A stretch of DNA of 30,386 bases, from assembly GCA_045605405.1 (NCBI GenBank), contig JAZUPX010000113.1:1-30386 (forward strand), read 5' to 3'. Positions within the stretch are counted from its first letter, which is position 1; every line of letters begins with the position of its first letter. Under the pieces are notes generated by a model. That model was not told where the DNA came from and did no database searches. It saw only the letters and a list, made by a program, of their open reading frames with translations. This document shows positions 1-30,386 of the stretch, piece by piece. Position numbers and translations under genes: made by a program. The DNA is from Clostridia bacterium. GTDB taxonomy: Bacteria; Bacillota; Clostridia; UMGS1883.

Positions 1-541
1 CCCCAAGCCCTTCTTCAAGCTCTGTATTCCAGAAAACACCCTTCGCCACGACACCGTGTTTGAGCTTGTACCATGCCGCGTCGGAATACGTTTCCTCGTA
101 ATTGTTTCTCTCGTATATAACAGGAAGGATAGAGGACAGCACCTTTGCTGATTCCGCATCGCCGCGTTCTCTCGGCAGTACGTTCGGCTCGGGATAGTTG
201 TCCATGACGTCAGCATGCTTTGCCGCAATAGAATTAAACATCCAAGCCGACGTCGGCTCCGGTCTGTCTGTTTTTTTATTTTTATCTCCCTTGTTAATTA
301 CATCCCAATGGCGAAGCTTCCACCACTCTTCTTCCTCGACAATTCGCTCTTCAAGCTTCTGCTTGCCTCTTTTATAATTCTTAAGGGTCTCTGCCGCCTT
401 CTCAATCGCCTTCTTGTCTATGCTCCCCGCATTTGCCGCGGGTTTTTCGGTTACGCCCTCAGGCTGCGCCTTGCCCATAAGCTTCTGTGCCGCCGCAGGA
501 AGATAATCAAGAATTGTCTTTCCTTTGGCGTTCGGTTGCAT
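1..541 (-). CDS. Portal protein, N-terminal part (truncated by window edge), P22-like
   Basis: Not in the ORF track; translated by hand from ATG at 541 (upstream GAGGTG): MQPNAKGKTILDYLP...EEEEWWKLRHWD...SAWMFNSIAAKHADVMDNYPEPNVLPRERGDAESAKVLSSILPVIYERNNYEETYSDAAWYKLKHGVVAKGVFWN. Open to the window edge and directly downstream of terL. Confidence 0.8.
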   Translation of the reverse strand, partial: MQPNAKGKTILDYLPAAAQKLMGKAQPEGVTEKPAANAGSIDKKAIEKAAETLKNYKRGKQKLEERIVEEEEWWKLRHWDVINKGDKNKKTDRPEPTSAWMFNSIAAKHADVMDNYPEPNVLPRERGDAESAKVLSSILPVIYERNNYEETYSDAAWYKLKHGVVAKGVFWNTELEEGLG

Positions 542-561
542 ATCCAATCTATTTCACCTCT

Positions 562-1983
562 TTAATATTTCCGATAGAAAGCGTATCTATCGACTTCTAT
601 ATCATCACTTGCAAGCGGGTCATATACCGCAGGCCTATGTTCTTCCACCTTGACAGGCTTCATCGGATTTGCCATACACAAATACCTCGTCTCGTCTGCT
701 ACATGGTCCTCAAGCTTCGTGTCGATGTCCTCGGGTCTGTGGTTGTCATACATCAGCGTAGGTATTGTCCGTATAAAAGCCTTGCAGTTAGAAAAGATGT
801 ACATCATCGGTATGCCGTTTTCGTCAAACTGCATTCTGTAATGCACCTGCATCCACCCGGCAAGCCTCTTGTGGTCGCCTTTGTCGAAATACACCCCGTA
901 CTTTTCACCCGTCTCGGCTATGCTTACGCCGTGCGACTTGTCCCATATAGCCGGGTCCGCAACCCCTTGTATGCGTTTATCCTTTAGCCACTCATGTTCG
1001 TTCTCTATCCGCGCTATTTCTTTGAATATCTCGTCAGGGGACCACTTAACACCGACATCAGCTTCATTCTTTACACAGCCGTAAAGCTCCAATATGCGAT
1101 ATATTCTGCCGTCATAATCCACCGCCCACCACGCGCAGGAGAATGGCTTTGAATATCCGAAGTCGAAGCTTCGCCATATTCGCCATTCCTTTGGTGGTGT
1201 AAATGGGGGTATAACGTGTGTATAGCATCTGTCCTCGTAATGCGTACTGTCATTTCTGAACTCCTCAAAAACTTGCCCCTCGTATACATCCCAACAGCCG
1301 TCAAGATGCGCCCTGCGTTTATGTTCGGGTAAAGCCTTTAGTCTGTCTATGTATTCGGGGTTTGCTTCCATCAGCACCTTATTGTCATATACCGACGCTT
1401 GGATGAAAACATAATCGTCAGGGTTTTCACCCTCTTTGTATTGCTTATCAATGAATATACGCTTGATATATTCATGTCCTACGCCGCCGGGATTCGTCGT
1501 GTAGTACGCCCTGGGCTTAAAGTCTGTCCTCGTAGTACGAAGCGCAGTACATATAAACTTTATCCACTCTTCGGGAAAGTGCGTTGCCTCCTCAAATATA
1601 ATAAAGTCAAACTCCTGTCCCTGATATTGAGTTAAATCGCCGTCATTATCACAATATCCGAGCATAAGCCTTGACTTATTCGGGAAAAGAAAGCTTCTTT
1701 CATCCCCATTGTATTTCGCATATCCGTCAAGCTCCAAACGAAGCGGAATAATATGGTTGTTGCGTAGCTCGGGCATCGTTCTGCGGAGGAGCACTCCTTT
1801 TAAGCCCTCGTAATTCATGCAGAGCATCACGCCTTTTCTGCGCCCTGCCCAGCTCTTTCCGCCACCTCGCGAGCCGCCGTAGCCTATGTGTGTGGCTTCT
1901 GCTTCAAAAAATTGAATCTGTTTTGGGTTTGGTACATCTTCCCGAAGATGCTGAAAGATTAAAGCTTCTTTTACTTCGCCCAC
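562..1983 (-). CDS. terL: Terminase large subunit
   Basis: Walker A YGGSRGGGKS, Walker B FIIFEEAT, TTNPGG motif III, C-terminal RNase H-like nuclease (SFDFG...DH..DETRY); sits between terS and portal. Confidence 0.96.
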   Translation of the reverse strand: MGEVKEALIFQHLREDVPNPKQIQFFEAEATHIGYGGSRGGGKSWAGRRKGVMLCMNYEGLKGVLLRRTMPELRNNHIIPLRLELDGYAKYNGDERSFLFPNKSRLMLGYCDNDGDLTQYQGQEFDFIIFEEATHFPEEWIKFICTALRTTRTDFKPRAYYTTNPGGVGHEYIKRIFIDKQYKEGENPDDYVFIQASVYDNKVLMEANPEYIDRLKALPEHKRRAHLDGCWDVYEGQVFEEFRNDSTHYEDRCYTHVIPPFTPPKEWRIWRSFDFGYSKPFSCAWWAVDYDGRIYRILELYGCVKNEADVGVKWSPDEIFKEIARIENEHEWLKDKRIQGVADPAIWDKSHGVSIAETGEKYGVYFDKGDHKRLAGWMQVHYRMQFDENGIPMMYIFSNCKAFIRTIPTLMYDNHRPEDIDTKLEDHVADETRYLCMANPMKPVKVEEHRPAVYDPLASDDIEVDRYAFYRKY

Positions 1984-2267
1984 TTTGCAAGCTCACCTTC
2001 AAACTTAACAACTGTCATTCCCGTGTTATTCACTTCACCGTCAAGCGTGACCTGCTGTGTGCTCTTTCCGTAATACATCTCCGCAAACCACTTCTCTATA
2101 TCCGCCTTGACCTTCATAGGCGTATTCTTATCGTCCGCTATGGCTCTAAGCCTTGCCGGTGATTGCATAGCGTACTCTTTTAGTTCCGGGGGCAGCGACG
2201 GGCGCCCTTTCGGGTTCCCACTATGCCCTTTTGCAAACTGCCCTGTTTTCGTCCTGTTAGCAGGCAT
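1971..2267 (-). CDS. terS: Terminase small subunit (DUF5681-like N-terminus)
   Basis: N-terminal GQFAKGHSGNPKGRP motif; 98 aa, overlaps the terL start. Confidence 0.8.
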   Translation of the reverse strand: MPANRTKTGQFAKGHSGNPKGRPSLPPELKEYAMQSPARLRAIADDKNTPMKVKADIEKWFAEMYYGKSTQQVTLDGEVNNTGMTVVKFEGELAKWAK

Positions 2268-2286
2268 ATCCGCACCACCTTTCTTC

Positions 2287-2378
2287 TTTCTATGTACACA
2301 TTACCATAAATTCAAAGCAAAATTCCCCTTTTAAGTGGAATTTGCAAAAATAATTAAAAAATTTTTTATACATAGAAA
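2287..2378 (-). promoter_or_regulatory. Putative late/packaging promoter region with nested inverted repeats
   Basis: AT-rich intergenic region upstream of terS. Inverted repeats TTTCTATGTA (2287-2296)/TACATAGAAA (2369-2378) and imperfect GCAAAATTCC (2317-2326)/GGAATTTGC (2337-2345). Function inferred from position. Confidence 0.4.
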
Positions 2379-2401
2379 AAAGACATCCGAAAACGGATGC
2401 C
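2375..2401 (-). terminator. Rho-independent terminator ending the early/middle operon
   Basis: Minus strand GGCATCCG-TTTT-CGGATGTC followed by TTTTTT, immediately after the HTH gene stop. Confidence 0.75.
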
Positions 2402-2406
2402 TTAAT

Positions 2407-2613
2407 TTATTTTTCGCATCTTCCCACAAGGTAGTCTACCGACACGTCGAAGTATTCTGCTATGGCAATGATGGAATGTAACGTCGGCTCTGACTCCCCA
2501 CGTTCATATCGCCTGACGGCATCAGAACTTAGTCCACACAGTTCGGAAAGGACTTTCCTGCTAATTCTTTTCTTTTCTCTTAACTGTATTAACCTTTCCC
2601 TAAACGCATTCAC
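2407..2613 (-). CDS. XRE/Cro-CI family HTH regulator
   Basis: RLIQLREKKRISRKVLSELCGLSSDAVRRYERGESEPTLHSIIAIAEYFDVSVDYLVGR is a canonical HTH_3 pattern. Confidence 0.9.
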   Translation of the reverse strand: MNAFRERLIQLREKKRISRKVLSELCGLSSDAVRRYERGESEPTLHSIIAIAEYFDVSVDYLVGRCEK

Positions 2614-2628
2614 AGCATTGCCCCCTTC

Positions 2629-2877
2629 TTATTCGCCGATCACCTCGCAATACAAACCATAACCGTTCTTTTCCGGCAAGGCTCTCGCTTCGTACTTCTC
2701 CAAAGCCTCCCTGACCTCAGAAGGCGTAATCGCAAATCGGTTATCCTTTGTAGCTCCGAGCGCCTTTAATAGAATCGATATGTATGCGCCGTGTATCTTC
2801 GCAAGCTCTTCGTAGCCTCTCGACTTCGCTCTTTCCGTTTCAAGCATCTGTTTTAACTTTTCTTTCTGTTTATCCAT
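2629..2877 (-). CDS. Hypothetical phage protein (82 aa, MDKQKEKL...)
   Basis: Start refined to ATG 2877, after AAGGAGG and the stop of the upstream ORF. Confidence 0.65.
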   Translation of the reverse strand: MDKQKEKLKQMLETERAKSRGYEELAKIHGAYISILLKALGATKDNRFAITPSEVREALEKYEARALPEKNGYGLYCEVIGE

Positions 2878-2879
2878 CC

Positions 2880-3119
2880 TCACACACCTCCTTCCGCTGC
2901 ACTCGCCGGACAAACGCTGCACGGCTTCCCGCCCATGCTCGAAGGTGGATTGTACCGGCATAGGTCGCAAGGGGAAGCTGCGCACTTTTTCGCCGCCATA
3001 ATGCGGTTTATCACCTTTCGTGCGCCCCGCATTCCTTCAGACGCTTCGCCCTGTCGCACCGTAAACAATACGGTTTCCTCAATATCTTCAAGTAGTGCTT
3101 GTCTATCAATCAAGTCCAT
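2880..3119 (-). CDS. Hypothetical phage protein (MDLIDRQALL..., Cys-rich C-terminus)
   Basis: RBS GAGGGG; 'LIDRQALL' start typical of phage accessory ORFs; CDLC...CSVC motif. Confidence 0.7.
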   Translation of the reverse strand: MDLIDRQALLEDIEETVLFTVRQGEASEGMRGARKVINRIMAAKKCAASPCDLCRYNPPSSMGGKPCSVCPASAAEGGV

Positions 3120-3190
3120 TTAAATACCCCCTCAAATAATAAGTAAAGCAAATTCGTTTTAAAATGCCTTATAGCGAATTCCCGCAGCTG

Positions 3191-3496
3191 TTATGGCGAA
3201 TTTCTCTTTTCTCTGTCCATTTCTTTTACAAGGTTGTCAATATCATTGTCATCAAGACAATAAACCCCCGTTTCTGTATAGTAATCAGCAGATTTCAGCC
3301 TCTCTGCAAATACCCTCATTCCTTCTTCTAAACCGTCTTTGTACCCTTTGTTGTACTGTTCTCGATCATATTGCAGTGCCCTTATAAGTTCTTCTTTGTC
3401 AACATTAATTCCCACAGATTGTACAGCTCTAAAAACATTGTTTTCTTGTTCGGTTTGCATTTGCCCCATAACTATTTCAATGGGAGATTTGTACAT
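3191..3496 (-). CDS. Hypothetical phage protein (MYKSPIEI...)
   Basis: Operon-coherent ORF with RBS; VDKEELIRALQYDREQYNKGYKDG segment. Confidence 0.75.
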   Translation of the reverse strand: MYKSPIEIVMGQMQTEQENNVFRAVQSVGINVDKEELIRALQYDREQYNKGYKDGLEEGMRVFAERLKSADYYTETGVYCLDDNDIDNLVKEMDREKRNSP

Positions 3497-4007
3497 TGTT
3501 TTCTCCTTCCATTTTTTTCACAATTTCTTCGACAACTTCCCGAATACCAATCGAACTATAAAAGCCGTACACGCTGTTTATTATGTTATCTGCAAGCTCT
3601 TTTCTGGCTTCCGATTTGGCTCTTTCGATTTTTTCGGCATATTGTTTATGACAATCTCCACAAATTTCCGAAACTGCGTTCAACCTCTCAACCTCATGCC
3701 CCAGCCGCATATTTTTAACCGTTTCGCCGTCAAGCTGTTCTTTTAGCTTCTCAATCTCCGCCCTAGCATTGTCATAATGTATCTTGTAAGATTCGCATGC
3801 GCCTCTCATACCAACCAGTTCGACATTAAGTCTTTCATTCTCTGTCTTTTGGCGGTTGATGAAGTCAAGTGCATCTTTCGAAACAACGGCAGCGCAAAGT
3901 TCTATGTGTTCGTACGGGCAATCTTCGCAATAATAATCATTGGTATTTGATTTACAGCAACACTCCAAAGCCTTTACAATCTCGTTATCCGTAAATTTGT
4001 TCTCCAC
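3477..4007 (-). CDS. Hypothetical phage protein with Cys cluster and coiled coil
   Basis: FTDNEIVKALECC...CEDCPY...C, then heptad-like region; GTG start with RBS. Confidence 0.75.
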   Translation of the reverse strand: MENKFTDNEIVKALECCCKSNTNDYYCEDCPYEHIELCAAVVSKDALDFINRQKTENERLNVELVGMRGACESYKIHYDNARAEIEKLKEQLDGETVKNMRLGHEVERLNAVSEICGDCHKQYAEKIERAKSEARKELADNIINSVYGFYSSIGIREVVEEIVKKMEGENNVQISH

Positions 4008-4220
4008 TTAATCACCGCCTTTCCGTCTGAGATAGCTCCCAATCATTTTTTCTATTTGTTTCACATCTTCGCTCTTTTCGTATTGTTTGCATTCGTGTAT
4101 ATGCTTACAGCCCTGATAGACCGTATGAATAAGTCCACAAGAAAGGTTTATTTCCTTCGCTCTGCAAACATTGTTTTTGTTATGTATGCAATCAAAAGAA
4201 GCGCAATATACTTTTGCCAT
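4008..4220 (-). CDS. Small Cys-rich protein, DUF1540-like
   Basis: VYCASFDCIHNKNNVCRAKEI resembles the DUF1540 C-x4-C-x-[YH]N-x4-C-x-A-x2-I pattern; ATG coupled (TGATG) to the upstream stop. Confidence 0.6.
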   Translation of the reverse strand: MAKVYCASFDCIHNKNNVCRAKEINLSCGLIHTVYQGCKHIHECKQYEKSEDVKQIEKMIGSYLRRKGGD

Positions 4221-4399
4221 CACCCCTCACCGCCCTTCCACAGCTTTATGAATGGTACTCCAAGATGTTGGTATGCTATCGCTTGACACTTAGCATAAAG
4301 AAGCCTGTCCCTTTGCGCCTTTGACATTTTCGGCTTCTTCGGTGGTAATTCTCCACGTTTTGCCGCTATGGCAATGGGATTTCTTTTATGTTCACCCAT
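4220..4399 (-). CDS. Hypothetical protein, 59 aa (MGEHKRNPIAIAAKRGELPPKKPK...)
   Basis: Below the track cutoff; hand-translated; fills the gap exactly with overlapping start/stop and an AAAGGCGGT RBS. Confidence 0.65.
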   Translation of the reverse strand: MGEHKRNPIAIAAKRGELPPKKPKMSKAQRDRLLYAKCQAIAYQHLGVPFIKLWKGGEG

Positions 4400-4811
4400 T
4401 TTCAGTACCGCCTTTCAATGCCTGTTCAGCTTCTTCTTTGTTTGTAAATACCAACTTGCCAAAATCATCTATTCTGTATTCTTTTCTTCTTCCTCTATAC
4501 GCCAACGGCTCAAGTAGAAAAGTTGTTGTTTGTCTGCAATTCCTTCCAGAAATACGAATTTCAACAACTTCCGCAGAATAAATTACATATTTCGCCTCTG
4601 TCGGTACACTCCACAAAGCAAATACCATATCCCCCACCTTACAATGCGGTACAATTACACCGTTTTCAAGAAGATAGTCAGCTGAAAATTCAAAGCCAGT
4701 TCTAAGGCATTCTCTTAAATTCCCTTGTAGCATTTCTTGTATTTTTTCCCGAGTGTATTTACAACGGGCTTCCTGTTCTTTTTTCAACAACTCAATTAAT
4801 CTATCACGCAT
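4392..4811 (-). CDS. Hypothetical phage protein (MRDRLIELL...ADYLLENGVIVPHCKVGD)
   Basis: Start refined to ATG 4811 after AAAGGCGGTG; ends with the 'GKLVFTNKEEAEQALKG' tail common in phage ORFs. Confidence 0.75.
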   Translation of the reverse strand: MRDRLIELLKKEQEARCKYTREKIQEMLQGNLRECLRTGFEFSADYLLENGVIVPHCKVGDMVFALWSVPTEAKYVIYSAEVVEIRISGRNCRQTTTFLLEPLAYRGRRKEYRIDDFGKLVFTNKEEAEQALKGGTENG

Positions 4812-4983
4812 TAGATGCACCGCCTTTACTAAATCTTTCTGCAATAACTTCTTCTGCCGATTGTTTAATGACCTTTACCCTGTCGTGACTTCCCATCAAA
4901 AGTGCAATTTCAATGTCTTTTTTCGCTTCTGCCAACAACTCTTCTTCTGTTTTGCATTGCATATAACTTTCTTTGTATGTCAT
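4804..4983 (-). CDS. Hypothetical protein, 59 aa (MTYKESYMQCKTEEELL...)
   Basis: Hand-translated; coupled to both neighbours; RBS present. Confidence 0.65.
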   Translation of the reverse strand: MTYKESYMQCKTEEELLAEAKKDIEIALLMGSHDRVKVIKQSAEEVIAERFSKGGASNA

Positions 4984-5156
4984 TCCTTCACACCGCCTTT
5001 CTCTTCTTTATAGTCCACACAAGGATACTTTGCTTTTAATCTTTCTTCGTTGTCATTATAAGGACAATCAAATACTCTGCCCTCGGCAAGATGTGCAGTA
5101 CACATTATAATCCCTTTTTCATCTAACATTTGTTGTTCACACCATAATTTAATCAT
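4980..5156 (-). CDS. Hypothetical protein, 58 aa (MIKLWCEQQMLDEKGIIMCTAHLAEGRVFDCPY...)
   Basis: Hand-translated; ATGA overlap with the next gene; RBS AAAGGCGG. Confidence 0.6.
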   Translation of the reverse strand: MIKLWCEQQMLDEKGIIMCTAHLAEGRVFDCPYNDNEERLKAKYPCVDYKEEKGGVKE

Positions 5157-5442
5157 CTGCTAAACCGCCTTTCTCGGTTGGGTGGGCGGTTTCAAAATGG
5201 TAAATACTATTTCTTGTTGTTACGATTATTTTGCCTCTTGTTCTGTCAATTCTTTCAATTCGGCTTGTATGCAATATTCCATCTTTTGCATTACCTTGAT
5301 TGTCTTTTATATATTCCAAAGCCATAATATCGCCAACACAAAGATTAGTATAAAATCTTACCTCGCTACCAATACGAAGCGGATATCTTCCGTCCGTTCT
5401 TGTTTCGCCTGTTTTTGAATGTTGAATATCAATTATTTTCAT
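5149..5442 (-). CDS. Hypothetical phage protein (97 aa)
   Basis: Operon-coherent ORF with RBS, overlapping neighbours. Confidence 0.7.
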   Translation of the reverse strand: MKIIDIQHSKTGETRTDGRYPLRIGSEVRFYTNLCVGDIMALEYIKDNQGNAKDGILHTSRIERIDRTRGKIIVTTRNSIYHFETAHPTEKGGLADD

Positions 5443-5810
5443 TTCCCCTCACCTTCCTTTCTCTGCTCCAAGGCTTTTTGTGCTTCTTCTTTGGTGCGAT
5501 AAACATCGTCGAATGTATAATCATTGTTTATGGTCGTACAAAAGCCGTTGACCGTCTCTGTTTTCTCTCTGATTTTTAAATCAAACATGCCGCCATCATG
5601 GTCAATATATATTGCCAAAACTTCTGCACTCGTAACGTACCCTTCGTATATAACGTATACCGCATCTCCCGGTTTATAAGGCGGAAACACCGCCCCTTCC
5701 TGTATAAGCGCGTCCGCTATCCGTTCTGCTATACCTCCCGCCATGTGCAGAGGCAACAGCCCGCTAAGGGATTTCTTGATTGTATTTATGAATCTTTCTT
5801 TTTCAGCCAT
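5439..5810 (-). CDS. Hypothetical phage protein (123 aa; PPYKPGDAVY...YRTKEEAQKALE)
   Basis: Same motif family as 4392-4811 (a..P.K.GD.V....F/Y.TKEEA..AL pattern); RBS present. Confidence 0.75.
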   Translation of the reverse strand: MAEKERFINTIKKSLSGLLPLHMAGGIAERIADALIQEGAVFPPYKPGDAVYVIYEGYVTSAEVLAIYIDHDGGMFDLKIREKTETVNGFCTTINNDYTFDDVYRTKEEAQKALEQRKEGEGK

Positions 5811-5826
5811 GCTATTGTTTCCTTTC

Positions 5827-6216
5827 TCAGTCTTTCGCCGTAATCGTTACCGGCACAATCATTTCCGGCAGATAGTTTACCTCATAATGGTACGGGTCAA
5901 CATACGCACCGCTTACATCTTCCACGGTATAAATCGTCCATTGATTCAGATACACAAAGTGCTTTTTATACTTTCCTTCGTCTGTTTCGACTGTAATTTC
6001 AAGCTCATCCGACGCGTTATTTGACAGCGAAAACCTACCTATGATTTCAAATACAGGCTTGTCGCTTCTGGCGTTGATTACCGCCAATCTTCGCGTTACG
6101 TTGAAACGGTCAGCTTCTTTTGATATGTTGTAACTTGCACGATCAGCCTGTGTACATCCGGTGAATACCGTAAGTGTTAAAATAATTGTTACTGCTATTA
6201 AAATAATTTTTTTCAT
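5827..6216 (-). CDS. Putative lipoprotein
   Basis: MKK + hydrophobic stretch + lipobox-like VFTG-C, followed by a beta-rich soluble domain. Confidence 0.75.
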   Translation of the reverse strand: MKKIILIAVTIILTLTVFTGCTQADRASYNISKEADRFNVTRRLAVINARSDKPVFEIIGRFSLSNNASDELEITVETDEGKYKKHFVYLNQWTIYTVEDVSGAYVDPYHYEVNYLPEMIVPVTITAKD

Positions 6217-6232
6217 TGTACATCTCCCTTTC

Positions 6233-6496
6233 TCAAATCGAAATATGTATATCCGCTTCTTCTTTTAAAGCCTGCTCCAAATCCTGCAGCTTCACATATC
6301 CACGGCTTATGGAATCCGCCAGGTACTCTATGCCTTCATAAACGCGCTTTAGCCTCTTCACGCCATACCCCTCGTTATCTCGCATCACGGATAAGAATAT
6401 AACCGTCGCATACCGTATGGCATCGTCTGCCGCTTCTTTCTTGATTCTTCGTATATCTGATTCCCGAAGCTGCCTGACTGGATTTTTCTTCTTCAT
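6233..6496 (-). CDS. Hypothetical phage protein (87 aa)
   Basis: Operon-coherent; GYGVKRLKRVY segment. Confidence 0.75.
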   Translation of the reverse strand: MKKKNPVRQLRESDIRRIKKEAADDAIRYATVIFLSVMRDNEGYGVKRLKRVYEGIEYLADSISRGYVKLQDLEQALKEEADIHISI

Positions 6497-6744
6497 GCCG
6501 TAACTCCTTCCACCTTACTAAGCTCCACATGCCGAATGCTGTTCACGTTCATATCATGCAGCACCGCAACATGCACCGGCTCTCCCGTCACTTCATTGAA
6601 CGCCAGCATGTATGCATGCGGATAAAGCTTCACGCCGCGATATGTCACACATAGCTCCTCTGGCACGTTCTGCTTGATACCGCCCACGCCTTGCGGCAGA
6701 ACGGAAACCTTTTGGCACATATCTAAATACAGTTTTCTGTCCAT
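6493..6744 (-). CDS. Hypothetical phage protein (83 aa)
   Basis: RBS AAAGGAAG; ATGA overlap with the next ORF. Confidence 0.7.
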   Translation of the reverse strand: MDRKLYLDMCQKVSVLPQGVGGIKQNVPEELCVTYRGVKLYPHAYMLAFNEVTGEPVHVAVLHDMNVNSIRHVELSKVEGVTA

Positions 6745-6764
6745 AATCTTCTTCCTTTCGTGGT

Positions 6765-7019
6765 TGTTACCAGTTTGATTTTTATTGGTAACACTATTTT
6801 TTCTTGAAAAACAAGGCTTTCTTTGCGTTTTGTTACTAAGGTTATCAATTTTCCTATACTTTACATTTTTATATATTTTTATAAAAAACGCACTTTTATA
6901 AAAGTTTCCCTTTAAATATTAGTAACAACATCATCATCAATCATCATTTTTCTTATAATTACGGGGTTTTAAGGTGTTACCAACGATGTTACCAACATGT
7001 TACCAGCATTGTTACCAAC
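6765..7019. repeat. Putative lytic replication origin: TGTTACCAAC iterons, inverted copies and AT-rich core
   Basis: Four direct repeats TGTTACCA(A/G)C at 6975, 6987, 6998, 7010. Inverted pair 6765-6773/6785-6793. Inverted pair TGTTACTAA 6831-6839/TTAGTAACA 6919-6927 flanking an AT-rich tract. Lies directly downstream of the VirE helicase. Confidence 0.7.
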
Positions 7020-7020
7020 T

Positions 7021-8502
7021 TTATTCCGGTAAGTCAGAGGTATTAACTTCGGGCAGCTCCTGAAATCTTTCTTCGTTTGTTTTATGCCAAAATTTTTGCA
7101 AGCCATATTCTTTTGAACGGGTTGGCTTTTCCTCGCGCTCCCACCCTTTTATCCCCTGCAAAATCATTACAAGCTCGTTGCTTTCTCTCCGTGTCGGCTT
7201 CGTATACTGATTGTCCAATGCATACTTCCACAGTTCCAGTATACACACCTTATCCTTATTCTTCAGATACCCTTCAATCAGTCCCACGCGGTAATCTTCC
7301 TCTACCGCCTGTGCCTGCTTCTGTCGAATATCCTCCATAAGGGCTCGGTCGGCATACGGCTGCAGCTTCCCTTCGTCAAAAAGGTGCTTCGCCTCCACCC
7401 ACGCCTGCAATATATCCGCCTGAATTTCTTCCTTGTGGTCGTGTAAGTCGTAGCCGCTGGAATTGACTTTGACGGGATACCAACGCCGATTCCCCGTCTT
7501 ATCCGTCAAAAACTGTTCTTTATTCGTTGTCCCAATAAAAACGCATTGCCGCCTGTGGTCGGTCGTTCTCCGGTCAAAGGGGCGGCGGTAACGGTCGACA
7601 AGCTTTGTAATATAGGACTTGACCGCCTCCACTTCCTTCGCTTTCGTCACGGCCAAAAGCTCCGCAATCTCGCAGATCCACGCTCCTTCAATGGCTTCTA
7701 TACCCTTTTGCCCCTCGATTTCCGTCACTTCCGTAAAAAACTCGTCACGCATAGCAAGCCATCGGGCAAAGGTGCTTTTCCCCTCGCCCTGGTGCGTGCC
7801 GATCAGCACCGCCACATCGTCAAATTTACAGCCGGGATTATAAAGCCTGTGAATCCCTCCGGCAAAAACAAGCCGCGTCACTTCCCGAACATAAGGCGTG
7901 TCCTCGCATTTGAGCCATTTTATAAAAAGCTCTTGTATTCTGGACTTTCCGTCCCACTCCGTTCCCTCGATAATTTGCTTAATCGGATGGTATTCCCGTT
8001 CCGCAAATAAAACACGAAGCGCATCGTCCAGCTTCTCCTTGTTGTGGATTCTGTATTTCTGCTCTATGTACAGCCGTGCCGCACTATCATCCTTATCCTG
8101 CCATCTTTCCACCTTGCCGCACACGACGTGTTCCGGTGCATAGGAAAGCTGATTAAACCGAAGACTTTCAAAATACTTGTCCCGGCGAAGAATCAGAAGG
8201 AAGTTTTCTATCGTTGCCATGGGCTTCCCCTGCCCGTCATAAGCAAGGGGAATCCCTTCACTTCTTTGCGCATTCTCACGGGTATACTTTGCGGCAAGCT
8301 CCCTGTCTGCCTGTTCAAAGGTACGGAAGGTTTTCATAATCTGCGTCTTTAATTCCTTGGAGGCTTTCAGCTCCTCCATTCGTGCAAAGAAAACAGCCTT
8401 CAGAAGCTCCCGGGCTTCCGGCGGCTCTGCCTGTATCGCATAGAGTGTATCCGACATGAGAAGCTCCGGCATTTCCATTGTCTGTATCGTCCTTTCGTCC
8501 AC
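7021..8502 (-). CDS. VirE/VapE-like SF3 replicative helicase
   Basis: PGCKFDDVAVLIGTHQGEGKSTF (Walker A), ICEIAEL (Walker B), FIGTTN (motif C), DKTGNRRWYPV. Confidence 0.92.
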   Translation of the reverse strand: MDERTIQTMEMPELLMSDTLYAIQAEPPEARELLKAVFFARMEELKASKELKTQIMKTFRTFEQADRELAAKYTRENAQRSEGIPLAYDGQGKPMATIENFLLILRRDKYFESLRFNQLSYAPEHVVCGKVERWQDKDDSAARLYIEQKYRIHNKEKLDDALRVLFAEREYHPIKQIIEGTEWDGKSRIQELFIKWLKCEDTPYVREVTRLVFAGGIHRLYNPGCKFDDVAVLIGTHQGEGKSTFARWLAMRDEFFTEVTEIEGQKGIEAIEGAWICEIAELLAVTKAKEVEAVKSYITKLVDRYRRPFDRRTTDHRRQCVFIGTTNKEQFLTDKTGNRRWYPVKVNSSGYDLHDHKEEIQADILQAWVEAKHLFDEGKLQPYADRALMEDIRQKQAQAVEEDYRVGLIEGYLKNKDKVCILELWKYALDNQYTKPTRRESNELVMILQGIKGWEREEKPTRSKEYGLQKFWHKTNEERFQELPEVNTSDLPE

Positions 8503-8503
8503 A

Positions 8504-9037
8504 CTATCCCCTCCTTTCTGTTACTATATCTAAAACATACTCCTGTAAAGTCAGCTTTTCCAGAGCTTCCACAAATAGCGGATGCCATTCTTCTTCCGGG
8601 CTTTTCGGGGCATATTGCTCTTTATTGCGCGTAAGCCGAAGCCATTCATCATATGCCTCCCAGTATGCTGACTCTCGCGCTTCTTTCTCCTGCTTTTCCC
8701 GCTCTCGTTTCGCCCGCATCTCTTCCATGGCTCTCTGCGCTTTTCTGTACTCTGCAAGTGTAGGCTTTTCAAAAAGACACAAGCTGAAATCTGTGTCAAT
8801 TTTCCGCAGTGCTTCTTTAAAAGAAAGTCCGAATAAACGCATTACAAAAGTAATGACATCCCCGCTCTCGCCGCAGCCAAAGCAGTAAAAGCCCCTGTCT
8901 CCGTCATACGCCTTGAAACTGGCTGTTTTTTCGTTGTGAAAGGGGCATCTTGCAAAGCCGTGGTCATTCACCGCAATTCCGTATGCCCCTAAAATCTGTC
9001 GCATTGTAAGCCGCTGTTTAATCGCATCTGCAAACAT
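8504..9037 (-). CDS. CHC2 zinc-finger (DnaG-type zinc-binding domain) protein, no catalytic primase domain
   Basis: CPFHNEKTASF...FYCFGCGESGDVITFV, followed only by a helical coiled coil. Confidence 0.88.
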   Translation of the reverse strand: MFADAIKQRLTMRQILGAYGIAVNDHGFARCPFHNEKTASFKAYDGDRGFYCFGCGESGDVITFVMRLFGLSFKEALRKIDTDFSLCLFEKPTLAEYRKAQRAMEEMRAKREREKQEKEARESAYWEAYDEWLRLTRNKEQYAPKSPEEEWHPLFVEALEKLTLQEYVLDIVTERRG

Positions 9038-9046
9038 ACAAAACCC

Positions 9047-9562
9047 TTAGTCCCCTTTCAGCCAGTTCCGAAGCCGATAGTAAAACAGGCTGTAAATCAT
9101 GCTCCCCGTCTCTTCCGGTTTACAAAATATAATCTGCAGATTATATTTATCCTGCCACGAAAAAAGCGTTCCGAGAAAGCTTTTGGGCTCCAAGCGACTT
9201 ATATAGTTATGTGCTCTGATATCTTCCCAAGAAGCTCCCTCTATCAGAAGAACGACGCGCGTCCCTCTCGCTTTTGCTCGAAGAAACTCGTTTTCAAGAC
9301 GGTTTCTATCTACCGTAATATTCCCGGCAACCTCGTCCAAATTGGCTTTGCGTTCTACACACAAAACATCCTCAAAGGTATCATCCCCTACCATAAAGGA
9401 ATAATCGCCTACGTCCAGCTTACGTTTTGTATACGGGATTTTTTTCTTATCAAAAAAGCTGAGAATATTTCCGTTGACCTGTTCCCGGGTATCACATAAC
9501 ACAAGAATATTTTTCAGTTTTTCCTGTATTTCCTTATCCGTGTAAAACCTGCGCATGTTCAC
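9047..9562 (-). CDS. ERCC4-domain (XPF/Mus81-like) nuclease
   Basis: DTREQ...LDVGDY...VERKANLDEV...LLIEG motifs. Confidence 0.9.
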   Translation of the reverse strand: MNMRRFYTDKEIQEKLKNILVLCDTREQVNGNILSFFDKKKIPYTKRKLDVGDYSFMVGDDTFEDVLCVERKANLDEVAGNITVDRNRLENEFLRAKARGTRVVLLIEGASWEDIRAHNYISRLEPKSFLGTLFSWQDKYNLQIIFCKPEETGSMIYSLFYYRLRNWLKGD

Positions 9563-9565
9563 TCC

Positions 9566-9997
9566 TTAAAACGGCAAACCATCATCATTTTCATTTGCTT
9601 CGCCGTCCAGTTTTGTAATGGTTGCTCTCTCCGGTTTCTCTCCTGTCCACGGTGGAAGCTCGGTAGCCTTTTCCTGATTAATGAAATATTTCACTCTCAA
9701 ATAGCCGTCCTCGTTTTTTTCAATTCTGGCAGCACCTAATGCGCCTACCCATCCTGGCAATTGGAAGTCTCCCTCCTCCACATCGAAGCTGTCAAAAAAG
9801 TCTGTCATATTCCTGTTAAACCAATTGTTTTTCACGATGAAATGTTTAATAGAAAGGTCGCTTCCCGAAGGTCTGACCGTGAGAACAATCATTGCATTTC
9901 CTTTTGTCGAAACGCTTTCTTCTGCATTTAAAATAACCACTCTGTGGTCTCCCGGTTCTATATGAACCGCTTCTTCTCTTTGATAACCCCAATCCAT
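9566..9997 (-). CDS. DUF669-like single-stranded DNA-binding protein
   Basis: IEPGDHRVVILNAEESVSTKGNAMIVL N-terminus, acidic tail ending DDGLPF; located in the recombination module. Confidence 0.7.
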   Translation of the reverse strand: MDWGYQREEAVHIEPGDHRVVILNAEESVSTKGNAMIVLTVRPSGSDLSIKHFIVKNNWFNRNMTDFFDSFDVEEGDFQLPGWVGALGAARIEKNEDGYLRVKYFINQEKATELPPWTGEKPERATITKLDGEANENDDGLPF

Positions 9998-10010
9998 AAA
10001 TTTTTACCTC

Positions 10011-10607
10011 CTAATATTTTGATTTCCAATTTTTAAAATAAACGTCTGTCAGTCCGCGCATTTCCAAGAACGCAAGGAATCCTGCTATTTCAGTTTCTAT
10101 GGGTTGTACCTCGTCCGGTCTGTAAGGCTCGCGATAAACTTCTTTGCCGTCTGAAATAATATAGGTAAACCGTCTTGCTTCCGGACAAAGTGCAAAATAC
10201 ATTGGATGCTGCGGCGAATCTGCATATTTCCCGTAATGATATGTTTTGCTGAATTTTATGTCGTATATAATGCCGCTTTTCAGAACATCCAAAATCCCAT
10301 ACAATACAAAATCCACATCAAACACCTTCATGTTTCGGGAAAGCTTCACCTGAAACGCGCCGTCCCGTACAGAATCGGCAACACCAAGGATCCCTTTTTC
10401 CCACTTGTGCCCTTCGGGCGGCGACGCACCTTCGCACGCCGCCGTCACCATGTTTTCAAACTGCTGTCCGTCAAGCATTGCCTGATTTGGCTTTGTCTTT
10501 TTACGATGCAATGTTTTTAAAAAATCTTCATACCCATTGTCCGATTTGTAAATCCAGTTCCAAGCAGACAAAAGGCTTTGCGTTATCAGATACTTATTTT
10601 TGCTCAT
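10011..10607 (-). CDS. PD-(D/E)XK exonuclease (partner of Sak4-type recombinase)
   Basis: ITQSLL N-terminus, G..FE, YGILD..(x)..YDIK, Q...Y motifs; start refined to ATG 10607 overlapping the upstream stop. Confidence 0.7.
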   Translation of the reverse strand: MSKNKYLITQSLLSAWNWIYKSDNGYEDFLKTLHRKKTKPNQAMLDGQQFENMVTAACEGASPPEGHKWEKGILGVADSVRDGAFQVKLSRNMKVFDVDFVLYGILDVLKSGIIYDIKFSKTYHYGKYADSPQHPMYFALCPEARRFTYIISDGKEVYREPYRPDEVQPIETEIAGFLAFLEMRGLTDVYFKNWKSKY

Positions 10608-11526
10608 ACCGTTTTGCCTCATGGTTGTAAGTGATTCCGAGGTCTTTCAGCCTTCCCGAAAGGCGTGCACGAAGTTCCTTTTCGCTTGTTAGTCCATGGG
10701 CAAGCCCCTTGATTTTTTCTACGGCGCCGGGAACATCCTCGGCATTCTCGATGGCTGCAATAATTTTTTCACCCTCTGCCATGGCTGCATTGTATGCTTC
10801 CTGTAGAGGACGAACCGCATCATTTTCTGCCGCTATGTTTGCTTTCACCTTGTCGAACAACACAGACAGGAAGTTATTGAGCATCCCATCCTCAAGGCTT
10901 GGAATTTCTATCATGCCGTTAATGCCGTAAGAAGACTTTGCGGAATATTCCTGCGTGGGCGTAAAGCAAAGATACCGCTTGTCCCCAAGCATTTGAAAGT
11001 ATGCACCAAGGTCCGCAGGCTGCCAAACCATTTCACGTGCCGCACCTTCACACATAAGGTCATAAACAGGATTACCCTCTCTGTCCTTATCCTTTGTTGT
11101 GTGGAATATGTATATCACGTTATGGGTCTTTTTAAGTTCACTGGAGAAACGCAAAAACTCACTTTTTACAACGCCGTACCCCTGTATAGATATGCCGCCG
11201 CCCTTTTTGCAAGCGGAAGGATTATTTCGCATTGCCCAGTCTTTCAGAAGATCAATAAATGCGCCAGTCGTATCGATTGCTACAGTTTTATAAGCGGCAA
11301 ATGCCGGAGTCTTGATATCCTCCAAAAGTTCTTCATAAGTCTTTACCATTACCGTGTCACGCCGATGTGCCGGGTTTACACGCTTTACACCTCGGTCAAC
11401 GTCTACCAGAACTACGTCCGGAGCCGAAAAAGCAAGGGTTGTCTTGCCTACGCCCGGTAGACCGCTGATAATCATAATGATGTTTTCGTCCTTAAAGCTC
11501 ATGTTTTCAGGTTTTACGATTGCCAT
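10594..11526 (-). CDS. Sak4-like AAA ATPase / single-strand annealing recombinase
   Basis: ISGLPGVGKTT Walker A, VLVDVDRG, VAIDT Walker B, IYIFH; adjacent to exonuclease and SSB. Confidence 0.85.
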   Translation of the reverse strand: MAIVKPENMSFKDENIIMIISGLPGVGKTTLAFSAPDVVLVDVDRGVKRVNPAHRRDTVMVKTYEELLEDIKTPAFAAYKTVAIDTTGAFIDLLKDWAMRNNPSACKKGGGISIQGYGVVKSEFLRFSSELKKTHNVIYIFHTTKDKDREGNPVYDLMCEGAAREMVWQPADLGAYFQMLGDKRYLCFTPTQEYSAKSSYGINGMIEIPSLEDGMLNNFLSVLFDKVKANIAAENDAVRPLQEAYNAAMAEGEKIIAAIENAEDVPGAVEKIKGLAHGLTSEKELRARLSGRLKDLGITYNHEAKRYEQK

Positions 11527-11541
11527 AATAAAAATTCCTCC

Positions 11542-11769
11542 TTAAATACTCGCCCGTCTAAAATAATAGCCGAACATATTAAATACCTCTTTGGGGCTCA
11601 TCTCGTCCACGCATTCCGGGCAGATGATTTTCCCGTCAAAATCCAAGTATCTTTCTCCTTCGTAAATCTCACCTTCGCATAACGTGCAGCTATGTACAGC
11701 CCGCCTTTTCTTCTCGGGTTCATAGCCCATTCTGTGCAGAATGATTTCCACATCCGATAAAATATCCAT
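11542..11769 (-). CDS. Small zinc-ribbon protein
   Basis: CTLCEGEIYEGERYLDFDGKIICPECV, RBS AAAGGAG. Confidence 0.8.
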   Translation of the reverse strand: MDILSDVEIILHRMGYEPEKKRRAVHSCTLCEGEIYEGERYLDFDGKIICPECVDEMSPKEVFNMFGYYFRRASI

Positions 11770-11917
11770 CGTTTTTCTCCTTTCCTCGTCGTCACGTGCT
11801 TCACCGGAATCGTTTTCCTATTCGGAAAACTTAACCATGTTCCGCCGCTCCTCCTCTCCCCTTAAAATGCATCCGCATTTTCGGGGACCCCGTAGGGCAA
11901 AAAACATTCGCCCGTTC

Positions 11918-11946
11918 TTGACATTGCTTTAAATTTCTGCTATACT
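11918..11946 (+). promoter_or_regulatory. Consensus sigma-A promoter, antisense to the early operon
   Basis: TTGACA (11918-11923), 17-nt spacer, TATACT (11941-11946). Confidence 0.8.
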
Positions 11947-12027
11947 AAAGATGTCATAAAATAAGTGTGCCTCCGGGCACGCCTCGTATTTGTTGCCGCA
12001 GATACGGGGCATTTTTTTTGCAAACAT
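11929..12027 (-). CDS. Possible 32-aa peptide (MFAKKMPRICGNKYEACPEAHLFYDIFSIAEI); alternative TTG frame 11940-12032 gives 30 aa
   Basis: Strong RBS GGAGGTG at 12038-12044 with no longer ORF to serve; frame ambiguous. Confidence 0.35.
   Translation of the reverse strand: MFAKKMPRICGNKYEACPEAHLFYDIFSIAEI
11953..12019 (+). ncRNA. Putative ~65-70 nt antisense small RNA
   Basis: Lies between the promoter above and a terminator. Contains hairpin GTGCC-TCCG-GGCAC (11966-11980) and the terminator hairpin. No ORF with an RBS. Confidence 0.55.
11981..12019 (+). terminator. Rho-independent terminator of the antisense unit
   Basis: GCCTCGTATTTG-TTGCCG-CAGATACGGGGC (12 bp with two G-U) followed by A and T8. 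Confidence 0.75.
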
Positions 12028-12089
12028 TTCAACTTTTCACCTCCAAACTTTAATATTTGTAAGCAAATATTCTAAGTATACTTGCAATC

Positions 12090-12374
12090 TTATGCTTCTT
12101 TTTCCCCTTTCTCAGCTGCTTCCGCATCCGCAAGTTCCACAATCGCTTCGCAAATATTAAGACGAAGCCATTCTTGCGCCGTCCGAAGAACCTCTTCCGC
12201 GAATTCTTTCTGAATCTTCTTAAGTGTCGGACTAAAGCTCTCGAAATCCTCGTCACCAAACATGCCATCCAACAATTCCCTTGCTTTTTCCATGCCGCTC
12301 ACAAACGCAAAATTCGTTACGTTCAAATCCTCTTTTTTGTACTCTCCGTTTTCAATAAGTCTTACAAAATCCAT
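12090..12374 (-). CDS. Hypothetical phage protein (94 aa, acidic)
   Basis: TAATG coupling to the upstream ORF; RBS AAAGGAG. Confidence 0.75.
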   Translation of the reverse strand: MDFVRLIENGEYKKEDLNVTNFAFVSGMEKARELLDGMFGDEDFESFSPTLKKIQKEFAEEVLRTAQEWLRLNICEAIVELADAEAAEKGEKEA

Positions 12375-12550
12375 TATAAATCCATCTCCTTTTCGTTCAT
12401 TTCTTCCGCTATTATTTCTGCTTCTCTTTTGTTTTCTGTGTACTCACCGGCAAACATTAAATTCCCACTGTGTACCGGCTTTGTGTCATCGATAACTTTC
12501 GCCGCGATATATCCCGCCATTGGGTTATGTAATACATGCCATTTACCCAT
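12374..12550 (-). CDS. Hypothetical protein, 58 aa (MGKWHVLHNPMAGYIAAKVIDDTKPVHSGNLMFAGEY...)
   Basis: Hand-translated; perfect RBS AAGGAGG; stop overlaps the next start. Confidence 0.75.
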   Translation of the reverse strand: MGKWHVLHNPMAGYIAAKVIDDTKPVHSGNLMFAGEYTENKREAEIIAEEMNEKEMDL

Positions 12551-12575
12551 TTTATTCCTCCTTCTTTTTATGTTT

Positions 12576-12757
12576 TAGCGATATGCTCACTTTGTTCGCG
12601 CGATATATTTGTTTCACAAATGCGATATAGCCTCATTTTATTCAGCTGCGATATGATATAAATTCACACATTGGGTCCCGAAGGGACATATCGCATCGAA
12701 GATATATCGTGTTCCGAAGGAACATATCGCAAATTCCGTCAGGAATTTATATCGCTA
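12576..12757. repeat. Structured intergenic element: 4 x GCGATAT + 4 x inverted ATATCG(C/T), separated by hairpins
   Basis: GCGATAT at 12578, 12600, 12622, 12648; ATATCGC at 12688, 12724, 12749 and ATATCGT at 12704; spacers self-complementary (see findings). Confidence 0.9.
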
Positions 12758-13018
12758 TTTGATGATTGGAACAACAATCCTGTCGCATGGATGCAGCACT
12801 GATAAATCCTGTTCATTCACACGCTCAACCTTTATTTTCCAATCATCAAATCTTCCGTGCCCAACTTCCTCCCAAATGCTCCAAAGGCTGTCCCCTTCCT
12901 GCACGACTACTTCTACTGTGGTATATTCCATGCATGCGGCTTTCACAAACGAAGTCACCGCAAGCACAATGAGAACCACCGCCACAACTGCCGCCATGCG
13001 TTTCTCTTTTTTACTCAT
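12755..13018 (-). CDS. Membrane-anchored LysM protein, YneA-like
   Basis: N-terminal TM helix (AAVVAVVLIVLAVTSFV), then LysM pattern VVVQEGDSLWSI...N...L.P.DRIVVP. Confidence 0.75.
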   Translation of the reverse strand: MSKKEKRMAAVVAVVLIVLAVTSFVKAACMEYTTVEVVVQEGDSLWSIWEEVGHGRFDDWKIKVERVNEQDLSVLHPCDRIVVPIIK

Positions 13019-13191
13019 GCGGCATGTCCTCCTTCCATCATCTTTTCCAGTTCCTTCATAACCGCCATAGATTCGGCAAACTCGCCTTCATACCCTCGCA
13101 ACGGTTTTTCCATCTTGTAATCCTCCGAAACCTGGTATGCCTTTTCTTCCAAAAGTTCATATGCCATCTTGAGCGCCTTGTCTTTGGTCAT
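13015..13191 (-). CDS. Hypothetical protein, 58 aa (MTKDKALKMAYELLEEK...)
   Basis: Hand-translated; ATGA overlap with the LysM gene; RBS present. Confidence 0.7.
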   Translation of the reverse strand: MTKDKALKMAYELLEEKAYQVSEDYKMEKPLRGYEGEFAESMAVMKELEKMMEGGHAA

Positions 13192-13197
13192 TTTTCC

Positions 13198-13374
13198 TCA
13201 AACACTCCCTTCTTTTTCCTTTAGTTCTTTTCTCTGCTTCTGCCATTCTTTGAATTTTTTCTGATTTTCCGGATTGTTAAAATGTTCAATCAAAGCTCCG
13301 TACAAAGAACTACCAATTAGACGCTTTGTGAGTGGACTTATTTGACTGAGATCCAATTTTATTTCCGCTTCCAT
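13198..13374 (-). CDS. Hypothetical protein, 58 aa (MEAEIKLDLSQIS...FNNPENQKKFKEWQKQR)
   Basis: Start refined to ATG 13374 after AAAGGAG; typical small early gene downstream of cro. Confidence 0.7.
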   Translation of the reverse strand: MEAEIKLDLSQISPLTKRLIGSSLYGALIEHFNNPENQKKFKEWQKQRKELKEKEGSV

Positions 13375-13388
13375 AAGTTTTCTCCTTT

Positions 13389-13583
13389 CTACTCTTCTTC
13401 CGCAATTTCCGTATGTTCTGCCGCAAACAATATCATTTTGCTTGCAATTTCCTTGACCGGCATTCCCGTGCACCGCTGATATTCCATCAGAACGTTTGCC
13501 GCCTCACCCGTTACCCGGATAACGCCGTCCCGAATTTTGGCCGTGCTCTTCGGATAGACCCGAAGAATGAGTTTTTCCTGCAT
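13389..13583 (-). CDS. Small protein, possible ribbon-helix-helix DNA binder (64 aa)
   Basis: Start refined to ATG 13583 after AAGGAGG; VIRVTGEAANVLMEYQRCTGMPVKEIASKMILFA resembles a beta-alpha-alpha RHH pattern. Confidence 0.6.
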   Translation of the reverse strand: MQEKLILRVYPKSTAKIRDGVIRVTGEAANVLMEYQRCTGMPVKEIASKMILFAAEHTEIAEEE

Positions 13584-13587
13584 TTCT

Positions 13588-13776
13588 TCACACCTCCTTA
13601 AATAATTCATCAATTGTGCAGCCAAGAACCTCGGCAAGTGCCGGGAGTTTGTCTGTTCGCGGCATTGTTTCTCCAGTCTCCCACATAGCCACCGTGCTCT
13701 GCCCGATTTTCAGCATTCTTGCTAAATCCGTTTGTTTTAGTCCTGCTTTTTCACGAAGCTTTTTAATAATATTCAT
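13588..13776 (-). CDS. cro: Cro-like HTH regulator
   Basis: IKKLREKAGLKQTDLARMLKIGQSTVAMWETGETMPR; divergent from cI. Confidence 0.9.
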   Translation of the reverse strand: MNIIKKLREKAGLKQTDLARMLKIGQSTVAMWETGETMPRTDKLPALAEVLGCTIDELFKEV

Positions 13777-13793
13777 CTTTGCCCTCCTCTCGC

Positions 13794-13919
13794 ATCAGCT
13801 TTCTTGATGTTATGCTTTTATTATAAATCAGCTTTCTTGATATGTCAAGCGTTTTTTAAAAATTTTTTCAATTTTATTGATATTGTATTTACTTTTGGGG
13901 AAATATCAGTTATATTGAT
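13794..13919. promoter_or_regulatory. Lysis/lysogeny switch: four ATCA-N7-TGAT operators and divergent promoters
   Basis: ATCAGCTTTCTTGAT at 13794-13808 and 13827-13841, TTCAATTTTATTGAT at 13867-13881, ATCAGTTATATTGAT at 13905-13919. Leftward promoter TTGACA (13848-13843), 17 nt, TATAAT (13825-13820) with one operator in its spacer. Candidate rightward TTTACT (13888), 17 nt, TATATT (13911). Confidence 0.85.
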
Positions 13920-13934
13920 ATAGAGGTGATAACA

Positions 13935-14261
13935 ATGAATAGAATAAAAGAATTGCGAATACAGCGCGGAATAATGCAAAAAGATTTGTCTGAATTTTTA
14001 AACGTTGCGCAGAATACCGTGTCATATTGGGAAAAAGGAACGTATCAACCGGATAACGAAACGCTCGCTAAGCTCGCCGATTATTTCGGTGTCACAACCG
14101 ACTATCTTATAGGGCGCACTGACACCCCTGATTCTTCGTATCTTGATTCTGAGCTATCCGAAATAGACTTTGCCCTCTACGGCGAGGTTAAAGACTTGAC
14201 AGAAGAAGAGAAAGAGAAAATTTTAGAATTTATTAAGTTTACAAAATCGCAGAGAAAGTAG
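13935..14261 (+). CDS. cI: CI-like (ImmR-type) repressor, XRE HTH without an S24 autopeptidase domain
   Basis: RIKELR...QKDLSEFLNVAQNTVSYWEKGTYQPDNETLAKLADYFGVTTDYLIGR; ATG at 13935 after GAGGTG. Confidence 0.92.
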   Translation: MNRIKELRIQRGIMQKDLSEFLNVAQNTVSYWEKGTYQPDNETLAKLADYFGVTTDYLIGRTDTPDSSYLDSELSEIDFALYGEVKDLTEEEKEKILEFIKFTKSQRK

Positions 14262-14267
14262 GTCACT

Positions 14268-14660
14268 ATGACATTATTGAATTTATATGACATAGCCGCC
14301 AGTAACGGTTTTGAAGTTTACTATTATCCGCTCCGCCACATGAAGTCTATTTCCACGCCCGAGGCAATTGGCATTGACGTCGACATGCTTTCTTCTTCTC
14401 GAGAGGAAAAGGAATGTCTCGCCCACGAACTCGGTCACTGCATGACCGGCTCCTTCTACCGCATAGATACATTAGAGACTCGCGGCCGCATGGAAGAGCG
14501 CGCCAACCGTTGGGCGTATAAAACCGTCCTTCCTCTCTCCGAATTGCAGGAAGCTTTGCAAAGCGGAATCACCCAAGCTTGGGAACTGGCAGAATATTTT
14601 GACCTGCCACAAAAATTCATAGAAAAAGCACTCTCCTATTACGAAACGCAAAGTGCATAA
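14268..14660 (+). CDS. ImmA/IrrE-family metallopeptidase (antirepressor protease)
   Basis: EKECLAHELGH (HExxH), E.RANRWA; directly after the repressor. Confidence 0.92.
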   Translation: MTLLNLYDIAASNGFEVYYYPLRHMKSISTPEAIGIDVDMLSSSREEKECLAHELGHCMTGSFYRIDTLETRGRMEERANRWAYKTVLPLSELQEALQSGITQAWELAEYFDLPQKFIEKALSYYETQSA

Positions 14661-14697
14661 AAAACAATTTATTTATTAGAAAGTAGGTATTCGTGTT

Positions 14698-15153
14698 ATG
14701 TTCATTGTAACCGCTCTGTTTATTTTATCGTTTATAGTATGTGCAGCATTTATCCGCTCAAAATGGAAGTTTTATGCTAACGGGGATATTCCGCTGTTTC
14801 AACCCATTAATCAACTTAGAAATTACAATATTTTATCTCGTGTCTGGCCTTGCGATAATGGATTTATGAGCCTGATATTCAGTGCATTGCGGCACACGAT
14901 TGTCCCTTTTATATTCTCACTTCTTATATGGTTCGTAAACGACGACGCTTTAGACAGTTTTCTTCTTTTTGCATCGCTAATATATGCTGTTTCTATAATT
15001 CCTCATTATAAAAAACGAAGAAAAGACTTTGTGACGGCAGGGGAATCATCTCGCGAAATGCTAAAGCCTGTAAAATCTGCTTGCTTCTCCGTAATTATCT
15101 GCGCGTTCGCAAATTACTTTATACTTCTTCTTTGCTATGGTTTGCGCCCCTAA
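14698..15153 (+). CDS. Multi-pass membrane protein of unknown function
   Basis: About four hydrophobic segments; AT-rich; located in the lysogenic transcript. Confidence 0.75.
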   Translation: MFIVTALFILSFIVCAAFIRSKWKFYANGDIPLFQPINQLRNYNILSRVWPCDNGFMSLIFSALRHTIVPFIFSLLIWFVNDDALDSFLLFASLIYAVSIIPHYKKRRKDFVTAGESSREMLKPVKSACFSVIICAFANYFILLLCYGLRP

Positions 15154-15203
15154 CAGCACACAACCATTAAGCACACAAACCATTTTGAAAGGAGTGACTC
15201 TCT

Positions 15204-15803
15204 ATGTCTCTAAAAGGCGTTAACACAGTATCACGGGAAGCATGGGCCAAATATGTTCAAGCTGCAAACGACTATAAAAACGGGAAAAGAAATGCCGAAC
15301 AAGAGTTATACAAGTGTGTTGAGCAAGGGACGATAAGCAAAGAAGTCTACGACGCTGTGATAGAGCAGTATGCCGATTCTAACCGCATAAACAAAGAAAA
15401 TCAAACGAGACTTGAAGAACAAAGGAAGTCGAAATCTCGAAAGATAAAAAATGTGAAAGAAAAACGTGAACTTTACATTGGGAGACATCCACTAAAGGCT
15501 TACATGCCTATTTTGTTTTTCTTTTCTATAATTGCCGCAATAGGTATAGTTTTATCTGCCGTAGAAAATCCTACCTTTTGGGTAGCGGTTGCAGTCGGCT
15601 ATTTGTTAATAGTATTTTGGTTGTACTATTTTTCAAACAATCAAGACATACAGCAAAAAGACCGCGAAATTGCAGAGCTCAAAGAAGAGGTCAGGAAGCT
15701 TGAAGACATTAGAAAAAGCGACAAGCATATCATTGAATTGCTTGAAAAAGAATTAGAAAAGGTACACAATAGCTTGCAGCAAAACCAACATGAACCACTC
15801 TGA
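15204..15803 (+). CDS. Membrane protein with two TM helices flanked by charged/coiled-coil regions
   Basis: ILFFFSIIAAIGIVLSA and FWVAVAVGYLLIVFWLYYF; RBS AAAGGAG. Confidence 0.75.
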   Translation: MSLKGVNTVSREAWAKYVQAANDYKNGKRNAEQELYKCVEQGTISKEVYDAVIEQYADSNRINKENQTRLEEQRKSKSRKIKNVKEKRELYIGRHPLKAYMPILFFFSIIAAIGIVLSAVENPTFWVAVAVGYLLIVFWLYYFSNNQDIQQKDREIAELKEEVRKLEDIRKSDKHIIELLEKELEKVHNSLQQNQHEPL

Positions 15804-16022
15804 AGGGAGCTTTCTCATTCCAAAAAGATGCGCCCGTGGCGACGGAGCAATTTTCTTTGACGAAAAAATATATCGGTCAGGTCAGTCTCGGCGTAGATGG
15901 CGAAGAGCTTGCCGAACTTATTGATAGAAGAAATGAATTGGCCGCGTATGTCGGCGTAAAAGAAAGATAAACCGAAAAAGACCACGCGCACCACAAATTA
16001 ACTACGAAAGGAGTATCTTCTG

Positions 16023-17597
16023 ATGAAAAAAGCCGTTGTTTATGCCCGATATTCAAGCCATCGGCAAGGTGAGCAAAGTATCGAGGGACAGCTTGCGGCA
16101 GCATATAAGTACGCCGGCGAAAACGAATATAAAATAGTCCACGAATACATAGACCGTGCCATGACCGGCAGAAACGATAACCGGGAAGAATTTCAGAAGA
16201 TGCTGAAGGACACGGCCAAAAAACAGTTTGACACAATTATTTTGTGGAAAATAGACCGTTTCGGGCGTAACCGCGAGGAAATTGCCTTCAATAAGTATCG
16301 CTGTAAAAAGAACGGCGTAAAGGTTGTTTACGTAGCCGAAAGTATTCCTGATAGCCCTGAAGGTGTTATTTTGGAAAGTGTTTTAGAGGGTATGGCTGAA
16401 TATTACAGCCTCCAGCTTTCGCAAAATGTTATCAGAGGACAAAGAGCGAGTGCCGAAAAATGTCAATGCACCGGGGGAAATCAGTTGCTCGGCTATCGCA
16501 CCGACCCCAAAACTAAAAAATATATGATTGACGAAAAAACAGCACCAACGGCAAGGCTTATTTTCAAATTATATGCAGAGGGGATGACCGTTCCTGAAAT
16601 CGTCAACGAAGTAAACGGCAGAGGCCTTCGAACACTTCGAGGCAATAAGTTTACATGCAACAGCCTGTATTCAATGCTAAAAAATGAAAAGTATGTAGGG
16701 GTATATACTTATAAAAATGAAATAAGAGTAGAAGGAGGTGTACCGGCTATTATTGATAAAGAAACTTTTGAAAAGGTTCAGCGAATGCTGAAAGTAAATA
16801 AAAGAGCGCCGTCCCGGACTTGGAGCCGTGTCGAATACCTGCTGACCGACAAACTATTCTGCGGCACGTGCGGATCCAAGATGGTTGGCGAAAGTGGCAC
16901 CGGGAAAAGCGGGCAGAAATATAGCTATTATTCTTGCGTTAAACGGAAGAAGGAACACGCTTGCAACAAAAAACCTGTTCCACAGAATGAAATTGAACGC
17001 AAAGTACTTAATGCTATTTTGCGGATTCTTTATGATGATAAAACATTAGAATTTATTGCTGATGCAGTTTGGGAATATTACAAATCTCAGCATAAAGATG
17101 ATGAAACAAAAAAAGCATTGCAATCCAAGCTTTCCGAGATTGATAAAGCAATGGCAAATATTATGAAAGCAATTGAGGCGGGAATATTCAACGACAGCAC
17201 AAAAAAACGCATGGACGAATTAGACGCACAACGCGCGGAGATAGATGCGGAACTTGCAGGAATCGAACTGTCGCAAGCTTTAAAAATCACTCGTGAATAT
17301 GTATTATTTTTCCTCACAGAATTGCGAAAAGGAGATGTTAAAAGCCTCGATTTCCAAAAACGCTTGATAGATACTTTTGTAAATGCAATATTTGTGTACG
17401 ATGATAAGTTAACAATTACTTTAAATTATTCAAGTGACGGAAAAATCGTCACACTGGAGGATACAGATAGCATAGTCTCCGACGGAATGGTGTTCGGATG
17501 CCATGCGGAAAAGTCTGCCATAACAAACACAGTCGAACACCTTTCAATAGTTGTTTGGCGAAACATCTTCGCTGTAACTTTATTAGCTGAAGAGTAA
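16023..17597 (+). CDS. int: Large serine recombinase (integrase)
   Basis: AVVYARYSS (catalytic Ser), SIEGQ, DRFGRN, recombinase domain, zinc ribbon LFCGTCG...YYSC...C, coiled coil. Confidence 0.96.
   Translation: MKKAVVYARYSSHRQGEQSIEGQLAAAYKYAGENEYKIVHEYIDRAMTGRNDNREEFQKMLKDTAKKQFDTIILWKIDRFGRNREEIAFNKYRCKKNGVKVVYVAESIPDSPEGVILESVLEGMAEYYSLQLSQNVIRGQRASAEKCQCTGGNQLLGYRTDPKTKKYMIDEKTAPTARLIFKLYAEGMTVPEIVNEVNGRGLRTLRGNKFTCNSLYSMLKNEKYVGVYTYKNEIRVEGGVPAIIDKETFEKVQRMLKVNKRAPSRTWSRVEYLLTDKLFCGTCGSKMVGESGTGKSGQKYSYYSCVKRKKEHACNKKPVPQNEIERKVLNAILRILYDDKTLEFIADAVWEYYKSQHKDDETKKALQSKLSEIDKAMANIMKAIEAGIFNDSTKKRMDELDAQRAEIDAELAGIELSQALKITREYVLFFLTELRKGDVKSLDFQKRLIDTFVNAIFVYDDKLTITLNYSSDGKIVTLEDTDSIVSDGMVFGCHAEKSAITNTVEHLSIVVWRNIFAVTLLAEE
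17489..17541. other. Candidate attP inside the integrase 3' end
   Basis: Perfect 8-bp inverted repeat GGTGTTCG (17489-17496)/CGAACACC (17534-17541) spanning 53 bp, the usual size and symmetry of serine-integrase att sites. Confidence 0.55.
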
Positions 17598-17603
17598 ACA
17601 AAG

Positions 17604-17642
17604 CTCCGTAGTTGGCAATGCCTTCTACGGAGTTTCGTTTTT
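17604..17642 (+). terminator. Terminator after the integrase
   Basis: CTCCGTAG...CTACGGAG stem followed by TTTCGTTTTT. Confidence 0.7.
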
Positions 17643-17649
17643 ATCATGT

Positions 17650-17685
17650 TTTTCGAAAAAGTAAAAGCAGAGCCGAAGCTCTGCT
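17650..17685 (-). terminator. Terminator of the late operon
   Basis: Minus strand AGCAGAGC-TTCG-GCTCTGCT (cUUCGg loop) followed by TTTACTTTTT, just after the stop of the 2687-aa gene. Confidence 0.8.
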
Positions 17686-17694
17686 CTTATCATG

Positions 17695-20600
17695 TTATCT
17701 ATACGGGTTCTTTTTCCACGTTGTATTGACGCTCTGCCATAACGCGGCCTTTTCTTCGTAGGACAAGCCTTCGAGTAGTTCTACAGCTTCCCTTGCTTCA
17801 TCTTGCGTATATGTGCCGTACTTTCCCTTTTTCGTGGGTTTATCCACTTTGGCAAGGGCTTCAACAAAATCTGCATATATACTGCTGTCTATGCCGTTTT
17901 CATATGCATAGTTTGCGCCTTTGCTTTCGTTATTAAGCAAGAACAATCCCCATTCCGCGTCACTTGTTAAATTAAGCAACTTCATTGCCGCGGCTTTTTC
18001 TTTAACGCTTGTTCCATCCTTTCCGTCGCTTACCATCTCCTTGGCAAGCTGCCACAAGGTATATTCCGTTTCATCGATGCCAAACTTCATCGCTTCTACT
18101 CTGATTTTTCCCATTGCTTCACTAGTTGACGTTAAAAAGTTATTGAGGTCAGCTTCTGCATTTTTTCTCTGCACCGCAGTTGCAGTTTTCCACAATCGAT
18201 TTTGTTTAACTTTGCTAAGGCTACTCTTGTACTTTTTCTTGCTTGCATCCGCTTTATTCATGCGAGCTTCTATGCCGCCCTCTAAATCATCCTCTGAATA
18301 GCCATTCTTTACAAGGTCTTTGTAAATTAACCTATATGCAGCTTTGTCGTTCTTGTAGGCATTAAAGAGAATGTCAATAAAGTTCTTGCTGTTCCCTGCG
18401 TAGTTGATATCAAGCATCCCCTTTTCCATACGATACTGCATAAGGGGGCTGTCCGTTATGGTTGCTACAGACATAATAAGAGACTTGATGTCCCTCTTTA
18501 CGTTTGCAACGGGCAATCCGTAAAACCTTGCTATTTCTGCGAAAAGCTGCGCTGATGCTTCGGTTATCGTGTACTTACCCGTGCCTGTAACCGCTTTGTA
18601 CATATTCACGATAGCATTGTAGGTCTTTGCTATTGCTTCTGTGTCCATACGCTTAACATCATAACCTGCAAAAATTGACATAGCATCCTTTGCAAACGGA
18701 ACATAATTAAGCGGGTTTACCGTATCGCCCAAATTGGAGTTCATCAAATTTGTTTCTTCCCCATCTCCAACGAAAGCGGCAGTCCATTTTTCCCAGTAGT
18801 CCTTTTCCGTGTCATCGTCTCGCATTGCATCAATGATTGATTGTGCGCAAGCGTTTATAATCCCTGCTACCGCAAGCGATACCGCCGTTCTTCCAAGTTG
18901 AGATACAGCCCTTTTACGCGCATCCCCCTTCCCGTTCATCGCATCGTATAACGCCGATACAGCCATATTGTACTGTTTTGTAGGCTCACCCATAAAGGAC
19001 GTTGCCATCTTTGTTAAAGCGTCAGGGGAACGCATTAACTGGCTTCTCTGCAATATGCCGTCAACCACTTGCGTATGGTCTACAATTTCCGTAAACCTTT
19101 TTGCCACAGTTTCATAATACGCCTCCGAACCGACTTCAAGTTCTTTATGCGTTGCCTTTGTTTCCGCTTCTACCGCGTTCCACAACTGACCCCACGCAAG
19201 ACTATCAGCCATTGACGCACCCCACATGCCGACTTGTTTTGCTTTTTCAAGCTTGCTTGCATTGTCGAAAAGCACATCCTTCATCTGCCTGCCTGTGTTG
19301 ATGTCGAAATATCCCCAATCTTTCCATTGTGCAATAGGGGCATACTTCTTAGCCTTCGCAAAGCCTTTCAACGGTCTTACAGCACCTTGGGCCAGATAAC
19401 GGGCATCTATCATATCAAGCGCCCTTAGAATCGCCGTAGGCTGTTGGATAATAACGCGAAGATTGGCGCCAACGGATGCCGCTTTGTAACCGCCTATGAA
19501 CTTATCAAACGGATTCATATTGTCTGTGCCCTTTACACCTATTGCAATATCCGTCAAAAGCTTTTCAAGGTATTCCGAACCGACTTTTGCGCCATGTACG
19601 GTATCAAGGATACCTTTTACAGTTCCTGTCCTTGCGCCCTCTTCCCAAAACACAAAGTTTCTGATGCGATTTATATCTTCACTTGCGCCGAGCCAGGCAG
19701 CGTAAGTTGCCATGTCCGAAGAATGAGAAGCAAAGGTATCAAAGATACTGCCTATACGGACAGAAGTATTTGCGTGAGGCAGTGTGCCTTTTGCCATGCC
19801 TTTGTTGGCAACGGACGTTACAGATGTATCTTTTCCTATTTCGCTGCTTATCTCCTGCTTGTTCGTTCGAATTGTCCAATAGTTTTTCTCAAGGAATTTT
19901 TCATAGTTATAGACCTTTATACTGGCTTCATTGCCATATGCACTTAAAACGGTAGAAACAAACTTTTGCAATTCATCTGCAATCTTCTTTTCCTTGTCCG
20001 TGAGTTTCGACAACGCTGTCGAGATCTCATCAGCCGAAATGTTTCGTATTGGCTCTACTCTTGTGTTTTTCTTTAGTCCTTTACCATCGGTCACATCAGG
20101 AAGTATGCCGCCAACCATAATGTGCTCTACTGCCTGTCCGCGCTTCATAAGCACATACAGTTCCATGAGTTGTGCCGTTGTCAGTTGAACATTTTCACCG
20201 CCGAGTTTTACGGTATGCATGGTATTTTCAAGTACATTTACATTTACATCCTTTAATGTATCATGTGTGAATTCTGCTACCTCTTTCATGATGCTTATGT
20301 GCTTGTCTTGTGCGTCTCGCATCATACGGAAGATAGAATCACCTGCATTACCTAAAAAATGAAAGTATGTTTCAGGCGTAAGCATATTAAGTGTCAATGT
20401 TGTTTTGCCCTTACCTAAAACGCCTTTTAGCTCCGTTCTTTCTTTTTTTTCTGCGTTATCCGCCCTTAATGCTTCTGCAAACGCTGAAATCGTTGCAAAC
20501 TTCCCTTGTGCAAATGTTTTGTTTGCTGTGCTTATGCTTGCTTCCACCGCCCGTATTGTTTGCCATACAGTTTCAAGCTCACTTGATGTCATGTCTACAA

Positions 20601-23600
20601 TCCGCTTGTCCGCAAGAGAGATTACATTACTCAGCAAACCACCCTCAACTATCAAGTCAGGGTCTACAACCACCGAGAAAGCAATATTTTTGTAAATATC
20701 CCTAAGTTCATTAAACACTTGCGTTCTCTTTGCCGGCAAGCCATCATCATTCTTTTTGTATGAACCGCTTTCTGTGTCGTAAGTGTAATTGCTTTCAAGG
20801 TTGATGGATTCAAGCAGCGCCGCAACCGCGCCCCGCAACTCATGTGGAATGTGCTGATTGTCAGTAGGATTCACAAGCTTTTTGCTAAGGTCTCTTGCAT
20901 GTCTCATTATCCGTGCGCGGATAACCTTCGCCTTTTGGCTTTCACTCATTTTGGAGATTGCCGCGCGGCGCTTTTCTTGTTCCTTCCGGACTTTATCATC
21001 CCTCTGCTGCCTTAATTTATCAATTTTCTTTTTGGTTTTTTCCTTCTGTAATTCAATGAGCTTCTTGATTCTCTCATCCTTCTGCTGCCTTATCGATTCA
21101 GCCTTTTTTTCACCTTTGATTTTTGCTTCTACGACCCTTCGTTCTGCCTTGTCGGCAAAAGTAGGCTTTGCTTGCGGAATGTCAAAGAAACGGGAAGTAA
21201 GGTCATTTGCGAGGTGCATGGAAACTCGTTCAATCTGCCCGTCAAACGGGTTTGCCTCTGTTGTTCTGATGCTGTCAAGCACTTCTACGATGCGTTCCAA
21301 CTGGTCTGCTGAATTGGTTTGTTCTTCCTCGTTGAAAAACTCAGGATATAAGGAAGATAACTCCTGATAAACAGAATCAATGCTCCGTCCGTCATTGGTG
21401 AAGTTCAGCCGCCCCATATTTCTTTTGCGAAACTCGTTAAAGTTTTCATATACAGAAGGTATGCTGTCAAATCCTTCATAGAATTTAATGCGTGTAGTTC
21501 GCAAATAATCACGAAGGGCCTTATTCTCCTGATATAAATAATCATCCTTAACAAGCGCGTTTTTTACAATTTCCAATGCCACCTTGTAAGCTCTGCTGTA
21601 TACATCATCCCATACTGCCGGATGTCCGTCCTCGCCGTTCGCCATGTACCGATACAAGGAATCAATAGAAGCAAATGTTTCGTCATAGTCCGCATGACTG
21701 CTGTACTCCTTCAGAATGTCACGGGTCATTTTTGCAAGCTTCTTCGGGTCTGCCTTCGGAAACTTTGTAACCTCAAATTCACCTTTTAAATGCTCGATGA
21801 TGTCTAAAAGGTCTTTTCGGTCTTTTGCGCTCATGCCGTTGTTGGTATTTTTGAGGGAGAAAGAAACATCAGGTGCGCTGTTAACCTTAGAATCTTTGAA
21901 ATATTCCGACTGTGCTTCGGTTAAAGTGTTGCCTTTGTTGTCCTTTAAAGAATAGCTCTTTTGCTCCGTTCTGCGTAAATTTTCGATGACATTCCAGAAA
22001 GCTGGGCTTCCGTTGCGTTGGGATTGTCCCGGCAAAACTCCAGCATTTTGATTGTGTCCTCCGCCACCCAAGTTTCCCGTATTATTTTGGCTACTGTTGA
22101 CAATTCGCATCCAACCGCCGCGAGATACCCAGTTAACATACGCTGATTTTCCGTTAACGCTCTTGCCATTTTCTATTTCCTCCAATAAACCCATTAAAAT
22201 ATCTAATTCGAAGCTTCCGCCATCGCCTTTTCTTTCGTACAGAATAGTAGGATTGCCAGGTGTTGCCGTACTATATATGGCAAACAAAGCTTCCCCGTCA
22301 ATTCTGCCTTTATACCAACATCCATCCGTATCTGCGATTCTGTACGGTTCGTGATTATCAACCTGACGAATCCAATTCTCTACCATTCTGTACTGTCTTG
22401 CGTTCAAATCTGTGCGCCATTTCAGCGAATGGCTTACGTTATAATTATAATCCTCTTTTGCCTTAATTTCAAGATTTTTTGAAGTTTTTGACTCCGTACT
22501 CCTTGCCTGTATCGCCTTTTTGTTCTCCACAGCCTTTGCGAAAGCCGTCTCAAACATATCACGAAGTTTTGTAATTTCGTCGAGTTCCGCCTGTCCCTCT
22601 GCTCTTTCTCTGCCGCTTTTCCCCGTAAGGAAATCACTAATTTTCTTTATAATGTTTTTGAGAAAATCAACGTACTTCCTTAAGCCTTGCTTTGCCTTTT
22701 CGTCCGTGCCGTTAACAATTCTGTCAATAGCATCGTGGAATCTCGCTTCATCGTTATTATAAAGGTACAGAATGTTGTTTGCCGACAACTCTTCCATGGC
22801 TTCTGCAAGGGATATTTCTACATCCTGCGCGGCGTATGCATTTCGCTTTTCGTCTGCAAGAGTAAAATTTGAAGGCTCATTCCCGGCAAGATGATTGTAC
22901 ATTGCATATACGAACGCGCTACCTTCTTCCGGCGCAAGGTCAACCACTCTGTGAAGTGCCATTTCGTGCGCCGCATGGAATACAATAGAAACCTTCTGTC
23001 GGTTACCGTCTGCCCCGATTTCTCTTTCAAAATCAAAGTCAATAGGTACTTCCCCCGTTTGTCTGTTATACTCAGCGTTGCCTTTCAGCCCTTTTGCCAC
23101 ATATGATTTTACGCCTAAGCCTTCCGCCATTTGATTGAGAATGCCGACTTGCGTTTCGGTAACATCGCTCGGAAGGTTTTCAGCAAGGAAGCCGCTTTCC
23201 ATATTCACAACTGCGTTTCTAAACCTTTCCTTCGCGGCAAGGTCTTGCATTTGTCTGTCCATCTGCCCTGCTGTGAATGCATCCGCTTGCGCTTTGGAAA
23301 CAAACGCATTTTCAGCCTTTTTAATGTCCAAATCGGGCTGTTGAAAGCCTGTCACATATGATGCCTTGACCTCTGCCATTGCCTTAGAGAATGTCGCGCC
23401 TTCTTGATTGGAAAGATTCGCAACAAGCTTTGCACCCTCTTCGCCAAAGCCGGTGACCTTCCTTACCTCATCTGCAGTTATCTCCACGTCATACCCTGTA
23501 AGTCTGTCAAGCACTTCGTCGTTCACTTCGCCACGCCGCCGCGCTTCCAGAAGAGAAACGCCGTCCGTTCTGTTCCGTCTTGCAACAGCTTCCCTTGCCG

Positions 23601-30386: not shown

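Follow-up and report, generated by a model that had tools for sequence, protein, structure and literature searches.

A Gut-1-like element of heptamers and hairpins in the early operon of a Clostridia prophage

The prophage locus and the anatomy of the element

The window, that is, the whole 30,386-nucleotide stretch of Clostridia contig JAZUPX010000113.1 analysed here, is a prophage, the lysogeny side of which, on the plus strand, carries a cI-like repressor, ImmA and a serine integrase. A single ORF of 2687 amino acids (17695-25758, minus strand) adjoins the integrase. The early operon lies on the minus strand and comprises, in this order, a cro-like gene, small ORFs, an 87-aa LysM/YneA-like gene, the element studied here, a 58-aa ORF and a 94-aa ORF, followed by AAA_24, ERCC4, primase-zinc-finger and VapE-like genes. 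From a perfect TTGACA-17-TATAAT early promoter at 13820-13848 of the minus strand, transcription is expected to run through cro, the small ORFs and the LysM-like gene and on into the element, which would be read in its sense direction. The LysM-like gene (12755-13018, minus strand) matches Pfam LysM weakly, and its product scores 39.9 bits against the NCBIfam model of YneA (PRK14125), the cut-off of which is 60. YneA is an SOS-induced suppressor of cell division, and, by this resemblance, the LysM-like protein may be a phage-encoded division inhibitor made from the early operon. On the other side of the element, the 58-aa ORF (12374-12550, minus strand) has a strong ribosome-binding site and matches no family. 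Further downstream, between the 94-aa ORF and a 75-aa ORF, terminator-like hairpins are found on both strands (11965-12010), and their sequence is partly conserved in the closest related prophage, L083 (3680-3722).

The body of the element occupies positions 12578-12755, and on its sense strand, which is the minus strand of the window, it reads H1-hp1-H2-hp2-H3-hp3-H4-hp4-centre-H5-hp5-H6-hp6-H7-hp7-H8, where H stands for a heptamer and hp for a hairpin. The window contains the word GCGATAT 12 times, whereas 4.1 occurrences are expected, and none of 100 shuffles reaches this count. Exact copies lie on the plus strand at 12578, 12600, 12622 and 12648 and on the minus strand starting at 12688, 12724 and 12749, and the remaining word is a variant, ATATCGT, at 12704-12710. 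In other words, 12578-12755 is taken up by seven exact heptamers and one variant heptamer with flush hairpins between them, so that counts, shuffles and coordinates all bear out the eight heptamers and interposed hairpins of the preliminary description of this DNA. The boundaries given there hold as well. Namely, H1 overlaps the stop codon of the LysM-like gene (12755-12757, minus strand), the G of the stop codon being the first base of the heptamer, and the ribosome-binding site of the 58-aa ORF, GAAGGAGG, begins 13 nt past the last heptamer. The outer pair, H1 and H8, does extend to 9 bp (TAGCGATAT / ATATCGCTA), and the heptamers, spaced by 15-26 bp, are indeed not helically phased. At 12504-12510, within the 58-aa ORF and 67 nt beyond H8, there is a further exact heptamer, the ninth, oriented like those of the 3' arm.

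On the sense strand, the element consists of a 5' arm (12675-12755), a centre (12655-12674) and a 3' arm (12578-12654). The 5' arm is made of the heptamers H1 (12749-12755), H2 (12724-12730), H3 (12704-12710, here ACGAUAU) and H4 (12688-12694) and of the flush hairpins hp1 (12731-12748), hp2 (12711-12723), hp3 (12695-12703) and hp4 (12675-12687), all four of them with C-G-closed loops and three of the four with a UUC triloop. The 3' arm carries AUAUCGC heptamers, H5 (12648-12654), H6 (12622-12628), H7 (12600-12606) and H8 (12578-12584), together with hp5 (12629-12647), hp6 (12607-12621) and hp7 (12585-12599). The spacers had all been described as self-complementary, and most of them are flush hairpins; the exceptions are hp7, with two internal mismatches that amount to tandem G.A on the minus strand, and hp5, the stem of which is 3-4 bp long and closes an 11-13-nt loop with the conserved sequence GAAUAAAAUGA. 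The 20 nt in the middle, on the other hand, are not a plain linker. Namely, 12655-12665 is perfectly complementary to 12743-12753 (11 of 11 pairs), that is, to the last five nucleotides of H1 and the 5' strand of hp1, and makes up the 3' strand of a long-range helix, P1. The segment 12743-12753 has two pairing options, a local one within hp1 and one with the centre. Both the four-plus-four convergent arrangement of heptamers and the P1 complementarity are present in the window copy.

Relation to Gut-1, dispersal and neighbouring genes

A permissive Rfam scan matched 12683-12757 of the minus strand to Gut-1 (RF01706) over the full model (positions 1-77), with 38.4 bits and an E value of 3e-6. 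The gathering cut-off of this family is 50 bits; no family gave a match at its gathering threshold, and none besides Gut-1 gave one below it. The score falls short of the cut-off because the heptamer differs, being GCGAUAU in the window and GUGAAAU in Gut-1. The Gut-1 consensus comprises three hairpins with GUGAAAU between them (RF01706), and at least three flush hairpins split by a constant heptamer of the form G-Y-G-A-W-A-U are found in the window too, namely four heptamers and four hairpins at 12675-12755 of the minus strand. What is more, the window copy aligns colinearly with 30 GCGATAT copies as well as with intermediates of mixed class (L047, L123), and the alignment of 45 copies also takes in canonical copies that score 50-79 bits. 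On these sequence grounds, the element is a relative of the known Gut-1 repeat of gut Clostridia, of the GCGATAT class, and the earlier statement that it belongs to no known RNA or DNA family was mistaken.

Like Gut-1, the window element is built of tandem short hairpins around a constant 7-nt word, and both are confined to uncultured gut Clostridia and are without known function. They differ in extent and in setting: the Rfam model describes a single arm, whereas the full unit has two arms, P1 and, when complete, an adjacent PF05635 gene, and the window copy, unlike the Gut-1 members, lies in a prophage. In the alignment with flanks of Weinberg et al. 2010 (PMC2864571, supplement), some members show forward heptamers and hairpins followed by inverted ones. 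Since the published flanks thus display the four-plus-four layout, the published motif is one arm of a larger unit.

The unit is widely dispersed. When 11500-13800 (2.3 kb) was searched against related genomes, only 12573-12756 (query positions 1074-1257) found matches: 46 of the 100 relatives, spread over at least 10 genera, carry the unit of about 185 nt at 70-83% identity, and none of the flanking phage genes matched in this search. In the 101-genome set, made of the host assembly (G000) and the 100 relatives, the Gut-1 model matches 58 genomes, 38 of them over the cut-off, with up to 36 matches per genome; many of these lie at the end of a contig, and many form neighbouring pairs with the two partners on opposite strands. 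Canonical copies stand behind a terminator, in many cases one that belongs to a tRNA gene. Contigs of four gut metagenomes, those with a label being from animal gut, cover 12563-12766 at 10-100 times the depth of the flanking sequence and stop at the borders of the element. The host assembly holds a single other Gut-1-like element, at C38:3338-3463 (L002, about 1503-1590), which stands just after a terminator and is a small two-plus-two GTGAAAT/ATTTCAC array. Many copies of the GCGATAT class (L054-L078, for example L057, L062, L064 and L076) have TATAAT on both flanks, the upstream one with a -35 box and a TG extension, which looks like insertion of the element between a -10 box and its gene with duplication of the box. 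These flanking TATAAT ends are missing from the phage copy. Tandem copies occur in L064 and L054.

Among phages, by comparison, matches were few. The element had no match in 50,697 deposited phage records, and at IMG/VR loci with three GCGATAT words, real elements were present in 3 of the 118 matches listed, most of the others being unrelated repeats of period 21. The AAA_24 protein had no relatives in IMG/VR and three in genome contigs, none of these with the element. In particular, the closest related prophage, L083, the AAA_24 of which is 94% identical at the amino-acid level, lacks the heptamer cluster: its LysM-like orthologue ends at the same place as in the window, and there follow a 5-nt gap and different genes. 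With a 5-nt gap at the corresponding site of L083 and with the unit dispersed in bacterial chromosomes, the element is not a feature of the phage lineage. A metagenome contig (run X2) joins 12106 to 12836 by 152 other letters in place of 12107-12835, which points to a variant phage without the element, the 58-aa ORF and the 94-aa ORF. Among the sequencing runs, the stretch was found in DNA metagenome contigs only, and in no RNA run.

In 6 of the 30 GCGATAT copies, an ORF of the PF05635/TIGR02436 family with a ribosome-binding site starts 10-17 nt past H8. PF05635 is a four-helix-bundle family to which the 23S-IVS proteins belong and which is similar to the protein Avd of diversity-generating retroelements (PMC10053308, PMC4990558). 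Its genes are multi-copy, with up to 8 per genome, and of the 101 genomes, 47 contain gene and element together and 34 contain neither, while the element is found alone in 11 and the gene alone in 9. In the 260 nt upstream of 36 PF05635 genes we read at least nine heptamer classes, each upstream of its own protein clade: ATATCGC (8 loci, 71-100% mutual identity), ATATCGA (8 loci), ATTTCAT (at least 9 loci), GTTATAT, ATTTCAC, ATACCAC, ATATCAC, ATTTAGC and ACTTCAC. Several classes coexist within single genomes. Since the words are uniform within an element and their class tracks the neighbouring protein, the simplest reading is that the protein reads the words; in other words, the heptamers are probably recognition words of the class-matched PF05635 protein, and the match between class and clade could partly reflect co-inheritance of neighbours. 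A search of the accessible literature found no paper connecting Gut-1 with the PF05635 family, and no PADLOC model fits the four-helix-bundle protein or the small ORFs of the window.

The element is placed differently with respect to the protein gene from class to class. Most GCGATAT-class copies are headed by a 5' hairpin, P0, and, further upstream, by an extended -10 promoter, and in this class the element is the leader of the protein gene. For the ATGAAAT class, the promoter of the protein gene lies beyond the element, its -35 box starting 2 nt past H8, and some other classes have the element placed between a terminator and the protein-gene promoter. The window copy has neither P0 nor a promoter or terminator before H1, where the LysM-like ORF abuts it directly, and no PF05635 gene was found in the window or in the host assembly, which is 90% complete, so that a cognate gene could be missed.

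Could the phage copy simply be a passenger without function, a repeat that recombination or insertion brought in and that plays no role in the phage? Its absence from L083, the contig in which other letters replace it along with its neighbours, the host assembly without a cognate protein gene and the scarcity of true elements among the listed viral contigs with the three-heptamer pattern all agree with this. Against it stands the state of the copy itself, which shares no more than 83% identity with any of the copies found and is nevertheless intact in structure: seven of the eight words are exact, P1 is perfect, and all hairpins are present, with compensatory differences relative to the nearest relatives. 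Exact heptamers and compensated hairpins at such a distance argue against a mere decaying passenger, and we regard this account as possible, though on the unlikely side.

Conserved pairing and the ladder of four-way junctions

What evolution conserves in the element can be read from 57 distinct copies, parsed in the sense of the window minus strand. The sequences of the hairpin stems vary widely, and of about 2250 pairs in them 2049 are Watson-Crick, 22 are G.U and 21 are A.C. Watson-Crick pairing that is kept despite such divergence means that the hairpins are under selection, without the excess of wobble pairs typical of RNA-only structures, and the proposal that selection acts on structure is thereby upheld. 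Used as a test of strand, the 22 G.U and 21 A.C pairs give no direction. The loops are C-G-closed; most of those in the 5' arm are TNC triloops and most of those in the 3' arm are GNA, and TNC on one strand reads GNA on the other. P1, in which the 11 bases that precede H5 pair with the last five bases of H1 and the 5' strand of hp1, has 644 Watson-Crick, 14 G.U and 3 A.C pairs in the same 57 copies. It is predicted by RNAalifold from 45 copies, with many double changes, and it explains why positions 1-2 of H1 vary freely (GC, AC, AT, TC). Tandem G.A pairs are confined to hp5 and hp7, on the sense strand. The excess of G.U in P1, together with the tandem G.A pairs, favours the sense strand. The RNA and DNA signals conflict, the hairpins being strand-neutral and P1 and the G.A pairs favouring the sense strand; for the GCGATAT class, we lean towards a sense-strand transcript as the form that would be read.

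The strand-neutral signal raises the question of whether the array acts as DNA, either as a cruciform or single-stranded mimic of a junction or as a set of iterons for the replication module. Stems that are Watson-Crick on both strands, loops that convert into each other between the strands, DNA folds with z of about -5, the position of the element between terminator and protein-gene promoter in other classes, and the primase, VapE and ERCC4 genes downstream would all fit such a role. P1 and the tandem G.A pairs, however, favour one strand, and the up to about 36 Rfam matches per genome lie mostly after tRNA terminators and not at replication genes. As to an origin, where the repeats would be kept together with the replication module, L083 has the same replication genes, AAA_24 among them, and no heptamers, and the spacing in the window shows no helical phasing. 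The junction mimic had been linked to the ERCC4 nuclease, and we find no tie between the two beyond their common operon. Taken together, we judge an action as DNA to be unlikely.

The most conspicuous proposal of the preliminary description was that nested pairing of the eight heptamers stacks three four-way junctions into a ladder, which in the early transcript would serve as an antiterminator, a processing or stability element or a protein sponge. Folding of both strands, as RNA and as DNA, recovers the nested ladder in each case, with z = -3.7 as RNA and -5.0 and -5.2 as DNA, all eight heptamers are mutually complementary, and the promoter at 13848-13820 predicts transcription in the sense direction. 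The comparison of copies speaks otherwise. With nested partners, 93.0% of cells are paired and the covariation score is 0.283, which at first sight is strong evidence; with deliberately wrong partners (H1-H5, H2-H6, H3-H7, H4-H8), however, the values are 92.5% and 0.285, and a per-slot table agrees. The apparent covariation arises because all eight words of one element belong to one class. In the commonest class H1 is ACGAAAT, a change that H8 never compensates. What is more, the consensus that RNAalifold derives from 45 copies consists of P1 and local hairpins and not of the ladder. In other words, the ladder has no partner-specific support and is a property of any element with eight identical words rather than a conserved fold. 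For the window alone this is a sobering outcome, given how striking the ladder is. The hairpins without a G.U excess, the absence of the element from the nearest prophage and the lack of any matching Rfam family besides Gut-1 weigh further against the RNA ladder and its use as an antiterminator, and nothing points to the suggested HK022 put-like antitermination, the likeness being limited to a structured RNA in an early operon. We think this account very improbable.

The window copy as a probable orphan of a protein-linked element

Having weighed the ladder, we come to the reading that we favour, with some confidence: the window feature would be an orphan, body-only copy, of the GCGATAT class, of a dispersed two-armed Gut-1-type element, and the class-matched PF05635 protein would be the reader of its words. 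The element, of about 185 nt, is found in gut and rumen Clostridia, Rfam Gut-1 corresponding to one of its arms, and its complete copies sit directly before a PF05635/TIGR02436 gene, in the GCGATAT class as a promoter-driven 5' leader. The four-helix-bundle protein of the matching class would recognise the heptamers as its words, and the flush hairpins would be spacers that set these words side by side. The phage lineage would have acquired such a copy, which is without promoter, P0 and protein gene, whether by loss or from the start, and which is presumably transcribed within the early operon in the sense orientation of the family. There it would most likely be a passenger and at most an intercistronic structure, and it would turn into a binding array only where the host produces a GCGATAT-class protein. 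One can go further and propose that PF05635 proteins are specific readers of 7-nt words set out between hairpins, in at least nine orthogonal word classes, and that the gene-less GCGATAT-class array in the early transcript of the prophage is a decoy or sensor, titrating or reporting the host protein during infection in the manner of phage-captured antitoxin-like RNA repeats, a proposal to which we give little credence.

Gut-1 has been listed as an RNA motif without function since 2010, and PF05635 is a large family with no known role outside diversity-generating retroelements. The class-by-class match of heptamers and proteins, over nine classes, gives each of these two orphans a concrete and testable partner. 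The gene-less phage copy, for its part, is a natural array without its protein and could reveal the effect of the array itself as well as whether the system is exploited by phages.

Several known systems resemble the one proposed here in part. Avd forms a basic pentamer and acts together with a structured RNA and a reverse transcriptase. It belongs to the same protein fold family as the element-adjacent PF05635 (PMC10053308), whereas no reverse transcriptase and no template or variable repeat was noticed beside the elements in the loci read, in a non-systematic way, and sequence-specific reading, which the heptamer classes suggest here, has not been described for Avd. The intervening sequences of 23S rRNA, as in Coxiella (PMC4990558), likewise combine a four-helix-bundle gene with a self-complementary element, in or beside it, at stable-RNA genes. 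Unlike the present elements, however, they lie within 23S rRNA helices, are cut out by RNase III and have no heptamer arrays, and the window copy, unlike them, has no S23p/PF05635 ORF. REP/BIME palindromes, too, are multi-copy, intergenic and hairpin-forming, often stand behind terminators and break assemblies, but they are simpler than the present element with its eight words, seven hairpins, P1, orthogonal word classes and linked small protein gene. Other candidates were set aside: heptad operators of the omega/WATCACW type, since here the words are split by hairpins and the arrays are multi-copy in chromosomes; the RNA repeats of type III toxin-antitoxin systems, with 10-30 copies per genome here and no toxin gene; a cluster of DnaA boxes, which match poorly; and an integron attC site, the architecture of which is wrong.

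Two variations on the complete unit may be mentioned. Single-arm versions, with four words and their hairpins directly before the ORF, are found at L132 (about 1400-1500), L241 and L265, and they include the GTTATAT class, the protein of which is 76% identical to that of the GCGATAT class. Some PF05635 ORFs are longer, about 384 amino acids (L066:329-1483, minus strand; L129; L138), and their C-terminal extension weakly matches Adenine_glyco (PF03352, E 0.0017).

What the first reader, a model, noticed from the sequence alone, without database searches (positions are those of the whole stretch)
12585..12748. Strand-symmetric placement of GAA loops and tandem G.A pairs suggests both DNA strands are read as ssDNA
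Seen: right-half hairpins have C-GAA-G triloops (three times) and a GTCA loop on the PLUS strand. Left-half hairpins look well formed on the MINUS strand: atttgt-GAA-acaaat, GC-GA-AC-AAA-GT-GA-GC and AGCT-GA-AT-AAA-AT-GA-GGCT, the last two with tandem 5'-GA/5'-GA mismatches that become pyrimidine mismatches on the plus strand. So each strand carries purine-loop hairpins in its 3' half, flanked by ATATCGC. Established: C-GAA-G triloops and tandem sheared G.A pairs are exceptionally stable in DNA. Inference: a two-fold symmetric ssDNA signal, for example a bidirectional priming/single-strand initiation site or a recombination signal, fits this better than an RNA, which would use only one strand.
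Basis: partly seen in the sequence, partly recalled or inferred. Interest (0 to 1): 0.65.

Follow-up and report, generated by a model that had tools for sequence, protein, structure and literature searches.

The report
Two-strand DNA mini-hairpin array (Gut-1 type)
This 178-base mirror array of small hairpins is a stray, gene-less copy of a repeat scattered through gut Clostridia, and its relatives show that each DNA strand folds its own half with DNA-type loops, so the catalogued "Gut-1 RNA" family is probably a DNA signal for a small ring-shaped protein of unknown function and not a phage origin.

Summary
Positions 12578-12755 hold four GCGATAT plus four ATATCG(C/T) heptamers separated by hairpins.

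It is not phage-specific. It is a dispersed intergenic repeat (15/61 relatives, at least 120 GTDB loci, 2 viral contigs) and a sub-threshold relative of Rfam Gut-1. 30/130 complete copies lead directly into a four-helix-bundle gene (PF05635), whose clade tracks the heptamer. This copy and genome lack that gene.

The two-strand DNA reading survived testing on 183 homologues:
- G(N)1-2A loops lie on opposite strands in the two halves, also in eleven sister heptamer classes.
- GNA triloops dominate, and there is no GNRA preference.
- Isolated G·T wobbles flip strand between halves (28:11 versus 5:20).

The origin idea fails. Related phages lack the element, a sister phage lacks the left half, and better iterons lie at 6765-7017.

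Best reading: a mobile DNA cassette read as extruded or single-stranded hairpin-plus-heptamer strings, probably by the four-helix-bundle pentamer. Binding and movement are inferred; no mobilising enzyme was found. The scan found this family before on other DNA and mostly called it RNA; the DNA-strand evidence is what is added here.

The parts
12578..12755 (.). Whole element: mirror array of 4+4 heptamers with seven hairpins; gene-less copy of the GCGATAT class of Gut-1-type arrays
12578..12654 (-). Left half: four heptamers (12578, 12600, 12622, 12648) reading ATATCGC on the minus strand, with three hairpins (12585-12599, 12607-12621, 12629-12647) carrying GAA/AAA loops and tandem GA pairs on the minus strand. 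70 nt of it are missing in sister phage L413
12655..12674 (+). Central core. Its first 11 nt (12655-12665) are the exact reverse complement of 12743-12753, an alternative pairing to the last hairpin that co-varies across homologues
   Evidence: (99/130 full elements pair over at least 10 nt, with eight co-varying versions)
12675..12755 (+). Right half: four hairpins (three C-GAA-G, one C-GTCA-G), each followed by ATATCG(C/T) at 12688, 12704, 12724, 12749. Rfam Gut-1 matches 12683-12757 on the minus strand at 38.4 bits (E 6.8e-6; gathering score 50)
12757..12771 (.). 3' arm (on the minus strand) of a perfect 15-bp inverted repeat made of LysM coding DNA, abutting the element; takes the place of the terminal hairpin found beside 121/172 homologues
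   Evidence: (I2)
12837..12851 (.). Other arm of the 15-bp inverted repeat, 65 nt away, inside the LysM gene
12755..13018 (-). Flanking phage gene, 87 aa with a weak LysM match; its stop codon overlaps the outermost heptamer. Marks the insertion site
12374..12550 (-). Downstream flanking ORF (58 aa, no family), whose ribosome-binding site follows the last heptamer
13820..13848 (-). Perfect sigma-70-type promoter (12/12) ahead of the Cro-like gene; the element lies in this leftward operon and is probably transcribed as minus-strand RNA

Best explanation
The element is a gene-less, non-autonomous copy of a small mobile DNA cassette of gut Clostridia. The complete form is: terminal stem, mirror heptamer/hairpin array, ribosome-binding site, four-helix-bundle (PF05635/TIGR02436) gene. 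It works at DNA level. When the duplex opens (supercoil-driven extrusion, transcription from the promoter it often sits behind, or a passing fork), each strand folds the half on which the loops read G(N)1-2A. This gives two head-to-head strings of mini-hairpins, each followed by an unpaired ATATCGC. The cognate four-helix-bundle ring, supplied in trans, binds these strings by the heptamer. The complex marks the unit for copying into new sites directly 3' of a stem formed from target DNA, using host enzymes. SHOWN: anatomy, dispersal, within-genome amplification, filled and empty sites, strand-flipped loop and wobble rules, gene adjacency, heptamer-clade match, stem at the edge. INFERRED: actual extrusion, protein binding, the role of the protein in movement, the enzyme. 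In this prophage, with no PF05635 gene found in the host assembly, the copy is probably an idle passenger.
For: Dispersal: 15/61 relatives with up to 8 exact-pattern hits and 0 control hits, unrelated neighbour genes, at least 120 GTDB loci. Copies within a genome are closer than between genomes (0.82 vs 0.70; 36% vs 2% at 0.9 or more). Empty orthologous phage sites exist, and one copy has an 18-bp flanking direct repeat (L020). DNA loops, distinct spacers: right half on the plus-equivalent strand GNA 60, GNYA 35, GNRA 34, wrong-strand 1; left half on the other strand GNA 82, AAA 38, GNRA 22, GNYA 18, wrong-strand 0. In eleven other heptamer classes the split is 46:0 and 39:0, with 53 triloops and GNYA 19 vs GNRA 13. 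Only GNA among 64 triloops forms the DNA mini-hairpin, GAA most stably, GNNA tetraloops including GTTA work, and the RNA counterparts are far weaker (PMC13037366). Isolated G.T wobbles favour opposite strands: 28:11 and 20:5, Fisher p 8.5e-5. Partner: a four-helix-bundle gene adjoins the array in 26 loci, the commonest neighbour family; 30/130 full elements run into its start; it is PF05635/TIGR02436 with five-chain structures 2rld and 2gsc. The heptamer tracks the protein tree (GCGATAT 32 rows, one clade, SH-aLRT 97; 16 changes vs 62 shuffled). Edge stem: perfect hairpin of at least 8 bp at the edge in 121/172 vs 4/172 controls. At rlmD/rumA it is built from the gene's own tail (median score 12 with element, 6 without).
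Against: No nuclease, integrase or reverse transcriptase is enriched beside the arrays, and Y1 transposase loci of high-copy genomes carry no array. No consistent target duplication. The heptamer-clade match is also expected from simple physical linkage, and the tree is a quick one on 119 columns. Ten of 15 array-bearing genomes gave no close GCGATAT-clade gene, including the one with 8 copies (incomplete MAGs). Homologues are related, so p-values overstate. About half of distinct spacers fall outside the loop classes. The element is usually co-oriented with transcription (46 vs 8), which an RNA role would also predict. The wobble flip could partly come from deamination of exposed strands and not selection, though that too needs exposure. 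The LysM inverted repeat has an 11/12 counterpart in a homologue without this element (L417), so it may predate insertion.
Confidence: 0.5

Rival explanations
1. Structured RNA (the Gut-1 reading): the minus-strand transcript folds all hairpins and acts as the leader of the four-helix-bundle mRNA, bound by that protein for autoregulation or processing, like the 23S intervening sequences.
For: Rfam Gut-1 hit on that strand. The array is usually sense to the next gene and often just behind a -10 box. The complement of CCGAAGG contains cUUCGg, and 74/129 such loops have C-G outside. Tandem GA pairs are also stable in RNA (own knowledge). Avd binds RNA in DGRs (own knowledge). Earlier scan notes preferred this reading.
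Against: On that strand the first half has T(N)1-2C loops of two lengths and A.C mismatches outnumber G.U 28:11. 55/129 TTC loops cannot form cUUCGg at all, and the rest only by slipping register with a bulge. Triloops dominate and there is no GNRA preference. The Gut-1 model also hits the mirror half on the opposite strand (L316, L297). The passages found in the source paper report no test of Gut-1 as RNA.
Confidence: 0.18
2. Mixed RNA/cDNA (retro) cycle: the sense RNA is reverse-transcribed by a host or DGR/intron enzyme helped by the Avd-like protein; one half folds in the cDNA and the other in the RNA or second strand, and the cDNA is inserted at gene ends and promoters.
For: PF05635 is reported as homologous to DGR Avd (PMC10053308). 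Sense orientation and starts near -10 boxes. Target-derived stems and one 18-bp duplication would fit templated priming. It explains why both strands matter.
Against: No reverse transcriptase beside any of about 150 loci. The sense-strand half also has DNA-type triloops (GNA 82). Duplications are not the rule.
Confidence: 0.14
3. Inverted binding sites in ordinary duplex DNA (an operator for the four-helix-bundle gene), with palindromic spacers as by-products of slippage and template switching; or a ladder in which left heptamers pair with right ones.
For: Mirror arrangement of a fixed 7-mer directly upstream of a gene. Distant paralogues have pure tandem heptamers without hairpins. Left and right heptamers are complementary in every class.
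Against: Spacer lengths vary from 9 to over 20 nt, so the sites are out of helical phase. The strand-specific loop rule is nearly absolute, which duplex binding does not need. Where one heptamer varies, its ladder partner compensates in only 4/71 cases. Half elements are common (53/183).
Confidence: 0.12
4. Bidirectional priming site or single-strand origin of this prophage.
For: GNA mini-hairpins occur at G4, ssiA and N4 signals (PMC13037366). The element lies upstream of a Sak4/CHC2-primase/VapE module.
Against: Found in 2 viral contigs only, between structural genes there. Absent from five of six other phage LysM loci and half-deleted in the sister phage. Mostly chromosomal and multi-copy. 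Iteron-like TGTTAC(C/T)A repeats around a 78% A+T tract follow the VapE gene at 6765-7017.
Confidence: 0.04

Closest known systems
Gut-1 RNA motif (Rfam RF01706; Weinberg et al. 2010, PMC2864571)
   Same: Sequence-variable hairpins joined by a fixed 7-nt linker, gut Clostridia. The model hits this element at 38.4 bits, and hits arrays before four-helix-bundle genes above the gathering score (L316 76.9, L297 70.5, L298 53.7, L330 53.0).
   Different: Linker is GCGATAT, not GTGAAAT, and the score is below threshold. Gut-1 models one half only and is filed as an sRNA with no partner gene; here the unit is a mirror pair and the evidence points to DNA.
23S rRNA intervening sequences with an S23p/PF05635 ORF (Coxiella; Warrier et al. 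2016, PMC4990558)
   Same: Same protein family, with heptamer repeats just upstream of the ORF, proposed as a former mobile element.
   Different: There the heptamers are tandem, the element sits in rRNA and is cut out by RNase III. Here hairpins separate the heptamers, both arrays lie upstream of the gene, sites are intergenic, and this copy has no ORF.
REP/BIME-RAYT systems (own knowledge) and Ssn-NTS repeats (Chenal et al. 2025, PMC11893778)
   Same: Dispersed intergenic palindromic repeats, mostly gene-less, read as single-stranded DNA by a cognate protein encoded next to a minority of copies (abstract).
   Different: No GTAG foot, and no HUH/Y1 or GIY-YIG gene beside the arrays. The adjacent protein has no known catalytic activity.
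GNA mini-hairpin ssDNA signals: Streptomyces telomere palindromes bound by Tap (PMC5449611), G4/ssiA origins and N4 promoters (PMC13037366)
   Same: Strings of short hairpins with sheared G.A-closed loops, recognised as folded single-stranded DNA, with alternative pairings between palindromes.
   Different: Those are single-copy replication or transcription signals on one strand. This is a dispersed, two-fold symmetric internal element with heptamer spacers.
DGR Avd/bAvd
   Same: Reported homologous to PF05635 (PMC10053308); five-chain four-helix-bundle relatives 2rld and 2gsc are matched.
   Different: No reverse transcriptase is enriched nearby; TR/VR pairs were not searched. bAvd itself (4DWL) was not reached by the profile search.

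Membership tests
Gut-1 (RF01706) | Covariance-model score at or above gathering (50 bits) | tested here: not met
   38.4 bits, E 6.8e-6; no hit at gathering
Gut-1 (RF01706) | Three variable hairpins joined by a fixed 7-nt linker over the full model | tested here: met
   model positions 1-77 aligned; linker differs
Gut-1 (RF01706) | Functions as an RNA | tested here: inconclusive
   comparative loop and wobble data favour DNA; no expression data available
PF05635-linked heptamer cassette | Mirror heptamer array of a class that leads a PF05635/TIGR02436 gene | tested here: met
PF05635-linked heptamer cassette | The gene is present in this copy or genome | tested here: not met
   no match by protein or family in G000, 90% complete
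PF05635-linked heptamer cassette | The protein binds the array | not testable with these tools
   needs a binding assay; the complex tool takes no DNA partner
REP/RAYT or IS200/IS605 | Adjacent Y1 HUH transposase gene | tested here: not met
   8 PF01797 loci in five high-copy genomes have 0-1 heptamers
REP/RAYT or IS200/IS605 | Dispersed multi-copy intergenic hairpins | tested here: met
MITE of a DDE insertion sequence | Constant-length target duplication and terminal inverted repeats shared with a transposase gene | tested here: not met
   no consistent duplication in 172 flanks; no transposase neighbour
Phage origin / single-strand initiation site | Conserved, single-copy in related replicons | tested here: not met
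Phage origin / single-strand initiation site | Primes DNA synthesis | not testable with these tools
   needs an ssi rescue assay
23S rRNA intervening sequence | Located in rRNA and enclosing the ORF in one stem | tested here: not met
   lies between phage ORFs, no Rfam rRNA hit, no ORF inside

The most novel reading that the evidence does not exclude
Gut-1-type arrays and non-DGR Avd-like four-helix-bundle proteins form an undescribed class of transposase-less mobile DNA. A pentameric ring reads clade-specific heptamers displayed between GNA mini-hairpins on both separated strands and directs copying next to target-derived stems. A catalogued 'RNA' family would then be a ssDNA signal, and a large protein family of unknown function a programmable ssDNA reader.
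Probability: 0.3. Interest if true: 0.85.

Novelty: new variant of a known kind. Interest (0 to 1): 0.56.

Why it matters
Two long-standing orphans meet here: the Gut-1 motif, filed as an RNA since 2010 with no function, and PF05635/TIGR02436, a widespread ring protein related to DGR Avd with no known ligand. The strand-flip result makes a sharp, cheap prediction about which strand, chemistry and heptamer each protein clade should bind. It also offers a general rule for telling ssDNA motifs from RNA motifs in sequence data, which Weinberg et al. 2017 (PMC5737381) called difficult. For this prophage itself the element is probably unimportant.

Tried and rejected
- Folding energies, DNA vs RNA by half and strand: uninformative.
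- Loose heptamer pattern in viral contigs: 119 hits, nearly all unrelated tandem repeats; only L020 and L103 are homologues.
- VapE as bait for related phages, and blastn against GenBank phages: nothing.
- Y1 transposase as partner: rejected.
- Ladder of left-right heptamer pairs: no compensation.
- TTATA/TATAAT as a target duplication: present at both ends in only a minority of copies.
- The conserved tail GCATCTAAA...TATAAT as a promoter: its spacing is 19-20 nt, so not canonical; 18/130 copies carry it; unexplained.
- Fold-back synthesis as the origin of the window's 15-bp LysM repeat: attractive, but L417 has an 11/12 version without this element, so left open.
- Paper searches for TIGR02436, for four-helix-bundle with Avd and hairpin, and for GNA-triloop versus UUCG strand logic: nothing relevant. 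The library is limited to open-access papers.
- My first genome-wide chance scan missed the element through its window step and was redone.
- No structure or complex job was sent: solved five-chain relatives exist and DNA cannot be the partner.

Full report
Setting. The window is a whole contig of a 1.31-Mb assembly and is a prophage: terminase, VapE-type helicase, CHC2 zinc finger, ERCC4, AAA_24 and a serine recombinase, with Cro- and CI-like genes and an IrrE-like peptidase at 13588-14660. The finding lies in the leftward early operon, between an 87-aa LysM-like gene, whose stop codon overlaps the outermost heptamer, and a 58-aa ORF. A perfect promoter lies upstream at 13820-13848.

Observation. 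The element spans 12578-12755: four GCGATAT, a 20-nt core, four ATATCG(C/T), and seven hairpins. The right-half hairpins have three C-GAA-G loops and one C-GTCA-G on the plus strand. The left-half hairpins have GAA or AAA loops and two tandem-GA stems on the minus strand; in this copy they are degenerate, none being C-GAA-G. No other place in the genome has this architecture for any 7-mer. Predicted energies do not separate strands or chemistries.

What it is. A pattern from the right half found the element in 15 of 61 related genomes, up to 8 times each, with no control hits, between unrelated genes. It also found at least 120 GTDB loci, nearly all from gut Clostridia, but only 2 viral contigs. 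Copies within a genome resemble each other more than copies between genomes. Rfam Gut-1 matches the right half on the minus strand below threshold. The commonest neighbour is a four-helix-bundle gene of about 114 aa, in 26 loci at a fixed distance, with its ribosome-binding site right after the last heptamer. It is PF05635/TIGR02436, with five-chain solved relatives and reported homology to DGR Avd. Relatives hold up to 8 divergent paralogues. Most are preceded by the same mirror architecture with a different heptamer, or by plain tandem heptamers. The heptamer follows the protein tree, though linkage alone would also give that. Arrays of the GTGAAAT, GTGATAT and GTGAAGT classes score above the Gut-1 threshold, and the model hits their mirror halves on the other strand. 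The host assembly has no PF05635 gene. I reached the Gut-1 and four-helix-bundle links before opening the scan's notes; those notes show the same family found on other genomes and mostly read as an RNA.

DNA or RNA. Call strand A the gene-sense strand (window minus) and B its complement. Among distinct spacers, the half nearer the 5' end of A has loops that read GNA (60), GNYA (35), GNRA (34) or AAA (12) on B, with one on the wrong strand. The other half reads GNA (82), AAA (38), GNRA (22) or GNYA (18) on A, with none on the wrong strand. About half of the distinct spacers fit no class. Eleven other heptamer classes obey the same rule, 46:0 and 39:0. Isolated G.T wobbles favour B in the first half (28:11) and A in the second (20:5), Fisher p 8.5e-5; relatedness inflates this. 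Tandem G.A pairs occur on A in the second half (339 vs 13). Published melting data say only GNA triloops form the DNA mini-hairpin, GAA best, that GNNA loops with a pyrimidine third base work, and that RNA versions are much weaker (PMC13037366). The main trap is that CCGAAGG is the complement of the RNA cUUCGg loop. But 55 of 129 such loops lack the outer C-G, the rest need a register slip, and TGAC, TGC, TAAC and TAC loops have no such excuse. A single RNA cannot account for a rule that changes strand at the centre. A left-right ladder is not supported either: variant heptamers are compensated in 4 of 71 cases. So both strands are most likely read as folded DNA, whether fully single-stranded or extruded as in N4 promoters. 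This remains comparative evidence, and the element is usually co-oriented with transcription.

Not the phage origin. Of six other phage loci with LysM homologues, five lack the element. The sixth, a sister phage with 95% LysM identity, has it at the same site without 70 nt of the left half. Iteron-like repeats around an A+T-rich tract follow the VapE gene at 6765-7017 and are the better origin candidate (inference from P4-type primase-helicase phages, own knowledge).

Ends and movement. A perfect stem of at least 8 bp abuts the first heptamer in 121/172 copies against 4/172 controls. At rlmD/rumA, a hot spot used by several heptamer classes, that stem is made of the gene's own C-terminal codons with lineage-specific centres, and is weaker where no element follows. 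In the window the equivalent is a 15-bp repeat inside the LysM gene. Whether such stems are chosen or made at insertion is open, since L417 has a similar repeat without this element. The core is complementary to the outer end over at least 10 nt in 99/130 copies and co-varies with it, suggesting a conformational switch or internal end signal. One copy has an 18-bp flanking duplication; most have none. No nuclease, integrase or reverse transcriptase is enriched nearby.

Mechanism. Most likely (0.5) the opened duplex presents two strings of mini-hairpins with unpaired heptamers, the cognate ring protein binds them, and this marks the unit for host-enzyme copying next to target stems. The anatomy, dispersal, strand rule and gene link are shown. 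Extrusion, binding and the route of movement are inferred. Rivals: RNA leader 0.18, RNA/cDNA cycle 0.14, duplex operator or by-product 0.12, phage origin 0.04.

Verdict. A real element, a new heptamer variant of the Gut-1 kind. It works like a REP- or Ssn-type repeat but fails membership of those families. The locus is ordinary for the phage. The interest lies in the evidence that Gut-1-type arrays are DNA signals with a testable protein partner. Interest 0.56.

Noticed in passing
window 6765-7017: Eight TGTTAC(C/T)A-type repeats, four direct ones 11-12 nt apart and others in both orientations around a 78% A+T tract, right after the VapE gene; probable phage replication origin.
   Followed up: partly
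window 11776-11895 (minus): A second non-coding repeat element starting GGGGTCCCC with a hairpin and a purine-rich tail; one more copy on contig C30, and relatives after LysM genes in L417 and L424.
   Followed up: partly
L414 3265-3300 and L422 2265-2320: Other phages carry tandem AATGAAT/GTGAAT-type heptamers, the kind that precede distant four-helix-bundle genes, directly after the same LysM stop codon: the site has caught different repeat families independently.
   Followed up: no
L426-L455 (rlmD/rumA 3' ends): In an unbiased set of rumA genes from relatives, about half of those parsed end in a whole or remnant array from several heptamer classes, each with the gene's tail forming a hairpin.
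   Followed up: partly
L103 (four intergenic sites): A prophage-like contig with three near-identical whole or partial copies matched by the pattern plus another remnant, alongside GTAG-type REP doublets and CAACTGT-type heptamer runs.
   Followed up: partly
L133, L141, L144, L205, L254, L282, L347 flanks: A conserved tail GCATCTAAA...TATAAT follows 18/130 full elements, joins tandem copies, and also follows a GCTAAAT-class array and cargo genes; possible far end of the cassette.
   Followed up: partly
alignment A1, last helix: Four-helix-bundle clades with most hairpin-spaced arrays share a basic G-x-I-R-(R/K) motif that tandem-heptamer clades lack; a candidate hairpin contact.
   Followed up: no
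L343, L345, L355: The ATGATGT/GTGATGT classes have the two halves in reverse order (divergent, not convergent), with purine loops still on the strand reading ACATCA.
   Followed up: no
window 17695-25758: A 2687-aa ORF with no Pfam match and one PHROG of unknown function (phrog_22978), next to internal-virion and endolysin genes.
   Followed up: no
window 13794-13921: Three 17-nt repeats between the divergent Cro-like and CI-like genes, overlapping the perfect promoter; probable operators.
   Followed up: no
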